Positions 1 through 64,000 of a stretch of 64,000 nucleotides of DNA are shown here, piece after piece. Position numbers and translations under genes: made by a program. Under the pieces are notes generated by a model that was given only the letters and a program-made list of their open reading frames with translations, did no database searches and had not been told where the DNA came from. Position 1 is the stretch's first letter; every line of letters starts with the position of its first letter. The DNA is from Thermoplasmata archaeon. GTDB taxonomy: Archaea; Thermoplasmatota; Thermoplasmata; RBG-16-68-12; JAFNFQ01. The stretch lies in contig JBGPQV010000001.1 in NCBI GenBank assembly GCA_041489255.1, positions 256,001-320,000 on the forward strand, in the 5' to 3' direction.

Positions 1-926
1 CTGTAGCCCTGCGCCTGCGCCCTCCCCGATTCAGGCACCGGCATGACTATGTCGGCCTTCACCGGATGCTCCTTCGCCAGCTGCTCCCCGACCTTGACGC
101 GCGCGTCATAGACCAGCCTGCCATCGACGAGGCTGTCCGGACGGGCAAAGTAGAGCCACTCGAACATGCAGTGGGCGGTATGGGTCGGATGCGGAAGGCG
201 CCAGCTCTCGAACCCCTCTTTCGTCAACTCCACGATTTCCCCTGGCTTCACGTCTCTCAGGAACCTCATCCCGAGTGTGTCGAACACGACGCTCTCAGAC
301 GCAATCATCCTCAAGCCGTTCCCCCGGCCTATGCACAGCGGTCTCACCGCCAACGGGTCGCGCAACCCGAAGACGCGTTCCCCGATCATGATCACCAGGC
401 TGTACGAGCCGACCAGCTTCTTCGTGAATTCGCGGAGGGCGCGGATGACGTCCCCCGTCGAGGCGATCTCGTTCGCGAGAAGACGAACGATGACCTCCGA
501 GTCGCTCGAAGTCATGAACGCCCAGCCCCTCTTCTGCAACTCCTTTCTGAGCGCATCAGAGTTGACTATGTCGCCGTTGTGCGCGAGCGCGATCCCGCCG
601 TACTCGGTGGTGCAACTTATCGGCTGCGCGTTCTCTATGGCGCTCGATCCCGTCGTGCTGTACCTGACGTGGCCCATGCCTGCGGTCCCGCCAAGGTCCT
701 GCAGATCCTCCTTCGAAAACACCTCATGGGCGAGCCCCATTCCCTTCTTGACCTTGATCTCGCCATCGAAAACGGCGATGCCGGCGCTCTCCTGGCCCCT
801 GTGCTGGACAATCCTCAAGGCGTAGTAGATGTCAGTCGCGACCGGGGAGTTCCCCACGGCCCCAATCACGCCGCACTTGTCCCGGGGCTTGAGTTCCTTG
901 TACCCGTTTTCTCCGCCACTTCTCAT
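1..926 (-). CDS. purF: Amidophosphoribosyltransferase (3' end outside window)
   Basis: Manual translation: MRSGGENGYKELKPRDK-CGVIG (propeptide + catalytic Cys), QHRGQESAG, CMFEWLYFARPDS, PVPESGR. Not in the ORF track because the stop lies outside the window. Confidence 0.95.
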   Translation of the reverse strand, partial: MRSGGENGYKELKPRDKCGVIGAVGNSPVATDIYYALRIVQHRGQESAGIAVFDGEIKVKKGMGLAHEVFSKEDLQDLGGTAGMGHVRYSTTGSSAIENAQPISCTTEYGGIALAHNGDIVNSDALRKELQKRGWAFMTSSDSEVIVRLLANEIASTGDVIRALREFTKKLVGSYSLVIMIGERVFGLRDPLAVRPLCIGRGNGLRMIASESVVFDTLGMRFLRDVKPGEIVELTKEGFESWRLPHPTHTAHCMFEWLYFARPDSLVDGRLVYDARVKVGEQLAKEHPVKADIVMPVPESGRAQAQGY

Positions 927-927
927 C

Positions 928-1095
928 CTAGTGCCTCTTGGCCCAGCTGAAACTCCGCAGTTTCTTCGATCTCCCATATCCGCAGGACGCGCAGTAACCT
1001 TTCTTGACGTGATAGCTGTGCCTGCCGCAGCGCCTGCATCGAATGTGCGTCTTCTTGACGCCCATCTTTCCGAGAGAAGCTGTGCCTTTGGTCAT
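928..1095 (-). CDS. rpl37e: 50S ribosomal protein L37e (55 aa)
   Basis: Manual translation [55 protein letters not shown]; C4 zinc finger; directly downstream of Lsm as is typical in archaea. Confidence 0.97.
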
Positions 1096-1106
1096 CTAGG
1101 CCGACC

Positions 1107-1322
1107 TCAGGGGCTGATATAGATAACGTTGTCGCCTCGGACGACGGCAAGCTCGACCTTCCTCATGGTCTCGTTGTCCATCAACTCCTCGGCGTTCCTC
1201 AGGACAAGGTTCATGTGCGGATCGAAACCTTCTAGAATCCCCCTGTAGCCACGCCCTCCTTTCAGCTCCACCAGGATGCTGGTGTTTATGTGCTGATTAA
1301 GCAAAGAAAGCGGCTTAATCAT
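1107..1322 (-). CDS. Sm-like (Lsm/SmAP) RNA-binding protein
   Basis: VELKGGRGYRGILEGFDPHMNLVL (Sm1) and VRGDNVIYISP (Sm2); start moved to ATG at 1322. Confidence 0.95.
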   Translation of the reverse strand: MIKPLSLLNQHINTSILVELKGGRGYRGILEGFDPHMNLVLRNAEELMDNETMRKVELAVVRGDNVIYISP

Positions 1323-1415
1323 GTTCTCGTGGATGAGAAGCCCGTGCACTACTTAAAGGTTTACTGGAGTGAGTTCGACTCGGACGGCGATGCTCACCGG
1401 TCATTGCTCGGGATC

Positions 1416-2006
1416 TCAGACCTTCGATACCGCTTCGGTCAGATCCTCAATTGTCTTCTTTCCCAGCGTCTCCTCGATTATTCTGAGTCCGAGCGTCTTG
1501 AAGGCAATATCGACGTTCTCGCCCGTCTTCGCGCTGGTGAGCACCTCGTCTGCATCGTGCTCCCCGGCGAAGCGCGCGAGCTTGTCCGAGAGCCTTTTGA
1601 TGCTGTTCGGCGGGATGAGGTCGAGCTTGTTCGCGGCGACCATCACGGGCACTTTCCCCACCACATTCCCCGCGGCTTTTATCCATGTGGCCAAGGACTC
1701 CAGCGTCTCCTCCCTCGTCAAGTCGCAGACGGCCACCACCCCGCTCGCTCCGTTGAAGTACGACTCTTTGATCACCCCGATGAGGTCCTTCTCTCCCATG
1801 ATGTCCCATAGAGTCATCAGGAAATCGACCTTCCCGCCCCCAGAGACATCGAGTACCATTCGCTTCTTCGTGACCTTCGTTCCCATGGTTGAAATGTACT
1901 CGTCGCCGAATTGGTCAAGCACATAGCGGCGGATGAGGGAGGTCTTGCCCACCCCGGAGTCGCCAACCATGCAGAGCTTCGCCCTGAATAGCGATGGTAT
2001 TTGCAC
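1416..2006 (-). CDS. Rab-like small GTPase (Ras superfamily)
   Basis: G1 GDSGVGKTS, G2 YISTMG, G3 WDIMGE, G4 NKLD, G5 TSAKTGENV. Confidence 0.9.
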   Translation of the reverse strand: MQIPSLFRAKLCMVGDSGVGKTSLIRRYVLDQFGDEYISTMGTKVTKKRMVLDVSGGGKVDFLMTLWDIMGEKDLIGVIKESYFNGASGVVAVCDLTREETLESLATWIKAAGNVVGKVPVMVAANKLDLIPPNSIKRLSDKLARFAGEHDADEVLTSAKTGENVDIAFKTLGLRIIEETLGKKTIEDLTEAVSKV

Positions 2007-2146
2007 TATATCGTGTCCTGGCCTTGGCGAGCGCGGGGGGATGAGATAAACCTCCCCTCATCATTCTCATCCGCGATATCCATCTAGCCGACCGAGGCCT
2101 CCGCTGGAGGATACGGGTCGACTCGGCTTTGAGCCGGGCAGTCACT

Positions 2147-3238
2147 CTACGCGATGATCTTGCCCTTCTCCACTATCCTCTTGCCCTCCACGTCGAGTGT
2201 GGCATTGCTCAGGGTCCCGCCGAACTCGTAGTCACTCTGGACCTTCCCGCCAAGCTCCCGGTTCTCGCCGATGCCAACGGAGATGGTCCCTGCGGCCAGA
2301 TAGGCATGCAGGAAAGATGGCTTCGCCTTGGGATTGATGCCTATTCCAATCGAGCTGAGCAAATCCTTCCCGCCAGTCGCGACGTCATAGAATGCCTTCG
2401 TCGCCTCCACATTCTTCCTCGCCGCGAACTCAACGAGATGTCCGTCCTTGAATGTCCATGACATCCCCTGTATCAGCAGCCCCACCTGAGGCGTCGCCAC
2501 GTCGAAGATCACTCTGCCGTTCGCGCTGGTCTCGTCCACAGTCGTGGCGACCTCCCCGGCCGGCAGGTTCGCGAACCTGGAGTCCTTCGCAATGTCTTCG
2601 TCGTCGATTATCCCGTCGTAGATGTGAACCCGCCGCGAGTCGAGACGGAAGGCAAGGTCGGTGCCGTTCGGAGCGGTCAGGTGCGCGTCACCCGTTCCGG
2701 ACAGATAGCCCGCCAGGTACTTCCCCTTCTTCTGCAGTTCCGCATACTTCACCGATAGCGCGTCAGTGACATTCTTCTTCCAGGCGGCAAAGGAGAACCC
2801 GTACGTCTTGGCCCTCTCCAGCGTGACCTGGCCCAACGCAAGGTGGACGGACCTGCTTGTCTTCTTCTGCAGCGCCGCCTCGTAGTGCCCCTGCTCGCCC
2901 TGGAACATCGCCGCGAACCTTTCTTTGGGGATCTTCTTCATCGGCGCCGGGTCCTTCGGTCCCCCAAGGCTGATGTAGGCCGTCACATAGTCGTTCAGAC
3001 CGAGGCAGTGCTTCGAGGTCTTCCTGAGCTGCTCGATGGTCAGGTGCTTGAACTGCCCGTAGAACCACTCGTCCGTCTCCAGCTGGATAAACGGATCCGC
3101 CCCGACCTTGTAGCACTCGATCGCGAGCTGGTCCGCCAGGTCCATGGTGTGCGGATACGTTGTTATGATTACCGGCTCGTCCTCCTTCAGACGGAGGCAC
3201 TCCCTGACTACACTCTGCGCGATATTCGCCACTGTCAT
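2147..3238 (-). CDS. M29 (thermophilic metallo-aminopeptidase) homolog, metal ligands degenerate
   Basis: NGTDL, NLPAGEV, GIGINP and GEN..LGG motifs; start chosen at MTVANI. Confidence 0.8.
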   Translation of the reverse strand: MTVANIAQSVVRECLRLKEDEPVIITTYPHTMDLADQLAIECYKVGADPFIQLETDEWFYGQFKHLTIEQLRKTSKHCLGLNDYVTAYISLGGPKDPAPMKKIPKERFAAMFQGEQGHYEAALQKKTSRSVHLALGQVTLERAKTYGFSFAAWKKNVTDALSVKYAELQKKGKYLAGYLSGTGDAHLTAPNGTDLAFRLDSRRVHIYDGIIDDEDIAKDSRFANLPAGEVATTVDETSANGRVIFDVATPQVGLLIQGMSWTFKDGHLVEFAARKNVEATKAFYDVATGGKDLLSSIGIGINPKAKPSFLHAYLAAGTISVGIGENRELGGKVQSDYEFGGTLSNATLDVEGKRIVEKGKIIA

Positions 3239-3345
3239 CGCGCCTTCAGGGGGTAATGACGGTCGAATACAAGAAAGCGATGCGAGGCCCAAGCTGGAGA
3301 TGGTTCTCAGATGGCCCCGCTATCCAGTGACAATCTAGGCTCGCC

Positions 3346-4476
3346 CTACTCCAGGACGACTATCTTCCGCTTCGCGCACATGTCCTTGAGTATCTTCGGC
3401 CAGACTGTGACGCTGACCTCGCCGAGGTGAGCCTTCTTGAGGATGGCCATGTACGTGCGCGACTGGCCTATCCCGGACCCTACGCTGAGCGGGATTTCGC
3501 CGTTCATGATCGCCTTGTGGTACGGGTAGTTCAGGAAATGCATCTGGTTAGTGAGCGCGAGCTGCTGTTTCAGGGTCTGGGGCGTCACCCGGATGCCACC
3601 GGACATGAGCTCGTGCCTGCGCTTGGTCACCTGGTTCCAGACGAGGATGTCGCCGTTGAGGCCGTGCATCGGCTTGCCGTCCTTGGACTTGGTCTCGGTC
3701 ACCCAGTCGTCGTAGTCGGCCGCCCTCATCTCGTGCGGATAGCCGTCCTTCAGAGTCCACCCGATGCCGTATATGAAGACGCCCGGGTACTTCTGGAGGA
3801 TCGCTGTCTCCCTCTGTTTGCGCGGCAGATCGGGGAACATGTCCAGGATTTCCTCGGCGTGGATGAACTTGAGCTTCTCCGGAAGGTCCGGCCACTTCTT
3901 CGACTTCAGCTGCGGGAACTTCTTCTGGATTTGGGTCTCGGCGCCCTTGATGGCCTTCCAGATCTTCTCCACCGTTTTGGTCAGGTAGTCAAGGCTCCTG
4001 TCCTCGGCTGTGATCGCCTTCTCCCAGTCCCACTGATCCACATAGGCGCTGTGGTCGTGGTCCAGGAAGTAGTCCTTGCGCACCGCCTTCATGTCCGTGA
4101 GTATCCCCTCGCCCGGCTTGCACCCGAACTGCTTCAGTGCCATGCGCTTCCACTTCGTCGCCGCTTGGACAACCTGCGCGTCGACCGGGTGCTTGTTGTA
4201 GTCGTTGTTTATGTGGAACTGGACTGGCGTTCGCGATCCGTCGCGGTCCAGGAGGTCATTGACTCCGCTCTCGACGTCGACGATGAGGGGGACCTGGACC
4301 ATGTAAAGGTTCAGCTCCTTACACATCGTCTTCTCGATGAAACTCTTCGCCTCGAAAAGAGCCAGCATCGTCTCTTTGGGTGTCAGAAGCGGCTCGTAGT
4401 CGTTCGGAAGTATCTTCTCCAGCTCCTCGTAGTTCCCAATGCCTGGCCCGGCCAAGTCAGCTTTCTTGTCGGTCAT
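3346..4476 (-). CDS. asnA: Aspartate--ammonia ligase
   Basis: SGVND, KWKRMAL, GEGILTDMKAVRKD, HSAYVDQWDWEK, RAADYDDW, LNGDIL, GIGQSR. Confidence 0.95.
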   Translation of the reverse strand: MTDKKADLAGPGIGNYEELEKILPNDYEPLLTPKETMLALFEAKSFIEKTMCKELNLYMVQVPLIVDVESGVNDLLDRDGSRTPVQFHINNDYNKHPVDAQVVQAATKWKRMALKQFGCKPGEGILTDMKAVRKDYFLDHDHSAYVDQWDWEKAITAEDRSLDYLTKTVEKIWKAIKGAETQIQKKFPQLKSKKWPDLPEKLKFIHAEEILDMFPDLPRKQRETAILQKYPGVFIYGIGWTLKDGYPHEMRAADYDDWVTETKSKDGKPMHGLNGDILVWNQVTKRRHELMSGGIRVTPQTLKQQLALTNQMHFLNYPYHKAIMNGEIPLSVGSGIGQSRTYMAILKKAHLGEVSVTVWPKILKDMCAKRKIVVLE

Positions 4477-4618
4477 GCCGAATCCCATCTGTCCGAACCT
4501 TATCTCCTATATAGAACCGCCGAATTTGGCTGTGCTGGGGACGTCATCTCATGGAGGCAGTTGTCTGCCTCAAGGTCTAAGCGAATTGACAGTCTTTGAC
4601 AAGCATGGCAGGGAGTCT

Positions 4619-5308
4619 CTATCTCCTGATGTCAGCGAATAACCTGCCATCGCGGATCTCCACGATCCTGTCCGTCTCTTCAGCAATCCTTCGGTTGTGC
4701 GTGACTATCACGAAGGTCGTGCCCAGCCTCTTGTTGATGTCCCTGAAGAGCTTGTACACGTTCTCCGAGGATTCGGAGTCCAAGTTCCCGGTCGGCTCGT
4801 CTGCGAGGATTATCTTCGGGTTGTTGATCAGTGACCTGGCTATCGCGGTCCTCTGCTGCTGACCTCCCGACATCTTCGTGGCGGGGTTGTTCTTGACTTT
4901 GGACAGACCGACCAGGTCCAGCAGTTTCTCAGCCCTCAAGCGTACTTTGTCGGGAGGCCTGGTGTCGTTGATCCAGTATGGCATCAGCACGTTCTCATAA
5001 GCGGTGAACTCTGGCAACAGGTAATGGAACTGGAAGACGAAACCTATCGTCTGGTTCCTCAACCTCGCCAACTCGTTCTTCTTCATCTTGGCGGTTGTCC
5101 TGCCGTCGACGACGACCTCGCCCTTCGTCGGCCTGTCGAGCGAGCCGATTATATTCATCAACGTGGACTTCCCGCTCCCCGATTGACCGATTATCGAGTT
5201 GAACGAACCCTCCTCGAACGCGAGGTTGACGTCGAAAAGCACCTGCGTCTTGATGTCGCCATTGGTGTAGACCTTGTCCACATGCCTCAGCTCGATGATG
5301 TCAGCCAC
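4619..5308 (-). CDS. ABC transporter ATP-binding protein (LolD/MacB type)
   Basis: GQSGSGKST, GFVFQFHYLL, MSGGQQQR, ILADEPTGNLD. Confidence 0.95.
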   Translation of the reverse strand: MADIIELRHVDKVYTNGDIKTQVLFDVNLAFEEGSFNSIIGQSGSGKSTLMNIIGSLDRPTKGEVVVDGRTTAKMKKNELARLRNQTIGFVFQFHYLLPEFTAYENVLMPYWINDTRPPDKVRLRAEKLLDLVGLSKVKNNPATKMSGGQQQRTAIARSLINNPKIILADEPTGNLDSESSENVYKLFRDINKRLGTTFVIVTHNRRIAEETDRIVEIRDGRLFADIRR

Positions 5309-6455
5309 TTCGGATCACCTCGATTGGACTGAGCCTGGATGATCGACGCGCGGGGAGCACAGCCGCGAAAATCGCCGCCAATATCGCAACAATCCCCGAG
5401 GCCGCGATGAACGCATAATCGATATGAATCGTAATCAGCGATGAGCCGTCCGGATTGGCGGTTCCAATCGAGAAGCCGTAAAGCAGGAAGAGGCCGAGGA
5501 GCACACCCCCGATCGCCCCGCCGATTCCAAGGAATAGTCCCTCAAAGAGGAAAACCATGCTCGCGGCTCTGTCCGTGATGCCCATGGCCTTGAGTATTCC
5601 CAGCTGGCGGGACTTCTGGACCACCTTGATTGCGAGGACGCTCGCGATGGCGATGACTACCGAGACGAGGACGAAGAGCTGGATCATGTAGCTGGAGATG
5701 CTCTGGCCCTGGAGCCCGCTCAGGAGTTGCTGGTTCTGCGTCTTCCAGTCGAGAACCTTCACCGAGCTGTCGGAGATTGCGGCTTCGATGTCCACCGCGG
5801 CCTTGTCGGCCTTGAAGATGTCTTTCACCTGAATCTCTATGGAGGTGACATTGTTCCCGAAGCCGAAGATGCTCTGCGCCGTGGGCAAGTTCGTGAGAAT
5901 CCATGCGCGGTTGATTGACGCGACCTTCAGGTCGTAGAATCCGGTGATTGTCACCGCGAACCTGCTCGCATTGGCGGTAATCACGTCGAACGTGTCAGAT
6001 AGCTGGAGATTCAGGTCATTCTTGAGTTCCTTTCCAACTAAGACCCCCATCGACGTCTGGGGAAATGAGCCTTCGTAGAGAGCTTCATCCAGCCGGTAGA
6101 TGCCGTTGGCGTCCTCGAAGTTGAAGCCCCTCACGACGACTGATGCTGTCCTGCCTGTTTTGTCAATGAAAGCCGCGGAATCGGCAGCGACGGAGACTGT
6201 TTTCACCGCGTCAACCCCCCGGATCCTCGTGACCATCGCATCCCATCCGTGAATGGTCGGGCTGCTGTCTGCGGGGACGACTGTCACCTGCGATGACCTG
6301 CCGACCGTCGAATCAACTAGGCTCGTTTGGAGACTTCCTATGAGGGAGCCCACGAAGACCTGAACGGCAACTCCCACGGCGATTCCCGTAATGATCAGAA
6401 TCGTCTGGCCCCTGCTCGACCTCAGAAATCGGAGGGCAATCTTCAGCGAAATCAT
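5301..6455 (-). CDS. FtsX/MacB/LolE-type ABC permease
   Basis: One N-terminal TM, large extracellular domain, three C-terminal TMs; GILKAMG and PARR..RLSPIEVIR. Confidence 0.9.
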   Translation of the reverse strand: MISLKIALRFLRSSRGQTILIITGIAVGVAVQVFVGSLIGSLQTSLVDSTVGRSSQVTVVPADSSPTIHGWDAMVTRIRGVDAVKTVSVAADSAAFIDKTGRTASVVVRGFNFEDANGIYRLDEALYEGSFPQTSMGVLVGKELKNDLNLQLSDTFDVITANASRFAVTITGFYDLKVASINRAWILTNLPTAQSIFGFGNNVTSIEIQVKDIFKADKAAVDIEAAISDSSVKVLDWKTQNQQLLSGLQGQSISSYMIQLFVLVSVVIAIASVLAIKVVQKSRQLGILKAMGITDRAASMVFLFEGLFLGIGGAIGGVLLGLFLLYGFSIGTANPDGSSLITIHIDYAFIAASGIVAILAAIFAAVLPARRSSRLSPIEVIRSG

Positions 6456-7108
6456 TTGTTCCCGCCTCCTCTCAGGTTCCTGATGTCATTGAACGTCTGC
6501 AGGAGCATGTCGGCGCCTATGCGCCTGTACTCATCGGGGTTCTTGCGGAAGGCGTTCCCGCCAACGATAATCTTCACGTCGCGGTGACCAGCTTCCTTGA
6601 TTCTCGCGATGGCCTTCTCGGCCGCCACGATGTTGTAGTAGTTTGACACGCTGATGGCCAGGTACTTCGGTTTGGCGTCAGCAACGGCAGCGACGATGTT
6701 CATCCCCGGCGTGTTGGCGCCCACAAATGTTGCATCGTACCCGCAGAGAGTGAAGAAGTCCGTGACCATTTTCGCCCCGAGCTCGTGAAACTCCTCAACC
6801 GGGCAGACAACGAGGACTTTCTCCCCCTTCTTCCCGCCATACTTCCCATCGCGTTCACGGATGACGTAGGGGTAGCAGCACTCGATAATCGTCCTGACGA
6901 TCGCGCTCTTCACATGCTCCTTCCAGACACATTTATCCGTGTCCTCGAAGGTGCAGGCGATGTTGTTCAAAGCGGGAGCCAGAATCTCATCGTAGAGCGT
7001 GACTACATCCAGTTCCCCCTTAGAGAGTCTGGAGATCACGAAATTCACGCATTTTTCCTTGTCCTCTTGGTCCAACAATGATACGAACTCGCGGTAGAGC
7101 GGGTGCAT
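6452..7108 (-). CDS. Stand-alone cobalamin-binding protein (helical cap + B12 Rossmann domain)
   Basis: WKEH in the cap domain; EFHELG (E/DxHxxG), GANTP, AISVS, IIVGG. Confidence 0.85.
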   Translation of the reverse strand: MHPLYREFVSLLDQEDKEKCVNFVISRLSKGELDVVTLYDEILAPALNNIACTFEDTDKCVWKEHVKSAIVRTIIECCYPYVIRERDGKYGGKKGEKVLVVCPVEEFHELGAKMVTDFFTLCGYDATFVGANTPGMNIVAAVADAKPKYLAISVSNYYNIVAAEKAIARIKEAGHRDVKIIVGGNAFRKNPDEYRRIGADMLLQTFNDIRNLRGGGNK

Positions 7109-7254
7109 GCACCACTCCTGAATCGACGATTGGGAATTCGCTGAGTCGATGCCTCGGTTGACTATATTGTTGTCGCTTTGAGAGCGCCGAGCGCTTGCAC
7201 GGGTCCCGGCAAGGTTTTTCTAGCTCTTGCAGGTCATGTCCATAGAGGGCATGG

Positions 7255-7689
7255 ATGAAACTCACGGAAATCATCGAGGCTTTCAACGAGAACCTCACCA
7301 AGGAATATGGCGCCATATTGCTGTATATTGAGTTGCGGAAGCTGCCCTTGATGGCTAGGAATGTGAAGACCGCCGCTCTGATCTCCAGCCTGGCAGAGGA
7401 CGAAATGCATCATGCGGAGATGCTTGCGGATAAAATCGCCAGCCTCGGCGGAAAATCAACCTGGCAGATAGCGCCATTCGAAAGAAAGTCCACAGTCAAG
7501 GAGACCCTGATACAAATAATCGAGAGCGAAGAACAAGCGATAGAAGACTACTCCAATCTGATTGACAGGCTGGCTGACCAGCCGAAACTCCGGGAGATGC
7601 TCATTGCGATTCTCGAGGACGAGAGACGCCATAAAGAAAGAACAGAGGATCTGTTGAAATCCGTCTCGGGACGCAAGACGAACCCATAG
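7255..7689 (+). CDS. Ferritin-like di-iron four-helix-bundle protein
   Basis: E..AILLY, DEMHH, E.QAIEDY, DERRH carboxylate/His pattern. Confidence 0.85.
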   Translation: MKLTEIIEAFNENLTKEYGAILLYIELRKLPLMARNVKTAALISSLAEDEMHHAEMLADKIASLGGKSTWQIAPFERKSTVKETLIQIIESEEQAIEDYSNLIDRLADQPKLREMLIAILEDERRHKERTEDLLKSVSGRKTNP

Positions 7690-7790
7690 CGATTCCATTC
7701 TCTTGATCGCACTCCAGACATTCCATCACCCCTGTTCAGCCTGGCTCATTGGCGCAATCATCTGGCGGGGTATTCAGGTTTATCAGCATA

Positions 7791-7816
7791 TTCTGATTTA
7801 TCAGAAGGATTTAAAT
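7791..7816 (+). promoter_or_regulatory. Inverted repeat plus TATA-like box upstream of the HgcC-like/arsM operon
   Basis: TTCTGAT-TT-ATCAGAA (7791-7806) followed by ATTTAAAT (7809-7816), 33 nt before the ATG at 7850. Confidence 0.55.
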
Positions 7817-7849
7817 CAATGGAAATCCATGCTCTCCAGAGGCGTCTGA

Positions 7850-8131
7850 ATGACCAAGACCAGATTGCGCAAGTCACCGCAGCGGAACCAAACTGAGGAA
7901 ACCGGATGCTGCAAGGTGGAGTCAATAGTCGGCATAGACGATAGAGGACAACTTGTGCTCCCCAAGGAACTGCGCGACAAGGCGAAGGTGAAGGCGGGAG
8001 ACAAGATGGCGGTTGTGAGCTGGGAGAAGGGCGGGGAGGTCTGCTGCATAGTCATGATCAAGGCAGACGGCCTGACGAAGATGGTCGCGGACATGCTGGG
8101 TCCTATCATGAAGGATATAACGGAGAAGTGA
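7850..8131 (+). CDS. AbrB-fold HgcAB-associated (HgcC-like) protein
   Basis: [23 protein letters not shown]...GDK...CCIVMIKA: AbrB signature with two CC pairs. Confidence 0.85.
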
Positions 8132-8135
8132 TCAT

Positions 8136-8972
8136 TTGGCGGCCAAGATGAAGGAAGATGAGATCAAAAGAGTGGTGAGGCAGAGCTACGCGAAAGTCGC
8201 GAGAAACGCCGGACGCTGCTGCGGTCCCTCCGACATGCAGGAGGCGGTGATGGAGACGAGCAAAGCCATAGGCTACACCGCCGAGGAGCTTGCGGCAGCG
8301 CCGGAGGACGCAAACATGGGCCTCGGTTGCGGCAACCCGACCGCCATCGCGACTCTGGCCAAGGGCGAGGTGGTCCTGGACCTCGGATCAGGCGGCGGGT
8401 TCGACTGCTTCCTTGCCGCTGACAAAGTCGGCAGCAAGGGGAAAGTGATTGGCATCGACATGACCCCGGAGATGATTGAGAAGGCCAGGAAGAACGCCGA
8501 GAAAGGAGGCTACAAGAACGTCGAATTCAGACTTGGCGAAATAGAGAACCTCCCCGTCGCCGACAGTTCCGTCGATGTCATCATCTCCAACTGCGTCATC
8601 AATCTCGCACCCAACAAAAAGCGGGTTTTCGAGGAGGCTTTCAGGGTGCTGAGGCCGGGCGGTAGAGTCATCGTCTCCGATCTGGTCCTGTTGAAAGAAC
8701 TCCCCGAGGAGATTAAGAACTCGGTGGCTGCGTACGTGGGTTGCGTGGCCGGGGCGATGATCAAGGACGACTACCTCAAGGTCATCGAGAAGGCAGGATT
8801 CAGGAAGGTGCGTCTCTTGAAGGAGACGAGATTCCCGGTCCATGTGGCTCTGAGCACTCCCGCCGCGAACGAGGCAATCCAGCCGCTGAAACTGAGCAAG
8901 AAGAATGCGGACAAGTTTGTCGACTCCATCGCGAGCATCGACGTCTACACGGTCAAGCCGGGAAGGAAATAG
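8136..8972 (+). CDS. arsM: Arsenite S-adenosylmethionine methyltransferase
   Basis: N-terminal [32 protein letters not shown]; start may be ATG at 8148. Confidence 0.92.
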
Positions 8973-8974
8973 AG

Positions 8975-9089
8975 TGCGGGGGATGGGAATTCCAGTCCTG
9001 AGGCGGGCCTCGAGGACCTTTGAACCCATGAACTCCTGCGAGACAGGATTTTAAGTCCTGTGCCGTTGGCCAGGCTTGGCTACCCCCGC
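8975..9089 (-). tRNA. tRNA-Leu(UAA) with 30-nt intron (8989-9018) at position 59/60
   Basis: Acceptor GCGGGGG/CCCCCGC-A; anticodon arm CAGGA-CTTAAAA-TCCTG; long variable arm. T arm ATGGG-TTCAAA^T-CCCAT is restored by removing the intron; mature length 85 nt. Confidence 0.93.
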
Positions 9090-9132
9090 CGAAGCGCAAG
9101 AATGGCGGTGGCGTCTTAGACTTTTCCTCGCC

Positions 9133-9840
9133 TCATCGAAGCGAGAGCCAAGGCATCAGGGTGTCGGAAGGCAGCCTGAGGCGGTAGTGCTTCCCGCCGA
9201 CCTGCAGAATTATCGTGTTCTCCCGCCTCGCATCCAGTTCCACCTCTGGGCTCAGCCTATCCCTCGCCAGCCGCCTCATCAGCCTGCTCTTCATCCCCCG
9301 CAGCATTTGACGGGTCTTCCTCTCGAATCTCGGCAGACCCTCGCCGGGGAACAGGCGGTTGTGCCTGCCATCGACAATCACCGCCACGAGACCCCGTGAC
9401 TCCATCTGGAGTGAAAGCTTCCTCACAGCCGCAACGCTGCGTCCGATCTCCGGCGCGAGCTCTGCCGGGGTCAGGCCGGGTTTCTCGACGATCATCTTCA
9501 GGATCTCTCGCCCGGAATCTTCCGCCAGCATCGCCAGAACTGGGATGTCCTCTTCCATCGGCCTCAGGTCCGAGGGATAGTAGACGCTGCTCCCGCCAAC
9601 GTCCCCAGCCGCCAAGTACTCATGTTGGGTCATCTTTCTCAGGTGGAACTGTACGACCGTCGCATTCATGCCGAGACTGCGCGCGATTGGCCTTAACCTC
9701 GAGGCGGGACGATGACAGAGGTGCTCGAAAATCCTCTGGCGGGTAGGGCTCATGAGAATGCTCTCGGACCTGCCCTTAACCTGAAAGGTCTCCGCTCCCT
9801 CGCCGACCATCGCCTTGAGAGCCTCACCGAGCCTAGGCAT
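9133..9840 (-). CDS. Double winged-helix transcriptional regulator
   Basis: Two HTH-like units (RQRIFEHL...FHLRKM; REILKMIVEKPGLT..ELA); overlaps the ATPase gene stop. Confidence 0.75.
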   Translation of the reverse strand: MPRLGEALKAMVGEGAETFQVKGRSESILMSPTRQRIFEHLCHRPASRLRPIARSLGMNATVVQFHLRKMTQHEYLAAGDVGGSSVYYPSDLRPMEEDIPVLAMLAEDSGREILKMIVEKPGLTPAELAPEIGRSVAAVRKLSLQMESRGLVAVIVDGRHNRLFPGEGLPRFERKTRQMLRGMKSRLMRRLARDRLSPEVELDARRENTIILQVGGKHYRLRLPSDTLMPWLSLR

Positions 9841-10741
9841 GCTCCTTCTCTTCCACCGAGTATTCCTCGAGTATCAAGTCTAGCAACTCGTCCGGATCGA
9901 CATCGACTAGATCCTGCTCGGAAAGCGCGTCGATCGTCTTCATAAAATTGTCCTTTGCCGTTGGCGATAGCTTGGAGAGTCTGTCCTTGTCGAGGGACAG
10001 CGCCTTCTCCTTCACTATCTTCCCAGCTTGCGCCACGCCCCGCCGCCTCGTGAGCTCCTCTACCTTCCTCACGTACACCCCGACCCCTTTCATGATGCTG
10101 TAGGGGTGCCAGTACCTGCTGTGCTTGCTGGACCTGCACTTGATAATCTTGAGCTCCCTCCTCTCAGGCGATTCGAGGCTCGCGTATCTGAGGTGGATCA
10201 AATTGTCCGCGAGGTACATCGGAATGACCAGGTCCGGGGCGGAGAGGTCGCCGACGCTGCCATGCTCCTCCAGAGTGCAGAGGACGGTTCCTATCTTCCT
10301 GGTCTCGCGGAGGAAGTATGAGACAAGCTCTCTCTGCTCGTATTTCTCCTTGACGGACCAGAGCACAGGCGTGAGGGGGTCGATCGCTATGCGCGCGTTG
10401 TGCCCCTCCCACTCGTCGACGAACTCCGCGAGCTCCTTCTGGATGAAATGCGAGAACTGCTTCCCCCCGGCGTCGACGAAGATGAGCGAGCCGTCGGAGA
10501 TGTACGAGTCGATGTCCTCCCAGCCCATGAGCTTGGAGTTCTTGACGATCTCGCTCGGGGCCTCGTCGAGGGTGATGAAAACCGCATCGTCGTTGTCAAG
10601 GAGACCCCGGCGGAGGAACTGGGTCGCGAAGGTGGTTTTGCCGGCGCCAGGCGATCCTATGACGACCGTGGTGGTGTGCTCGTTGATGCCGCCGTCCATG
10701 AGGGCATTGAGACCGTAAACGCCGGTCCGGACCTTCCTCAT
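9833..10741 (-). CDS. KaiC-like / RAD55 family RecA-fold ATPase (single domain)
   Basis: TGVYGLNALMDGGI, GSPGAGKT, FITLDE, IAIDP, YLADNLIHL, IIKCRSSKH. Confidence 0.9.
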   Translation of the reverse strand: MRKVRTGVYGLNALMDGGINEHTTTVVIGSPGAGKTTFATQFLRRGLLDNDDAVFITLDEAPSEIVKNSKLMGWEDIDSYISDGSLIFVDAGGKQFSHFIQKELAEFVDEWEGHNARIAIDPLTPVLWSVKEKYEQRELVSYFLRETRKIGTVLCTLEEHGSVGDLSAPDLVIPMYLADNLIHLRYASLESPERRELKIIKCRSSKHSRYWHPYSIMKGVGVYVRKVEELTRRRGVAQAGKIVKEKALSLDKDRLSKLSPTAKDNFMKTIDALSEQDLVDVDPDELLDLILEEYSVEEKEHA

Positions 10742-10857
10742 CGATGGCTCCTAGGGAGTGGCGGGAATATAATGGTTTTTACCCACAATCTACCTGCTCT
10801 CGTTGCCGACACAAGAGCAATAATAGCCCGGCAATCTTAACCGCCATCGGTGATTCT

Positions 10858-11583
10858 GTGCCCGACGCTGTCGTCACCAAGAGACTGAGGAAGGCCTACG
10901 GGAAGATTAACGCCGTCAAGGACCTCGACCTCACGGTCAGCGAGGGCGAGATATACGGGCTCATAGGCCCCAACGGCTCTGGCAAGACGACGACTGTCAG
11001 AATCCTTTGCGGACTTCTGAGGCCCGACGGCGGTGAGGCACAAGTCCTGGGAAGCCCACCAGGCAGCAGCTTAATCAGACCGCTGATCGGCTACATGCCC
11101 CAGGACCTCGCAATCTACCCTGACCTCAAAGTGAAGCAGAACATTGACTTCTTCGGACGTCTCTATGGCCTCAGCGGGAAAAGGCTGGAGGCGCGCGAGA
11201 AAGGACTTCTGCGCATGGTTGCGCTAGAAGGCAGAGAAGATTCCCTCGTATCGACGCTGAGCGGCGGCATGAAACACCGCCTCTCCCTCGTGTGCGCGAT
11301 GATTCACGGCCCCAAACTCCTTTTTCTTGATGAGCCGACCGTAGGCGTGGACCCAGAGCTGCGATTCTCGTTCTGGCAGTACCTCAGGAAGCTCAAGGAG
11401 GGGAGCGTCACCGCCCTCATCACCACCCACTACATGGACGAGGCGGCGCGATGTGACCGTGTCGGGCTCATCAGGGAAGGACGACTGATCGCTGAGGGCA
11501 CGCCGAAGGAGTTGCGGGAGTCTGCCGGATGCGAGTCCCTCGAGGATGCATTTCTTGTCTTCTCGAGGAGGGATGCGAGATGA
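10858..11583 (+). CDS. ABC-2 type exporter ATP-binding protein
   Basis: GPNGSGKTT, LSGGMK, LDEPTVGVDP, TTHYMDEA; GTG start inferred. Confidence 0.93.
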   Translation: MPDAVVTKRLRKAYGKINAVKDLDLTVSEGEIYGLIGPNGSGKTTTVRILCGLLRPDGGEAQVLGSPPGSSLIRPLIGYMPQDLAIYPDLKVKQNIDFFGRLYGLSGKRLEAREKGLLRMVALEGREDSLVSTLSGGMKHRLSLVCAMIHGPKLLFLDEPTVGVDPELRFSFWQYLRKLKEGSVTALITTHYMDEAARCDRVGLIREGRLIAEGTPKELRESAGCESLEDAFLVFSRRDAR

Positions 11584-12809
11584 ACCGCGCCATCGTGATT
11601 ACCATCAACATCTTAAGACAGATAAAAAACGATAGACGCACGGTAGGGATGATAGTCGTCACCCCAATCCTCGTGATGGTCCTCTTCGGCTACGCGTTCG
11701 CCGGGGAACCCCATGACCTGCAGTTGGCAATCGCAAATGAGGATGTCGGGAGTGCATCTTTTCCAACGCTTGAGGGACCTGTTGTCACCCTGCCGCTCAA
11801 TCTTGGCCGAAGCATGGCCGATTCCATAGACAGCGACACATTCGCAAAGACCAGCACTGATAGTCTGGAATCCGTCAGGCAAATGATCTCGGACGGACAC
11901 GCCTGGGGTGGGTTATACATTCCAGGCAACTTCACGCAGCACTTCATCACCAAAGGTTTCCAAATCACCAATCAGGCAACGATCATTTTCGGCGGAACCC
12001 TCTATCACCTGAACCTCACCCAAGTTCGGAGCATGCCGACTGATCAAGCACACATGGCGACCCTCGTAGACAACAGCAACACCCAGGTGGGCTCGCTCAT
12101 CCAGCGCAAGATGCAGGATGCGTTCAGCTCGATGATGGCGCAACTCCCCGTCAACCTCTCTTTCTCAGGCGTCATCCAGACGAGCTTCGTCTACGGTGCT
12201 AACGCGAAGTTCGTCGACTTCTTCGCGCCCGGGATTATGTCTTTCGTCATCACCATCATCACGATCATGCTCACAATCGTCTCCATAGTCCGCGAGAGGA
12301 CTAACGGAACCATGGAGAGAATCTTCGCGTCGCCCACACGTCCGTACGAGGTCGTCCTCGGGTATATGATCGCCTTCAGTCTCATAAGTCTCATCCAATC
12401 GTGTCTCCTCCTCGGTTCGGCTATCCTTCTGTTCAACATGACGATTCAGGGCAGCGTCCTGCTCGCCCTCGGATTCGTCGTTCTCTACGCCATAGGCGTG
12501 CAAGGCCTCGGCACCCTCCTCTCGACGGTGGCTCGCAACGAGTTCCAGGCAATCCAACTCGTCCCGCTGGTGTTCGTGCCTTTCATCCTCCTTGGCGGCA
12601 TTTTCTGGCCTGTCGAGGCGATGCCGACGTTCATCAGACCATTATCTTCAGTAATACCTCTCACTTACGCGGCCGAGGGGCTCAGGTCAATCGTGATAAG
12701 GGGGTGGGGACCTGCAGAGATCTGGAAAGACTTGGTCGCACTCAGCATCTTCGCCACGGTGATGATCCTAGCAGGTTTCGCGGTTACGAAAAAGAAAGCG
12801 AGAGGTTAG
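11580..12809 (+). CDS. ABC-2 type exporter permease
   Basis: FAPGI, IVRERTNGTMER, GIFWPVEAMP, PLTYA; ATG overlaps the ATPase stop. Confidence 0.92.
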   Translation: MNRAIVITINILRQIKNDRRTVGMIVVTPILVMVLFGYAFAGEPHDLQLAIANEDVGSASFPTLEGPVVTLPLNLGRSMADSIDSDTFAKTSTDSLESVRQMISDGHAWGGLYIPGNFTQHFITKGFQITNQATIIFGGTLYHLNLTQVRSMPTDQAHMATLVDNSNTQVGSLIQRKMQDAFSSMMAQLPVNLSFSGVIQTSFVYGANAKFVDFFAPGIMSFVITIITIMLTIVSIVRERTNGTMERIFASPTRPYEVVLGYMIAFSLISLIQSCLLLGSAILLFNMTIQGSVLLALGFVVLYAIGVQGLGTLLSTVARNEFQAIQLVPLVFVPFILLGGIFWPVEAMPTFIRPLSSVIPLTYAAEGLRSIVIRGWGPAEIWKDLVALSIFATVMILAGFAVTKKKARG

Positions 12810-12861
12810 ACGCCACAGCTCTGCAACTTCAAATAGCCCGGACGCGTGATTCATCACCGCC

Positions 12862-13689
12862 ATGCAACTGACACTACAATCCAGGGTGAAGCTCAACAAC
12901 GGCGTCGAGATGCCGATGCTGGGATTGGGCGTCTGGCAGATGGCGCAGGGTATCGAGACACAACGCGCCGTCAAGTCTGCTCTGGGCGTTGGCTATCGCC
13001 TCATCGACACCGCCAAGCTCTACGCGAACGAGAGAGACGTCGGCATCGCCGTCGGGGAGAGCGAGATTCTCCGCGAAGAGGTGTTCGTGACAACCAAGCT
13101 CTGGAACACGGACCACGGCTTCGAGCCTGCGATCAAGGCTTTCAACAGGAGCCTGCACGAACTCGGGTTTGACTATGTCGATCTCTACCTGATACATTGG
13201 CCTGTGGCGCCTCTGAGGGGAGACAGTTGGCGGGCTTTGGTGAGACTCCTGGAAGAGGGGAAGTGCCGGGCAATCGGGGTCAGCAACTACACCGTCGACC
13301 ATCTCCGGGGACTCTTGAGGGACTCCTCAGTAGTGCCGGCGGTCAACCAGGTCGAGTTCAGCCCATTCCTCTTTCAGGAGGAACTCATGGACTCCTGTCA
13401 AGATCACAACATACAGCTTGAGGCCTACAGCCCGTTGACGAAGGGAGCGAGACTAGGCGACCCGAAGCTGAGACCCTTCGCGGCAAAGTATCACAAGACC
13501 GCCGCCCAGATTCTCATCCGATGGGCGTTGCAGCACAACGTCGTCGTGATACCCAAGTCCAGCAGACCGGAAAGGATCCTGGAGAACGGTCAGGTGTTCG
13601 ACTTCGAGATCTCATCCGCCGACATGAAGATGCTCGATTCTCTCGGAGAGGATTATCGCACCGCCTGGGACCCCACGAACACCCGATAG
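12862..13689 (+). CDS. Aldo/keto reductase
   Basis: GYRLIDTAKLY, TTKLW, DLYLIHWP, IGVSNY, NQVE, IPKS. Confidence 0.95.
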   Translation: MQLTLQSRVKLNNGVEMPMLGLGVWQMAQGIETQRAVKSALGVGYRLIDTAKLYANERDVGIAVGESEILREEVFVTTKLWNTDHGFEPAIKAFNRSLHELGFDYVDLYLIHWPVAPLRGDSWRALVRLLEEGKCRAIGVSNYTVDHLRGLLRDSSVVPAVNQVEFSPFLFQEELMDSCQDHNIQLEAYSPLTKGARLGDPKLRPFAAKYHKTAAQILIRWALQHNVVVIPKSSRPERILENGQVFDFEISSADMKMLDSLGEDYRTAWDPTNTR

Positions 13690-13734
13690 CGGGCCCGCGT
13701 GCATCGGCCCGCGTGTCGCTCGCGCCAACTGACC

Positions 13735-13911
13735 TCAGGTTCGTCTGTCCCCGCCCTGGCCCTTCTGCGCCTTGTACCGCGCCGAGTCGAGGTCGAGGTC
13801 CAGGTCCTCTTCCTTCGCCTTGCCCGGGCTGAATACCTTGCCCGCCTCGAACTCCAGCTTCTTGTCCTGCTTCTTCTTCTTGCGCGGCGCCTGCTCAACC
13901 TGCTGTTCCAT
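13735..13911 (-). CDS. Putative Pup/UBact-like small protein modifier (58 aa)
   Basis: Manual translation MEQQVEQAPRKKKKQDKKLEFEAGKVFSPGKAKEEDLDLDLDSARYKAQKGQGGDRRT; GGGAGG Shine-Dalgarno just upstream; overlaps the PafA-family gene by 17 nt; charged and likely disordered; RY-x4-GQ motif. Confidence 0.75.
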   Translation of the reverse strand: MEQQVEQAPRKKKKQDKKLEFEAGKVFSPGKAKEEDLDLDLDSARYKAQKGQGGDRRT

Positions 13912-15193
13912 GTATATCCTCCCATCTGTGAGCGTAGGGGTCGGGTAGGTCTATGCGGCGGCGGTCGCCGTCGCCGACCATCACAGTGGACCAATCGATG
14001 GACTCGATATTGAACCTGTCGCAGATTTCCCGCCTCAGCGCGGCCCTGGTGTCGCTTGGCGGCTCCTTGATCGCCTTGGCGATGTCGCCGTCCTTCAGCA
14101 GTCTATCCACGAGCCCTTTCGACTGCCTCTTGTAGAAGATGCCTCTCTCAGCTCCGACCTCCGAGTACTGCTTGCAGGCCATCATCTCGACATCGGGTCC
14201 GCTCTTGCTCTCCTTGGCCTCCTGGATGGCGAAGTACCTGTCCAGCCATTCGACCCGCCTGGCGAGTTCTTTCGATTTCCTGCCCTCGATGCCATCGAGG
14301 ACTTCCTCGAGGATTTTCAACGCGCGCTTCTCTCGATCATCCTCCACGATGTTCTCTATCTTCGCCAGGTAATATCTCTGGATCTCCACAGGCGAGACCT
14401 TCTTGCCGCTATTGAGGTGAACCTTCCAGGCTTCCGGGTTCGTCTTCTCGACGTTCTCCCACATGTCCTCGACCGGCGACTTGAGGCGGGGAGCGTCGCC
14501 GAGTTCGTCCATCTCCATGAGCTGCAGTATGGCGGTGGTGGTGAAGTGCCGCAGCAGGATCGCCACCTCGTTCATCAGCGCATCGCCGCAGATGACGTGC
14601 AGCCTGCGCCAGCTCGAGCGGTCCGAGTGTGGCTCGTCGCGCGTGTTGATGAGCCCGGTGTTGTGCATGGTCTCGCCGCTGACGACTGCGCTCGTCAAAT
14701 ATATCATCGGCGATAGGACATACTTCCCGTCGAGGATGTCTCCCGCCCCCGTGTAGATGAACCTGGTGCTGAAGTGCGGCACTAGCTCCTTCACGAACTT
14801 CTCAGGGAAGTCCACGGACCTGTCGACGATGTAGTTCTCATGGCTCCCGTAGCTGACTCCCTCGGGTGACGTGTTGTTCTTGAACGCCCAGATCCTCTCC
14901 CCGCTTGAGAGGTACTTCTCCTCCGTCACCCGCCTCAGCCAATCGATCACCTTCTCGCCCGCCTTCTCCCACAGGAGCATGTCGAATGGGTTGCTCACCT
15001 CGCAGGTGCTCAGCTCGAAGTGACCGACGTCGTAGTAGCAGCGAGAGCCGTTGGTGATGAACTCCCCCGCCAGCTGAAGGTCGCTCTCGCTCAACAGCTC
15101 GAGCGCGAGGGTATGAGGGTCGAACCCCTTGGAGGCAAGCTTCTTCGAGTACATCGTGTACTCGAGTTCTGTCCCCTGGATCCTCTTTCTCAT
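13895..15193 (-). CDS. PafA/Dop family (Pup ligase-like) carboxylate-amine ligase
   Basis: GTELEY, FITNGSRCYYDVGHFELSTCE, KAGE, FKNNT...SYGSHENY, TGAG, INTRDEPH, RRLHVICGD, PPSDTRA, IDW, DLPDPY. Confidence 0.92.
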   Translation of the reverse strand: MRKRIQGTELEYTMYSKKLASKGFDPHTLALELLSESDLQLAGEFITNGSRCYYDVGHFELSTCEVSNPFDMLLWEKAGEKVIDWLRRVTEEKYLSSGERIWAFKNNTSPEGVSYGSHENYIVDRSVDFPEKFVKELVPHFSTRFIYTGAGDILDGKYVLSPMIYLTSAVVSGETMHNTGLINTRDEPHSDRSSWRRLHVICGDALMNEVAILLRHFTTTAILQLMEMDELGDAPRLKSPVEDMWENVEKTNPEAWKVHLNSGKKVSPVEIQRYYLAKIENIVEDDREKRALKILEEVLDGIEGRKSKELARRVEWLDRYFAIQEAKESKSGPDVEMMACKQYSEVGAERGIFYKRQSKGLVDRLLKDGDIAKAIKEPPSDTRAALRREICDRFNIESIDWSTVMVGDGDRRRIDLPDPYAHRWEDIHGTAG

Positions 15194-15195
15194 CC

Positions 15196-16752
15196 TTATC
15201 CTACCATCGGGTCTCCGCCGGCGCTCTTGAATATCTCCCTCTGCCTCTTCTCGTAGAGGTAGACATCGGTTATCGCGTGCTCCTTCGACTCTTCCTCAAT
15301 CGCCTGCTGGAAGTCGTTCAGGTTCAGCCCCTCCTTTTCCCGCTCGGCCTTCTTGAGGTTGAGAATCCTCTTGACGTAATTCTTCTTGGCGGTCTTCACG
15401 ACGGCGGCGATGATTGCTCCGGAGACTATGTCCTTCCTCTTGACGGTCTTGATCGCTTCCTTGGCGTCCGGATCGGTTTTCACCCTGACCCACTTGCTCT
15501 CTCCGTAGAACTCATCAAGCACTGCATTCCTCAGGTACCGGATCGCCTTCTCGTGGTCGCCTTGCTCCCTGACGATGCCCGCTTCGACCGGAAGATCGCC
15601 TGCCAAGTAGATTGAGAGGATCTCCTCGGCCATCTTCCTGCTTGGCCTGGGTATCTCGATTATCTCGTCGAACCGACCGGGCCTAAGGAGTGCCGGATCC
15701 AAGAGATCGGCCCTGTTGGTCGCGCCTATCACGAATACGTCGTGAAGCTCCAGCAGGCCGTCCATCTCGCTGAGTATCTGCGCGATTATGTTCTTGTGCA
15801 CACCTGAGGTGTCCATGTAGCCCCTCACGGTGAAGACCGCCTCGATCTCATCGAAGAAGACGATGCTTGGCCGTCTCTCGTGTGCTTGGCGGAATATCTC
15901 CTTGATGAGCCGCTCGCTTTCCCCCACCCACTTGCTCAGCACGTCGGCGATGCTGACGTTGAAGAATGTCATGTCGTTCTCGGTCGCGACGGCCTTCACC
16001 ATGAGGGTCTTCCCGCATCCAGGCGGACCGTGAAGCAGTATGCCCCGGGGCGCCTCCAGGTTGATCTTCTTGAACAGCTTCTGCTCCTTGAACGGGAGAA
16101 TCGTCACATCCCTGATCCTCTCGATAGCCTCCCCCAGTCCGCCAATCTGCGCATAGTGGACATTCGGCTTCTCACCCAGCAGCAGGTTCTTCACTTCAAG
16201 ATTCGGGAGGACCTCGATCAGCTCCATGGTCGGCGGGAGGACAGATATCTGGAACCCGGGCTTCAGCTTCCCGATGATCTCCTTCTCGGCGGAGACCAAC
16301 CTCTTCTCCATGTCGCCTTCGACAGTGATCACAAGCTTGCCTTCGAGGATGTCAGCGACCTTCGCAATCACTCCTTCATTTCTGGCGTTGCTGCTCTCGA
16401 CAATCGCGTATGTCTGCGGATGAACCCAGACGTACTGCCCTATGTTCAGCGTCGACTTGTCGACGAGGCCTGTGCTGACCTTCAGGAGCTCCATCGACCT
16501 CGCGACCACGACCTGGCTCGCGTCGAGATCCGGTCCTTCCTTCCTGACGACGTAGGCATATAGCAGAGGCGGCTGCTTGATCTTGTTGAATTTCTCCTCA
16601 TAGGCCTTGAGCCTATACTCCCTCTCATCCACCTCATAGCGGAAGGCCTGCAGATCCCTCTCGTACTGCCGCTTGAGTCGGTCGAGCTTCTCCTCGTACT
16701 CTTCCTTCATTTCGTCGAGCGATTCCTGATCCTTTTGCTTGGTTTCCGGCAT
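15196..16752 (-). CDS. Mpa/ARC-type proteasome-associated AAA+ ATPase
   Basis: N-terminal coiled coil ending in QPP, then ~130 aa consistent with two OB folds; YAQIGGL, GPPGCGKT, KWVGESE, FFDE, LLRPGRFD, and ARC-like SGAII..VV..AKK. Confidence 0.88.
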   Translation of the reverse strand: MPETKQKDQESLDEMKEEYEEKLDRLKRQYERDLQAFRYEVDEREYRLKAYEEKFNKIKQPPLLYAYVVRKEGPDLDASQVVVARSMELLKVSTGLVDKSTLNIGQYVWVHPQTYAIVESSNARNEGVIAKVADILEGKLVITVEGDMEKRLVSAEKEIIGKLKPGFQISVLPPTMELIEVLPNLEVKNLLLGEKPNVHYAQIGGLGEAIERIRDVTILPFKEQKLFKKINLEAPRGILLHGPPGCGKTLMVKAVATENDMTFFNVSIADVLSKWVGESERLIKEIFRQAHERRPSIVFFDEIEAVFTVRGYMDTSGVHKNIIAQILSEMDGLLELHDVFVIGATNRADLLDPALLRPGRFDEIIEIPRPSRKMAEEILSIYLAGDLPVEAGIVREQGDHEKAIRYLRNAVLDEFYGESKWVRVKTDPDAKEAIKTVKRKDIVSGAIIAAVVKTAKKNYVKRILNLKKAEREKEGLNLNDFQQAIEEESKEHAITDVYLYEKRQREIFKSAGGDPMVG

Positions 16753-16993
16753 CGGATGACCACCGCCGCGAAATATGTCAAGGGCGTCCTGGCGCTCAGA
16801 CTGCCATCTTCGTGCTGAAGATGGCCAAATCCAGAACGCCTGGAACCTAATTATGTCTGAACTGGGGTTATGAACCTTGCGACGAGATTATGGGATTCAG
16901 TAATCTGGAGAGTGCAAGAAGAGTCACCTAATCAATGGAGTGTTGAAAATTATAAACAATGACGAATTTAATCACGGTCAGACGGCTCAGGAA

Positions 16994-18145
16994 TCATGAC
17001 AGCCCGTGATACTTGAACGCTTTCCTCTTGACGCCGTCGACGACCTTCTTCACCGCACTCGACACAGCGCCGCCATCCTGTGTTTCCTCGGAATCCCTCA
17101 GCGTCCCGCCTTTCGGGGCGATCGCGTATGTGATCTTGCAGTACTCCATCCATTCGATCGGCAGGTCGTTTGCCAGCTCCTTCCCGAGCATCCTGGCGAA
17201 GAAGAGAGCCCATATCCTCGGGCAGATCATGATATCATAACCGCCGCCAGTCACCGCCACCCATCGCCCGCCGCCATATCTCCTCGAAATCTCGTCGAAG
17301 TCCCTGCCGATCTCCTCGTAAGCCCGCGTGGTCAGGTTCAGGTGGGCCAGCGGGTCGGCGAAGTGCGCGTCAGCGCCGAGCTGGGTGAACAACACCTCTG
17401 GCTTGAACGCCTCTGCCAAAGGGATGACGATTTCTTTGAAGGCATGCAGATAGCTCGCGTCTCCCGAGTATGGGGGCAACGGGACGTTCACGGTGTAGCC
17501 CTCCCCGTCACCCGTGCCGATCTCATCGATGTCGCCTGTCCCTGGGAATAAATAGTGACCGTCCTCGTGGATTGAGACTTTCAGGACTCGGGGATCGTCG
17601 ATGAATATCGATTGCACACCGTCTGCATGATGAACATCTATGTCGACGTACATCACCCTGCTCAGGCCATATTTTCCGAGCAACCGCTTTATGCCAACGG
17701 CAATATCATTCAGGAGACAAAACCCGGACGCTCTCGCAGGCATGGCATGGTGGAACCCGCCACCTAGGTTCATGGCCTTTTCCGTCTCCCCTTTCGCGAC
17801 CGCATCGCAGGCGAGCATGGTCCCGCCGACATGGAGGCTTGCCGCCTCGAACATCCCTGCGAACACCGGATTGTCCGAGATGCCCAGACCGTGTGAGAAC
17901 GATTGGCCGTCCGGGTGCTCGCTCAAGTGCTCGAGAACCTCTAGGTAGCCTCTGTCGTGCACGGCGATCAGGTCTTCGTATTCGGCGAGGCTGGGTTTCA
18001 TTTCGACCGCGCCCTTCGGCCCTATGAGCCCGTAATCCTGCATGAGCATCTTCGTGAGGAGGAGCCGCTCCTCCCTCATTGCATGCCCTTCCCCGAAATT
18101 GTATTTTAGGTACTTGTCATCATAGACAAGGACAGGGCTGGCCAT
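16994..18145 (-). CDS. Zn-dependent deacetylase (HDAC/AcuC family)
   Basis: GGFHHA, SGFCLLND, DIDVHHADG, QLGADAH, GGGY all intact. Confidence 0.93.
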   Translation of the reverse strand: MASPVLVYDDKYLKYNFGEGHAMREERLLLTKMLMQDYGLIGPKGAVEMKPSLAEYEDLIAVHDRGYLEVLEHLSEHPDGQSFSHGLGISDNPVFAGMFEAASLHVGGTMLACDAVAKGETEKAMNLGGGFHHAMPARASGFCLLNDIAVGIKRLLGKYGLSRVMYVDIDVHHADGVQSIFIDDPRVLKVSIHEDGHYLFPGTGDIDEIGTGDGEGYTVNVPLPPYSGDASYLHAFKEIVIPLAEAFKPEVLFTQLGADAHFADPLAHLNLTTRAYEEIGRDFDEISRRYGGGRWVAVTGGGYDIMICPRIWALFFARMLGKELANDLPIEWMEYCKITYAIAPKGGTLRDSEETQDGGAVSSAVKKVVDGVKRKAFKYHGLS

Positions 18146-18184
18146 CGACGCGCCATGTCCCCCAACATCTAAAGCCTTAGCCCC

Positions 18185-18928
18185 TCAGATGAGCCATCCA
18201 CCCGTTACGTTGATGACGTCACCGGTGACGAAACCCGCCTCATCGGAGACGAGGAAAGCCACGGCGGCGGCGATGTCCCACGAAGTCCCCGGCCTGCCGA
18301 CCGAGGTCTCTTTGTCTTTGACCTCGAGTGCCTCCTTGACGGTCCTCTCCTTGTCCGCGACGACGCCGGGAGCGACCGCGTTGACCGTGATCCCGCTCCT
18401 CCCGACCTCTCGGGCGAGCGACTTGGTGAACGCGACGACTCCCGCCTTCGCGGCATAGAACGCGGACATGCCGGACGCCCCGTGCGCCCTGTATGCGCCC
18501 GCGGCGGCGAGATTCACTATCCTTCCCCACTTTTGCTTCTTCATGATCGGCAACACCTGCCTGGAGCACAGGAACGCGGCGGTGACGCTCGTGTCCAAGA
18601 CCCTCCGCCATTCACCGAGCGACATCGCCTCCACATCCTTTGTAATCCAATCGCCAACGTTGTTGACCAAGATGTCGAGTCGGCCAAAGTGAGTATGAAC
18701 CTTGTCCACGAGCTCGGCGACCTCCACCTCTCTCGTCACGTCTGCCTTGATGGCCAGAGCCTTGCGGCCCTTCGATTCGATTTCCTTGACAACCTCCAAC
18801 GCCTCTGCCTGACTGTGCAGATAGTTGACGGCGATGTCCGTCCCTTTCTCTGCTAGGGTCAGGGCTATGGCCCTTCCTATGCCTTTCGCTGCCCCCGTGA
18901 CCAGCGCCACGCGTACTGGGAGCGTCAC
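18185..18928 (-). CDS. Short-chain dehydrogenase/reductase (FabG-like, atypical active site)
   Basis: TGAAKGIG, LVNNVG, NAVAPG, VTGG. Confidence 0.88.
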   Translation of the reverse strand: MTLPVRVALVTGAAKGIGRAIALTLAEKGTDIAVNYLHSQAEALEVVKEIESKGRKALAIKADVTREVEVAELVDKVHTHFGRLDILVNNVGDWITKDVEAMSLGEWRRVLDTSVTAAFLCSRQVLPIMKKQKWGRIVNLAAAGAYRAHGASGMSAFYAAKAGVVAFTKSLAREVGRSGITVNAVAPGVVADKERTVKEALEVKDKETSVGRPGTSWDIAAAVAFLVSDEAGFVTGDVINVTGGWLI

Positions 18929-18989
18929 GGCTGGATGATGGACGGAGTCGGTATTAAGGCTGTTCGAAGACCGGCCTGAAAGGAGGGCC

Positions 18990-21900
18990 TTAGATTTCGT
19001 CTTCCTCCTCGGTCTCCGCCTCTTCGATCTCCACCTTCTTCTCCGCTCTCTTCTCTTCCTTGGGCATCTGTTTCGGCTGCTGCTTCTCCGGCTGCAACTC
19101 CTCCTCTTCCTCGATTTCGCCCAAGTCCTCCTGAGGACCCTGGAGAGCGCGAATCTTGCGGCTTATCGCGAAGTACATCCCGATGAGACCGACGAACAGC
19201 ATCACGATCAGCAACACCATCCCCATCATCAGCACGTTGCCCAGGCCGTCCAGGTCTGACTTGAGCGTCCTGATGTCGCCCGACGTCTGGTTGAGCGCGT
19301 CGAGCCTGCCCTGGATCGTGGTCAGCTGATTGTTGACATTGGTGATATCCTGACTCTGCTGGTTGATCGTGTCATTCATGTCTGCGATCTGGTTGTCCAG
19401 GTTATCGATTTGGTTGTTGAGGTCATTAATCATGCCGAGCAGCAACGTGATTTGATTCTGCAAGCCGGCGATATCAGGCGCGATGTAGGTCACGTCTCGC
19501 GTCTGCTGGTTCGTGTTGCCGGCCTGGTCGGTCGCCGTGATATAAATCGTATTGACTCCGTCAACCAAGAGGGCCACGATTGTATCGAAGCCTCCTGTCG
19601 AGTCCACCATAGCCATCTGTCCGTTGACTGTGATCGTTGCGCTGGGCTCGGTCGTTCCCCTGACCTCCACCGATGGGACTGTCGTCTGGTACAACGGCGC
19701 GGGCATCGCAATCGCCAGTGTCGGCGCGACCGTGTCGAGTGTGATGGTCTTGAGCACCGCCGCCATGTTCCCTGCGACGTCTGTCGCATTGACCCAGATG
19801 TTCTTCCCTCCGTCGCTTCCCAGGCCCACCGTCGTCGTGAAGCTGCCGTCGCCCGCCACCGCAACCGGTGCTGAGTTGACGGCCACAGTGGCAGAAGGCT
19901 CGGTCTGACCGGAGACAGTTAAGGCCGGATTGTTGGTGTACGCTCCTGTTGGAGACGTGATCGTCACGGCTGGCGATACCGTGTCCACGGTGACGCCGAT
20001 GATCTCGACATGGGCGTTACTAGCGGGATCTGTCGCCACTACCCGGATTGAATTGCTGCCTTCTTTCAATGCAATAGTGACCGCAAAATCACCGACATTG
20101 TTCACCGCAGCGTTGATGCCCTCAATCACGACCGACGCCCCTCGTTCGGTCGTGCCCGCCACCACCACCGTCCTCTCTTTGATGTAGGAACCTGCAGTGG
20201 GGGAGGTGACCGTGAGTGCTGGAGGTTGGGTGTCGAGTTCGATGTCCTTATGGAGCAAGGCGGTATTGCCGACCAAGTCTGTCGCCTCTATCTGAATGGT
20301 GTTCGGCCCCTCGACAAGGTTCGTCGAACTGCTGAACGCACCATTCGTGGTCGCTGTCGGCACTCCATTGATCAGCACCGTGGCGATGGTCGACTCCGTG
20401 TAACCGACCACGTTCACCGCAGGCTGATTCGTGATGCTGACCGCAGGAGACGTGAGGACTATGATGGGTGCCGAATTGTCCACACCGAACGTGAACATTA
20501 GTGAAGCGAGGTTCGGCGTGGTGGCGAGGTCGTACATCTGGATGTCCACCGTATGCTGTCCCTCGCTCAGCAGGAAGGTCAGGTTCCACCACAATTCTCC
20601 GGCCACGATTCTCGCAGACGAGGTCACATCGCGCCCGTCCAAGGTCAGGAGTATGCTGTTCATGTCGACGCCCGAGTAGAACGCTCCCCGAACGTCATCG
20701 AAGGAGACGTCGATTATCGGGACGTCGGATGTCCTGTAGTCGATTCCTGCCGAGGGTGAGTTCAGGGTTATCGTAGGCGGTGTCGTATCGCGCGCCATGA
20801 GCAGCACCGGCATCTCGATGGTCGTCGGCGCCCCCATTGGCCCGATGAAGATGACGCCATAGTAATCACCTTCGACATCGGGGATATCGTAGTCGATATC
20901 GAAAGTGTAAGGCGTGTTGGCGACGATTGGACCAGAGGGCACGTTCGCCGGATCCAGATCCAGTCCCGCTCTCAGGTCGACCGTCAGGTCGAAAGTCGCA
21001 CCCGGCATCGGCACGGTGAATCCGTGCACCTCGATTCTGTACGTCCCGTCGTCTGGCAGCGTCAGCTTCACCCTCTCGTTGGCTGTCGGCGAGGTCGAGG
21101 AACCGACGGGCACTTCGCCGCCGCCCGGCAGCTCGTAATACACGTAAAGGTCGAGATCGATGGGGAACGCCGAAGTCAATGTGATGTCCATCAGTCCCGC
21201 GTGAACAGAGTCGACAAGGAAGCTGACCCGTTCATCCTGGGTGATTGGATAGACATACGTTGTCGGCTCGGAGACCCCGTAGGCCCTGACCTCCATCCCG
21301 TCGGGCATATCCATCGTCGACATGAAGTCGAACGTCTTCACGCCCGAGCTCTGCGACAGCTGTTCGGTCCACGGGAATGGATTGACGTTCACGAAACCCG
21401 TCGCTCCCGAGAACACTTCCGAAGGCCCTTCGCCCGCGTAGAGGACGTTGTGCAGGGCAATCTCGTGCAGACCATTCGCGGCAGGCCCTGAGACCCATTC
21501 CTCCGGACCGCCTGTCGCCGTATTGAATAACCAAGTGCCCGCTCCTATGTTCATGTTCGGGCTGCCGCCGACTTGGGAAAGTGCGTATGGTCCGAAAAGG
21601 GAAGGCATCGCATTCGAGAAGTCGTCCGGGGTAGGACCGAATAATAGCGTGTCTATGTCGGTCGGATAGTTGTTCCATTTCGTGTGTATGAGGAAACGGG
21701 TGCCGCCCGTGATCGGCGTGCTGTCCGGCACGTCCATGAAATAGAACCGCCAATCCCCCGCTTCCGGTCGCCATGACCAGTCCTGGCCGCCATACATGCG
21801 GCCATTGTCATAGTAGCTCGTGTTGCTGGTGTCCTCCTGGAAGGTTATGTCCTGACTGTTCCCGGCGACGTTTATCACGATCGGTATGACCGTCTCGTTC

Positions 21901-24788
21901 GAACCGGTATCCTTGAGGATCACCATCGCGCTGTAGACGCCCACCGCGGCCGTTGGCGGCACACTCACCGTCACTCTGAGCGTCTGCGTCGCTCCGGCAC
22001 CGAGCGTCACGGTCGCCTTGTCTTCCGTGATCCACGCCGAATCAGCAAGCTCATAGAACTCCAGGACGACGTGAACCCTCGTGCTCGGAATCGCCGGATC
22101 CCGGTATCTGTGGATAACGCCGAACAGTAGAGCATCGTCGACCCTCGTGAACGGATCGTGCACGAATGCGTTCTGGACGTTCGAAAATCCGTATGCATAG
22201 GTGAACCTCATGTATTCTACCTGCCCGCCAACGTTGTCGAGCTCGCCCGAGTTCACCACACCGTTGCCGTTCAAATCGTCCCAATAAAGGCCGTTGCCAT
22301 TGAGGTCCTTCCAATCGTAGAACAGCGCCCTGTAAGCGCTGTTCATGGTGTAATCGTACTCTGGGTCGAACGATGCGAAGTCGGTGTACGCAATCCCCCG
22401 TACGAATTTGGTGGTCGGATAAGCCGAGAGCATCGCGCTGACGTTCCACAGGTAGTCGGGCCTATTGCTGCTGGGACTGCTTTCATCCGAGTTGTTCGAC
22501 CAGATGTCAAACGTCCGTTCTCCCGCCTTCCTGAGGACGGCATCCGAGATCGACCACTGCTGAGCCGAACCCCCTCGGTTCGTGAGCTGGAAATCTTTCC
22601 ATGTCGTGTCTCCTGCGCTCATCACATGCGCGAAAGAGGGGTAGTCAGTGCCTCTGTAGCCGCCAGGCGTCCAAGATGATGGTGAAGCACGCACCCCATA
22701 GAGTCCATTGGCAAGCATCGTCGAACGTTCCGCGTTCGTGAGCCCGGCACCCATGACGAGCGGATCATAGTTGATGTTATCCGCGCCGTTCATCAGGAAC
22801 TCCTTGACCATGGTGTTCGTGGGATACACGGACGCGCCTTGTTCGTAGGCGTCATAGATCAACGCAACAATGCCGGCAGTCGCGGGTGAGGACAAGCTCG
22901 TTCCTCCCCAGATGCTCCAGGAATTCGTGCCGTTGCTCTGGCCTGCGGATACGGTATTGATGGCGTTGTCGCCCGACGCCCATGCGCCCACAGTCACCAC
23001 GTCGGGATCGACGTTGCCCAGAGAACTCGGTCCCCGGTTGGACCACGGCTGGACATCGCCGAAGGTCCACATAGGCCCGTTCTCCCAGGTCGTCTTCGCC
23101 CCACTGTAGTAGCTGGTCGATGCACCCACCGATATCACCGATTTACTGCCGCCCGGCGGAGTCACAGTCCCGAACCCATAGCCGCCATTTCCCGTCGATG
23201 CAACGTAGGTCGTGCCGTCGTAGTACGAAGTCAGCAAGTCGATGAAGCGCGACTCGTAATCCCAGCCGTCATTGTCGACATTAGAGGTACCGTAGCTTGA
23301 GCTGCTTACCATCGCCTCGTCGCCAGTCCCCGGGACTCCGTCGTATCCCTCAGCGGCGAACGGGTAGATGTCCGTCCAGAAACCTCCGAAGTAGATGTCA
23401 CCAACGGCGACTATCCTGGCGTCGGGCGCGAAGCCCTGCACCCTTCCTGTCACATTCTGCGCCACCACAGCGGAGGAACACATGGTGCCGTGGTCTCCTC
23501 CCGCTGCATATGCATCACCAATCATGAATGCAGTCAAATTCCCGTTGCCAGGTATCGTATTAATCAGTCCGTAACGGTCCGCCACAACGTCCGAGTACGG
23601 AATGGGATTGACGCCGTTCGCGATGAAATAGATTAGACCGCCAGAAACGTCGGGCATTCCGTCGCCCCAATCCCAGGAGGATTCGTCATAGCCGCCGGTG
23701 CTCGCGTCCCTGTAGTCAGCGTAGGAGATTGGGCTGAAGATGTCCACGGGTTTGTCGTTAAGGAAGTTGTCATCGTCGTTGAGGTCGACGTAGATTGTAT
23801 CGTAGACGAATGGAACCGCGCTGTCTGTCAGAAGGACGCCTGGGCTGTGGCTGCCGAACCTCGCCGCCAGCGTCGGCGCCGGGTGTACGCCGAGATGGTA
23901 CCAACCGCTCGCGCTCGGGACGCTGGTGACGTTGTAGTTCCTATCATTGAAGAGTGGCAGGAGACCGTTGACATCAGCCGTGGCATTGAAACTCGTGTCG
24001 ACGTACCACGAGGGGGCCGCAGGGTATGAAGCCCCGCCGAAATAGAGGTAAACGTACATCGAGAACGGATCGAACGCAATCGGCCAGAGATAGTAGGGCG
24101 AGGAGGTGTTCTCCTCAATGGCCCACGTACCCAACAGGTCAGGATTGGCGAAGTCGACGCCCGAATCCAAGATTGCGACCCTGACGTCAGAGCCCGTGAA
24201 GCCTCTCGCCCAGGCGTCCGTCACATGGTGGCCCTGGGCCGCTCTTATTGTGTTCACGCCGGGTTCGGCCGCACTGTCTGGACTCTCCTGACGTCCATTC
24301 TCCGATTCCGGATTGAGTATCTCCAGTGGCTGCGGGACCACGAACAACGATACCCCACCGACGCTGTCGAGATAGGCTATCTTGGCTGCGATGACTGCAG
24401 GCATGTCGACGATCACGGGTCGGAGGCCCGTGCTTTTTGAGGGCGCCTTGCCAACCGGGGTATCCACGCCCATCGCCCTCAGCGTTCTGCCGAGTGCCGC
24501 AGGGTCCGTTGTGTAGACTGTGACCCTGACCACCTGCTCCGGATTTTGCATGATCATGTCCTTGAGGCTCACGGAGATCTTGTTCAAGTATGACGTGTCA
24601 GGATAGAGGCCGCTTAGGCTGGTGAACGGCGACACCTGATTCTTCTCGCTCTGGCTTGCCGTCGCCGTGGCGGTGACGGTTCTTGATGCCGAGACCCGTG
24701 GCACCGAGACCAAGACCGCGAGCGACGATATCAAGACCAACGCTGCGACGACGATTGCCCCACTTCTTCCACCGACCGCTGTCTTCAT
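18990..24788 (-). CDS. Large membrane-anchored S8 serine protease (pyrolysin-like, ~1930 aa)
   Basis: Signal peptide; triad VAILDSG, HGTMC, GGTSLSSP; PPC-like DLDLYV; Ig-like repeats; heptad stalk; TM helix; acidic tail. Start set at ATG 24788 downstream of GGAGG. Confidence 0.9.
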   Translation of the reverse strand: MKTAVGGRSGAIVVAALVLISSLAVLVSVPRVSASRTVTATATASQSEKNQVSPFTSLSGLYPDTSYLNKISVSLKDMIMQNPEQVVRVTVYTTDPAALGRTLRAMGVDTPVGKAPSKSTGLRPVIVDMPAVIAAKIAYLDSVGGVSLFVVPQPLEILNPESENGRQESPDSAAEPGVNTIRAAQGHHVTDAWARGFTGSDVRVAILDSGVDFANPDLLGTWAIEENTSSPYYLWPIAFDPFSMYVYLYFGGASYPAAPSWYVDTSFNATADVNGLLPLFNDRNYNVTSVPSASGWYHLGVHPAPTLAARFGSHSPGVLLTDSAVPFVYDTIYVDLNDDDNFLNDKPVDIFSPISYADYRDASTGGYDESSWDWGDGMPDVSGGLIYFIANGVNPIPYSDVVADRYGLINTIPGNGNLTAFMIGDAYAAGGDHGTMCSSAVVAQNVTGRVQGFAPDARIVAVGDIYFGGFWTDIYPFAAEGYDGVPGTGDEAMVSSSSYGTSNVDNDGWDYESRFIDLLTSYYDGTTYVASTGNGGYGFGTVTPPGGSKSVISVGASTSYYSGAKTTWENGPMWTFGDVQPWSNRGPSSLGNVDPDVVTVGAWASGDNAINTVSAGQSNGTNSWSIWGGTSLSSPATAGIVALIYDAYEQGASVYPTNTMVKEFLMNGADNINYDPLVMGAGLTNAERSTMLANGLYGVRASPSSWTPGGYRGTDYPSFAHVMSAGDTTWKDFQLTNRGGSAQQWSISDAVLRKAGERTFDIWSNNSDESSPSSNRPDYLWNVSAMLSAYPTTKFVRGIAYTDFASFDPEYDYTMNSAYRALFYDWKDLNGNGLYWDDLNGNGVVNSGELDNVGGQVEYMRFTYAYGFSNVQNAFVHDPFTRVDDALLFGVIHRYRDPAIPSTRVHVVLEFYELADSAWITEDKATVTLGAGATQTLRVTVSVPPTAAVGVYSAMVILKDTGSNETVIPIVINVAGNSQDITFQEDTSNTSYYDNGRMYGGQDWSWRPEAGDWRFYFMDVPDSTPITGGTRFLIHTKWNNYPTDIDTLLFGPTPDDFSNAMPSLFGPYALSQVGGSPNMNIGAGTWLFNTATGGPEEWVSGPAANGLHEIALHNVLYAGEGPSEVFSGATGFVNVNPFPWTEQLSQSSGVKTFDFMSTMDMPDGMEVRAYGVSEPTTYVYPITQDERVSFLVDSVHAGLMDITLTSAFPIDLDLYVYYELPGGGEVPVGSSTSPTANERVKLTLPDDGTYRIEVHGFTVPMPGATFDLTVDLRAGLDLDPANVPSGPIVANTPYTFDIDYDIPDVEGDYYGVIFIGPMGAPTTIEMPVLLMARDTTPPTITLNSPSAGIDYRTSDVPIIDVSFDDVRGAFYSGVDMNSILLTLDGRDVTSSARIVAGELWWNLTFLLSEGQHTVDIQMYDLATTPNLASLMFTFGVDNSAPIIVLTSPAVSITNQPAVNVVGYTESTIATVLINGVPTATTNGAFSSSTNLVEGPNTIQIEATDLVGNTALLHKDIELDTQPPALTVTSPTAGSYIKERTVVVAGTTERGASVVIEGINAAVNNVGDFAVTIALKEGSNSIRVVATDPASNAHVEIIGVTVDTVSPAVTITSPTGAYTNNPALTVSGQTEPSATVAVNSAPVAVAGDGSFTTTVGLGSDGGKNIWVNATDVAGNMAAVLKTITLDTVAPTLAIAMPAPLYQTTVPSVEVRGTTEPSATITVNGQMAMVDSTGGFDTIVALLVDGVNTIYITATDQAGNTNQQTRDVTYIAPDIAGLQNQITLLLGMINDLNNQIDNLDNQIADMNDTINQQSQDITNVNNQLTTIQGRLDALNQTSGDIRTLKSDLDGLGNVLMMGMVLLIVMLFVGLIGMYFAISRKIRALQGPQEDLGEIEEEEELQPEKQQPKQMPKEEKRAEKKVEIEEAETEEEDEI

Positions 24789-24977
24789 TCCCTTGACCTC
24801 CTTTGATAAGACAGAGCAACACAGTTGCTCAGCGAAATTCGATATTCCCCGCATGCTGCGTGCACCGGGATGAGGGGCGCAACATCGAGCGGCGTAATAA
24901 AAGTTGGTGCACCACATCCCGTTCGAAGGGAGGCGGCAAGGCGAGGTTTAATGAATGCGCATGCCCTCCTCCGCTTC

Positions 24978-27077
24978 ATGAAGCACCGACTCGAGCCAGT
25001 GTTCTTTCCTCGTGCAATCGCTGTCATCGGGGCATCCCGCCACAAGGAGAAAGTGGGCTACGCGATCATGCACAACCTCGTCGTGAACGAGTATCAAGGC
25101 ACTCTGTTTCCGATCAATCCGAATGCCGAGTCCGTTCACTCCGTCAAGTGCTACCCGAGCATCTCTGAGGTGCCGGGACCGGTCGATCTGGCCATCATCG
25201 TCGTGCCCGCGGCGCACGTGCTGGAGGTGATGGAAGAGTGCGGCAAGAAAGGGGTCAGGGGCGCTGTCGTCATCACCGCCGGTTTCAAGGAGACCGGCGG
25301 GAAGGGAGAGACGCTGGAGAGGCAGCTCAGGGCTGTCGTCAGGAAGCACGGCATGGCGATGATCGGACCGAACTGCATGGGCATCATCAACACGCACAAG
25401 GATATCCAGATGGATGCCACATTCGCTCCGACGCCGCCCCTGCCAGGACACATCTCCTTCATGTCCCAGAGCGGCGCGCTCGGTGTGGGCATTCTCGACC
25501 ATGCGACCACGCTGAGGCTGGGCATCAACCAGTTCGTCAGCCTAGGCAACAAAGCCGATGTGTCTGGCAATGACTTGCTGGAGTACTGGCAGCAGGATCC
25601 CAACACCAAGATCATTCTGATGTACATCGAGAATGTTGGAAATCCCGGCAACTTCCTGAAAATCGCACGGAGGCTGACGAAGAAGAAACCGGTAATCGCC
25701 GTCAAGTCCGGGAAGACGGAAGCGGGCGCTAAAGCCGCCTTGAGCCATACGGCCTCATTGGCGGGAAGCGACGTGGCCGTGGACGCGCTGTTCCATCAAT
25801 GCGGCGTGATCCGTGTGGATACAATCGAGGAGCTCTTCGACATGGCCATGGCGTTTTCTCACCAGCGCCTGCCCAAGGGCAAGCGCGTTGCGCTCGTGAC
25901 TGACGCCGGAGGACCTGGCATCATGGCAACAGACGTGCTGGTGAGCATGGGCATGGAGATTGCACATCTGAGACAGGATACGCTCGATGAAATCAGGAAA
26001 CATGTTGTTGACGAAGCGATAGTGTCGAATCCGGTCGACCTGACCGCGCACGGGAATCCGGACAGCTACGGACACGCACTCGACGCGGTGCTCCGGGACG
26101 ATGGCGTGGATTCCGCGCTTGCGATATTCGTCCCGCCGCTGCCCCATGAGGAGATACCCGTGGCTCAGGCGATCTGGCAGACCGCGAAGAAACACAGCAA
26201 GCCGGTGCTTTGCTGCTTCCTCACGAAAAATGAGGAATCCCCTGGGTTCGTCGAGCTTGTGACGAACGGCATCCCGGCCTTCCTTTTTCCGGAGAGCGCC
26301 GCGACGGCCCTCGCGACGATGACGCGCTATACGGAGTACCTCAAGCGCGACGAGGGTTCGTTCAAGAGCTTCAAGGTCCAGAAGAGCGCAGCGGCCAAGA
26401 TCATCAAGTCGGCCAGGGACACCGGCGGGCAACGTGTCAGGGAGAAGGAAGCCTTGGACCTCTTCAAGGACTACGGGTTCGATGTGGCCAAGAGCCTGTT
26501 CGCGAAGAACAAGGAGGACGCGCTGAAGTGCGCGAAGAGCATCGGCTATCCTGTCGTCGTGAAGGCGGTCGGGCCGAAACTAATCCACAAGACCGAGTTC
26601 AAAGCTGTGGCGGTGAACATCAAGAGCGAAAGGGCACTCAAGGCGACCTTGAACGAGATGTGCGGGAGATTCACCTCGCAGGGCGTCGAGACTGACGGGT
26701 TCCTCGTGCAGGAGATGGTCAAGGGAGGAATGGAATGCATCCTTGGCATGAAGTCCTACAAGCACTTCGGACACCTGCTCGCATTCGGCCTCGGAGGGAT
26801 ATTCGTGGAGTACCTCAAGGACGTGAGCTTCGCGCTCGCGCCGACCACGGACATGGACGCGAAACGCATGATCCAGTCGATAAAGACCTACCCGCTGCTG
26901 AAGGGGGCGCGCGGTGGCCCAGCCATGGACGAGGCCTCCTTGCAGGACGCGATACTCAGGCTATCCCAGCTGGTCGGGGAGCAGGAGGGCATCGAGGAGA
27001 TAGACATCAATCCCTTGATCGTGCTGCCTGACGGTAAGGGCTGCAAGGTCGTGGACGCAAGGGTAATCCTCCGCTGA
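24978..27077 (+). CDS. Acetate--CoA ligase (ADP-forming), fused alpha/beta
   Basis: IAVIGAS, GPNCMG, SQSGA, SLGNKAD, SHTASLAG (phospho-His), GYPVVVK, HKTE, DINPL. Confidence 0.92.
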   Translation: MKHRLEPVFFPRAIAVIGASRHKEKVGYAIMHNLVVNEYQGTLFPINPNAESVHSVKCYPSISEVPGPVDLAIIVVPAAHVLEVMEECGKKGVRGAVVITAGFKETGGKGETLERQLRAVVRKHGMAMIGPNCMGIINTHKDIQMDATFAPTPPLPGHISFMSQSGALGVGILDHATTLRLGINQFVSLGNKADVSGNDLLEYWQQDPNTKIILMYIENVGNPGNFLKIARRLTKKKPVIAVKSGKTEAGAKAALSHTASLAGSDVAVDALFHQCGVIRVDTIEELFDMAMAFSHQRLPKGKRVALVTDAGGPGIMATDVLVSMGMEIAHLRQDTLDEIRKHVVDEAIVSNPVDLTAHGNPDSYGHALDAVLRDDGVDSALAIFVPPLPHEEIPVAQAIWQTAKKHSKPVLCCFLTKNEESPGFVELVTNGIPAFLFPESAATALATMTRYTEYLKRDEGSFKSFKVQKSAAAKIIKSARDTGGQRVREKEALDLFKDYGFDVAKSLFAKNKEDALKCAKSIGYPVVVKAVGPKLIHKTEFKAVAVNIKSERALKATLNEMCGRFTSQGVETDGFLVQEMVKGGMECILGMKSYKHFGHLLAFGLGGIFVEYLKDVSFALAPTTDMDAKRMIQSIKTYPLLKGARGGPAMDEASLQDAILRLSQLVGEQEGIEEIDINPLIVLPDGKGCKVVDARVILR

Positions 27078-27109
27078 CCGCGTTCGGAAGCGAGATAAAT
27101 CGGACATGC

Positions 27110-27631
27110 ATGTCGTCATGCATGACCGAAACAAGGTTCTCTCTGCCGTTCCGTGGCGGAAGCGTGACCGTTGTTGAGAGGGACGGGGCAGTCTTCCAGG
27201 TCGGCATCTCCGGCGCGCGCCCGACGGGGAACACCCCGCGTACAGGGCTCGCAGGGGACATGAGGAGGTATCTGGCGGGCGAGAAAGTGTCATTCGACCG
27301 GTACAAGGTGGATTACTCAGGATATACCGAGTTCCGGAAGCACGTCTTGAAGACGGCGCGGAGGATACCGCATGGAGAAATCCGCAGCTACGGACAGGTC
27401 GCCGAGGCTGCCGGCAAGCCGCGGGCATACAGGGCCGTGGGCTCGACCATGGCGAACAACCGGATCTGCATAATCGTGCCTTGTCACAGGGTCGTTGGAG
27501 CCAACGGCCTCGGAGGGTTCACCGGATCACTGGATCACAAGATTGCGCTGCTTGAACTCGAAGGAATCTCGAAGGAACGCTGGCTCACTCGGAAATATCA
27601 GGGAAATGATGCGGAAAAATCCTCGCGGTGA
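27110..27631 (+). CDS. ogt: Methylated-DNA--protein-cysteine methyltransferase
   Basis: IPHGEIRSYG, RAVG, IVPCHRVV, LLELEG. Confidence 0.93.
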   Translation: MSSCMTETRFSLPFRGGSVTVVERDGAVFQVGISGARPTGNTPRTGLAGDMRRYLAGEKVSFDRYKVDYSGYTEFRKHVLKTARRIPHGEIRSYGQVAEAAGKPRAYRAVGSTMANNRICIIVPCHRVVGANGLGGFTGSLDHKIALLELEGISKERWLTRKYQGNDAEKSSR

Positions 27632-28894
27632 TTACGACGGCTGGGACACGTACCAGAACCAGATCAGATAGACCCCTGCGATTATCAAGGCTATCCCGCT
27701 GATTTTCTTGATCACGTTGACATAGCGGTTCATCTTCTTGACCGCCGCTTGTCCTGCTTCGCTCAGGAGGACCGTTATGGCGATCATGAGGGCGATGACA
27801 ATCGCGGAGTAGATGACGAGAACGAGCACCCCGAACATGATGTTGCCGTAGATCGATGCGTTCAGTATGGCGGCTATAAAAGGCGGAGCGACACACGCGA
27901 AGCCTGCAGCACCGTAGCCCACCCCATACACGAACATCTTGGGGCCGATTCCCATTTCCTTTCCTTCCTTGCTCGGGAGGATACGCTGCCTGAGCTTGCG
28001 GAACGGCTCGATTAGCTTGTGATACTGGAGCGGGGTCAGCGTTAGGGCACCGAGGATTATCAGAATCACGCCGACGTAGAGGCCGAGGGAACCCACGAAG
28101 GCAGCGGCGGAATAGCCGATGGCGAATACGATGACCGCGATTATGCCATAAACCACAATCATCCCGAGTGCCGCAAGGAAACCCCTTCCGGCCGCGGTGC
28201 GTGTGGACGGTTTCTGCTTCGAGCCTGCATCGATCCCGAGATAGTATGCCATGTAGCCTGGGAGCAGGGGGAAGGAGCAGGGGGAGAAGAAGGACCCGAC
28301 AGCAGCGAGTATCGCCAGCGAGTACACGCTCACCTGTGCCACTGCCGCCGACCCTCCCGTGCCGGAAATCGCGGCGGATATCTGTTTTCGCATTTCCTCC
28401 TTCTGTGCCGTGGGATCAAAGCCGCCCGTCGGATTAAATACCCAAGTGATGCCGCCGCCCTTGTCAACAATAACGACCTTCGGGAGTTCTTGGCCTACAG
28501 AATACTTCGTGTTAAGGGAGTCGGTGTCCTTGGCGACCAGCCAGGTTATATTCTGATCGTCCCTGTAAGCCCTCAAATCACTCTCCGTGTCGAATAACAA
28601 GACATCGATGCTTATCACCTGGAGATCGCCGACAAAGGATGGGACGATGTCCTTCAGGTTGTTAGCCACTATTGCGCAGCCCGGGCAGGCGATGTACATG
28701 AAGTCGAGGAGAACGACGTGATTGTTCCTATACTGACTGAGGGTGATATCGACGGGAGGTTCGTCGACACTCTTGATGCTAAAATCGGGAGCAATCGAGG
28801 TCTGGGGCGACATGACCGTTATCGCCACGACTATCAGGACGACTACGAGTATCAGGGTCACAGCGACAATGAGACTAGATTTGACCGAACTCAT
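27632..28894 (-). CDS. Redoxin (CxxC) domain fused to CcdA/DsbD-like membrane domain
   Basis: APDFS, LLDF...CPGC; FSPCSFPLLP and FACVAP. Confidence 0.88.
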   Translation of the reverse strand: MSSVKSSLIVAVTLILVVVLIVVAITVMSPQTSIAPDFSIKSVDEPPVDITLSQYRNNHVVLLDFMYIACPGCAIVANNLKDIVPSFVGDLQVISIDVLLFDTESDLRAYRDDQNITWLVAKDTDSLNTKYSVGQELPKVVIVDKGGGITWVFNPTGGFDPTAQKEEMRKQISAAISGTGGSAAVAQVSVYSLAILAAVGSFFSPCSFPLLPGYMAYYLGIDAGSKQKPSTRTAAGRGFLAALGMIVVYGIIAVIVFAIGYSAAAFVGSLGLYVGVILIILGALTLTPLQYHKLIEPFRKLRQRILPSKEGKEMGIGPKMFVYGVGYGAAGFACVAPPFIAAILNASIYGNIMFGVLVLVIYSAIVIALMIAITVLLSEAGQAAVKKMNRYVNVIKKISGIALIIAGVYLIWFWYVSQPS

Positions 28895-28976
28895 CCGGGC
28901 CGATAAAGTCCAGTGATACTACCCCCTATAAACCCTTGTAATGAACAGTCTGTATGTCCGGGCAGGCAGGTCCCTA

Positions 28977-29672
28977 TCAACTTCGCCTGGGAGCGATGGT
29001 GAACGAAAACGAGGCATTCGAATCCGGAGTCGTCGCCCTCAATTCCTTCAGCCTGACCACCTCCGGCCCGAGGTCCGCCAGCTGCTGCAACATCCCGTCT
29101 ACGTGGCCTTCGCCAACCACCGCCACCACCCGCTCGTACTTCGAGGCCAACTGTCGCACTCCCTGCGCGATGTACTTGTCCCTGTCGTCTATGAGTATCT
29201 TCTTAACCGAGGGGAACTGGCTGGCGAACTCGTCAAGGTAGGATGTGCGATCCTCGTCGAACCTCTTGAGCTCCCTCTCCACCTGCTTTTTCCCAACAAA
29301 GAGCGCCGCAATTGTGGAGACGAAGAGCTTCACCTTCTCCTCGAACGTCATCGATCCCCAGAGACGGGAGAGGACCATTCCTGAGTCCATGTCCAGGAAC
29401 GCGATGTCGGCCCCGACCTCGCCGGCGGCTTTGGTCGCCGCCAGCATCTCGTCGCCCACCTCGACCCCATATTCGTGCGCTATCCTCCTCTGGAAGTGCG
29501 AGAGAAGGCGGTAGAGAACACCAGTGTCCTCCCGCCCGTGGCGGTTATTGAGGGCGTGATACCTCTCCTGATCAAGCTCGACCCCGACCACGGTCGGCTG
29601 GCGGCTGACGACGACCTGCCTGACCTGCCCGCCGATGTCGAAAACGTGGCCCACGCCGATGATCGTGATCAT
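28977..29672 (-). CDS. TraB/PrgY/GumN family protein
   Basis: IIGVGHV, VGVELD..R, GDEM, LIDDRD, VAVVGEGHVDG. Confidence 0.88.
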   Translation of the reverse strand: MITIIGVGHVFDIGGQVRQVVVSRQPTVVGVELDQERYHALNNRHGREDTGVLYRLLSHFQRRIAHEYGVEVGDEMLAATKAAGEVGADIAFLDMDSGMVLSRLWGSMTFEEKVKLFVSTIAALFVGKKQVERELKRFDEDRTSYLDEFASQFPSVKKILIDDRDKYIAQGVRQLASKYERVVAVVGEGHVDGMLQQLADLGPEVVRLKELRATTPDSNASFSFTIAPRRS

Positions 29673-29714
29673 CCAGATGACGAAGGCAACCGTCGCATAT
29701 GAGACTATCGCGGA

Positions 29715-30245
29715 CTACGGCCTCAGCTCCAGCCAGGCCTCCGCGAATCTATCCACTGCCTCGTCCAGGAACGTCGCTCGATATGAGATGAGGGCCTTCG
29801 CGATCCTTTCGGGATCGTTGAGGCTGTAGACTCTTTCCCTGCCGACGTGCTCCACCGCGAGGATGCCCGTCTGGGAGAATTTCGAGAGATGAAACGAGAG
29901 CGTGGACTTCGCCTTGCCGAACGATTCGAGCAGCTCCTGGAACGTGCGCTTGCCCGCGAGCAGGATCTCTATCGCTATCCGCCGAGGAGCCTCCTGTCTC
30001 AGGAGCACCAGCAAACGCCGCTCTCTCTCATCGAAGGCGCCTCTGGCGAAATACCTCTTTCTGTTCCCCTCGAGCTGGACAGAGACCAATCCCGCTTTCT
30101 CCAGATAAGAGAGGTGATACTCCGCCTCGCCAACCTCAAGACCCGCCGCCCTCTGGATCTCCCTGAAGTACATCCCGGGGACGGAAGATATCTTGCGGTA
30201 GATCCGCCGCCTCGTCTCGAGCTCGAGGGCGTCCTTCGTGCCCAT
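29715..30245 (-). CDS. Double winged-helix (ArsR-like) regulator
   Basis: RRRIY...PGMYFREI...YHL..LEK; KSTLSFHL. Confidence 0.82.
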   Translation of the reverse strand: MGTKDALELETRRRIYRKISSVPGMYFREIQRAAGLEVGEAEYHLSYLEKAGLVSVQLEGNRKRYFARGAFDERERRLLVLLRQEAPRRIAIEILLAGKRTFQELLESFGKAKSTLSFHLSKFSQTGILAVEHVGRERVYSLNDPERIAKALISYRATFLDEAVDRFAEAWLELRP

Positions 30246-30248
30246 GCG

Positions 30249-30503
30249 TCATCTCTTTGCCACTGCCAGGTACATGAACAGCAGAATAATCAGGTCGAGC
30301 GCGAGTATCTCCCAAGATGCGAATGAGCTGCCCTTCAGCTCCCCGATTAGAGCGACATTGCCCATGACGAGGAACATCAGGAAAGCTATTGCAACGTATG
30401 CGAACCTGGCGTGACGCAGGCGGAAATACGACGCCAGAGAAGTCGCGAACAGAAGGAGCGAGAATCCGACTATGCACCCCGCGAGGAAGATTTCCAGAAT
30501 CAC
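30249..30503 (-). CDS. Small 3-TM membrane protein
   Basis: Three hydrophobic segments; 3 nt upstream of the wHTH gene; GTG start. Confidence 0.65.
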   Translation of the reverse strand: MILEIFLAGCIVGFSLLLFATSLASYFRLRHARFAYVAIAFLMFLVMGNVALIGELKGSSFASWEILALDLIILLFMYLAVAKR

Positions 30504-30590
30504 GAGGCTGAATCAGGGTCGCAGCATAAAAGACTTAGGGGGGGGAGAATCGGCCGAAGAAGCTTGGCGGGAGAATCCGCAGAATCCCCA

Positions 30591-31748
30591 CTACGCGCGC
30601 CATCTCACTGGCCCGCCAAGGACTTCTCTGAAAACCTCGACTGTGCCTCTGGTCATCCGCTCGGCGGTGAAATCCTTTGACTTCTCGAGCGCCCTCAATC
30701 CGAGTTGCGCCGCGAGCGAGTCGTCGGACATCACCGCCGCGAGATGCTTCGCGAGGGTTTCGGAATCATTTGCAGGAGCTGTCAGTCCGGCTTCACCGAG
30801 CACCTCCATGGTGGTCGATATGGACGACGCAACGATAGGAGCCCCGCAAGTCATTGCCTCGAGGACGGGAAAGCCGAATCCCTCGTAGAATGCCGGATAA
30901 AGGAATGCTGTCGTCCCGGAGATCAACGCCGGGACAGACGCATCGTCCACGAAGCCCGTGATCACTGTCCTGTCGGCGATGCCAAGTCGCGACACCAATG
31001 CGCGCAACTCGGCCTCGAAGCTGGGCAGCATGCCGCCTGAGAACACGAGCTGATGCTCTTTCGAACCCGCAAGTCCGCATGCACGGTGGAAGACCTCAGC
31101 TGCCCCGAAGGTGTTCTTGTTCCAACGGTGGACGGCATGCATGAGCACGTACGGTTTCCGTATTCCGAACTTCGCCGTGACCGCCTCGACCTCGCTCTGC
31201 CCCCGCCGTCCGAAGTCCGGCGTCAAGCCGAGGGGGACCACCTTCACCTTTCCCCTTGCCGAGCGGAACACCCGCTGTATGTCCCTGCTGCTGTTCTCCG
31301 ACGGCGATATGATCGCGTCGGTCTTCCAGAGCACGGCGGGGAGCCTCGTCCTGAACTCTGTCACTCCCTTCAAGGCGAACTTCCTGGGAAACAGGTTCGC
31401 CATCACGTCCATCAGCGTGACGACATTTCGCGGTGGCCATGACAGCAGCGGCAAGCCGACGCAGGCGGGCTCGAAGATCATGTCCACATGATTGCGCTGC
31501 AGGGCCTTGGCGAAGGCCACCTCCCACGAAATGAAGAAAGGAAGTGGGATTTTCGAGGAATACCGCCCATACTCCACATGCTCGTACATCTCGTAGAACT
31601 GGTTGGGCGAGGGATCCCTGTGAAAAAGGATGTAATCGTTTTCCTTGTCGATGTCGCGGAGGTAGGTGAGGATGTTGCTCAGGTACCGGCTCTGCCCGGT
31701 CCCCTTGCCCTGCTTGTAGAGTGTGTTGGAGATTATGCCGACCCTCAC
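30591..31748 (-). CDS. Glycosyltransferase family 4
   Basis: YPAFYEGFGFPVLEAMTCG (E-x7-E). Confidence 0.92.
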   Translation of the reverse strand: MRVGIISNTLYKQGKGTGQSRYLSNILTYLRDIDKENDYILFHRDPSPNQFYEMYEHVEYGRYSSKIPLPFFISWEVAFAKALQRNHVDMIFEPACVGLPLLSWPPRNVVTLMDVMANLFPRKFALKGVTEFRTRLPAVLWKTDAIISPSENSSRDIQRVFRSARGKVKVVPLGLTPDFGRRGQSEVEAVTAKFGIRKPYVLMHAVHRWNKNTFGAAEVFHRACGLAGSKEHQLVFSGGMLPSFEAELRALVSRLGIADRTVITGFVDDASVPALISGTTAFLYPAFYEGFGFPVLEAMTCGAPIVASSISTTMEVLGEAGLTAPANDSETLAKHLAAVMSDDSLAAQLGLRALEKSKDFTAERMTRGTVEVFREVLGGPVRWRA

Positions 31749-31968
31749 TCTTCCTCACTGTCCTCTTTTTGCGACATGCACGCCGGAGGCGCTCATTAGC
31801 CTATCTGCGTCCTGTGTTCGACCATTGTACCAAATCCCATATATCTAGACCGCGGCTTCGAAGTGACCAGAGGCTTCGTCTATTATCTGCCCACATAATA
31901 GATTTCCTCCGTGAGGGGGAAAAGCCTCCTCCATTCTTTTTTTGAAAAGCTGGAGGGGCGCGGACAAC

Positions 31969-32988
31969 ATGAAGCGCGTCGTAGCGATACTGGCACTGGC
32001 GGTCGTGCTCGCCCTCCTGGTTCCCTCAGGCGGAGCCCTCGGCTCCGTCAGTTGTGCCGGCAACTACTGCGACGTGACGACCGACAGCATCGAGTACCGC
32101 TATTTCCCGAACGACGCGATCACCATGCGGGACTACGGCGTCGCCACGGATGGCGGGGGCAAGCACATCGTCTTCACTCTAATTCAGGCCGGATCGTTCG
32201 AGACCTCGGAGCCTGACGAGCATGGCAGGACTGTCTCGATCATGGGAGGCAGGGCATCCATCGAGACTCACGACAGCGCGCATGCCACCCTGATCTACAG
32301 GGCCTCGCAACCCAGCAATGTGATATTCTCCTTGGATTCAGGGATTGGGGCCGTGTCGTTCGGCAGCAGCGCGATAATAGGCGACTCCGAGATGCTCGCT
32401 GACATGGCCGTCACCGAAGGACGCGCAATAGAGAAGTCGGTGGACAATGTGATGGTGGGTTTGCAGCCGGGAGACATCTTGACGTTCCGCGTCCAGGGAC
32501 CCTCGGGCAGCCTCGGCAATCTGCTCGCATCGGGGAACCTCGATGCCGAGTTGGACGTGAGGACGGTCGGTCCAACCGTCGATTCCGACCTAACGGCGTT
32601 CAGAAGCACGGCCATCATGACCGTGGACTCGGTCGCATCTGACCGCGCGTCGTTCTCATTCTCAGGGCTCGGGGCCTCTCCCGTCGTCATCGTCGACCTT
32701 TCCAATGACTTGTACGCGCCCCTGAAGGACAGCACGGCAGTGAAGGTAGACGGCCAAGCGCTCATCCGGTTCGATGATGTGAAGGACTTCCTCGGGAGCT
32801 CCGAGAAAGGCTTCGCGGTGGCGGAAGGCGTGGACTACGCCGAAATGCTCGTCCGGCTTGACTCTCAATCAGGTTCGCTGACTATCGAGAAGATCGGCCT
32901 CGACCCGCTCTTGGTGGTTGCGGTGCTCATGTCCATGTCCCTGTGCGTGGCTGCGGCCGTTTTCCTTTTCAGGCGGAAGACCCACTAG
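31969..32988 (+). CDS. Secreted, C-terminally anchored hypothetical protein
   Basis: Signal peptide MKRVVAILALAVV; C-terminal TM followed by RRK. Confidence 0.7.
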   Translation: MKRVVAILALAVVLALLVPSGGALGSVSCAGNYCDVTTDSIEYRYFPNDAITMRDYGVATDGGGKHIVFTLIQAGSFETSEPDEHGRTVSIMGGRASIETHDSAHATLIYRASQPSNVIFSLDSGIGAVSFGSSAIIGDSEMLADMAVTEGRAIEKSVDNVMVGLQPGDILTFRVQGPSGSLGNLLASGNLDAELDVRTVGPTVDSDLTAFRSTAIMTVDSVASDRASFSFSGLGASPVVIVDLSNDLYAPLKDSTAVKVDGQALIRFDDVKDFLGSSEKGFAVAEGVDYAEMLVRLDSQSGSLTIEKIGLDPLLVVAVLMSMSLCVAAAVFLFRRKTH

Positions 32989-33583
32989 TCCTAATCGGCC
33001 TGCCGGCCTTCGCGTAAATCCTCTTGATCGCCGAGGCGAGAGCGCATCCTCTGTGGAGCGTCTTCTGTTCGACCCTGATATGCTGGATGAGTGCCCTAAC
33101 CCGCCCTACCTCGATGATGTCACCAACGCAGAACTCTCTTTCCGGAGCGACGAAAATCTCCTTCGGTGAGCCCCTTCCAGCCTTCACCAAGGTTACTTTA
33201 ATTCTGACCATATCCGCGCGCTTCGCCCAGACCGTGTCGATGTGGCGGGCAGTGCACTCTGGGATGCGCCGCCCTTCCGACTCTATCGCGGTCACTTCAG
33301 CCTTACCCGAAGAGAGTTCCAAAAGGTCACCGACTCTCAGCAGGACGTCCGGGCCAAACTCCGTCTCGATCCTCTGAGAATCCTTCATCCAGCTGACAAT
33401 CACGGGGATTTTCAACGCCTTGGGCTCCCTGATGGTGATGTCGGATATCCTGCCACATGTTTGGCACTTCACGACTCCCTGGAAGACAATATCCCGTCGG
33501 CCAGACAGCTTTCCCTTGATCACCCTGTGCAGCACCTCGCCGCAATTCTCGCAGTTCGCCATGACGGCGCTTGGAGTGGCCAC
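32969..33583 (-). CDS. Archaeal zinc-finger protein (HVO_0476-like)
   Basis: CENC...H.VIK...KCQTCG, VIVS, VTAIE, TVWAK, F.VGD. Confidence 0.75.
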   Translation of the reverse strand: MATPSAVMANCENCGEVLHRVIKGKLSGRRDIVFQGVVKCQTCGRISDITIREPKALKIPVIVSWMKDSQRIETEFGPDVLLRVGDLLELSSGKAEVTAIESEGRRIPECTARHIDTVWAKRADMVRIKVTLVKAGRGSPKEIFVAPEREFCVGDIIEVGRVRALIQHIRVEQKTLHRGCALASAIKRIYAKAGRPIRTSGSSA

Positions 33584-33613
33584 GAACCGCCATACGGGAG
33601 ACCGGCAAAAAGG

Positions 33614-34501
33614 TTACCGGAGACGAAGCTTCCAACCGCATTCGGAAATTGCTTTTCCCATCCATTCCCAGAGGCGTTTACCGCAACGAGGGCACCGAGC
33701 ATGTTCGAGAAAAGTCTCAACCCACGCCTCGCGGACCTCTGGTATCTTCTCTGCCTTCATCTTGGCCAGCATTTCCTTCAGCTCTGCTGTCGTGGCGAGA
33801 GGTTCGAGCTTGTCGAGGTTTATGGTAGCCCGGCCTGCCTTCTTTTTGCTGAGTCTGGTCACGGCTGGCGCCATGAAGAATCCCGCGATTACCCCACCGA
33901 TGTGCGCCTCGAACGCGACCCCGGGGATGATGTATATGAGCAGGCTCGAAAGCAGGATGAATCCGATGGCCAACCAGAACACAGGGATGGCGGGCATCAT
34001 CATTCCGGGGAAGAACAGGGTCACCTTCTCCCGAGGATAGAGTCTTGCATAGGCTCCGAGTTCTGCCGATATCGCTCCGGACGCGCCCAAGACGAAGACG
34101 ACTTCGCCATAGTGTATGAAATAGAAAGTGAGGCTGCCGATCAATCCTCCGACGATGAAAATCAGCGCGAACGCCGGCGTCCCGATGCGGTCCTCCAGGG
34201 CCGCCCCTATGAAGATGAGCGCAGCCATATTGAAGCCCAAGTGGAGCAGGTTCTGGTGCACGAACATCGTCGTGAAGAACGAAGGGATCACATCCAGTTT
34301 CCATGTCCCGGTCACCAAGACCAGTTGAGCATATCCTCCGGACCAGCTTGGATCACCCCAGAACCTGGAGGTCGCCGCAAGCAGCGCGTAAATCGTGATT
34401 GCTGCGATCGTTATCGTCAGGCTGAGAGGCGCTTTGCGCACGAATGCGTAGACGAAGGCGCCTATGATCAACACGACTGCGACCGTAGCTACGATGTCCA
34501 C
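33614..34501 (-). CDS. Rhomboid intramembrane serine protease with C-terminal Zn ribbon
   Basis: MFVH...HLGFNM, GASGAI, AHIGG; CPRCG...CG. Confidence 0.92.
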   Translation of the reverse strand: MDIVATVAVVLIIGAFVYAFVRKAPLSLTITIAAITIYALLAATSRFWGDPSWSGGYAQLVLVTGTWKLDVIPSFFTTMFVHQNLLHLGFNMAALIFIGAALEDRIGTPAFALIFIVGGLIGSLTFYFIHYGEVVFVLGASGAISAELGAYARLYPREKVTLFFPGMMMPAIPVFWLAIGFILLSSLLIYIIPGVAFEAHIGGVIAGFFMAPAVTRLSKKKAGRATINLDKLEPLATTAELKEMLAKMKAEKIPEVREAWVETFLEHARCPRCGKRLWEWMGKAISECGWKLRLR

Positions 34502-34620
34502 GAGCCTCGAATCGCGGGAGCCTATTTAACGAAACCGCGGCTCCGCATCTCCAGCATCACGCTTTCCTCCATGAGCCGATTCACAGACTTTATTAGCCTC
34601 TGCCAGTATTCGAATGCGAA

Positions 34621-35916
34621 ATGAAGGTAGCAGTCATCGGCATGGGCTATGTCGGCGTGCCGGTTGCCGCCGCCCTGGCCGACGCTGGCAACAAGGTCGT
34701 GGGCATTGACATCTTGCCCAAGAAGGTCGAGCTCCTGAACAAGGGCAAGGGACCCATCGGCGGCAAGGAGCCCGGCCTCGACGATCTCATCAAGCTCAAC
34801 GTCCAGAAGAAGAGGCTCAGGGCCTCAATGGATTACGGGGAGTGCAGGACGGCCAAAGCCGTCATCGTGTCGGTCGAGACGCCAATCAACGACAAGACGA
34901 AGGACGCGAACTACAGGCCGCTGAAGGCCGCGCTGAGGAGCCTCGGGGCGAACCTTCGCGAGAAGACCTTGGTCTCCGTGGAATCGACACTCTCGCCAGG
35001 CACGATGGAGAAGATTATCAAGCCGACCCTGCAGCACAGGTCCGGGATGAAGGTCGGCAGGGACTTCTATCTGGTGCACGCGCCGGAGCGGGTGACCGCG
35101 GGGAAACTCTTGAGCAACCTCCGCACCGTCGATCGTGTGATAGGCGCGAATGACCCCGGAAGTTTGAAGGCCGCCATCAAGCTCTACTCGACAATCACCA
35201 GGGGCAAATTGCACCCGACGAACTGGGTCACGTCGGAGATAGTGAAGGCGGCAGAGAACGCCTACTGGGATGTGCAGATAGGTTTCGCCAACGAGATAGC
35301 CCTCGTGTGCGAGGACCTCGGGGCGAATGCCTATGAGGTCAGGGAGTTGGTCAACACATGCCCTTTCAGGAATATGCTACTCCCAGGGGCGGGCGTTGGT
35401 GGCCCGTGCATCCCCAAGGACCCGTGGCTCCTAGTGTCCAGCACGTCTCAGGGGAAGGTCTCCATCATACCAGCCGCGAGGGAGATCAACGAGTTCATGC
35501 CCGAACGCCTCGCCCAGCTGGCAGAGGAGGGGTTGAGGGAGGCGGGAAGGCGCATCAAGGGAGCGAGGATTGCGGTCCTCGGTTTCTCCTACAGGGAGGA
35601 GACCGAAGACACGAGGAACACTCCATCGGTCAAGGTGATTCGCGAGCTGAGACGGAAGGGCGCGGAAGTCGTCATCCACGACCCGTACGCGCCTTCACAG
35701 CGCGGTTATCACATTATCCGTGACCTCAACAAGGCGGTTCGGAAGGCCGACGCCCTCGTGATAGTCACGGGCCACAGGGCATACCGCAAGATGGACCTCG
35801 CCAAGATAGGGCGGAAGATGAGGCGCAGGGTCATCGTGGACGGCAGGAACGTCTTCCCACAGGGGCTTGGCGGCAGAAGGTTCGTCTACAGGGGCCTCGG
35901 GAAGGGCGACTACTAG
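34621..35916 (+). CDS. UDP-N-acetylhexosamine 6-dehydrogenase (WbpA/WecC family)
   Basis: GMGYVG, VEST, PER, K..EN, GVGGPCIPKDP. Confidence 0.9.
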   Translation: MKVAVIGMGYVGVPVAAALADAGNKVVGIDILPKKVELLNKGKGPIGGKEPGLDDLIKLNVQKKRLRASMDYGECRTAKAVIVSVETPINDKTKDANYRPLKAALRSLGANLREKTLVSVESTLSPGTMEKIIKPTLQHRSGMKVGRDFYLVHAPERVTAGKLLSNLRTVDRVIGANDPGSLKAAIKLYSTITRGKLHPTNWVTSEIVKAAENAYWDVQIGFANEIALVCEDLGANAYEVRELVNTCPFRNMLLPGAGVGGPCIPKDPWLLVSSTSQGKVSIIPAAREINEFMPERLAQLAEEGLREAGRRIKGARIAVLGFSYREETEDTRNTPSVKVIRELRRKGAEVVIHDPYAPSQRGYHIIRDLNKAVRKADALVIVTGHRAYRKMDLAKIGRKMRRRVIVDGRNVFPQGLGGRRFVYRGLGKGDY

Positions 35917-36890
35917 TCCAGCTTCACGACCTTGCCCTGTCTTTGAGAACGCAGGGCGGCCTCGGCCACGCGCAATGTCTCCATCGCATCTCTGCCTGTT
36001 GCCAAGGGCTTGCACTTCTTCTTGATTGCGTCGAAGAAGTCTTCAAGCTCCAGCTTCAAGGGTTCCTTCTTCTGGAGGGAGACGTGTCGTATGTCGTACT
36101 CGAATGGAACCTGGTAGAGGTTGAATGGGTCGTATTTCATCAGCGTCGAGGATGATATCGTGACAGACTGAGTCGTGTAGTCCATCTCGACGAAGGTCTT
36201 CAAACAGGTGAGCGACAGCTTGCGCACCTTCATCGGGGTCAGCCAGTTGACTTCGACGAAACCGGTGACGCCATTCTCGAAGCTCATCAGGATGTTCGCA
36301 TGATCCTCGAACTTCTCATGCATCTCCCTGCCGCCTAGCGTGTAGACGGACTTGACCGGCCTCCCTATCAGATAGCGGAGGACGTCCATGTCGTGTATGC
36401 CCAAGTCCATGATCACGCCGACGTCCCTCACTCTTGCGGGCAGGGAACTCACTCGCCTCGTCGAAGCGGTGATGAGCTGCCCGTACTCGTTTGCCTGCAG
36501 CGCCTTCTTCGCGAAACGCACGACGGGGTTGTGCCGCTCAATGTGACCTACGGCGAGCACCAGACCGAGGTCCTCCGCGGTCTCCACCAGCTTCTCCGCC
36601 TGGCGCAAGTTGGAGCAGATCGGCTTCTCGACCAGGACATGCAGGCCAGCCGCCAAGGCGGCATTGGCCATTTCATAGTGCAAGTTCGTCGGTGCCGCAA
36701 TGACAACAGCGTCGAGTTTCTCCTTCAGCAGGTCCTTGTAGTTTATGAAGTAGCTGACGCTGAACTTGTCCGAGACCGCCGCTCCGATCTTGACGTTCGT
36801 GTCGGCCACCCCGACGAGACGCGCCATCTCCGACAGCACCCTCGCGTGGTTCTGGCCCATCGACCCTACGCCTATGACGCCGACTCTCAT
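35913..36890 (-). CDS. Gfo/Idh/MocA oxidoreductase, WbpB-like sugar 3-dehydrogenase
   Basis: GVGSMG, VEKP, GHIERHNP, DLGIHD, WLTP.KVRK. Confidence 0.85.
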   Translation of the reverse strand: MRVGVIGVGSMGQNHARVLSEMARLVGVADTNVKIGAAVSDKFSVSYFINYKDLLKEKLDAVVIAAPTNLHYEMANAALAAGLHVLVEKPICSNLRQAEKLVETAEDLGLVLAVGHIERHNPVVRFAKKALQANEYGQLITASTRRVSSLPARVRDVGVIMDLGIHDMDVLRYLIGRPVKSVYTLGGREMHEKFEDHANILMSFENGVTGFVEVNWLTPMKVRKLSLTCLKTFVEMDYTTQSVTISSSTLMKYDPFNLYQVPFEYDIRHVSLQKKEPLKLELEDFFDAIKKKCKPLATGRDAMETLRVAEAALRSQRQGKVVKLD

Positions 36891-37009
36891 GGGAAACGCT
36901 CCGGTATCTCCGGCTGCCCAATAAAAGTATGCGAGGAAGGACGAGGGGACTCTGTCGAGGTTCAAGTTGATACTCGGGAAGGAGGCCCCAGAAGGGCGGG
37001 AAGGACAGG

Positions 37010-37222
37010 ATGGCGGTGGCGAAGGCGTTCATGCTCATGTCGATGCCGTTCGTGCTCGCGGAGGTGGCAACCGGTGTGGTGTCTTACCTCACCGGGCAGC
37101 TGTCGATACCGCCGTCGGTCGGACCAGGCACCGCCGTGGATCTCGCGATTCTCGTGGTAGGTCTAGCCGTCCAAGGACTCACGGTGTTCCGACCGGGACG
37201 AAGCTCAGTGCAAAGAGCGTAG
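37010..37222 (+). CDS. Small 2-TM hypothetical protein
   Basis: ATG start, two hydrophobic segments; no recognisable family. Confidence 0.4.
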   Translation: MAVAKAFMLMSMPFVLAEVATGVVSYLTGQLSIPPSVGPGTAVDLAILVVGLAVQGLTVFRPGRSSVQRA

Positions 37223-37504
37223 ATTCGTTGAATTCGGCATGGTCGGGCATCGCTTATGTGACACGGTTCGTTGCCGCCGCGATTTCCGAGGTTGAGCCAC
37301 CGCCAATTTGTGGTTTAGCGGGGAGGGAAGGCCTTACATCATCCTTACATCCCCCTTACGGATGCTCATCAAGCGGCATACTCCACGCTGTCCTCCCCCT
37401 GACACATCTCGTGCTTTGGTCTCTTGCTACATCCCCGCCTACCTTATTTGTACGGTCCACGCCAACAATCATAGCGCCCTTTCGCGGGGGCAGAAGGAAT
37501 ATCG

Positions 37505-37915
37505 ATGAGACTCAGAAACATATTTGGGAATAGGTACAGCGGGACGATAGGGAAGGACATGGTCGCGTCTTCATGGATGGGGATCCGCTACATGCGCGAG
37601 TACAAGGTCCCCATGGACCCGAAGACCGAGCAACAGCTGCAGCACAGGGCGCTATTCGCCAAGGCGGTTGAGACATGGCACGCACTCGATCCCCGCCAGC
37701 GGGAGTTGTACAACAAAGCCGCTGTCAGGATGACTGGGTACAACCTCTTCATAAGACAGTACATTGAGGCGGTGAGAAACAGACGGGAACCGGAGATCAT
37801 GCAACCGGCTGAAGAAACGGTTCAGAGTGGGGACAAGAGAGATCAGGAGATCTCGAAAGACAACCGAGAAGACACGGCGGATTGCCCTGACACCCTATCC
37901 TCCATCTTCGAGTAA
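37505..37915 (+). CDS. Hypothetical protein (DUF6266-like N-terminus)
   Basis: SGTIGK..V.SSW.G..Y.R....P..P.T..Q...R..F...W..L; AAGGA upstream of ATG. Confidence 0.65.
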   Translation: MRLRNIFGNRYSGTIGKDMVASSWMGIRYMREYKVPMDPKTEQQLQHRALFAKAVETWHALDPRQRELYNKAAVRMTGYNLFIRQYIEAVRNRREPEIMQPAEETVQSGDKRDQEISKDNREDTADCPDTLSSIFE

Positions 37916-37976
37916 TCGGAGATGAAGCCGGGATGGCCGTGGCCGCTGCCATCGAGGAGTCGCTCCAGACGTGAGC

Positions 37977-38120
37977 TTACTTCGCGAACTTGGCGGGGTT
38001 CTTGTCGAACTTCGCCTTGCAGCCGGGGTTGCAGAAGTAGTACGTCTTGCCCATGTAAGTGGAACTGCCCGCCGCGAACTTAGGGTCGACCATCATGCCA
38101 CAAATCGGATCCTTTTCCAT
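37977..38120 (-). CDS. YHS/TRASH copper-binding protein (47 aa)
   Basis: Manual translation [47 protein letters not shown]; GAGGAGGTG SD; not in the ORF track. Confidence 0.92.
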
Positions 38121-38132
38121 CGATTCACCTCC

Positions 38133-40214
38133 TCAGCCCATCTCGGGCCGGAATCTTCTCAACAGAAGAGTGTTACCAACCACGGTCACGGAGCTGAACC
38201 CCATCGCAGCACCCGCCAGAATCGGGTTGAGGATGATGCCAGCGAATGCGAGGGCCCCCGCCGCCACGGGGATCAATGCGACGTTGTAGAAGAACGCCCA
38301 GAACAGGTTCTGCTTCACCTTGCCGATGGTCTTCCTGCTCAACTGAATCGATGCCACGACGTCCCTGAGGTCGTCCTTGATGAGAATGATGCCGCCAGCT
38401 TCCATCGCGATGTCGGTGCCGCTGCCCACAGCAATCCCCACGTCCGATTGGGCTATCGCGGGAGCGTCGTTGATGCCGTCGCCGACCATCGCGACGACCT
38501 CGCCCTTCTGCTGCAGGTCCTTGATCTTCTGAGCCTTCTCTCCGGGGAAGACCTCTGCAATCACGCTGTCGAGGCCGAGCTGCTTTCCAATCGCATCCGC
38601 GGTCCTCCTGTTGTCTCCGGTCAACATCACGACCTTCACGCCCATCTTCCTGAGCGCTTTCACCGCCGCAACCGAGTTGTCCTTGAGGGTGTCAGCGACC
38701 GCGATTATCCCCGCCAGCTTCCCGTCCACCGCCAGGATCATTCCGGTCTTTCCATCCTGCTCAAGCCTCTTGAGCGACTCCTCGGCGGCATCCACTCCCA
38801 AGCCGCCATTCGACATCAAAGCGCGATTCCCCAGGAGGATGTCATGCCCTTCCACCTTCGCCTTGATCCCCTGGCCCGGCACAGCTTCGAATCCGGTTAG
38901 TTCAGGGATCCCGATGCCGCCTTCCTCCGCCTTCACTACGATCGCCCTGCCAATCGGATGCTCGGACCCCTTCTCCGCGCCCGCGGCGAGCCTCAGCACT
39001 TCCTTTGGATCCATCTGCCCGATCGGCACGATGTCTGTCACTGATGGCTTGCCTTTGGTCAGCGTGCCTGTCTTGTCGAAGACAACGGTGGTGAGCTTCA
39101 TCGATCTCTCGAGGTACTCTCCGCCCTTGATCAGCAACCCGTTCTCCGCTCCCTTCCCCGTTCCCACGACTATCGCTATCGGGGTCGCGAGGCCCAGCGC
39201 GCAGGGGCAGGCGATTATCAGCACCGCCACCATGATCGACAGGGAGAACGGGAACGTCTCCCTGAGCACGAGATACCATACGGCGAACGATAGCAGCGAG
39301 ACCGCCACGACCGTCGGAACGAAATATGAGGCGACCCTGTCCGCAAGCCTTTGAATCGGCGTGCGGGACATCTGGGCGTCCTCTACCAGCTTGATGATCT
39401 GAGATAGTGTTGAGTCGAATCCGACCTTCGTCGCTTTGACCTTCAGCATCCCCACCTTGTTCCCCGTCGCGCCGAACACCTCAGCGCCGGGGGCCTTCTC
39501 CACCGGCATGCTCTCGCCCGTGACCATGGACTCGTCGACGGACGATTGGCCCTCCAGCACGATCCCATCGACGGGGATTTTCTCACCCGGCCTGATGACC
39601 ACGACCTCGTCGACCTCGACCTGCTCCACTGGCACCTCGACCTCGCGGCCTTCCCTGATCACCTTGGCGGTCTTGGGCTGCAGGTCCATGAGCTTCCTGA
39701 GCGCGTCCGATGCCTTGCCCCTCGCGATCTCCTCGAACAGCTTGCCTAGGAGTATCAACGCGACTATCAGCGCGGAAGCGTCGAAGTAGACCGCCCTCTG
39801 TGCCTCTGGTATGAGGTTGCCGGCGAAGGTCACCATGGTGCTGTAGACCCAAGCCGCCGTCGTGCCCATGGCGATGAGGACATCCATATTGGCGCTGCGG
39901 TTCCTCAGCGCGTCCCATGTGCCCCTGTAGAACCGCCATCCGATGACGAACTGCACCGGCGTCGCGAGGGCGAAGAGCAGGTAGTTGTTCAGGTCCATCG
40001 GGAGAAACGTGACCCAGGAGAATATCTCGGTGGGGATCGCGAGGGCGAAGCTGACCGCGACCATGACCTTCAGCTTCCTCAGCTCCTTCTCAGGCGCGAG
40101 GAACGCCTCCATGCATGACTCGGCGCAGAAGTAGTACGTCCTGCCCCGCACCACCGCCTTCAGGTGTGATGTGGACTCGTCGACGTACATTCCGCAGACA
40201 GGATCCTTCGCCAC
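38133..40214 (-). CDS. copA: Cu(I)-translocating P1B-type ATPase with N-terminal YHS domain
   Basis: DPVCGM...YFC...[30 protein letters not shown]. Confidence 0.95.
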
Positions 40215-40287
40215 TTGGCCACCTAGCACGTTTGTCAGAACCGGCTCGGTAAATGTGCTTTTGCCTTTCATCTGATGAAAGCGCTTC

Positions 40288-41385
40288 TCATTGACCTGCC
40301 GTCGACCTGATCACCGCGACCGCGGTCTCCAAGCCGTTCCGCGGGACGAGCGGGTGGACGGGGAGCTCAAGCAGTCTCGGCAGAACTTCCTCTGCGACCT
40401 TGCACTTGCGGGCCCTGACCATTCCCTTCAGGGCTTTCTGGCGGTAGAGTGGGACCGGATAGCTCGGTTTCGACGCTATCCCTTCGGCCCCGAGTTTCCC
40501 GATGAGATCCTCTCTGCTGCAGGGGAAATCCTGCTCCAACCTGAGGATGTACTGGTAGTATGTGTGGAGACGGTCAGGACCCTCCATCGGCGGCGTGACC
40601 GACCCGATGCCGGTCAGCCCGTTCGTCAGAATCGCCGCGTTCTGCCTCCTGCGGGTAATGAAATTGTCCAGCCTCTTCAACTGGACAAGCCCCAATGCCG
40701 CCGCGACCTCGGTCATCCTGTAGTTGTAGCCGAGTATGACGTGCTCGTACTTGGATTCCTGGCCGTGGTCTCTGAGGAGGCGGCACTTCCGGGCAATCTC
40801 ATCGTCGTTCGTGACGACCATGCCCCCCTCGGCGGTGGTCATCGTCTTCGTCGCGTAGAAGCTGAAACATGCGGCGTCACCCATGGACCCCGCCTTCCTC
40901 CCTTTGTACACCGCGCCATGAGCCTGCGCCGCGTCCTCCAGAACCACCACTCCTTTCTCCCGCGCGAGCTCGAGCAGCGGATCCATGTCCGCCGCCTGTC
41001 CGTATAGGTGGACAGGGATCATCACCTTCGTCTTTGGACTCAGGGCTTTCTTCGCGTCTCTTGGGTCCATCGTGTACAGGTCTTTCTCCACATCAGCGAA
41101 AGTCGGACGACCGCCGCACATCAGGACCGTCGAGGCGGTTGCGAAGAAAGTGAGCGGCGGTACCACGACCTCCTTCCCCGGCTTGACGCCTATCGCGATG
41201 AGGGCGACGTGCAGCGCGGCCGTCCCCGAGTTCACCGCCACGGCGTTCTTCACTCCGATGTACTCGGCGAAGGCCTTCTCGAATGCCGCGACCTTCGGTC
41301 CCTGGACCACCATGCCGCTCTCCAAGACTTCCTTGATCGCGTTCAGTTCCTCCGCACCGAACGACGGTCTGCCGGTAGGAATCAT
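40288..41385 (-). CDS. DegT/DnrJ aminotransferase (WbpE-like)
   Basis: [36 protein letters not shown]. Confidence 0.92.
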
Positions 41386-41725
41386 ATCCGCTGCAAACCC
41401 CTCTGGCGATTTCAAGCTTGCCTTTCTGGGTCATCGCAACTTGCTGAGCCTCAGAAGTGTCACTATGTTCGGCACATGGTAAATCCTGCAGATTAACAGA
41501 AGCCTGGCTCGACGTACGAAGAGATCGAGGACCTACTTCGGAGTGAGGGGTTCGATGTCGAGAGTCGGGTGGTCGAGTTTGCGCCCGAGCTTCTACACCG
41601 TCGACGCTCATCCCTGTCCAAGTTCACATTGAGAGTGATAACGGCGAAGGGCAAGGCATTGCGGGCAATGCCTGTTCTCGGGCCAAGAGGCAGTCATGTG
41701 AGAGTGATAGCGCGGCTCGAGGGGA

Positions 41726-42283
41726 CTACTTCCTCCGACTCCGGGCGGAAGCCCTGACGGGCAGCTTCTTCCTGCAATGAGAGCACCAGAACGACTTATC
41801 GAGAACGCGACCGCAGGTGCAGACATAGCCTGCGAATCTGGCGGGATTGCCGACAACGAGCATGTGGTCTGGCACATCATCCGTCACGACGGCCCCCGCA
41901 CCGACCATGGCGTTCTTGCCTATTGTCACGCCGCACAGTATCGTGGCGTTCGCCCCGATCGAGGCACCGTCCTTGACCTTGGTTGCTACAATCTTCCAAT
42001 CCGACGATACCGCCCGAGGGTATGGATCGTTGGTGAAGCAGACATGCGGGCCGATGAACACGTCATTGCCGACCGTCAGCCCGTTGTAAAGCGTTGCGAA
42101 GTTCTGTATCTTGCAGTTGTCCCCAACGACAACACGCACATCGATGTAGACAGATTTGCCCAAGTGACAGTTCCTACCGACCTTCGCCTTCTCACGAATC
42201 TGCACCTCGTTCCAGACCTTCGTGCCATCTCCGATCTTCGCGTCATTCGACACCTCTGCGGAACGGTGGATGAAAACCGACAT
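41726..42283 (-). CDS. Hexapeptide-repeat N-acetyltransferase (WbpD-like)
   Basis: IGDGTKVW, KIQN, FTND.YPR, GASIGANATI, GNPAR; C-terminal CxC..CxxC. Confidence 0.9.
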   Translation of the reverse strand: MSVFIHRSAEVSNDAKIGDGTKVWNEVQIREKAKVGRNCHLGKSVYIDVRVVVGDNCKIQNFATLYNGLTVGNDVFIGPHVCFTNDPYPRAVSSDWKIVATKVKDGASIGANATILCGVTIGKNAMVGAGAVVTDDVPDHMLVVGNPARFAGYVCTCGRVLDKSFWCSHCRKKLPVRASARSRRK

Positions 42284-42435
42284 TGTGCCGGTGAAATGGC
42301 TCGCGAGTAATCAAACTTCCTTTCCCGTGACGACCTCGATTCAGCTTAAATATCTCGATTCGCTTCAAGGAGATTCGTGAATCCTGCGGGCCATGCATTT
42401 GGCGGCTGTCGCCGGTTCCGGAAGGAGCATATTCC

Positions 42436-43608
42436 TTGAGAATCCTGATGCTGTGCCCGTATTTCTTCCCTGAGAAGAACGCCGCGGCGGTGAGGGCGAT
42501 GGCCTTCGCGAAATACTTCGTGAGGGAGGGAGCGGAGGTCCATGTCATAATCCCTGAATCCGAAAGGATGCCTCGGGGCGCGGCATACCCCGGCGTCTCT
42601 GTCAGCCGCGTGCTCAGTTACGACAGCCTCAGGGAGAGACGAGGCTTCCTGCAATCCTTGCCCGGCTTCCCGGGCGCCGTCAAGAGAATGGAGGCGATGA
42701 CCGAGGCGATAAAGCCCGATGTCGTCTTGACGACGACACCATCTCCGTTCCTTGCGTTCGAGGGGCATCTGGCCTGCAGGCGCCTGAGAATCCCGATCGT
42801 CTTCGATGTGAGGGACACATGGCTCTTGCTTTCGATCAATCACCCGGGGCTTCTGAACAACTTCCTCAAGAGGAGGATAGAAGGGCAGTGCTGCTGGGGC
42901 GCGAGGAAAGTGCTCGTCGTCACCTCGATGCTCGGCGACCAGCTTGTCCAAGATCATTCCCTACCGCGCAGCAAGATAGTAGTGGCGCCCAACGGCGCCG
43001 ACCTCGAGATCTTCAACGTGCGGGGTGCAGCTGACGTCGACATTGTTTTCCTCGGCTCCCCTTCCACATACCGCAACCTGGAGCAAGTCTTCAAAGCTCT
43101 GTCACTGTTAATCGAGAAGAGGTCATCGACAACGATTCGCTACATCGGCTGGGGAGATACGGAATACACGAGGCATCTGATGTCAGTCGTAAACGGCCTC
43201 GGCATTGCGCGAAATATCGAATTCCTCCCGCCAATTCCCCATGCGGAAGTCCCGGCAGCCCTCGCCCGGGCGAGGGTTGGTCTCATCTCCTTCTCCAGTG
43301 AGCCGGAGATGGGGGTCGCAATCGGAGCCAAGACCTATGAGTACATGGCCGCAGGACTGCCGTTAGCATGTTTCGGGCCTCCCTCTGACTGCGAGCTCAG
43401 GCGGCTCTGGCAATCGACACAGGCGGGGATTTACGAGTCCGAACCAGGGAAATTGGCCGAAAGCCTTGAAAAAGTCCTTGATGACGAGGACATGCAGCGA
43501 TCGATGGCTGAGAAGGCAAGGAAAGCGGCCACCACCTTCGACAGAAAAGCGATTGCACAGATGGTCTACAGGGATGTCCTGCTCCCAATCGTCCAAGGCG
43601 AGCGCTAG
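42436..43608 (+). CDS. Glycosyltransferase family 4 (WbuB-like)
   Basis: YFFPE, DVRDTW, PNGAD, KTYEYMAAG. Confidence 0.88.
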   Translation: MRILMLCPYFFPEKNAAAVRAMAFAKYFVREGAEVHVIIPESERMPRGAAYPGVSVSRVLSYDSLRERRGFLQSLPGFPGAVKRMEAMTEAIKPDVVLTTTPSPFLAFEGHLACRRLRIPIVFDVRDTWLLLSINHPGLLNNFLKRRIEGQCCWGARKVLVVTSMLGDQLVQDHSLPRSKIVVAPNGADLEIFNVRGAADVDIVFLGSPSTYRNLEQVFKALSLLIEKRSSTTIRYIGWGDTEYTRHLMSVVNGLGIARNIEFLPPIPHAEVPAALARARVGLISFSSEPEMGVAIGAKTYEYMAAGLPLACFGPPSDCELRRLWQSTQAGIYESEPGKLAESLEKVLDDEDMQRSMAEKARKAATTFDRKAIAQMVYRDVLLPIVQGER

Positions 43609-43670
43609 GACGGCGTAGCGCCAGCGTTCTCGGCGATGATTTAATAGTCAGCCCTCAAATCCCCCGATAT

Positions 43671-44732
43671 GTGAAGGTCGCTTCAGTCGTCGGCACCAGA
43701 CCCCAGTTCGTCAAGGCCGCGGCACTCTCTCCCGAGATCAGGCGGCGTGCGAAGGAGATACTCATCCACACCGGCCAGCACTATGACGAAGAGATGAGCA
43801 AGGTGTTCTTCGAGTCGCTGCACTTGCCGGAGCCCGACTACGACCTCGGCGTGGGTTCGGGAAGCCACGGCCAGCAGACCGGTCTGATGCTTGCAGGTGT
43901 CGAGGAAGTCTTGGACAAAGAGAAGCCGGACTCTGTGCTGGTCTATGGCGACACGAACTCGACCTTGGCCGGCGCCCTCGCAGCTGCGAAACTCCACATC
44001 CCGGTCGGACACGTCGAAGCCGGTCTCAGGTCCAATAACCGCACAATGCCGGAGGAGATCAATAGGATAATCGTCGACCACATCTCCACATTGCTTTTTG
44101 CCCCGACCAAAATTGCGGTGGAGAACCTCAGGCGCGAAGGCATTGAGAAGGGTGTGCACCTCGTGGGGGATGTGATGTATGACCTTGCGATGCGCTCTGC
44201 GAATAGTTCCAAGACCAAGGAAATACTCAAGAAAATGGGTCTGAGATCCAAGGGCTACCTGCTCGCGACAGTGCACAGACCTGCGAACACCGACAATCGA
44301 AGCAACCTTGAGGCGATCATCGAGGCGCTTCAGGAGTGCGGCAGACCTGTCGTCTTTCCTGTGCATCCCCGAACGGCAAAGGCGATTAGGGCGAGCCATA
44401 TCTTCTTCCATCGTTCCGGAGGCAACGTTGCAAGGATCAAGCCCGTCGATTATCTGACGTTTATCTGCTTGCTGACCAATGCCGAGAAGGTGATTACCGA
44501 TAGCGGCGGCGTGCAGAAGGAAGCGTATTTCTTCGGGATCCCCTGCATCACTTTGAGGGAGGAGACCGAGTGGCCTGAAACCGTTGAAACGGGCTGGAAC
44601 CTACTGGTGGGAGCGCGGAAGAAAGAGATACTCAGAGCAGTCAGGAAATTCGAACCGAAAGGGAAGCCCGCGATGGCCTTTGGTGACGGACACGCGGCCG
44701 AGAGGATAGCCCGATTGGTCGCCGGGGGATAA
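43671..44732 (+). CDS. wecB: UDP-N-acetylglucosamine 2-epimerase family (WecB/WbpI)
   Basis: GTRPQFVK, HTGQHYD, GDTNST, HVEAGLRS, PEEINR, TDSGGVQKEA. Confidence 0.93.
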   Translation: MKVASVVGTRPQFVKAAALSPEIRRRAKEILIHTGQHYDEEMSKVFFESLHLPEPDYDLGVGSGSHGQQTGLMLAGVEEVLDKEKPDSVLVYGDTNSTLAGALAAAKLHIPVGHVEAGLRSNNRTMPEEINRIIVDHISTLLFAPTKIAVENLRREGIEKGVHLVGDVMYDLAMRSANSSKTKEILKKMGLRSKGYLLATVHRPANTDNRSNLEAIIEALQECGRPVVFPVHPRTAKAIRASHIFFHRSGGNVARIKPVDYLTFICLLTNAEKVITDSGGVQKEAYFFGIPCITLREETEWPETVETGWNLLVGARKKEILRAVRKFEPKGKPAMAFGDGHAAERIARLVAGG

Positions 44733-44752
44733 GGCGCAAGATTCGCGTCCCA

Positions 44753-45907
44753 TCACGCCGTCGCGACTCTCTGATAGATTTCTTCATAGGCGCTGGTCAT
44801 CGTTTCAACCGAATATTTCGCGACCGCCAGCTCCCGCGACTTCTTCCCTGCCTCGCTTGCCTTTTCAGGATGCCTTAGATAATTCAGAATCGCCTCAGCC
44901 AATTGGCCAGAATCGCCCGGTTCAACAAGCCGTCCGCTGATCCCCTCGACGACCCGCGATTTCAAGCCGCCAATCCTGGATGCTATGACCGGGAGGCCGG
45001 AGGCCATTGCCTCCACCACGACCAACGATGAGGCCTCTTCCCACAATACCGGACAGATGAACATGTCGCTCGCTTGGTAGGCCCGCCTGAGCTGATATTG
45101 ACTTAATGCTCCGACCAGATGATAGCGTATCCCCTGGCCAATCTGGCGCTTCAGGTCTTCCACGAACTCCCTCTGACTCCTTGATTGGTCGAGTGGTCCG
45201 ATGACGATGAACGCGGCGTTGGGGAATTCGGCATTCACCTTGCCCACCGCCTCTAGCAACACTCCGGCTCCCTTTTCCTTGATCACCCTTCCCACGAAGA
45301 GTATCACGGGGCCTGACAGCGTCTCGACTGCGGAGGACTCCGCCAGTTCCTGCATTGCTTTCTTCTTTTCTTCAAGGGAGACCGGATGGAAAATCTCGCA
45401 ATCGACTCCACCTGGTATGACCGCGGTATCGGGACTTATGCCGCACGTCTCGATATATCGCGCCCTATGTTCTTCCGAAACACAAACCAACGCGTTCGCG
45501 AAGGGTATGAAGCTGCTGAGTCTGATCGTGCGTTTCTCTATTGGTGAATGGAATGTGTGCGCGACTCGAGCGCCGAAAAGTCTCGTCAAAACCCCAGCTT
45601 CCAGACAGAAGCTAGCGCTCTGGGAATGGACTATCACGCGTCTCCCTGCAAGCCTGAGCCTCAGGATTTTTCCCAAGACCGCGAGGATGAAAACGGCCAC
45701 GGCGAGTTCATGGACAGCCCTGTGGATCCATCTATTCGAAATCGCATCCTCCCTCTTTGACAACCAAGCGGGGAATGAAATCACGCGAACATCGTAGCCT
45801 CGCCCCGCCAGGACTTGGGACAGGCTCCGCACATAGGTGGAGATGCCGCCGACAGTAGGTATGTAGTAGTTCGTCACGATGACGATAGTTGGTTTTTCTT
45901 CACTCAT
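44753..45907 (-). CDS. Glycosyltransferase family 4
   Basis: GGIS, FVGR..KEKG, EASSLVVVEAMASG. Confidence 0.9.
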   Translation of the reverse strand: MSEEKPTIVIVTNYYIPTVGGISTYVRSLSQVLAGRGYDVRVISFPAWLSKREDAISNRWIHRAVHELAVAVFILAVLGKILRLRLAGRRVIVHSQSASFCLEAGVLTRLFGARVAHTFHSPIEKRTIRLSSFIPFANALVCVSEEHRARYIETCGISPDTAVIPGGVDCEIFHPVSLEEKKKAMQELAESSAVETLSGPVILFVGRVIKEKGAGVLLEAVGKVNAEFPNAAFIVIGPLDQSRSQREFVEDLKRQIGQGIRYHLVGALSQYQLRRAYQASDMFICPVLWEEASSLVVVEAMASGLPVIASRIGGLKSRVVEGISGRLVEPGDSGQLAEAILNYLRHPEKASEAGKKSRELAVAKYSVETMTSAYEEIYQRVATA

Positions 45908-46021
45908 GCTGCCGTACCACCATTCTGCTCTAGCCGCACCTTGATTGATGTCCATCCCTCGATCGGATTCTGAGTGTCGTGAGCAGGGAGAGAACCCTCA
46001 TCACAGACAATCGGGCAATAC

Positions 46022-47746
46022 CTAACTGTCAGGCGGACCGCCTCTGGCCAGCCAAAGTGTCACACCGGAATTTGAAAAGACGACATACCTGGTGTTGGGC
46101 AATACATTTTCAGCTGCCACACACGTCTTGTGTGGGTCGCCCGCGGGCAGGCCATCACCGCCCAGCAAGCATGAAATCCTGATGTAGCCGTAAGAAGTAT
46201 AGTAAGGGAAGATGGAGTTATCCGAGGCCACGAAGTGGACATGATAATAGTTCATCAACGAGACTGACTCAGTCGGATTCCCATAGACGAAAATGAGTTC
46301 CCACTGAAATTCGGCGTTGGGAACGCGTAGCGGAACGTATATCTGGTCCGTATCGAACGATATGCTCGTTAAGTTGATCAATCGAACCTCCAAATCGGCG
46401 CCATTCACATAATCCCACATAAGCTGCTGCGAACTGACCCAGTGAGTAGAGGCTCCGCCGAGCGGCAGGTTTGGCAGTCCCGATATCGCTGCCAGCCTTC
46501 CACCGGTGAGACCGGCATTCGTCGCGACTGTGCCCCACTCCCTGTGGAGAATGTAGAGTCCCGCATCGTAAACGTCGTCAGGGATCGGTGTGTCTGTGAC
46601 GTAGAGGTCTCTCCAGCGATCCTTCGTCTCCCAAGAGAAAAACACCGACGCAACCAGCAGGCTAGCCAAGAAGACGGCGCCAAGCTGTCTGCGCTTCCTC
46701 AGCATCATGGTCAGGCTGATGGCACCGGTCACGACCAAAAGCGCGAAGATAGGTATGGTGAACTCGATGATGTAGTCGCGAAGCGAGAGCAACGGCAGGA
46801 AGATGAAAACGACCAGCAGAAAGAACTTGTCGACGGACTCTTTGGGTCTCTTCCATGCATAGGCGATGAGGCCGATGGGGGCCAGGGGGAGGAGAAGTCC
46901 AACCCGCCCTACGAAGCTCACGGCCATGTTGGTTAGGAGTACGGGGAAGCTTGTGCCGGATAGAAACAACCCTGACTCGTACTGCTCAACTACGTTAGCA
47001 CCCGATATACCGGGGAACTGGAATTGGATGTAGAAAATCGATAGGAAGGCAGCAATCGCCAAGAAGACGAGTGCGAATCTCATCGGCTTTTCGAGCTTGG
47101 TAAGAGAGAACCTGAGTCTCTGTGTGACGAGGTGCAAAGGCAGGGCGAGAATGTACGCGATGAAGATGAGTATGACGAGAAGACCCATCCTGTGCAACGA
47201 CCCGAGCAACAGGAAAACCGCCAGCGACAGGATGAGGTAGCGGATATCCCTGGTCTTCATGTGTTTGACCAGCAAGAGGAAGAAGAAGGGCAGCAGGGCG
47301 ACAACGAGGCCCCTGCTCGATGCGACCCACGTGGTGTCCTTAATGTAGAACGGCGCCAGCGTGAAAAGCAGAGCTATGGAGTGCGCGAAGATGTCGTCGT
47401 CTCTGATCAGCTTCGACATGATGTATGTGGAGATGACGCCGACAATGGCGAGAATCTGCCCGAGCAGGAAAACGGCTCCCTCGATGGAAACGTCCGTGAC
47501 GAGGAACACGTTCGATAGCAAGAATGGTGCGGCGCTGGGATATGAGAGGGCGTAGAGTCCGAAGTAGGAGCTAGGGTGCAGTATCCACTTCGCATAGCCG
47601 TCCTGGACTATCGAGTTCGCCATCGTGTGCACATATGTCGTGTCCGAGCCCATCTCGTGGTTGACCCCGATGGGGAACCGAAAGACTATCGTGATGAACA
47701 CGAGAGCCAACAGGATGCAGTAGTTAGCTTTCCGAGGAAGCCTCAT
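46022..47746 (-). CDS. Multi-pass membrane protein (possible GT-C or polymerase-like)
   Basis: Roughly 11-13 TM segments, a GSD loop motif after TM1, extracellular C-terminal domain; lies in the glycan cluster. Confidence 0.6.
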   Translation of the reverse strand: MRLPRKANYCILLALVFITIVFRFPIGVNHEMGSDTTYVHTMANSIVQDGYAKWILHPSSYFGLYALSYPSAAPFLLSNVFLVTDVSIEGAVFLLGQILAIVGVISTYIMSKLIRDDDIFAHSIALLFTLAPFYIKDTTWVASSRGLVVALLPFFFLLLVKHMKTRDIRYLILSLAVFLLLGSLHRMGLLVILIFIAYILALPLHLVTQRLRFSLTKLEKPMRFALVFLAIAAFLSIFYIQFQFPGISGANVVEQYESGLFLSGTSFPVLLTNMAVSFVGRVGLLLPLAPIGLIAYAWKRPKESVDKFFLLVVFIFLPLLSLRDYIIEFTIPIFALLVVTGAISLTMMLRKRRQLGAVFLASLLVASVFFSWETKDRWRDLYVTDTPIPDDVYDAGLYILHREWGTVATNAGLTGGRLAAISGLPNLPLGGASTHWVSSQQLMWDYVNGADLEVRLINLTSISFDTDQIYVPLRVPNAEFQWELIFVYGNPTESVSLMNYYHVHFVASDNSIFPYYTSYGYIRISCLLGGDGLPAGDPHKTCVAAENVLPNTRYVVFSNSGVTLWLARGGPPDS

Positions 47747-48845
47747 CGTAGACCGCCATTACTTCTTTCGCCACGGACTCCCATGAGAATCGTTTTACCG
47801 ATTCTGCGCAGTTTCTCGACAGTGAGGAGGAGGTAGCTAAAGCTTTCTCCATGATTTCAGAGAGCGCACTTATGTCGTTGACGACGTACCCATTCACTCC
47901 ATCCTTGATTATCTCCGGGATGATTCCTACCGGTGTCGAAACGACTAGGGTGCCGCATGCCAGCGATTCCATCGCTATTGTGGGGAGGCCCTCTTCTTCT
48001 GACGCGATGACCGTGGCTTCCGCCGCGCTGAGCAGAAGGCTGAGCTCTTGCTTCGCCGCTGTGGGTCTCCATTCCACCCTTCCTAGAGAAAGGCTGGTGG
48101 CGAGGTCTCTCAGGTTGCCCTCGTCCGTCCCCTCGCCAACAATCATCAGAAGAGCTCGCTCGTTTCTTGCCTCAACCTCCTTGAATGCCCTCAGAATCAA
48201 GTCGATCTTCTTCTCCTTGTCAAGACGTCCCGCGTAGAGGATGACTTGGACATCTCCACGGATGTCGAGCATTGCTTTCGCTTCGGCCTTGTGCCTAGGC
48301 TTGAGAACATCAAGGTCGAGGCCTGCATACGCGAGGCGCATCTTCCTTGACAAGGAAGGATACTTCTCCTGGAAATGGGCAAGATTCGCCTTTGAAACGC
48401 AGATTATTCTGTGAGCCCGCTTGAGGGAGAAAGACTCGATCTGGTCGTATATCTGACCAACCACATCGCCCTTGTTTATCCGCACCATGTCCGAGTGCGC
48501 TCCATGGAGGGTCACAACCTTTGGATTCCTCAGATGCGAAATGCAGAAGGGCGCGAGATTGTCCGGTCTCTGGGCGTGGATTACCGTGTCCTCGGAGAGT
48601 TGTATTGATGGAACGGCCTTCACAATACTGAGAACGAAATCAAGACTCGTTGTCGGGTGATCCTGGACCGCCAAGAAGTCCACGCCAAAGGACTGCAGAT
48701 TCCCAGGACTCCCGATGCCTACAAGCTTCACCTGGACTCCGTTCTTGGCAAGGGCTTTTGCAAGTCCAATGGTGTACGCGAAGACGCCGCTGGCCGCCTC
48801 CCTCGATGGGTCTATGCCTGAGATTAAGGCTACATTCGTGGTCAT
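47724..48845 (-). CDS. Glycosyltransferase family 4
   Basis: YAGRL..EK, EGLPTIAMESLACG. Confidence 0.9.
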   Translation of the reverse strand: MTTNVALISGIDPSREAASGVFAYTIGLAKALAKNGVQVKLVGIGSPGNLQSFGVDFLAVQDHPTTSLDFVLSIVKAVPSIQLSEDTVIHAQRPDNLAPFCISHLRNPKVVTLHGAHSDMVRINKGDVVGQIYDQIESFSLKRAHRIICVSKANLAHFQEKYPSLSRKMRLAYAGLDLDVLKPRHKAEAKAMLDIRGDVQVILYAGRLDKEKKIDLILRAFKEVEARNERALLMIVGEGTDEGNLRDLATSLSLGRVEWRPTAAKQELSLLLSAAEATVIASEEEGLPTIAMESLACGTLVVSTPVGIIPEIIKDGVNGYVVNDISALSEIMEKALATSSSLSRNCAESVKRFSWESVAKEVMAVYDEASSES

Positions 48846-49912
48846 TTTCCCGATGCCCGCCTCTTCTCCTCTTTGAAGCTCTCGGGCCATCGCTCCAAGA
48901 AATTGATGATGAAGGCAGTGACGTCAATTTTGTCGTGGAGCATATTCCTTCTCTTTTCCGCCCATTCGTTCTTGACGTCCTTTTTTGAGAGTATCTCTTC
49001 CGCCTTCTTCCTCGCATCTCCCTCCGACTTCACGTGGAAACCGAGTGCATAATTGTCCTGCTGGTCGGTGAGATAGCCTCGGCCCGCTTCGGATACGAAG
49101 ATCCACGGGGTGCCGAGGACTCCCGCCTCTGAGGCCATGGTGGCACCCTCACCGATGTAGAGATTCGCGTAGTTCAGCAGATCATGTACTCTGTGCAAGG
49201 GAAGCCTATTAGCGTAGGGGTCGAACTCCTTAGGGAGTGGTCTCTCAGTCGTAAGGAATACACGACCCCAACCCTCGAGGAACTTCAAGAAGTCCATCAC
49301 TTGTTTGGTGGATGTGAAGCCGAACCCTTGCTCGCCAACATCGTGACTGCTTGTCCAGGACGCTAGGCGGACCACTGAGTAAACGGCCCCTGGCTTCACC
49401 CCGAGCTCGTCTAGCACTGAGGGATCGGGTCGGAAGTAGTTTGGGTGCAGATAAGCAATTTCCTTGTATCCGTTGTATTTAATCTGCTTCGGTCCTAGGT
49501 CGAGTGAGAAACACGATGGTGTGCAAATGGCATCTGTGAAAGGAAGCATCATCTTGGTGATTACGCCGGCGATCTCCGTGTCTCCGAATGCTACATGAGG
49601 AATGCCGAGCACCTTGCTGACCTGGGCTGCATATGGCGAGCCCGTGCTCACTATGATTTCTGGTTCGACGCGTGCCGCAAACTTCAGCAGGTTGAGGTCT
49701 CTCGGGAGGATGTCCAGGACTTTGCTGGTGAGAATCTTGCGGTCGACGCCGAACACCTCGCATGGTATTTTATAGCAGTTAAGGAGGGCAATCGTGGTCT
49801 CCTTCTTGACCGCCGCCACGGATACCTCGTGCCCTCGCTTTCGCAGACCAGCTAGCGCGTTCCTGAAGAGGTGAACATGAGCGGGATGCCCCATCACGAA
49901 CATGAAGCGCAA
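48842..49912 (-). CDS. DUF354 family GT-B-like protein
   Basis: GHPAHVHLF, DTE, YNGYKEIAYLHP, GATMASEAGVLGTP. Confidence 0.85.
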   Translation of the reverse strand: MRFMFVMGHPAHVHLFRNALAGLRKRGHEVSVAAVKKETTIALLNCYKIPCEVFGVDRKILTSKVLDILPRDLNLLKFAARVEPEIIVSTGSPYAAQVSKVLGIPHVAFGDTEIAGVITKMMLPFTDAICTPSCFSLDLGPKQIKYNGYKEIAYLHPNYFRPDPSVLDELGVKPGAVYSVVRLASWTSSHDVGEQGFGFTSTKQVMDFLKFLEGWGRVFLTTERPLPKEFDPYANRLPLHRVHDLLNYANLYIGEGATMASEAGVLGTPWIFVSEAGRGYLTDQQDNYALGFHVKSEGDARKKAEEILSKKDVKNEWAEKRRNMLHDKIDVTAFIINFLERWPESFKEEKRRASGK

Positions 49913-50956
49913 TCAAATCCGCCTTCTGACTTTGTGCAAGTTCTGTATCAGCTTTAACATCTTGGGTTTGTGGATGATAGTGTACCGCCCCAAATTCACA
50001 AGCTGCCCCCCGAACCTGCGTTTAAACTCCCTGGGGCCATACTCCTCCTCGGGCAGGCCTGCACCGCCGAAGTCGAGGAGGCTGTAGCCGGATTCGTGCC
50101 CCCAGGTCATCAACCGCCATACGAGAAACTCGTTTGCATTGACCTCTTCAGCTTCCGGAACCGATCCCGCATACCAATCGTAGATGACACCTGAGAAAGT
50201 GAGGGCCACCCTGGCTGCAATAGGCGTCTCACCACGAAAGGCCATCATCATTTTCGCCATGTTATTTGGGACGAGTATGCGCTGCATCGCCTCGAACATC
50301 GACCTGTCCTGCAAAGGTATCCTTGCTTGATTGTGTGACTCTGTAAGCAAACCGTAGAGCGTGTCGATGTCGCCCGTGGAGGACGCGTCCACAACTTCCA
50401 GACCGAGGTTCTCCGCCCTGCGGATGCCCTTTCGCCTGTGCTTGCTCATCTTCTCCCGGAGCGCTTCCTTTCCGATGGTCAGATCGACGAAGTAGTTCAG
50501 CCAGTCTTCGCGGGAGAACCCCGCGGAGGTGAAGAGAGACAACTGGTCCGGCTGATCAAACATCGGATAGAAACGAGTGTAGAGACTCTTCTCCCCGGCG
50601 GCATCCAGGAGCTTCGAGATGAGCAACTTACCCACAATGGCGCCAACCCCAGTGGAGGCGAAAAGTGGACCGCCGCGACATGAAACATGGTTGACCACCT
50701 TGCCCACCAAGACGCCGGCATCCATGAATGTGGTCGCGACAAGCGAGCCCAGAATTCCTCCTTGGTCATTCTTCGCGATGAAGCCCAGGGGTCTGCATTG
50801 TTTCGTCTTCGAGTAGACCTTGAACATGGCCCCCGACTGGAATGGCGAGGGACAGCTGTGCGACTCTGCAAACTTGGTGATTTCCTCCAGAGACCGCTCA
50901 TCAGTGGCGGCGATTCGCTTCAAATCGATCCCGTTTATCGCCTGAGCCGCAGCCAC
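49913..50956 (-). CDS. FemAB/FemX-like GNAT protein
   Basis: PFQS, GGP, VDLT, RKGIRRAE, YDWYAGS, DFGGAG, FKRRFGG; GTG start overlapping the upstream stop is inferred. Confidence 0.85.
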   Translation of the reverse strand: MAAAQAINGIDLKRIAATDERSLEEITKFAESHSCPSPFQSGAMFKVYSKTKQCRPLGFIAKNDQGGILGSLVATTFMDAGVLVGKVVNHVSCRGGPLFASTGVGAIVGKLLISKLLDAAGEKSLYTRFYPMFDQPDQLSLFTSAGFSREDWLNYFVDLTIGKEALREKMSKHRRKGIRRAENLGLEVVDASSTGDIDTLYGLLTESHNQARIPLQDRSMFEAMQRILVPNNMAKMMMAFRGETPIAARVALTFSGVIYDWYAGSVPEAEEVNANEFLVWRLMTWGHESGYSLLDFGGAGLPEEEYGPREFKRRFGGQLVNLGRYTIIHKPKMLKLIQNLHKVRRRI

Positions 50957-51978
50957 TAGCCCAGCCTCCTGAGCACCTCGTATCCCTTGCGGCCAATTAG
51001 GTGCTTCACCGGGTGGTAGATCTTCTGGAACCGCCCATAGTTGGTCATTGCCCCGCCAAATCGCCTTTTGAACTCGCCGGGTCCGTACTTCTCGCCGGGT
51101 TTCCCTGCCCCGCCGAAGTCGAAGAGCCTGAATCCATTCTCGCTGCCCCACTTCATGATTGCCCAAACGAGGAACTCGTTCACGTTCTGCCCCTTCGCGG
51201 CTGACGCGCTTCCCGCATACCAATCGTGCAGCATGCCGTTGTAAGCGAGAACCATCCTACCCGCCAATATCTGTTTTTGATGGACTGCCAGGAACAGATG
51301 CGCCATTCCGCCGGGTGACATGAACCGCCATGCGCTCGTGAAGAGCGATTTATCGGCCAGCGGGACGCCGACGCCCTCATAGGTCTCAGAAACCAGGTCA
51401 TAGAACCTATCGATATCCGCTCTACCGCCATCGACTAGCTTCATCCCTCCCGTCTCAGCCTTTTTGATTCCCTTGCATCTGCCCTCCGAGAATCCCGCCC
51501 AGATTTCGGATGGCGACCTAGTGAGGTCGTGTACGTAGTTGAGGTGCTCCTCGAACTGGTAGCCGATTCCTGTGAGGATTAAACGGGAGGATGACATGTC
51601 CCTGAGGTTCCTGATTTGAGCGTACAGCGACCTCTTGGCAACCTCCCGGTCGAATGCCTCCATCAACTCCGCAATGTCACCGTTCGTGGACAACGGTCCG
51701 CCCGTCACAATCGCTCTCGAGCTGAGTGAACCTTTCAATCCGCTGCCTTCCTTGATGATGCATGCAAGCACAAGACTGTCTATCTCACCATTCCGCTCAG
51801 ATGCGACGACCATCGGTTCGGTGTTCTTTGTCGCAGCGAAAACTTCGTTCATCTCTGGAGTCTGGAAGACGTTCGCATCTGAAACGCCCTCAAGGAAAGC
51901 TCTCCATCTCTTCGCTTCCACAGTCTTCAGGACTCCCAGCGGATCACCTTCCGAACCTCCTCGCCAGAAAGTCGCCAA
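50956..51978 (-). CDS. FemAB/FemX-like GNAT protein (tandem paralog)
   Basis: VFQTPE, GGPL, HDWYAGS, DFGGAG, FKRRFGG; start uncertain. Confidence 0.85.
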   Translation of the reverse strand: MATFWRGGSEGDPLGVLKTVEAKRWRAFLEGVSDANVFQTPEMNEVFAATKNTEPMVVASERNGEIDSLVLACIIKEGSGLKGSLSSRAIVTGGPLSTNGDIAELMEAFDREVAKRSLYAQIRNLRDMSSSRLILTGIGYQFEEHLNYVHDLTRSPSEIWAGFSEGRCKGIKKAETGGMKLVDGGRADIDRFYDLVSETYEGVGVPLADKSLFTSAWRFMSPGGMAHLFLAVHQKQILAGRMVLAYNGMLHDWYAGSASAAKGQNVNEFLVWAIMKWGSENGFRLFDFGGAGKPGEKYGPGEFKRRFGGAMTNYGRFQKIYHPVKHLIGRKGYEVLRRLG

Positions 51979-52855
51979 GGGTCACGGCATCAATGTCTCC
52001 TGAAATCGTGAGAGCGCAGGTGGCGCCACCAGGCCAACGCGCTCCCTCAGAGGGTTTCTCCAGCCACCACTTCCCGACTATCATCAGCGGTGCCACCCAC
52101 GCCTTCCTGTCCGCTGCGTGTTTCAGGACGTCGTCAAGTGCAGTCTCAAAGAAATCGAACCTCTCCGGATGCAGCTGGAGCACGAGATGTCCTCCGGACT
52201 GAATCGCGGAATTCATCATGGCGGCAAGCGCCCGAGCGAATCTCCCGCCATCAATCAAGCTGAGCCGATCTACGAGTATCTCGTCATCGGGGATGGCGAC
52301 CGGCATCTCCACCATTTTGCCCCGCACAACTGGGAGACAGAATCCCGTTTTGCTGATCCCGTAAGATCCTAGCGCCTCCTTCATGCCTGTAAATGAGTCG
52401 AATTCACTCCCACAGCTCCATCCGGCGGGCTTGCTGCTGTCATAGAGGAGTCCTGTTCCCGCCACGGCGTCAAGCATGGATTCGCTCCAACGCAGATACG
52501 GGGCCCTGAAACCCGCCACATCGATCTTCAATGAGCGAAACGTCTCAATGGCATCCTTCATCAACTCGATTTGGCGGTCCGTCTCAAGGTGCGAGAAATC
52601 CCTGTGTCTGAGGCCGTGAACAGCTATTTCCATCCCTTCGAGTATGTTCGCCAGCTCAGGATGTCGCTCGAGCACTGTAGCGGTGATTGGAAATGTCCCC
52701 ACGACCTCGTGCTTCTTCAGCAGCGCCACCATCCTCTCAAGATTTCCCATGAACTTCCTCGATGAAAAACCATAGCGGCTCGGGAGCACGAATGCACGCC
52801 TGACCCTCTGCCGCCCCGTTTTCGACTTCGTCCTTCCCATCCCTTCCTCCCTCAA
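51944..52855 (-). CDS. Polysaccharide deacetylase (NodB-like) family protein
   Basis: TFP, EIAVHGLRH, GFRAPYL, YDSS, LHPE. Confidence 0.8.
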   Translation of the reverse strand: MREEGMGRTKSKTGRQRVRRAFVLPSRYGFSSRKFMGNLERMVALLKKHEVVGTFPITATVLERHPELANILEGMEIAVHGLRHRDFSHLETDRQIELMKDAIETFRSLKIDVAGFRAPYLRWSESMLDAVAGTGLLYDSSKPAGWSCGSEFDSFTGMKEALGSYGISKTGFCLPVVRGKMVEMPVAIPDDEILVDRLSLIDGGRFARALAAMMNSAIQSGGHLVLQLHPERFDFFETALDDVLKHAADRKAWVAPLMIVGKWWLEKPSEGARWPGGATCALTISGDIDAVTLGDFLARRFGR

Positions 52856-53868
52856 GCCACGCTCAGAACAATCGCCACCGCGCTGCTGGTGGCGTAGAGC
52901 GCGAGTATCACGGCGACCAGTTTTCCCTCCTTCATTGGCCTCTTGCTCAGGATGTAGTAGGCGAGGGTGTACTTCTCCGCTCCCTTCGGCGGGCTCAGCG
53001 TGCCGTCTTCGTTGATCACTGGATTGTGACAGGCTTCTCTCCGGTTCTCCTTCTTTATCCCGCCAAAATAGAGCGTCGCGAACAGCTCGTAGAAAGCGGG
53101 GATTATCGCGATCACCGCGCAGAACTCGATGTGGCCCATGACAACGCCGGCTGCCATGGCTGCGCCCAAGCCGAGTGTCCCGATATCACCCACAAAAACC
53201 TTGGCGGGGAGCTTGTTGAAATAGAAGAGTCCCAAGGCGCAACCCGCAATGGCGATGAACACGATAATGGCGACCTCAGACGTGCCTTGAATCATGCTTA
53301 TGATGAATAGCCCGAGGGAGACGACCAGCACCTGACCGCTCTCGAGGCCGTTGTAGCCTGCGGACATATTCATCGCGTTCGCCATGCCTGTGACGCCTAT
53401 GGGCACGAGTATGAGCCAGTAGGTCAGGAAGAGCAACCGTGAACTCTCAAAGCTCAGAATCTGGCCGAACGGAAAGCCTATCGCGGCCGGCGGGACGTGA
53501 ACGAGCAACAGGGGTAGGGCGGCGAACACGACCGCCACAGCCTTGATCCTCTGCCTGATGTTGCTGATGTCGTCTATGAGGCCGACCATCGAGGCGATGA
53601 AGAACACGCTCAGCGCCGCGAGATAGGCCGGCTCTATGTAGGCTCCCTCGCCCTCAAGCTTCTTGAACCCGACGACGAGAGAGAGGGAGATTGAAAACGC
53701 GAACAATGCCGCAATCCCGCCGAGCTCCGCGACCCCGGGGCGGCCCCTCTTGTTCACGTCGTGGCCGACCATCCCGCCTTCCCTCATCTTCCTGATGAGA
53801 GGCGGCATCGTCACGAGTACTATCACAAGGGAGGAGAAGAACGCAAGCAGTATTGCCGCGAAGTCCAC
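52852..53868 (-). CDS. Polyprenol-phosphate GlcNAc-1-phosphate transferase (GPT/AglH/MraY family)
   Basis: D.NK, ELGG, GLIDD, NMSAGYNGLE, FVGDIG; about 10 TM. Confidence 0.9.
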   Translation of the reverse strand: MDFAAILLAFFSSLVIVLVTMPPLIRKMREGGMVGHDVNKRGRPGVAELGGIAALFAFSISLSLVVGFKKLEGEGAYIEPAYLAALSVFFIASMVGLIDDISNIRQRIKAVAVVFAALPLLLVHVPPAAIGFPFGQILSFESSRLLFLTYWLILVPIGVTGMANAMNMSAGYNGLESGQVLVVSLGLFIISMIQGTSEVAIIVFIAIAGCALGLFYFNKLPAKVFVGDIGTLGLGAAMAAGVVMGHIEFCAVIAIIPAFYELFATLYFGGIKKENRREACHNPVINEDGTLSPPKGAEKYTLAYYILSKRPMKEGKLVAVILALYATSSAVAIVLSVA

Positions 53869-53939
53869 GGGATTTTAATGAAATGCAGGGGATATATAAA
53901 GAGTGAGCGGGCCATTCTCAGACGGCCACACTCAGCTCG

Positions 53940-56222
53940 TCAGTGGCGGGTGGGCATGTAGCCGGGACCGCTCCTCCGAGAGATTTCCTTTAAATGTGGG
54001 TTTTCTGCGGGAGTGGGGTCAGATGGCGGCGGACCGCTCCTGCATATCTCCAGCAACCTGTCTTCGGTGTAACCGAGCGGCAGGAGCAGCGTCTCGCCAG
54101 CGCGGCACAGCAGCTTGAGGTACTCGTTCACGTCTGGCTTCTCGTCTCCCTGGATGAAATCGGCGACTTTCACCTTCTTCTCGGAGTTCTTGCTCTGCCC
54201 GTCGGTGATCACAAACCTGATGTACTCCCCAGGTTCGATCGGGTATCCCCGGCTCTTCATCTGCTTCAACGCCGCCACCGAGCTGGTCATCACGGTGTAC
54301 TCGTCGAGCTGGCGTGTCACCGCCTTCGTGAGGACGAGGTCCTGGAGGGGCACCTTCCCGTCCTTGAGACGCTGAGCGAACGTCTGGAGTACCGCGACCG
54401 CCCTCGGCAGCCTCTCGACGAACTCCTTCGCGTTGTTCGCGTGGCTCAGCTCGTCCAGCATCGCCTTCTGCGCCTCGTTCACGAAGGGGGAGGTGTCGTG
54501 CTTCCTGAGCTCGATGCCCCGGAGCTTCATCTCCCCGTTCTGGAAGAGGCCGTAGTAGCGGTTCAGGGCGCCGACGCCCGTGGTCTTGCAGGGCAGGAAC
54601 ACGACCCACTTGTAGACGCCCTCCAGGTCTATCGGGATGCCGATGGCGCCGTTGATATGCTCGACGAGCTTGTCGATGCCGCTCGCGTTCGGCTTCGGAC
54701 GAAGCCAGAGAGAGTCGACTATGCCGTGCACGACCTCGTAACCGTGCTGCTCGGCAATCTCCATGCTGCGGACGAGGAGGTCACGCGCGTGAGCGTTGAT
54801 CGACTCGTGACACTCGATTCGGCCGAAACGCGCGTTTCTAAAACCTTGAAATCCAAATGATGTGACTAAAGTCCATTTGAGAATCGTGTCTCGTTCCCTG
54901 TAGATCTCCTGCTTCGGCCCCGGCTCCCTCTTCAGTTTCTTGTAGTACCTCTTCCGGTCGATCAAAGGCCTGAGGACCCGCGGCACCAGACCCAACCTCT
55001 TCACGCAACTGTGGTAGCCCAATCCCGGCACAGGCTGCCCCCCGCCATCCGCGCAACACCCGCAATTGAGCGTCTCCATGGAGAGGTTGAACTTCACCAT
55101 GATGTTCGGATACAGGGAGGCGTAGTCCAGCTCCACGATGTTCTCGTGGACGCCTACCTCCGGTTCCAGGATGAACCCGCCACGGTCCGCGCGGATCAGC
55201 TGCTCGGCGTCCTTGAAAAACTCGGGCAGGTTCTTCTTCCACATCACCAGGACTCCGTCCCTGGTCGCCCTGTTGATCTGCATCGCGGTGAAGGCCGTGC
55301 CCGGGGTGAGCCTCGCCTGCTCCTGAGGAACTATGGTGGAGAGGCGGGAGAGCTCGCCGAGCCCCGCCATCTCGCTCTCCCTGTACGCGAAGTGACCTCG
55401 GTCGATGTGCAGCCTGCCCTTGAGCAGGTACTGACCCGGCTTGTAGACGATCCTGCCGTAGGTGAAGTAGCTCCTGCCCTTCTTCTCGTCAAGCCTCTGA
55501 GGTTCCCGCCCGAGCTGCAGTCCGATGCCAAGCGCCTCGGACCTCTTCGCGAGGTAGGGCATCAGGAAGCTGTCCCCGCCATCGGTCAGTATGACGTCGG
55601 GGTCGAGGTCGCGCAGGGCGGAGTTCAGCTTCTCGAGGATCTCACCCTCGCTCCCGCCGATGTCGATCTCGCAGAGGCGGGCGCCGAGGAGCTTGTCCTG
55701 CAGGCGGGGGATGCCCATCGGGGCGTCCACCGCGATGTCGAGCAGGGCAGCCCGGAGCGGCGGCAGCCTGTACTCGAGGGCGAACTGCTCCTCCTGCATC
55801 CGCCAGACACCGTGAGAGTAATCGACCAGACCGAGCGGGAAGACGTCGTGGTGCAGGAAGTACCTCTGCGAGAAGCGCAGGTCGATATTGTAGAGGCGGT
55901 GGTCGTAGTAGCCGCCGTTGCTGTCGATCGTCTTTGCGAGGTCGTTCAGATCGCGGTAGTGGCGGGGGAATATCTCGAGGACGGGCGAGGGTTCCTCGTC
56001 TCCGAGGTTGAGGCGGCGTCTCGTCTCTCGCACCTCACCGATCTCATCAAGGATCTCGAGGCGTTGGCGGTAGGACTGGAGTTCGCTTGGCGGTGCGCTC
56101 ATGAAGAACGAGGGGCGGAAGCGGGAGTCCTCGATTCTCCGCGCGCCATGCTCGGTCCAGAGCCAGACGACAATCGAATCGCCGTCGTAGTTCGGATAGG
56201 AGTCGATTATCCAACCTTGCAT
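53940..56222 (-). CDS. polB2: Family B DNA polymerase, PolB2 group
   Basis: DRGG, LDYASLYPNI, LKW.LVTSFG..G, HGIVDSLW (YGDTDS variant), NRYYG, RGIE.RK.D; degenerate exonuclease domain. Confidence 0.92.
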   Translation of the reverse strand: MQGWIIDSYPNYDGDSIVVWLWTEHGARRIEDSRFRPSFFMSAPPSELQSYRQRLEILDEIGEVRETRRRLNLGDEEPSPVLEIFPRHYRDLNDLAKTIDSNGGYYDHRLYNIDLRFSQRYFLHHDVFPLGLVDYSHGVWRMQEEQFALEYRLPPLRAALLDIAVDAPMGIPRLQDKLLGARLCEIDIGGSEGEILEKLNSALRDLDPDVILTDGGDSFLMPYLAKRSEALGIGLQLGREPQRLDEKKGRSYFTYGRIVYKPGQYLLKGRLHIDRGHFAYRESEMAGLGELSRLSTIVPQEQARLTPGTAFTAMQINRATRDGVLVMWKKNLPEFFKDAEQLIRADRGGFILEPEVGVHENIVELDYASLYPNIMVKFNLSMETLNCGCCADGGGQPVPGLGYHSCVKRLGLVPRVLRPLIDRKRYYKKLKREPGPKQEIYRERDTILKWTLVTSFGFQGFRNARFGRIECHESINAHARDLLVRSMEIAEQHGYEVVHGIVDSLWLRPKPNASGIDKLVEHINGAIGIPIDLEGVYKWVVFLPCKTTGVGALNRYYGLFQNGEMKLRGIELRKHDTSPFVNEAQKAMLDELSHANNAKEFVERLPRAVAVLQTFAQRLKDGKVPLQDLVLTKAVTRQLDEYTVMTSSVAALKQMKSRGYPIEPGEYIRFVITDGQSKNSEKKVKVADFIQGDEKPDVNEYLKLLCRAGETLLLPLGYTEDRLLEICRSGPPPSDPTPAENPHLKEISRRSGPGYMPTRH

Positions 56223-56300
56223 GAATCCCCCGGCCAGCTGCGAGAAGAGGAGCGACTCTGCGGGTCTTAGAGTGACGCGGCAGGGAGGGCTGTGAAAGTG

Positions 56301-56570
56301 TCAAGGCGTCTTGATGACATCAATCGACTCTCTCTCCTGCTTCTTGATCTCCTCGATCTCCCTCTGCAGCTCTAGGAGAATCGATAGCATCGCAAGTTCG
56401 ACCGGGTCCAGGTGCGCGCAGAAGCTGGCGGCTGATGAGTGCATCCTCGCCTTCTCCAGCATGCGGTCGAACAGCTCCCTGTCCTTCTCCCTCAGCGCGC
56501 GGCGGTAGTCCGTCCAGCGATCCAGTATCGACTCGAGATGCAGGCGGTATGTAGGAACTGTGCGGCCCAT
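56301..56570 (-). CDS. PolB2-associated small helical protein (arCOG07300-like)
   Basis: MGRTVPTYR...W..YRRALR..D...FD...P.E...LSILLE; directly upstream of polB2. Confidence 0.85.
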   Translation of the reverse strand: MGRTVPTYRLHLESILDRWTDYRRALREKDRELFDRMLEKARMHSSAASFCAHLDPVELAMLSILLELQREIEEIKKQERESIDVIKTP

Positions 56571-56707
56571 GATGACACCTAGGGAACAATCACACTGCGA
56601 GGGCTGAAGGGTTTTGGGGGGAGACGGGAGTAAAAGTGAAGAAGGAAGGCAACGAATGTTCCTCAGATAGAGAATCCGCCTAGAATCCGCTCTCACCGTG
56701 GCGAGAA

Positions 56708-57580
56708 TCACGGCCTACTTTCCTCAAGAAAAGAATCCACAATCCCGTAGAACTCATCAGGCTTCTCCAGCATTGGTAAGTGACCACAGTCCTCGATGTA
56801 GCTGGAGGCGATCCTCGGCATCAGGAAGCCGATCTCTCCGTCCATGCCCCGGTCCACGAGAAAGTCATCCGCTCCATACACCATGATGGCGGGAACCTTC
56901 AACCCCCTCAACCCGCTCCAGTCTGTCGGCCTCGACATCATTTCACCGCACAGCGAGGCGGCTCGAACGTCAGCTTTCCTCGCCTCCTCCAAGATGATGC
57001 GACCCTCCGGCCCGCCGACTCCGAACATGCCCGTGATCGTCATCTGTCCGAGGCTTCTCGAAGTGTCAGCGAGGCGCATGAACATCCTCATGACAGGTTC
57101 GGCCGACCATGGCGGTGGCGTCTTTGTGATTCCCGCCAAGGCCGCGTCAACTAAGCCCAATGCCCAGAACCTCTGAGGCGCGGAGATGGCGGTGAACGCC
57201 GCCACTGCTCCTCCCATAGAATGGCCCACGATTGCCGCCTTCTTGACGCCGACCGCGTCCAGGAATCCTTTCACGAACTTCGAATAACCGTCGAGCGTGT
57301 ACCCTTCGGCGGGCTTTTCGGAATCGCCGAAGCCGTAGAGATCCAACGCCCAGATTCGGAACTCTGGAATTCTCTGGTTCGCTTCGTGCCAGTACCTCTT
57401 CGAAGCCATCCACCCATGGATGAGAAGAACGTCGGGCCCTTCGCCACCGACCTCGTAGGCTGCCCTCAGCCCGTTCACCAAGACATTTTTCACGCCGGTG
57501 GTATCGCCTGGCGGGAATAAGCCTCTGCTTCTATTCCTCTTTTCAATGCGATAGTTCGATTCAAAATCGGACATGTGCAC
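56708..57580 (-). CDS. Alpha/beta hydrolase
   Basis: LLIHGW, DLYGFGDS, GHSMGG, G.DD, CGHLP; start uncertain. Confidence 0.9.
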   Translation of the reverse strand: MHMSDFESNYRIEKRNRSRGLFPPGDTTGVKNVLVNGLRAAYEVGGEGPDVLLIHGWMASKRYWHEANQRIPEFRIWALDLYGFGDSEKPAEGYTLDGYSKFVKGFLDAVGVKKAAIVGHSMGGAVAAFTAISAPQRFWALGLVDAALAGITKTPPPWSAEPVMRMFMRLADTSRSLGQMTITGMFGVGGPEGRIILEEARKADVRAASLCGEMMSRPTDWSGLRGLKVPAIMVYGADDFLVDRGMDGEIGFLMPRIASSYIEDCGHLPMLEKPDEFYGIVDSFLEESRP

Positions 57581-57581
57581 A
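57562..57581. repeat. Copy 1 of CAAAAT(C)GGACATGTGCACA
   Basis: Near-identical to 60563-60581; lies between the divergent hydrolase and FN3 genes. Confidence 0.7.
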
Positions 57582-57627
57582 ATGCATTCAATTCCAGTTC
57601 AGCCCAGAAGAACCGTTCAGGTCCAAT

Positions 57628-57984
57628 ATGAACCTGAAAGTGCCCATAGGGCTGGTGTTGTGTGTGCTAGTGGGTGGAACGCCATTCGCCGCGGGGAGCA
57701 ACGGACATGTGGAACCTAGATCGGTCACGGCATCCTGCGCTCTCACTTCCGCGGACGTCTCCTGGGAGGCTCCAGGAGGAGGGAGTCCCGTAGGCTACGA
57801 CGTGTACAAGAGGGCGGCAGGGGAGACGCCGTACATTAAGGCTAACCCCGTGCCGGTGACATCTACATTGTACATCGCCACGCAGCTGTCGTCTGGGATC
57901 GCCTATGAGTTCAGGGTGACCGCGGTCTATGATGACGGCAACTCTTCCGCGATGTCAGGACCGGCTTTCTGCACGACCGGTTAG
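57628..57984 (+). CDS. Small secreted fibronectin type III domain protein
   Basis: Signal peptide; P.SV, VSWEAP, GYDVY, L.SG..YEFRVTAV, S. Confidence 0.85.
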   Translation: MNLKVPIGLVLCVLVGGTPFAAGSNGHVEPRSVTASCALTSADVSWEAPGGGSPVGYDVYKRAAGETPYIKANPVPVTSTLYIATQLSSGIAYEFRVTAVYDDGNSSAMSGPAFCTTG

Positions 57985-60563
57985 GAGAGCTTGGCGAGCT
58001 TCGCAGCGAGATCAGCCTCCATCTCTTTGAAGCTCGCCTTCCTGGCCTCATCCAGGGCTATAACCAGGAGCTGGCGGGCCCTCTCCATTTTCCCCGCTGT
58101 CGAACAGGCAAGGGCTTGATATTCGAACACAATTGCGCGGGAAGCGGGCTCAGTCACATGTCGGAGCAATGAGTCGGACCGCCTCATGTGGGACTCGCCG
58201 AGATCCTCAAGACCGAGGGTCCATGTCTCCTTCGCGAGTATCGCCGCGCATCGCGATGCCCCCGCGTAGTTCTCGCGGCCTTCGTTCAGCTCCAGAGCTT
58301 CCTCGAGCAGAGGCAACAACTCTCTCTGTCGGCCCAAGTCAGACATGACGCTGGATAAATTGTAGAGGCATGCGGTAAGGACCACGCCGGCGCCGGTCGC
58401 GCGCGCCTCTGAAGTCGCTTTGATTAGGTACCGCTCGGCCTCCTCGTACTGCTTCAGCTCGTAGAGGTTGCCCCCCAGGCCCGCGCAAACCTTCGCGATA
58501 TCGAGCCTGCGACCTTCCCGCTCCAGCAGGCGGAGCGCTTCCTTCTCCTCTTCGACCGCCCCGATGAAGTCCTTCTGCATGGACCGAACGCGGCCGATCC
58601 CGTACACGCATAGCCCCTCCCATCGCCTGTCTCCGACATCGAACGCGATAGCCCGACCTTTTTCGAAACAGTCCCTGGCTTTGTCGAGCTGCCTTGTGTC
58701 CTCGTACGTGCCCCCGATCCAGTAATAGGTTTCCGCGAGGAGGCGCAGGGCCCCGAGACCTTCGAGACGCCGTCTGACCTTCAGCAGCAGGGGCTGGGCG
58801 AGACGGGAACCTCGCTCCAGCTCTGCCTTTCCCTGACCGAGGAGCGCCTCCGCCACGGTCTGGCGGCCTCCCCCTTTTTGGGAATTTCCGTACGCTCTCG
58901 CTGCTTGGGCGAAACGCCCCAGCGCGAACATCGCGTGGCCTTTAACCAGCCACAGACGTGACTCGACCTGTTTATTGCTCCGCAGGCGGATGAGCTGGTC
59001 CAGAAGCGGAAGGAAAGATTCTGCCAGCCCACCATCCACTATCTCCTCTCCCCTCTCCACCGCCAAACTCATCGCTTCACGTTTGACCCCGCCCGCGAGC
59101 ATGTGGCGCAGTGCAGAGATTGTTTCGCGCGAGCCGATGGATTCCGCGAGTATCTCTCCTGCCTTCCTGTGCAGCTCTGCCAGCCTCTCAGGTGGCAGGT
59201 TTTCGATGACGGCGGTCTTCACGAGATCGTGGACATCCAGACGCCCGTCCTCCATCTCTCTGACGAGGCACAAGCGCAGCAATTCGTTGGAGTGAGCCCC
59301 GAGGAGGCTCCTGGGAATAGGCTCGCCGTAGACCGATGCGAAGGCGAGCGCGTCTCTGGCCTTCTGGTGCAGCTGAGGCAGGACATCCTGCCCGAGCCAG
59401 TCGGTAGACCTGAGGTGGATAGACTCTAGGGGGAGCCTACCAGTTGCGGCGAGCTCGAGGGACAGCGGATGCCCGCCGCATTTCCTCAGTATATTGGCCC
59501 GCCTGCCTTCCTCCACGCCCATGACGGCCAGGACCTCTCCGGCTTTATCCAATGGGAGATCATCCAGCTTCTCCTCCCAGATTAGCCCCCGAACCACGCC
59601 CTCCGCCCTGAGGAACGGGGGGTCTTTTCGCGAGATCAACAGCAGCTTCGCGCCGCTTCCCCGAGGCCCTGCCTGTGTGAGAGTCTGCAGAAGCCTCTCC
59701 ACGTCCTTCTTTGCCGCATGAGCATCGTCGAGAACAATCAGCCCCTGGAATCCCGCCATGTCCCTCCGCAGAATCCCGATGGATTCATCTGAACTCGAGC
59801 CCCCTGTGCGTTGAAGATTGTTCAAGAGGGCGGGCTGGCCGACAGCGTGCAGAAGAAGGGCGAAATCCCTGATGAGATCGTTTGCCGTCGATTCCGGCAG
59901 TATCCGCCGCCATAGAATATGGATGCGACCCTGAAGCCCCATGATCCAGCGGGATGCGACAGCCGTCTTCCCGATTCCTGGGAGGCCGAGGAGAAGGAAC
60001 GCACGGCTCTGATCATCCTCAATGAACCCGTCAAGCCGGGACAGCACTTCCTCGCGGCCGCGGAAGTTCGGCACCGATATCGCCCCCCGCACATCGAAGA
60101 CCTTGCCTCTGCTGATCCGCGACTGCAACTCAAGGAAAGAGGCAAGGTCGAGGCGACCCGCCTCAACGCTGAATGACAAGTCGGAGAAGCGCGGCCGTTG
60201 CGGGAGGAGGGCTGCGACCTCGTACAATCGCATCTTGCTCTCACGGCCGGAGAAATCCCTCACGACGACCCACATTTCCTCAACATGCTTCCGGACCTCT
60301 CTCGCCCGGCGCGCCCCGTCATCGGTCAGGAAATACGCTGTGACCTTTCTCGTCCTGCCTCCGGCTCGGATCTTCACAGTCCTGACCAGTCCTTTCAGAC
60401 GGAGGTTCTTCATCGCGCGCGAAACGTGCTCCCGCCTGTCGCGAATCACATCCGCGATGCGATCCTGGGTCAGTTCCTCCGCTGCTGGACTGTCTGTCTC
60501 CACGTGTACCCGGTCGAGGAGGCAGAGGAGACACCTCTCCGCAGTCTTCACTCGCCGGGCCAC
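57981..60563 (-). CDS. wHTH-STAND NTPase-TPR protein
   Basis: N-terminal HTH (LTQDRIA...HVSR..K.L..KGLV), FRGREE, GLPGIGKT, IVLDDAH, GGHPL, VHDLV, TPR repeats. Confidence 0.88.
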   Translation of the reverse strand: MARRVKTAERCLLCLLDRVHVETDSPAAEELTQDRIADVIRDRREHVSRAMKNLRLKGLVRTVKIRAGGRTRKVTAYFLTDDGARRAREVRKHVEEMWVVVRDFSGRESKMRLYEVAALLPQRPRFSDLSFSVEAGRLDLASFLELQSRISRGKVFDVRGAISVPNFRGREEVLSRLDGFIEDDQSRAFLLLGLPGIGKTAVASRWIMGLQGRIHILWRRILPESTANDLIRDFALLLHAVGQPALLNNLQRTGGSSSDESIGILRRDMAGFQGLIVLDDAHAAKKDVERLLQTLTQAGPRGSGAKLLLISRKDPPFLRAEGVVRGLIWEEKLDDLPLDKAGEVLAVMGVEEGRRANILRKCGGHPLSLELAATGRLPLESIHLRSTDWLGQDVLPQLHQKARDALAFASVYGEPIPRSLLGAHSNELLRLCLVREMEDGRLDVHDLVKTAVIENLPPERLAELHRKAGEILAESIGSRETISALRHMLAGGVKREAMSLAVERGEEIVDGGLAESFLPLLDQLIRLRSNKQVESRLWLVKGHAMFALGRFAQAARAYGNSQKGGGRQTVAEALLGQGKAELERGSRLAQPLLLKVRRRLEGLGALRLLAETYYWIGGTYEDTRQLDKARDCFEKGRAIAFDVGDRRWEGLCVYGIGRVRSMQKDFIGAVEEEKEALRLLEREGRRLDIAKVCAGLGGNLYELKQYEEAERYLIKATSEARATGAGVVLTACLYNLSSVMSDLGRQRELLPLLEEALELNEGRENYAGASRCAAILAKETWTLGLEDLGESHMRRSDSLLRHVTEPASRAIVFEYQALACSTAGKMERARQLLVIALDEARKASFKEMEADLAAKLAKLS

Positions 60564-60581
60564 AAAATGGACATGTGCACA
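60563..60581. repeat. Copy 2 of CAAAATGGACATGTGCACA
   Basis: Abuts the STAND gene start and lies upstream of the divergent small ORF. Confidence 0.7.
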
Positions 60582-60616
60582 TAGTCCTTAAATGTCGCGA
60601 GACGAACATTCGGTTC

Positions 60617-60979
60617 ATGGAGACGTGTCGATTCCTCCCGCCGACAGAGGGGTGTGAGCAGTCTTCGGGTCGCAACGACGTTCTGGAAAGATGCTGCGCC
60701 TACCTGACAAAGGAAGGCTTCACGGTGTCGCTGGTCGTCAGCGTCCCGAGGAGTCGGGGACCGCGACCGCCTGACCTGATCGCGGCCAAGGGTCTGCGCC
60801 TCGTCAGGGTGTTCGCGCTTGCCGGCGAGGACATAGACGCTACGGAGACAAGGGACAGGATTCGCACGGCGCAGAAGGAGGGAGAGACCCTCGTCTGCGT
60901 TCCCTGGCCTCTGAAGTGGCGGGCCCTCTCGAACATCGATAGATGGGGGCTCCGCGGCGTGGCGGTCACGGGGTGGTAG
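60617..60979 (+). CDS. Small restriction-endonuclease-fold-like protein, likely inactive
   Basis: YLTKEGFTV...PDLIAAK, but VRVFAL where (D/E)xK is expected. Confidence 0.55.
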   Translation: METCRFLPPTEGCEQSSGRNDVLERCCAYLTKEGFTVSLVVSVPRSRGPRPPDLIAAKGLRLVRVFALAGEDIDATETRDRIRTAQKEGETLVCVPWPLKWRALSNIDRWGLRGVAVTGW

Positions 60980-61173
60980 GGAGGATTCGAATGAAAGGCC
61001 CCGTTGGAGGATGAACCAAGGCATCGCGGGGCGTAGAGACTCGCGTGCCTTGGCCTTTTTTCTGATCTTGCCCTGCAATGCCTCGTACTTGAACCTGACC
61101 GATAGAGAGGTTCGGGCGGCAAGTCAATAAGACGCAGGACGTTTCCCTGTCGCCGAGGCTGTCCTGCGGCGGT

Positions 61174-61791
61174 GTGCTGATGCTCGATGTCCTTGCCTTG
61201 TTCGGCGTGGGAGTGCTCCTTGGTCTGTCGATAGCGGCTCCCCCGGGACCCGCCAACGCGATGATCGCCACTCACGCGGTGACGAGGAAGCGCTGGTGGG
61301 CCGGCACGCTCGTGGGCTTCGGTGCGATGACTGCTGATGCGATGTTTCTCGCGATCACCTACCTCGTCGGCAGGGCCGTGCAGCCAGATGAGAATACCTT
61401 GGTCGCGATCTACGGCACAGGTGCGTGCGTCATGTTCTTCTTCGCGTACAACGCGAGCAGGGAATGGAGGAGGCCTCCGATGGACCAGCTGCAGGAGGTC
61501 CGACCGACGCATTCCTACTTCTCTGGCCTCGCAATCGGCCTGACCAATCCATATCAGATACTTTGGTGGTTGACGGCGGGACTCGCGTTCATCCAGAGCG
61601 TCGGCCTCGCGATTGTGGCGGGTTTCTTCTGCGGCATCATCATATGGACCGTGAGCTTCCCTTGGGCGCTCGACTTCGCGAAGAGGAGAATCGAGAAGGC
61701 GTATCATGTTGTCCTGCTCTTCTCGCTGGCCACCCTCGTCATCCTCGGAACCTGGCTCATCCTGCAGGTGGCGGTTCTCTTGCTGACATAG
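61174..61791 (+). CDS. LysE family translocator
   Basis: GLSIAAPPGP, GAMTAD, GLTNPYQILWW. Confidence 0.9.
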   Translation: MLMLDVLALFGVGVLLGLSIAAPPGPANAMIATHAVTRKRWWAGTLVGFGAMTADAMFLAITYLVGRAVQPDENTLVAIYGTGACVMFFFAYNASREWRRPPMDQLQEVRPTHSYFSGLAIGLTNPYQILWWLTAGLAFIQSVGLAIVAGFFCGIIIWTVSFPWALDFAKRRIEKAYHVVLLFSLATLVILGTWLILQVAVLLLT

Positions 61792-61868
61792 TCGCGCGAC
61801 CGCGAATCTCGGCGCGATGCTACGTCCGCGTGATAGAGAGATTGGCGGGTACAATATCTAACGGCCCG

Positions 61869-62090
61869 ATGCTGGACGGAATATCCACAGCCTACCTGAA
61901 CCGCCTTTACCCCGCGCAATGGGTCCTCGCGGAGGTCTTGGATGCGGATGCGAGGAAGAGACCGACGCGGGTGCGGGTAATCGCCCACAGCGCGAACCGG
62001 CAGGACATACACTCGGTCCTTATGCAATCGCATGGGCACCTCGTGCTCCTCTTCGTCGGGGCTCCGCGGATCGATAGCATTGCTTTCTAG
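61869..62090 (+). CDS. Small hypothetical protein (73 aa)
   Basis: ATG at 61869; YPAQWVL...VIAHS.NR pattern; fills the gap between LysE and the RadA-like gene. Confidence 0.5.
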   Translation: MLDGISTAYLNRLYPAQWVLAEVLDADARKRPTRVRVIAHSANRQDIHSVLMQSHGHLVLLFVGAPRIDSIAF

Positions 62091-62093
62091 GGC

Positions 62094-62894
62094 TCACCAC
62101 GGGACGCGCTGGTAACCAGTGTTCTCCTTCACCTCGCTCAGTTCCACGTCCAGAACCACATCTGCAATCCTCACCTGCTGGTCGGCGAAGTCGTCTATGG
62201 TCGCCTGGTTCGGCGGCACTGGCCTGAACAGCTCCCGGATTCCTTTGTCCGGCACGGTGACCTCGATGCCACGAGGGTGGTGCTGCAGCCTTACGACACT
62301 GTCGACCGACTCGTAGAGGACCTTCCGCAGCTTCCTGCGCCTGTTCATCTTCGAGAGGCCCGCGTTCGTCACGAGGGTGACGGTCTCGTGCTTCTCCGTG
62401 ACCTCCCTGATCTTCCTGAGAGACCGCATGAAGAGCTGATGCGCCTCGTCGTAGTCGACGTCCTCGTCGAGGAACAGGTCCGGGAGGCAGGCGAGGACGA
62501 GAAGGCCCGCCCCCGTCTCCTCGATCTTCTTCTCGACGACGTCGAGGATGAGGGTAGCCATCTGGTACGTGGTGAAGGCCCTGGCGACGTGTATCCTCGG
62601 CAGCACGTAGAGGCGGCTCATCCCGAACCTCTTCGCGAGCGACGCCATGCCGTACGGGTCAACGCTGTTCCCGCCATCGACGAAAACGACGCTGCCGCCA
62701 GTATCGAAGATGTGGCGGACGCAGAGCACGGATGTCATGTGGAAGACGAAGTCGCTGCCGCTGTCCACGAGGCTAACCTTCCCCGCCTCGAAGCCGCCAA
62801 TGATCGAGTCAAGGACGCCCAGCGATGTCTGCAGCGTGCGCCTGGCGGGAAGCGCCTGCTCCTGAAGGGCGATTGTCTCTGCAACTAGCGCCAC
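62094..62894 (-). CDS. Inactive RadA-like protein of the PolB2 module
   Basis: LDSIIGG..G, no GKT Walker A, FVDGGNS.DPY, ARAFT.YQ; C-terminal QATIDDF. Confidence 0.85.
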   Translation of the reverse strand: MALVAETIALQEQALPARRTLQTSLGVLDSIIGGFEAGKVSLVDSGSDFVFHMTSVLCVRHIFDTGGSVVFVDGGNSVDPYGMASLAKRFGMSRLYVLPRIHVARAFTTYQMATLILDVVEKKIEETGAGLLVLACLPDLFLDEDVDYDEAHQLFMRSLRKIREVTEKHETVTLVTNAGLSKMNRRRKLRKVLYESVDSVVRLQHHPRGIEVTVPDKGIRELFRPVPPNQATIDDFADQQVRIADVVLDVELSEVKENTGYQRVPW

Positions 62895-62962
62895 TTTTTC
62901 TCCCCTGCTGACCAGCGTTCACTGACTACAAAAGGCGGGAGAGGGGAGGGAGATGAGTGAAT

Positions 62963-63637
62963 CTACCGTTTGCCAGATGCGCCTTGTCTATAAGAGACTA
63001 AGACTTCCGCCGCCACGGTCCAGACCTTCAGAGGACTTTCGTGGATGGAGATAATTTCCTTGCAGAGGTCTTTCACAGGGCTGTTGAACGCCCCATGCGG
63101 GAAGCCGCCGATAATCATCGTCAGGTCGCCTTTCTTCTTGCCAAGGAAATCCTGCAAGTCGACTTTCTTGCCGGCGGAATCTAGGGCGACCGCCTTCCCG
63201 CCGGCCTCTTCCAACACCGCCTTCAAGTCTTTCCCGCTTTCCAACGTCAACAACGGGGAGCCCTCGGTCGGCACCCGCCCCGCCGCGAACAACTCCTCCA
63301 TCAGCCCGACGAACCTCGTGTAGTTCTTCGGAATCCGGGTCTCCGGCGCGATCGTGATCATCTCGTTGTTGCGCGTATGCACAATCGTCTTCAACCGGCC
63401 CTCTGAATTCAGGATCGAGTCGAGGCAGAGCAGCATGAAAAAGTGCACTATGTCGGGCCTGCCCCGCCGCTCTCCCTGCTCGAGTCTGTTCATGGCGGCA
63501 TGGTGGTAGCTCGAGTCCAGCAGCACCTTGGCGGGAGACTTGCCTCGCTTCCTCGCGTAGCTCCTGATGGCGGGATGACCTTGTATCTCCGGCGGGACAA
63601 GCTCCAGTTCAGAATCGGCGAGGACGAGGGTGAGCAT
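62963..63637 (-). CDS. nep1: 16S rRNA pseudouridine N1-methyltransferase (Nep1/Emg1)
   Basis: LELVP, LLDSSYHH, RGRPDIVH, RIPKNYTRF.GLM, IGGFPHG. Confidence 0.93.
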   Translation of the reverse strand: MLTLVLADSELELVPPEIQGHPAIRSYARKRGKSPAKVLLDSSYHHAAMNRLEQGERRGRPDIVHFFMLLCLDSILNSEGRLKTIVHTRNNEMITIAPETRIPKNYTRFVGLMEELFAAGRVPTEGSPLLTLESGKDLKAVLEEAGGKAVALDSAGKKVDLQDFLGKKKGDLTMIIGGFPHGAFNSPVKDLCKEIISIHESPLKVWTVAAEVLVSYRQGASGKR

Positions 63638-63645
63638 ACGCAATC

Positions 63646-64000
63646 CTAGCTCAGGATGTCCATGAGTCTCCCCGCCTTCCTCGCGAGCTTGATCTCGCGG
63701 GCGATCCTCCGCCCGGTCGACATGCCCGGCTCGATGAGGTCGGAGTAGGGGCTGCCTGAGATGAACAGGTTCGTCCCCGCGACGATCCGCGTGCTTATCT
63801 CGAACACCTTGAACTCGAGCTTGTCGTTCACGATCGACTCGAGGCAGAACGGGCCTATCATCCCGCCGAACAGCTCGAGGGATCTCTCCACGACCTTGTC
63901 GCCGAGCTCGAACGCCCTCGGCAGGAGAGACTCGCGAAGCACGACGGGCATGTTGCCCGTGACGACGAACGAGGGGTAGAAGCCCATGTCCCTCAGCCCC
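63646..64000 (-). CDS. purP: FAICAR synthetase PurP, C-terminal part (5' end outside window)
   Basis: [44 protein letters not shown]. Confidence 0.92.

What the first reader, a model, noticed from the sequence alone, without database searches (positions are those of the whole stretch)
13735..16752. Archaeal three-gene Pup/UBact-like operon: ARC-type ATPase + single PafA-family enzyme + unannotated 58-aa tag
Seen: three tightly coupled minus-strand genes (2-nt gap, then 17-nt overlap). They encode a 518-aa AAA+ ATPase with Mpa/ARC rather than PAN architecture, a 432-aa protein with the PafA/Dop motifs, and a 58-aa charged ORF with a strong SD. The small ORF is below the ORF-track cutoff and carries RY-KAQK-GQ, in register with UBact RY-RQRS-GE and Pup Y-VQKG-GQ. 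Established: pupylation is actinobacterial and UBact occurs in scattered Gram-negative phyla; those loci typically have both Dop and PafA plus 20S genes, while characterised archaeal tags are SAMP/Urm1/ubiquitin-like. I recall UBact-like loci being noted in ANME-1, so archaeal occurrence is not wholly unprecedented. Inference: a minimal protein-tagging/unfolding system that uses the native archaeal 20S core encoded elsewhere.
Basis: partly seen in the sequence, partly recalled or inferred. Interest (0 to 1): 0.93.

Follow-up and report, generated by a model that had tools for sequence, protein, structure and literature searches.

The report
Archaeal Pup-like tagging operon, tailed tag
An uncultured soil-type archaeon carries three linked genes resembling the bacterial Pup protein-tagging system, but with one enzyme instead of two and a small tag whose likely attachment residue lies inside the chain, which points to an undescribed way of marking proteins in archaea.

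Summary
Three coupled minus-strand genes encode an Mpa/ARC-like AAA ATPase (518 aa), one PafA/Dop-family enzyme (432 aa) and a 58-aa protein.

The contig is archaeal: rpoA1 lies on the same contig. Enzyme, tag and ATPase occur together or not at all in 38 of 41 related genomes. The tag is a real gene, with dN/dS about 0.10.

The enzyme keeps every Mg ligand and the catalytic Asp. It belongs to neither the PafA nor the Dop clade, and it lacks the Dop loop.

No Pup or UBact model detects the tag. It shares only a [RK][YF]xxxKG[EQ] motif with them. Unlike any described Pup, the E/Q is followed by a conserved tail (GGDRRx here). E and Q swapped at least 10 times among relatives.

A complex model places the tag in the enzyme's groove (0.74 against 0.00 for controls). 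The ATPase ends in an invariant DPMVG, not the GxYx docking motif, so coupling to the 20S core encoded elsewhere is unproven.

In the papers I could search, I found only a passing KEGG mention (Diamond 2022). This scan has already reported the same system on at least 8 other genomes (AI notes). I rate it a new variant of a known kind.

The parts
15196..16752 (-). Mpa/ARC-like AAA+ ATPase, 518 aa: N-terminal long helix (4-59), two beta-rich OB-like units (64-124, 128-182), one AAA module (238-368), a C-terminal helical region and an invariant C-terminus DPMVG
   Evidence: One search gives the ORF. One search finds AAA (139 bits) and Prot_ATP_ID_OB_C at 129-183. One search gives TIGR03689 349.6 bits (cut-off 504.75) against PAN 267.7. 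In one search, Mpa chains align over 42-466. One search is the AF2 model (mean pLDDT 60.6; 70-88 over residues 10-180). In one search the top Foldseek hits (about 30) are all M. tuberculosis Mpa, E about 1e-27. Searches show the conserved C-terminus.
13895..15193 (-). Single PafA/Dop-family carboxylate-amine ligase-type enzyme, 432 aa, without the Dop loop. Candidate tag ligase that may also deamidate.
   Evidence: Pup_ligase 289 bits. PafA model 250.2 against Dop model 246.5, both under half their cut-offs. PDB Dop 192 bits, PafA 140 bits. E9, E11, Y53, D55, E60, H118 and H199 are invariant; the clade lies outside PafA and Dop. AF2 pLDDT 91, TM 0.88-0.89 to Dop and 0.86-0.87 to the PafA-Pup entry 4bjr (0.80 to PafA 4b0t).
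13735..13911 (-). 58-aa tag-like protein with a Lys-rich N-terminus, a KLEFEAGKVF block, an acidic DLDLDLD stretch and then SARYKAQKG-Q52-GGDRRT
   Evidence: Searches give the ORF and sequence. Searches show conservation. One search gives dN/dS 0.10. In one search, residues 17-28 and 37-57 are predicted to contact the enzyme.
13756..13758 (-). Codon CAG for Q52, the candidate attachment residue. It is E or Q in all relatives.
   Evidence: One search gives the sequence. E in 28 and Q in 17 of 45 distinct tags, and no other residue; at least 10 E/Q changes on a tree of 41 distinct enzymes.
13738..13755 (-). Six-residue tail GGDRRT after Q52. GGDR[RK] is conserved in this order, and only the last residue varies.
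   Evidence: The other clades carry GGDRRQALA or AGTR[TS][KR]xxx. Paralogues carry GG[DN]R or AG[NST]R followed by longer tails.
13917..13923 (-). Shine-Dalgarno-like GGGAGGA, 5 nt before the tag ATG, inside the end of the enzyme gene
   Evidence: By my reading, GGAGG stands at the same place in 15 of 20 loci. It lies in coding sequence, so its conservation is not independent evidence.
16753..16993 (-). 241-nt AT-rich intergenic region upstream of the ATPase gene; presumed promoter region of the three-gene unit
   Evidence: One search gives the sequence. The promoter function is inferred only.

Best explanation
This is a Pup-like protein-tagging and unfolding module of archaea. It is built from one undifferentiated PafA/Dop-family enzyme, a small disordered tag of a new sequence family, and an Mpa/ARC-like unfoldase.

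Proposed mechanism, all inferred:
- The tag binds the enzyme's Pup-binding groove through its acidic-helical part and the RYxxxKG segment.
- The Gly-flanked residue 52 (G-[E/Q]-G-G) enters the active site.
- Its side-chain carboxylate is phosphorylated by ATP. In Gln-type tags such as this one, the amide is first deamidated, or converted directly to the acyl-phosphate as Dop does.
- A lysine of a target protein attacks, giving a gamma-glutamyl-epsilon-lysine isopeptide.
- Because the chemistry uses the side chain, the tail need not be removed. I lean 55:45 towards the tail still being attached when ligation happens, and against prior cleavage after E/Q.
- The ATPase then recognises tagged proteins through its coiled coil and unfolds them. 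Hand-over to the 20S core encoded elsewhere is possible but not indicated by its C-terminus.

Shown: the gene set, its conservation, purifying selection, an intact active site and the predicted binding. Inferred: conjugation itself, the attachment residue, the fate of the tail and the link to proteolysis.
For: 1. Linkage. The three genes are coupled in the window. In 41 related genomes, all three are found in 23, none in 15 and some in 3, and those 3 are contig-end fragments or a paralogue-grade hit.
2. Vertical presence. The enzyme occurs in 45 of 64 sampled genomes of the order and in 0 of 337 from other orders of the class. A further 21 of 400 phylum-sample genomes have it.
3. The tag is a real gene: dN/dS 0.10 against 0.22 for the enzyme.
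4. The enzyme looks active. The AcelDop Mg ligands E8, E10, Y92, E99, H155 and H241 (passages of PMC8599861) and D94, the conserved Asp I take to be the catalytic one from recall and the passages, map to E9, E11, Y53, E60, H118, H199 and D55. All are invariant in 22 sequences. The fold matches Dop and PafA at TM 0.86-0.89.
5. Predicted complex of enzyme and tag: ipSAE 0.74, best of 3 controls 0.00. That mark was reached by 58 of 80 solved complexes and 2 of 110 mismatched pairs. The runs share at least 81% of contacts and the partner's pLDDT is at least 63. K50 and G51 lie against residues 113-115, next to the Mg ligand H118. Tail residues 53-57 are also in the interface.
6. The position after KG is only ever E (28) or Q (17) in 45 distinct tags, with at least 10 switches on the enzyme tree. 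Iyer 2008 describes the same G[EQ] signature for Pup (passages).
7. There is a precedent for one enzyme doing both steps. A Dop variant carrying PafA residues pupylated starting from PupQ (Hecht 2020, PMC7947786, passages and section 6).
8. The ATPase is Mpa-like and is additional to a true PAN and two Cdc48 genes.
Against: - No Pup or UBact model, and no Pup chain in the PDB, matches the tag at E<=10. Homology to Pup is therefore not shown, and the shared motif is short.
- The E/Q is internal, whereas every described Pup ends in G[EQ]. PMC8599861 states that a C-terminal domain closes the active site on one side, which could exclude a tail.
- PafA-Pup and Dop-Pup complexes are solved, so the high complex score may reflect likeness to them rather than this pair's own binding (caveat printed). 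I also used my own alignments, which the calibration did not test.
- The ATPase lacks the GxYx docking motif. The ATPase is below the curated cut-off for its closest equivalog (Mpa/ARC), and the enzyme is below both the PafA and Dop cut-offs.
- There is no direct evidence of conjugates. The expression evidence is one metatranscriptome holding short contigs of a relative.
- In the second clade the ATPase is not always adjacent. One 95%-complete genome (G443) has the enzyme but no ARC-like hit.
Confidence: 0.6

Rival explanations
1. The system is canonical Pup-like after processing. A protease first removes the tail after E/Q52, exposing a C-terminal Glu or Gln. From there it works exactly like pupylation, with ligation of a terminal residue. 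The tail is a propeptide, like the extensions on ubiquitin or SAMP precursors.
For: - Tails differ in length and sequence between clades and paralogues, from 6 and 9 residues up to about 25-47, as propeptides do.
- Small residues ([GA]G) follow E/Q.
- All known Pups end in G[EQ], and the active site is closed on one side.
- Tag paralogues in four related genomes lie directly behind a Peptidase_M29 gene and near an M20 peptidase.
Against: - The first four tail residues ([GA]-G-x-R) are conserved in all clades and paralogues, and GGDR[RK] is conserved across 43 distinct tags of this order. That is more than a disposable propeptide needs.
- No peptidase gene is linked to the operon in the window.
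- M29 enzymes are aminopeptidases by family name, so they are not obvious C-terminal processors.
- The complex model places the tail on the enzyme.
- Side-chain ligation does not chemically need a free alpha-carboxylate.
Confidence: 0.27
2. The small protein is not a transferable tag. It is the enzyme's own substrate, regulator or adaptor. For example, the enzyme may amidate or deamidate residue 52, or attach a small amine to it, switching the small protein's binding to the ATPase. No protein-protein conjugates are made.
For: - The enzyme family derives from glutamine synthetase-type ligases that join small amines to a gamma-carboxylate.
- The tag shows no detectable homology to Pup.
- The reactive residue is internal.
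- Binding to the enzyme is the only interaction that the model supports.
Against: - The full architecture copies the pupylation gene set described by Iyer 2008: an Mpa-like unfoldase with coiled coil and double OB, an enzyme of the Pup-ligase family, and a small disordered acidic protein adjacent to the enzyme.
- The enzyme retains D400, which corresponds to a PafA-specific conserved Asp, and the V-G after the catalytic Asp, as in PafA.
- No alternative amine-supplying gene is linked.
Confidence: 0.1
3. The conserved small ORF is a by-product: translational coupling, a leader-like peptide or an annotation artefact. Only the ATPase and the enzyme matter.
For: The ORF is short, of low complexity (K-rich and D/E-rich), overlaps the enzyme gene by 17 nt and matches no family.
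Against: - dN/dS is 0.10, lower than for the enzyme.
- The third codon position varies in 59 of 62 codons.
- It is kept in three diverged clades at 35-53% identity to the window's tag.
- Independent paralogues sit elsewhere in relatives.
- The predicted interface is specific, while the controls score 0.00.
Confidence: 0.03

Closest known systems
Actinobacterial Pup-proteasome system (Pup, ligase PafA, deamidase/depupylase Dop, ATPase Mpa/ARC, PrcBA)
   Same: - The enzyme has the same family and fold, the same Mg ligands and the same catalytic Asp.
- The ATPase has a coiled coil, a double OB and one AAA module, and is closest to Mpa.
- A small, charged, probably disordered protein is encoded next to the enzyme, with an aromatic-x-x-x-K-G-[E/Q] motif and E/Q alternation.
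- The tag is predicted to lie in the Pup groove.
   Different: - There is one enzyme, not two. It lies outside both the PafA and Dop clades, scores the two models equally (250 against 246 bits, while true members differ by 100 bits or more) and has no Dop loop.
- Pup models do not detect the tag.
- E/Q is internal and followed by a conserved tail.
- No 20S genes are in the locus.
- The ATPase ends in DPMVG, not GxYx.
- The host is an archaeon that also has PAN and Cdc48.
Single-homologue PafA/Dop systems of Planctomycetes and other non-actinobacterial bacteria (Iyer 2008, PMC2588565; Hecht 2020, PMC7947786)
   Same: There is a single copy of an enzyme about equally distant from PafA and Dop. 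Hecht 2020 reports 29-31% identity to both and used these as an outgroup. A Planctomycetota representative scores 332 against 323 bits. There is no linkage to proteasome genes.
   Different: - In my tree the Planctomycetota representative sits on the bacterial side, not with the archaeal clade.
- Iyer 2008 describes those ligases as carrying four inserted transmembrane segments and as linked to a membrane protein. Neither is seen here.
- Iyer 2008 states that all the Pup orthologs it recovered have G[EQ] at the C-terminus.
UBact (ubiquitin-like tag of some Gram-negative phyla; Lehmann et al. 2017, recalled, not in the library)
   Same: A small tag distinct in sequence from Pup, encoded beside PafA/Dop homologues outside Actinobacteria.
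   Different: I could not compare sequences, because no tool returned a UBact sequence or a named UBact model. No NCBIfam model matched the tag at E<=10. By recall, UBact loci have two enzymes and 20S genes and the tag ends in E/Q.
Archaeal SAMP/Urm1/ubiquitin-type and UFM1-type tagging
   Same: These are protein tags in archaea that can feed the proteasome (abstracts of PMC2948915 and PMC4569737 in the listing). This genome is also reported by an earlier AI note of this scan to hold a UFM1-type operon (e1-2475191, not checked by me).
   Different: The chemistry is entirely different: beta-grasp tags activated by E1-type adenylation at a C-terminal Gly-Gly, not a disordered tag ligated through a Glu side chain by a glutamine-synthetase-type enzyme.

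Membership tests
Pup_ligase family (Pfam PF03136; PafA/Dop, carboxylate-amine ligase superfamily) | HMM match above the curated cut-off | tested here: met
   289 bits against a cut-off of 25, residues 12-404.
Pup_ligase family (Pfam PF03136; PafA/Dop, carboxylate-amine ligase superfamily) | GhExE nucleotide motif, Mg ligands and catalytic Asp | tested here: met
   G7, E9, E11, Y53, D55, E60, H118 and H199 correspond to AcelDop E8, E10, Y92, D94, E99, H155 and H241. They are invariant in 22 aligned sequences.
Pup_ligase family (Pfam PF03136; PafA/Dop, carboxylate-amine ligase superfamily) | Fold of solved PafA and Dop | tested here: met
   AF2 model with pLDDT 91 and pTM 0.92. Foldseek gives TM 0.88-0.89 to Dop and 0.86-0.87 to PafA-Pup.
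PafA (NCBIfam TIGR03686, equivalog) | Score above the equivalog cut-off and placement in the PafA clade | tested here: not met
   250.2 bits against a cut-off of 551.3. It lies outside the PafA clade, which has 99% SH-aLRT support.
PafA (NCBIfam TIGR03686, equivalog) | PafA-specific conserved positions and alpha-loop helix (Hecht 2020, Table 1) | tested here: inconclusive
   The positions are a mosaic. PafA-like: F45, V56-G57, S172, D400. Dop-like: A42, S62, E174 and the Asp-to-Glu spacing. The other mapped positions match neither. I mapped them by hand and checked them. The model shows no long helix at 162-179, where pLDDT is about 70.
PafA (NCBIfam TIGR03686, equivalog) | ATP-dependent ligation of the tag to lysines | not testable with these tools
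   Needs a biochemical assay.
Dop (NCBIfam TIGR03688, equivalog) | Score above the cut-off, placement in the Dop clade, and the roughly 40-residue Dop loop | tested here: not met
   246.5 bits against a cut-off of 492.3. The match starts at profile position 71. The protein is 432 aa, and its residue 33 aligns to Dop residue 72. It lies outside the Dop clade, which has 97% support.
Pup (Pfam and NCBIfam Pup models; accession numbers recalled, not returned by a call) | Match to the family model or to solved Pup chains | tested here: not met
   0 families for the window's tag at E<=1. None of 16 diverse tags hit a Pup model at E<=10. A profile of the tags found no Pup chain in the PDB at E<=10.
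Pup (Pfam and NCBIfam Pup models; accession numbers recalled, not returned by a call) | 50-90 residues, gene adjacent to a PafA homologue | tested here: met
   The tag is 58 aa and overlaps the enzyme gene by 17 nt. It is adjacent in all fetched loci. The criterion is from Iyer 2008.
Pup (Pfam and NCBIfam Pup models; accession numbers recalled, not returned by a call) | G[EQ] at the very C-terminus | tested here: not met
   G51-Q52 is followed by GGDRRT. A tail is present in all 45 distinct tags and in the paralogues.
UBact | Sequence family membership | not testable with these tools
   No tool returned a UBact sequence or named model. No NCBIfam match appeared at E<=10. The UBact paper is not in the library.
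Mpa/ARC proteasomal ATPase (NCBIfam TIGR03689) | Coiled coil, two OB domains and a single AAA module | tested here: met
   The profile is matched over 25-482 of 512 positions. The model shows helix 4-59 and two five-strand units. The top Foldseek hits (about 30) are all Mpa.
Mpa/ARC proteasomal ATPase (NCBIfam TIGR03689) | Equivalog score cut-off | tested here: not met
   349.6 bits against a cut-off of 504.75. 0 of 41 relatives pass the cut-off.
Mpa/ARC proteasomal ATPase (NCBIfam TIGR03689) | C-terminal GxYx motif for docking on the 20S alpha ring | tested here: not met
   The protein ends ...GGDPMVG. DPMVG is invariant in the order. The motif is as given in PMC6466877.
PAN (NCBIfam TIGR01242) | Score above the cut-off | tested here: not met
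   258.2 bits against a cut-off of 500. The genome's true PAN is on contig C28 and scores 582.8 bits.

The most novel reading that the evidence does not exclude
Archaea of the phylum Thermoplasmatota use a tagging chemistry not yet described. A single PafA/Dop-type enzyme lies outside both bacterial clades, so it may predate their split; the tree is unrooted and this is not shown. The enzyme attaches a disordered tag to target lysines through the side chain of an internal, glycine-flanked Glu/Gln, leaving a conserved C-terminal tail on the conjugate. An Mpa-like unfoldase without a proteasome-docking motif then acts on the conjugate, so tagging leads to unfolding or remodelling rather than obligatory 20S degradation. 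Relatives carry extra tag paralogues with long tails, which would make this a small family of modifiers.
Probability: 0.3. Interest if true: 0.9.

Novelty: new variant of a known kind. Interest (0 to 1): 0.8.

Why it matters
The reviews and surveys I could read treat pupylation as bacterial: Iyer 2008, Hecht 2020, Mueller and Weber-Ban 2019, and two reviews from 2025 and 2026. Archaeal tagging is known only from beta-grasp modifiers.

A conserved, selected, single-enzyme Pup-like module in a widespread soil and sediment archaeal order would do three things:
- It would add a second, mechanistically unrelated tagging system to archaea.
- It would provide a natural undifferentiated enzyme for asking how ligase and hydrolase activities of the PafA/Dop pair arose. 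Hecht 2020 addressed that question by mutagenesis.
- It would show whether a Glu side chain inside a chain can serve as the attachment point.

All of this can be tested directly with three small genes expressed in E. coli.

Tried and rejected
- Tag against family libraries. Pfam and NCBIfam returned nothing at E<=1 for the window's tag. For 16 diverse tags at E<=10, only single chance hits appeared: FecR, FKBP_C and a sigma factor, one member each.
- Tag profile against the PDB. The only hits were two tyrosine-kinase SH3 chains at E 1.5, and no Pup.
- ESM Atlas. The best score was 0.78, to unnamed bacterial clusters. That is below the 0.9 level the tool calls a lead.
- Tag profile against 5.8 billion proteins. 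It found 396 proteins at E<=10, but the 120 listed are all close relatives, so it says nothing about distant kin.
- Genomic context of the nearest non-Thermoplasmatota enzymes (P0152, P0157). I therefore could not see whether the Nitrososphaerales-labelled, Hadarchaeum-labelled or unnamed relatives have tags.
- RNA evidence. One metatranscriptome run (X1) holds 8 short contigs, 90-99% alike. They cover parts of the ATPase and enzyme genes, the ATPase/enzyme junction (15130-15334) and the last 35 nt of the tag ORF plus downstream DNA (13600-13769). These are contigs of a relative in an RNA library that may contain DNA, so this is a weak hint of expression and not evidence. Parts without cover mean nothing.
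- Full-length ATPase model. Its confidence is low (pLDDT 60.6, pTM 0.38), so the Foldseek TM-scores (about 0.3) are not meaningful. I use only the ranking and the N-terminal secondary structure.
- Bacterial promoter and terminator scan. I did not run it, because the host is archaeal.
- Chimera or contamination. Rejected.
- PAN identity of the ATPase. Rejected.
- Paper searches that found no archaeal Pup report. One search looked for PafA/Dop mechanism papers and for papers on the order. The main texts of PMC9239135 and PMC9038741 were searched for Pup, PafA, proteasome and ubiquitin. Supplementary Table 11 of PMC9038741 may list the two KOs per genome.

Full report
**What is in the window.** Three minus-strand ORFs lie at 16752..15196 (518 aa), 15193..13895 (432 aa) and 13911..13735 (58 aa). 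They are separated by a 2-nt gap and then overlap by 17 nt. GGGAGGA lies 5 nt before the ATG of the small ORF. A 241-nt AT-rich spacer precedes the first gene. G+C is even across the region. No tRNA or Rfam family is present in the window.

**Host.**
- The window is C1:256001-320000 of a 2.74-Mb assembly in 41 contigs, 96% complete.
- The archaeal RNA polymerase subunit A' lies on the same contig. It scores 1416 bits against a cut-off of 1043, which only the four archaeal control genomes reach.
- All 42 public loci encoding a close relative of the enzyme are titled as Thermoplasmata, Thermoplasmatota, 'Methanomassiliicoccales' or Euryarchaeota MAGs. They include the RBG_16 and EA_ soil and aquifer series, and one lies on a 1.13-Mb contig.
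- Together with a homologue named for RBG_16_68_12, this points to the GTDB order RBG-16-68-12. That order is named Ca. Angelarchaeales in PMC9038741 (passages) and Ca. Yaplasmales in PMC9239135 (abstract).
- A bacterial-archaeal chimera is excluded.

**The enzyme.**
- It is a clear member of the Pup_ligase family (289 bits), and it is the only copy in the genome.
- NCBI's PafA and Dop equivalog models score it equally (250.2 and 246.5 bits). Both scores are under half of their cut-offs.
- Bona fide PafA and Dop representatives differ by about 160-305 bits between the two models; two near-cutoff relatives (P0157, P0164) differ by 82-106.
- Against solved structures, Dop scores 192 bits and PafA 140. 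The AF2 model (pLDDT 91) superposes on both: TM 0.88-0.89 for Dop and 0.86-0.87 for PafA-Pup.
- It lacks the roughly 40-residue Dop loop. Its residue 33 aligns to Dop residue 72, and the Dop profile is matched only from position 71.
- The Mg ligands that PMC8599861 lists for Acidothermus Dop (passages), and the conserved Asp D94 (taken as catalytic from recall), are all present. They are invariant in a 22-sequence alignment.
- I mapped the positions that Hecht 2020 found to separate Dop from PafA (section 6) by hand and checked them. They form a mosaic.
  - PafA-like: F45, V56-G57, S172 and D400.
  - Dop-like: A42, S62, E174 and the Asp-to-Glu spacing.
  - Most alpha-loop positions match neither.

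**Enzyme phylogeny.**
- I searched 1.84 billion representatives and kept 131 near-full-length hits plus 10 archaeal sequences.
- A FastTree run and an IQ-TREE run on 44 chosen rows (LG+C20 PMSF, SH-aLRT only, short search) agree.
- The Thermoplasmatota sequences form one clade (100). It joins three further representatives on a long branch (100, length 0.77). One of those three is labelled as a Nitrososphaerales MAG.
- This group lies apart from both the PafA clade (99) and the Dop clade (97).
- The tree is unrooted, so 'pre-duplication' is a possibility and not a result.
- For the second tree I chose rows by hand to span the first. 97 of the 141 rows were left out.

**The tag.**
- tblastn finds it downstream of the enzyme in 80 of 80 fetched loci. 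Two are cut by contig ends. The two locus sets overlap, so the better count is 45 distinct tag sequences.
- Median dN/dS is 0.10 (563 of 703 pairs with defined dS), against 0.22 for the enzyme.
- Conserved blocks in this order are a Lys-rich start, KLEFEAGKVF, an acidic DF[ED]LDL[ED] stretch and [RK][YF]xA[QR]KG-[E/Q]-GGDR[RK]x.
- Clades in other classes of the phylum have the same plan with different tails. Most have an enzyme about 50% identical, tags 35-53% identical to the window's, and AGTR[TS][KR]xxx. One lineage (G451) has GGDRRQALA.
- The position after KG is E in 28 and Q in 17 of the 45 distinct tags, and never anything else. It changed at least 10 times on a tree of 41 distinct enzymes.
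- That is the E/Q behaviour Iyer 2008 describes for the Pup terminus. Here, however, the residue is internal and flanked by glycines.
- No Pup or UBact model, and no solved Pup chain, matches the tag. I therefore treat it as a new sequence family with a Pup-like motif, not as a Pup.

**Binding.**
- The complex job (enzyme alignment of 22 rows, tag alignment of 16 rows) gave ipSAE 0.77, 0.74 and 0.73. The three controls gave 0.00.
- That mark was reached by 58 of 80 solved complexes and 2 of 110 mismatched pairs. The runs share at least 81% of contacts, and the partner's pLDDT is at least 63.
- Tag residues 17-28 and 37-57 touch the enzyme. Y46 lies against residues 15, 102, 109 and 110. K50 and G51 lie against 113-115, beside the Mg ligand H118. 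The tail is part of the interface.
- Because PafA-Pup and Dop-Pup complexes are solved, this pass shows likeness to the Pup binding mode. It does not prove that this pair binds.

**The ATPase.**
- Its best family is pup_AAA, matched almost end to end. Mpa chains align over residues 42-466.
- The model has a 56-residue helix and two five-strand beta units before the AAA module. The top Foldseek hits (about 30) are M. tuberculosis Mpa, ahead of Rpt subunits.
- The genome also has a true PAN (582.8 bits), two Cdc48-type genes and one 20S alpha plus one beta gene on other contigs.
- The C-terminus is DPMVG in every orthologue of the order, and not the GxYx motif reported for Mpa docking. Its strict conservation suggests a function, but not the known one.

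**Distribution and co-occurrence.**
- The enzyme is in 45 of 64 sampled genomes of the order and in 0 of 337 from other orders of the class. It is in 21 of 400 further genomes of the phylum sample, from other classes.
- Across the 41 nearest genomes, enzyme, tag and ATPase are all present in 23 and all absent in 15. The absent ones include all 6 of family f2 and all 8 of family f3. Presence is partial in 3, which are contig-end fragments or a weak paralogue hit.
- In the other classes the ATPase is less tightly linked:
  - adjacent in G451;
  - separated by two genes in G418;
  - on other contigs in G448 and G408;
  - not found in G443 (95% complete).

**What is in print.**
- Ten searches of the library found no description of an archaeal Pup-like system.
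- The one trace is in PMC9038741, section 15 (passage read). It lists K13527 and K13571 among the KOs enriched in Ca. Angelarchaeales, as 'components of the archaeal proteosome'. By my recall these KOs are mpa and pafA. The paper mentions no tag and no pupylation.
- NCBI names the enzymes 'PafA2 family protein' and JGI names the ATPase 'proteasome-associated ATPase'. The tags are 'hypothetical protein'.
- Hecht 2020 does not mention archaea (0 occurrences).

**Earlier notes of this scan.** After I had formed my reading, a look-up showed that the scan's own AI notes report the same three-gene, tailed-tag system in at least six other Thermoplasmata genomes, and a two-enzyme, -GE-ended variant in ANME-1. 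These notes agree with my results, but they are not independent evidence. I did not test the ANME-1 claim.

**Verdict.** The module most likely tags proteins in a Pup-like manner through residue 52 of the small protein. Whether the tail is kept, whether one enzyme both deamidates and ligates, and whether the 20S core is the end point are all open. Each can be tested directly.

Noticed in passing
window 16994-18145 (-): A histone-deacetylase-family (Zn amidohydrolase) gene lies directly upstream of the ATPase gene on the same strand (Hist_deacetyl, 299.8 bits). It is found upstream on the same strand (directly upstream in 15; further away in L063) in 16 of the 19 same-order loci longer than 9 kb, at 45-56% identity in the 15 that are not near-copies of the window, usually after an SDR gene. 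These enzymes cleave N-epsilon-acyl-lysine amides, so it is a speculative candidate for a tag-removing enzyme. It may equally be plain synteny.
   Followed up: partly
L101 2269-2490, L105 1972-2193, L109 2058-2279, L104 2246-2485 (genomes G038, G022, G033, G026); also L100, L102, L103, L106, L107, L108: Nine of the 41 related genomes carry one to four extra, diverged tag-like ORFs away from the operon. Six are 56-84 aa; the called ORFs of three others reach 91, 97 and 142 aa. They share the F[ED]A[GA]KVF and ARYKA[RS]KG[EQ]GG[DN]R core, but most have much longer and more variable tails. In four genomes the paralogue lies directly behind a Peptidase_M29 gene and near an M20 peptidase. The window's own genome has only the one tag.
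   Followed up: partly
L097 7184-7513, L075 5611-5958, L099 around 6944-7426: In the second clade (other classes of the phylum), a small helix-turn-helix protein with weak HTH_23, IclR and TrmB matches is encoded directly upstream of the enzyme gene. This may be a local regulator. In G418 a UDG-like gene also lies between the ATPase and the enzyme.
   Followed up: partly
proteins P0165, P0477, P0152, P0230 (not in the window): PafA/Dop-family proteins are labelled by NCBI as coming from a Nitrososphaerales MAG and a Candidatus Hadarchaeum MAG. The first groups with the Thermoplasmatota clade in the tree.
   Followed up: no
window 12862-13689 (+) and 18185-18928 (-): The flanking genes are an aldo/keto reductase, convergent with the tag gene (182 bits), and a short-chain dehydrogenase-like gene. 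Nothing suggests a functional link. The reductase neighbour is found only in the near-identical sister genome.
   Followed up: partly
window 13772-13948 (+) and other antisense ORFs in 13650-16600: The mechanical ORF list shows many long antisense and out-of-frame ORFs over the three genes, for example 227 aa at 15880-16563 (+). They are typical of 58% G+C DNA and have no support as genes.
   Followed up: no

What the first reader, a model, noticed from the sequence alone, without database searches (positions are those of the whole stretch)
13735..13776. Candidate tag has an internal GQ followed by a GGDRRT extension
Seen: the ORF ends ...ARYKAQKGQ-GGDRRT-stop, so Gln52 occupies the position of the terminal Q/E of Pup/UBact but six residues follow it. 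Established: Pup and UBact end in G-[QE] and Pup is linked through the gamma-carboxylate of the terminal Glu. Inference, three options: (a) conjugation through an internal Gln/Glu side chain; (b) proteolytic maturation exposing GQ or GG, as for ubiquitin precursors; (c) recent loss of the stop codon.
Basis: partly seen in the sequence, partly recalled or inferred. Interest (0 to 1): 0.85.

Follow-up and report, generated by a model that had tools for sequence, protein, structure and literature searches.

The report
Archaeal Pup-like tag, buried Gln
A small protein next to a bacterial-type protein-tagging enzyme in a sediment archaeon carries its likely attachment residue six positions before its end, and the enzyme has lost the two arginines that every bacterial relative examined keeps, so tagging may work through an internal residue, which has not been described.

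Summary
The 58-codon ORF at 13735..13911 (-) ends ...ARYKAQKGQ-GGDRRT-stop. It overlaps the 3' end of the genome's only Pup-ligase-family gene, which follows an Mpa-like ATPase.

A lost stop or sequencing error is excluded:
- 102 of 103 database homologues and every tag read in related archaeal loci keep K-G-[Q/E]-G-G-D-R, or K-G-Q-A-G-T-R in a second clade, plus 1-13 further residues. None ends at G-[Q/E].
- The tail codons vary synonymously but not in amino acid.
- Residue 52 is only ever Q or E, with at least 5 switches on the ligase tree. This is the pattern of Pup's last residue.

All 23 aligned archaeal ligases lack two arginines. One of these binds Pup's C-terminus in PafA. Both are present in 97 of 97 bacterial PafA/Dop ORFs, whose 37 Pup genes all stop right after GG[Q/E].

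A complex model (ipSAE 0.65, best control 0.00) puts Q52 at the catalytic site and G53/G54 on the Arg-to-Thr position.

Best reading (0.55): a Pup-like tag ligated through an internal Gln/Glu side chain with the tail kept. C-terminal processing remains possible (0.25). My searches of the held library found no printed description. This scan reported the same family earlier on other genomes.

The parts
13735..13911 (-). Tag gene, 58 aa including stop. It has a Lys-rich N-terminus, a conserved KLEFEAGKVF block, an acidic DLDLDSARY block, and then K50-G51-Q52-G53-G54-D55-R56-R57-T58.
   Evidence: There are 103 database homologues. Purifying selection acts at the amino-acid level while codons vary synonymously. 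It is the single full copy in the genome.
13756..13758 (-). Codon of Gln52 (CAG), the proposed attachment residue.
   Evidence: Only Q or E occurs here: 73 Q and 29 E among 102 proteins; 13 Q and 28 E among 41 GGDR-type loci. There are at least 5 Q/E changes on the ligase tree of 30 GGDR-type rows. In the model it touches ligase E11, G116, T175 and M176.
13738..13755 (-). Six-codon tail G53-G54-D55-R56-R57-T58 after Gln52.
   Evidence: 41 loci: G53 uses 4 codons, G54 uses 4, D55 uses 2 and R56 uses 6, and the amino acid is always the same. R57 is R in 40 loci and K in 1. Position 58 is T, A, S, G or Q. In the model G53/G54 touch ligase S114, L166 and T179.
13895..15193 (-). Pup-ligase-family enzyme, 432 aa. 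It is the only PF03136 gene in the genome. Its last 17 nt overlap the tag's start.
   Evidence: PF03136 scores 289 bits against a cut-off of 25. It is below the equivalog cut-offs of PafA and Dop. Against PDB, Dop scores 192 bits and PafA 140 bits. Single copy. On the tree it falls outside both the Dop and PafA clades.
14624..14722 (-). Ligase residues 158-190 (YVLSPMIYLTSAVVSGETMHNTGLINTRDEPHS): the alpha-loop region. M163 and T179 stand where bacterial enzymes have Arg.
   Evidence: The role of PafA R201 comes from PMC8599861 section 6.
13918..13922 (-). GGAGG Shine-Dalgarno-like motif 6 nt upstream of the tag's ATG, inside the end of the ligase gene.
   Evidence: Read directly. Whether it acts as a ribosome-binding site is an inference.
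15196..16752 (-). Mpa/ARC-like AAA ATPase, 518 aa, with an N-terminal coiled coil, an OB domain and one AAA domain. Its C-terminus is ...GGDPMVG.
   Evidence: TIGR03689 scores 350 bits, its best NCBIfam match but below the cut-off of 505. Pfam finds AAA plus Prot_ATP_ID_OB_C. The match to Mpa chains is collinear, query 42-466. An ATPase gene lies upstream of the ligase in most GGDR-type loci. Orthologues were found in 4 of 5 genomes of the second clade.

Best explanation
The ORF encodes the modifier of an archaeal, Pup-like protein-tagging system. The system consists of an Mpa-like unfoldase, one PafA/Dop-family enzyme and the tag. The tag binds along the enzyme's groove. The side chain of residue 52 enters the ATP/Mg site, either as Glu or as Gln that the same enzyme first converts. 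There it is activated as a gamma-glutamyl phosphate and joined to a lysine of a target protein. Unlike Pup, residue 52 is not the last residue. The chain continues as G-G-D-R-R-x and leaves the active site across the place where bacterial enzymes hold the C-terminal carboxylate with arginine; here that place holds Thr-Gly and Pro-Met. The conjugate would therefore be branched, with the tail still attached. What is shown: the gene is real and conserved; the tail is under amino-acid-level selection; position 52 switches between Q and E; there is only one enzyme; the arginines are lost in exactly the clade that has extended tags. What is modelled only: the pose in the enzyme. What is inferred: conjugation itself, its target lysines, the dual deamidase/ligase role of the single enzyme, and delivery of tagged proteins to the 20S proteasome, whose genes lie elsewhere in the genome.
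For: 1. Genomic context. The order is ATPase, ligase, tag with a 17-nt overlap. A tag ORF lies directly 3' of the ligase in 41 of 42 loci; the 42nd, L015, is cut off.
2. The tail is conserved. 102 of 103 proteins and 41 loci have an invariant GGDR with synonymous codon variation. A second clade has an invariant AGTR: 13 loci and 5 more.
3. Residue 52 behaves like Pup's last residue. It is only ever Q or E, with at least 5 switches among 30 rows. The bacterial Pup genes fetched here end in Q (24) or E (13).
4. The pocket co-varies with the tag end. M/S/C163 and T179-G180 occur in 23 of 23 archaeal ligases. In bacterial PafA/Dop ORFs both positions are Arg in 97 of 97. Among family-wide representatives they are R/K in 132 of 132 and 131 of 132. 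All 37 Pup-motif ORFs in those bacterial loci stop right after GG[QE]. In the PafA-Pup crystal complex, Pup's C-terminus salt-bridges R201 (PMC8599861 section 6). By the alignment, R201 corresponds to T179 here.
5. The rest of the catalytic set is kept: E9, E11, D55 (the position mutated to Asn in 4BJR), H58, H118-E119-N120-Y121, T175, R185, H189.
6. Complex model of ligase, tag, ATP and 2 Mg. ipSAE was 0.61, 0.65 and 0.72 in three runs against a best control of 0.00. That mark was reached by 58 of 80 solved complexes and 2 of 110 mismatched pairs. Partner pLDDT was at least 52 and the runs agree in at least 44% of contacts. Q52 touches E11, G116, T175 and M176. G53/G54 touch S114, L166 and T179.
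7. There is only one PF03136 gene in a genome that is 96% complete, and one per genome in 22 genomes of the phylum sample.
8. Nothing recognisable as a protease recurs among the conserved neighbours.
Against: There is no biochemical evidence at all, and conjugation has not been seen. The tag has no detectable sequence homology to Pup. Pfam and NCBIfam find nothing. A tag profile does not hit the Pup chains in PDB. hhalign of the tag profile against 20 bacterial Pup sequences gives a probability of 4.9%. The analogy therefore rests on context, composition and the Q/E site. The complex model may partly reproduce solved PafA-Pup and Dop-Pup complexes from memory. Its calibration did not include ligands or user-supplied alignments. 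Partner confidence is moderate (pLDDT 52-66). An invariant G-G-D-R after Q/E could equally be a protease recognition site, and a protease encoded elsewhere cannot be excluded. The role of the first lost arginine (bacterial S-Q-R) was not found in the passages I read. The tags of the nearest arginine-retaining outgroups (P0110, P0123, P0204) could not be read, so the timing of arginine loss relative to tail gain is not resolved.
Confidence: 0.55

Rival explanations
1. C-terminal maturation. A protease, or the ligase-family enzyme itself, removes G-G-D-R-R-x so that Gln/Glu52 becomes the C-terminal residue. The tag is then ligated exactly as Pup is. The conserved GGDR/AGTR is the cleavage signal, or a pro-peptide that keeps the tag inactive.
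For: Ubiquitin-type modifiers are made as precursors with C-terminal extensions (established knowledge). The first four tail residues are invariant while the far tail varies in length from 1 to 13 residues. That pattern would fit a recognition site followed by a disposable end. One database protein, P0302, has about 70 residues after the Gln.
Against: If a free alpha-carboxylate were produced, there would be no reason for the whole clade to lose both arginines, which are kept in 97 of 97 bacterial enzymes and in 131-132 of 132 representatives. One of these binds Pup's C-terminus in PafA. Nothing recognisable as a protease recurs among the conserved neighbours of the locus, although that check only covered homologues of window genes. 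The complex model accommodates the tail on the enzyme with low expected error for residues 53-57.
Confidence: 0.25
2. The small protein is not a protein-conjugated tag. It could be a groove-binding regulator or adaptor of the enzyme or ATPase. Alternatively it could be a substrate whose Glu/Gln52 is amidated with a small amine by this carboxylate-amine ligase, or cross-linked to one of its own many lysines, rather than joined to other proteins.
For: The enzyme lies outside the Dop and PafA clades and below both equivalog cut-offs. The tag is not homologous to Pup by sequence. The superfamily includes small-molecule ligases such as glutamine synthetase and gamma-glutamyl-cysteine synthetases (PMC7947786 passages). 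A genus-specific paralogue-like ORF keeps the groove-binding motifs but has no K-G-[QE] site.
Against: The partnership with an Mpa-like unfoldase is conserved. R185, the residue equivalent to PafA R207 that is needed for protein-substrate pupylation, is kept (PMC10465538 passages). The Q/E toggle is the signature of a residue used as a gamma-carboxylate donor.
Confidence: 0.12
3. Local artefact: a recent stop-codon loss or a sequencing/assembly error lengthened a tag that normally ends at G-Q.
For: None was found.
Against: No homologue ends at G-[QE]. The tail codons show synonymous variation with a fixed amino acid. Three other runs' contigs agree with the window base for base across the tail.
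Confidence: 0.01

Closest known systems
Pup-proteasome system of Actinobacteria (Pup, PafA, Dop, Mpa/ARC, PrcAB)
   Same: The tag is small, acidic and lysine-flanked, and is encoded with a PafA/Dop-family enzyme and a coiled-coil/OB/AAA ATPase. A G-[Q/E] site switches between Gln and Glu as Pup's last residue does. The spacing [YF]-x4-G-[QE] matches the bacterial Pup ends read here (...[YF]-[VI]-Q-[KR]-G-G-[QE]). The catalytic residues of the enzyme are kept.
   Different: The host is an archaeon. There is one enzyme instead of two, without a Dop loop and outside both the Dop and PafA clades. The Q/E is internal and is followed by a conserved tail. Both pocket arginines are replaced. The tag is not detectably homologous to Pup. 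The ATPase ends in DPMVG rather than a penultimate-Tyr motif (the motif itself is recalled). The 20S genes are not in the operon.
UBact, the Pup-like modifier of some Gram-negative phyla (recalled; the original description is not in the held library)
   Same: It is a Pup-like tag outside Actinobacteria, next to PafA/Dop and Mpa homologues. From recall, it ends in G-[E/Q].
   Different: As I recall, UBact ends at the G-[E/Q]; the archaeal tag does not. I fetched no UBact sequence, so nothing about it was tested here. One search listed 21 papers holding the word, and none was its description.
Ubiquitin, SAMP and other beta-grasp modifier precursors with C-terminal extensions
   Same: Extra residues follow the residue that would be conjugated.
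   Different: Those are folded beta-grasp proteins activated at the alpha-carboxylate of a terminal Gly by E1-type enzymes after the extension is cleaved. Here the enzyme is a glutamine-synthetase-fold gamma-carboxylate ligase, and the beginning of the tail is invariant rather than disposable-looking.

Membership tests
Pup (prokaryotic ubiquitin-like protein family) | Match to the family's sequence profile | tested here: not met
   No Pfam or NCBIfam family matches the tag at E<=0.01. None of 37 members hits a Pup model at E<=10. hhalign against 20 bacterial Pup sequences gives probability 4.9% over 14 N-terminal columns only.
Pup (prokaryotic ubiquitin-like protein family) | Gln or Glu as the very last residue (G-G-[QE]-stop) | tested here: not met
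   Six residues follow Q52 here. No archaeal tag read in any call ends at G-[QE]. In contrast, 37 of 37 bacterial Pup-motif ORFs stop right after GG[QE].
Pup (prokaryotic ubiquitin-like protein family) | Gln/Glu interchange at the attachment residue | tested here: met
   73 Q and 29 E among 102 proteins. At least 5 changes on the tree of 30 rows. No other residue was ever seen at this position.
Pup (prokaryotic ubiquitin-like protein family) | Binds the ligase groove with the Q/E in the active site | tested here: inconclusive
   This rests on a model only. ipSAE median is 0.65 against a best control of 0.00 (the mark was reached by 58 of 80 solved and 2 of 110 mismatched pairs). Partner pLDDT is at least 52 and contact agreement at least 44%. 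Q52 touches E11, G116, T175 and M176. Solved PafA-Pup and Dop-Pup complexes exist, so the pass may partly come from memory.
Pup (prokaryotic ubiquitin-like protein family) | Isopeptide bond from the gamma-carboxylate to substrate lysines | not testable with these tools
   Needs biochemistry or proteomics.
PafA/Dop (Pup_ligase, PF03136) | Family profile above the curated cut-off | tested here: met
   289 bits against a cut-off of 25.
PafA/Dop (Pup_ligase, PF03136) | Equivalog score of PafA (TIGR03686) or of Dop (TIGR03688) | tested here: not met
   250.2 bits against a cut-off of 551.3, and 246.5 against 492.3. On the tree the archaeal clade (support 100) groups with P0110, P0123 and P0204, outside both the Dop clade and the PafA groups. 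This is a quick tree with long branches.
PafA/Dop (Pup_ligase, PF03136) | Catalytic and nucleotide/Mg residues (G-x-E-x-E, catalytic Asp, H-E-N-Y, N-T-R-D-E-P-H) | tested here: met
   E9, E11, D55, H118-Y121, T184-R185-D186-E187-P188-H189 are invariant in 23 archaeal sequences and align to PafA and Dop chains.
PafA/Dop (Pup_ligase, PF03136) | The two arginines flanking the alpha-loop (S-Q-R, and R201 of C. glutamicum PafA / R221 of Dop) | tested here: not met
   These positions are M163 and T179 here. They are M/S/C and T in 23 of 23 archaeal ligases. They are Arg in 97 of 97 bacterial ORFs and R/K in 132 of 132 and 131 of 132 representatives.
Dop (depupylase/deamidase) | Dop loop of about 40 residues between G-x-E-x-E and N-G-x-R | tested here: not met
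   The spacing is 34-35 aa in 23 of 23 archaeal enzymes. It is 37-38 in 54 short bacterial ORFs and 66-76 in 21 of the long ones.
Mpa/ARC proteasomal ATPase | Equivalog score (TIGR03689) and coiled-coil/OB/AAA architecture | tested here: inconclusive
   TIGR03689 is the best NCBIfam match but scores 349.6 bits against a cut-off of 504.75. The OB domain scores 24.4 bits against a cut-off of 23. The match to Mpa chains is collinear over query 42-466 at 226-231 bits.
Mpa/ARC proteasomal ATPase | C-terminal proteasome-docking motif with a penultimate Tyr (recalled) | tested here: not met
   The C-terminus is ...DPMVG in 29 of 29 ATPase segments listed, which include two copies of the window's own gene.
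UBact | Family membership by sequence, and the C-terminal G-[EQ] end | not tested
Its features are recalled only.

The most novel reading that the evidence does not exclude
A single glutamine-synthetase-fold enzyme in Thermoplasmatota archaea both converts and ligates an internal Gln/Glu of a disordered tag. This would make branched conjugates in which both ends of the tag stay free. The invariant G-G-D-R (or A-G-T-R) tail would then be a second functional handle, for the DPMVG-ended unfoldase or for a de-tagging enzyme. This would be the first protein modifier attached through an internal residue and the first Pup-type tagging system in archaea.
Probability: 0.5. Interest if true: 0.9.

Novelty: new variant of a known kind. 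Interest (0 to 1): 0.8.

Why it matters
Every protein-modifier system I know of (ubiquitin and its relatives, SAMP, Pup) joins the tag by its last residue. A tag joined through an internal side chain would be a new conjugate topology and would widen what counts as a modifier in genome annotation. It would also place Pup-type chemistry in archaea. The 2024 review whose passages I read names only SAMP, Urm1 and ubiquitin-like tags there (PMC11354881). A one-enzyme system bears on how PafA and Dop diverged: PMC7947786 (passages) argues for a promiscuous ligase ancestor. The question is directly testable, because the two main readings predict different lysine remnants after trypsin: +571.235 Da against +186.064 Da.

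Tried and rejected
Searches that found nothing or were weak:
- The tag matched no Pfam, NCBIfam or PDB-sequence entry. The only hit, to a copper ATPase domain at E=0.23, is chance.
- hhalign of the tag against Pup showed no homology.
- A viral-contig scan with the tag alignment (pattern [GA][KQR]KGQ[AG]G[TD]R) gave 12 pattern matches, none confirmed.
- A 'longer' search for fused forms gave 13 proteins. I read 10 of them. Most are upstream start miscalls or read-through products from a source without contigs. Only P0302, with about 70 residues after the Gln, looks like a real long tail, and I could not fetch its DNA.

RNA evidence: one RNA-library contig (X24 record 1) covers 13401-13769 with 25 differences. 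It is a relative's sequence, contigs give no strand, and DNA can be present in such libraries. It says nothing about expression.

Rejected ideas:
- Tail conservation is not due to an RNA structure or terminator, because the codons vary synonymously.
- Cleavage after G54 to expose a ubiquitin-like G-G end is unlikely. The second clade has A-G there, and no E1-type enzyme is among the conserved neighbours.
- I considered the HDAC-family neighbour as a de-tagging amidase. It is present in 18 of 25 loci with enough upstream DNA, but nothing tests the idea.

Literature: the library searches, and term look-ups in PMC12288473, PMC9239135, PMC9287336, PMC7947786 and PMC11354881, found no description of an archaeal Pup-type system. 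The library lacks most subscription journals, and supplements were closed, so this is not proof of absence. I read PMC8599861 as passages plus the whole of section 6. I read PMC10465538, PMC7947786, PMC12288473 and PMC11354881 as passages only. All other papers were seen only as search listings.
Full report
WHAT IS THERE

The window's minus strand carries, in order:
- an HDAC-family gene (16994..18145);
- a 518-aa AAA ATPase (15196..16752);
- a 432-aa Pup_ligase-family gene (13895..15193);
- a 58-codon ORF (13735..13911) that overlaps the ligase gene by 17 nt.

A GGAGG lies 6 nt before its ATG. Record titles of related loci name Thermoplasmata, Methanobacteriota and Methanomassiliicoccales MAGs, so the organism is an archaeon. 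Contigs from three other public DNA runs match the tail region base for base, with no indels.

THE TAIL IS NOT AN ACCIDENT

A word-indexed search found 103 homologues of 46-99 aa.
- 102 of them carry [YF]-x3-K-G-[QE]-G-G-D-R. The remaining one is a fragment that stops earlier.
- After the Q/E come 6 residues in 89 proteins, 7 to 17 in 11, and 37 or 39 in two products that look like read-through. None ends at G-[QE].
- Of the 42 genome loci found with the ligase, 39 have this tag directly 3' of the ligase, two have a variant tag, and one locus is cut.

Codon statistics come from 41 loci with the GGDR-type tag.
- G53 and G54 each use all four Gly codons.
- D55 uses both Asp codons.
- R56 uses six Arg codons.
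- The amino acid never changes at any of these four positions.
- R57 is R in 40 loci and K in 1.
- Position 58 is T, A, S, G or Q.

The conservation is therefore at the protein level, not an RNA signal.

A second clade, found in other families of the phylum, has ...D-L-D-[SA]-A-R-F-Q-G-K-K-G-Q-A-G-T-R-[TS]-K-x3. Here A-G-T-R is invariant and Q is always present. It occurs in 13 loci. It also occurs in 5 of 5 genomes where the tag is unlinked from the ligase.

RESIDUE 52 BEHAVES LIKE PUP'S LAST RESIDUE

Position 52 is Q in 73 and E in 29 of 102 proteins. It is Q in 13 and E in 28 of the 41 GGDR-type loci. No other residue occurs. I built a ligase tree of 40 rows, limited to loci holding both a full ligase of at least 400 aa and a tag; loci with a partial ligase or an unlinked tag were left out. 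On that tree the state changes at least 6 times overall, and at least 5 times within the 30 GGDR-type rows. The bacterial Pup genes that I fetched for comparison end in Q (24) or E (13).

THE ENZYME

The ligase matches PF03136 at 289 bits. It stays far below the equivalog cut-offs of both PafA and Dop. Against solved structures it scores higher with Dop (192 bits) than with PafA (140 bits). It has no Dop loop: the spacing between G-x-E-x-E and N-G-x-R is 34-35 aa, against 37-38 in PafA-sized bacterial ORFs and 66-76 in Dop-sized ones.

On a quick tree the archaeal clade (support 100) sits with three long-branched representatives, P0110, P0123 and P0204. It lies outside the Dop clade and the PafA groups. 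P0123 is named by its source as a Nitrososphaerales PafA2-family protein.

It is the only family member in this 96%-complete genome. In a sample of the phylum, 22 of 401 genomes carry the family, 20 of them with one match; one further genome shows two fragments at contig ends and another only a partial match. In the window's own order, 12 of 21 genomes have it.

The catalytic set is intact: E9, E11, D55 (the residue mutated to Asn in 4BJR), H-E-N-Y and N-T-R-D-E-P-H.

THE POCKET CO-VARIES WITH THE TAG END

In the pairwise alignments:
- bacterial S-Q-R aligns to S-P-M163 here;
- the Arg that follows the alpha-loop (R201 of C. glutamicum PafA, R221 of Dop) aligns to T179.

I derived the numbering from the residues named in PMC8599861 section 6. 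[quoted passage not shown] It also states that T217 of Dop hydrogen-bonds Pup's last residue; T217 corresponds to T175 here, which is kept.

The comparison across the family is clean.

| Set | S-Q-R position (163 here) | R201 position (179 here) |
|---|---|---|
| 23 archaeal ligases | M, S or C in 23 of 23 | T (followed by G) in 23 of 23 |
| 132 non-archaeal representatives of at least 400 aa, from the best 150 of 3755 family hits | R or K in 132 of 132 | R or K in 131 of 132 |
| 97 PafA/Dop ORFs in 80 bacterial-type metagenome loci | Arg in 97 of 97 | Arg in 97 of 97 |

In those 80 bacterial-type loci, 37 hold a Pup-motif ORF, and all 37 stop right after G-G-[QE]. In everything examined, enzymes with both arginines go with tags that end at Q/E, and enzymes without them go with extended tags.

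The archaeal clade has also fixed L166-T167-S168 in a segment that varies among the bacterial representatives.

COMPLEX MODEL

I modelled the ligase (23-row alignment) with the tag (37-row alignment), ATP and two Mg.
- ipSAE was 0.61, 0.65 and 0.72 in three runs, and 0.00 in all three controls.
- The tool's mark was reached by 58 of 80 solved complexes and 2 of 110 mismatched pairs.
- Partner pLDDT was at least 52, and the runs agree in at least 44% of contacts.
- Tag residues 17-27 and 36-57 touch the enzyme.
- Q52 touches E11, G116, T175 and M176.
- G51 touches residues 114-116.
- G53 and G54 touch S114, L166 and T179.

This is the pose expected if Q52 takes the place of Pup's last residue and the chain leaves over the replaced arginine. 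It is only a model. Solved PafA-Pup and Dop-Pup complexes exist, so part of the score may be memory, and the calibration did not cover ligands or user-supplied alignments.

HOW IT MOST LIKELY WORKS

Established chemistry, from passages of PMC8599861 and PMC10465538:
- PafA phosphorylates the gamma-carboxylate of Pup's terminal Glu with ATP, and a substrate lysine attacks the mixed anhydride.
- Dop forms a phosphorylated Pup intermediate from the amide or carboxylate side chain.

The chemistry acts on the gamma-carboxylate rather than the alpha-carboxylate, which in the PafA-Pup complex only weakly salt-bridges R201. My inference is that the archaeal enzyme does the same on residue 52 of an uncleaved tag, and that the small residues G-G (or A-G) let the chain exit.

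Most tags encode Gln and there is only one enzyme. That enzyme must therefore either deamidate first or pass the Gln-derived acyl-phosphate directly to lysine. PMC7947786 (passages) argues that the PafA/Dop ancestor was a ligase with promiscuous Dop-like activity. It also reports that removing the Dop loop and changing the alpha-loop turns Dop into a ligase. A dual-function enzyme is thus plausible but not shown.

The Mpa-like ATPase and the two 20S genes elsewhere in the genome suggest delivery to the proteasome. This is also an inference. The ATPase ends in an invariant DPMVG rather than a Tyr-containing docking motif.

RIVALS

Processing that exposes Q/E52 remains possible, because an invariant G-G-D-R could be a cleavage signal. 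Three points argue against it: the loss of both arginines, the absence of anything recognisable as a protease among the conserved neighbours, and the modelled fit of the tail.

A role without conjugation to other proteins cannot be excluded, because the tag is not homologous to Pup and the enzyme is in neither the Dop nor the PafA clade.

A stop-loss or sequencing error is refuted.

COMPARISON AND NOVELTY

By function and context, the closest known system is the actinobacterial Pup-proteasome system. By membership the tag fails the Pup profile and the terminal-Q/E criterion. The enzyme is a PF03136 member but is neither PafA nor Dop.

I found no printed description of a Pup-type system in archaea or of an internally attached modifier (searches; look-ups). 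The library is incomplete and supplements were closed.

This scan has reported the same family before on other genomes: e1-4512776, e1-2795160, e1-5475811, e1-5475824 and e1-5614338. Notes on this same window raised the arginine loss, the single enzyme and the ATPase end: e1-6362417, e1-6362418 and e1-6362419. I re-derived each of these points from tool results.

- the family-wide arginine counts;
- the direct comparison with bacterial Pup loci;
- the codon-level selection on the tail;
- the count of Q/E switches on the tree;
- the controlled complex model;
- the second (A-G-T-R) clade with unlinked tags.

VERDICT

I class this as a new variant of a known kind, with interest 0.8.

Noticed in passing
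window 15196-15213 (-): The Mpa-like ATPase ends in ...DPMVG in 29 of 29 ATPase segments listed from related loci, which include two copies of the window's own gene. It has no penultimate-Tyr docking motif, so how or whether it docks on the 20S proteasome is open.
   Followed up: partly
window 16994-18145 (-): A histone-deacetylase-family amidohydrolase (PF00850, 300 bits) lies upstream on the same strand. It recurs in 18 of 25 related loci that have at least 4 kb of upstream DNA. It could be a lysine de-acylase or de-tagging candidate, or simply a neighbour.
   Followed up: partly
L154:1489-1692 (+) = own genome, contig C3 around 150605-150805: A 67-aa ORF (...NFEPGMIF...DDLQFDIDAETARFREKK...) weakly resembles the tag (21.9 bits, E 6e-4). 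It keeps the two blocks that touch the ligase in the model but has no K-G-[QE]-G-G-D-R. It is found only in the same genus (85% identity). The weaker matches in other genomes were the true tags. It may be a decayed paralogue or a non-ligatable competitor.
   Followed up: partly
L037, L038, L046-L062, L068-L072: The second tag clade (K-G-Q-A-G-T-R-T-K-x3) always has Gln. Its ligases also replace the otherwise conserved Thr (T175 here; T in 96 of 97 bacterial ORFs) with Asn (G-G-N-L-S-N-T-G). In one family of genomes the tag is unlinked from the ligase, and in L037/L038 the ATPase is not adjacent.
   Followed up: partly
P0302 (database protein, 121 aa): An A-G-T-R-type tag with about 70 protein-like residues after the Gln. 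If it is real, the tail can be long.
   Followed up: no
P0123, P0110, P0204 (database proteins): These are the nearest relatives of the archaeal ligase clade. They keep both arginines. One is named as coming from a Nitrososphaerales archaeon, so a second, differently built archaeal Pup-ligase lineage may exist. Their tags are unknown.
   Followed up: no
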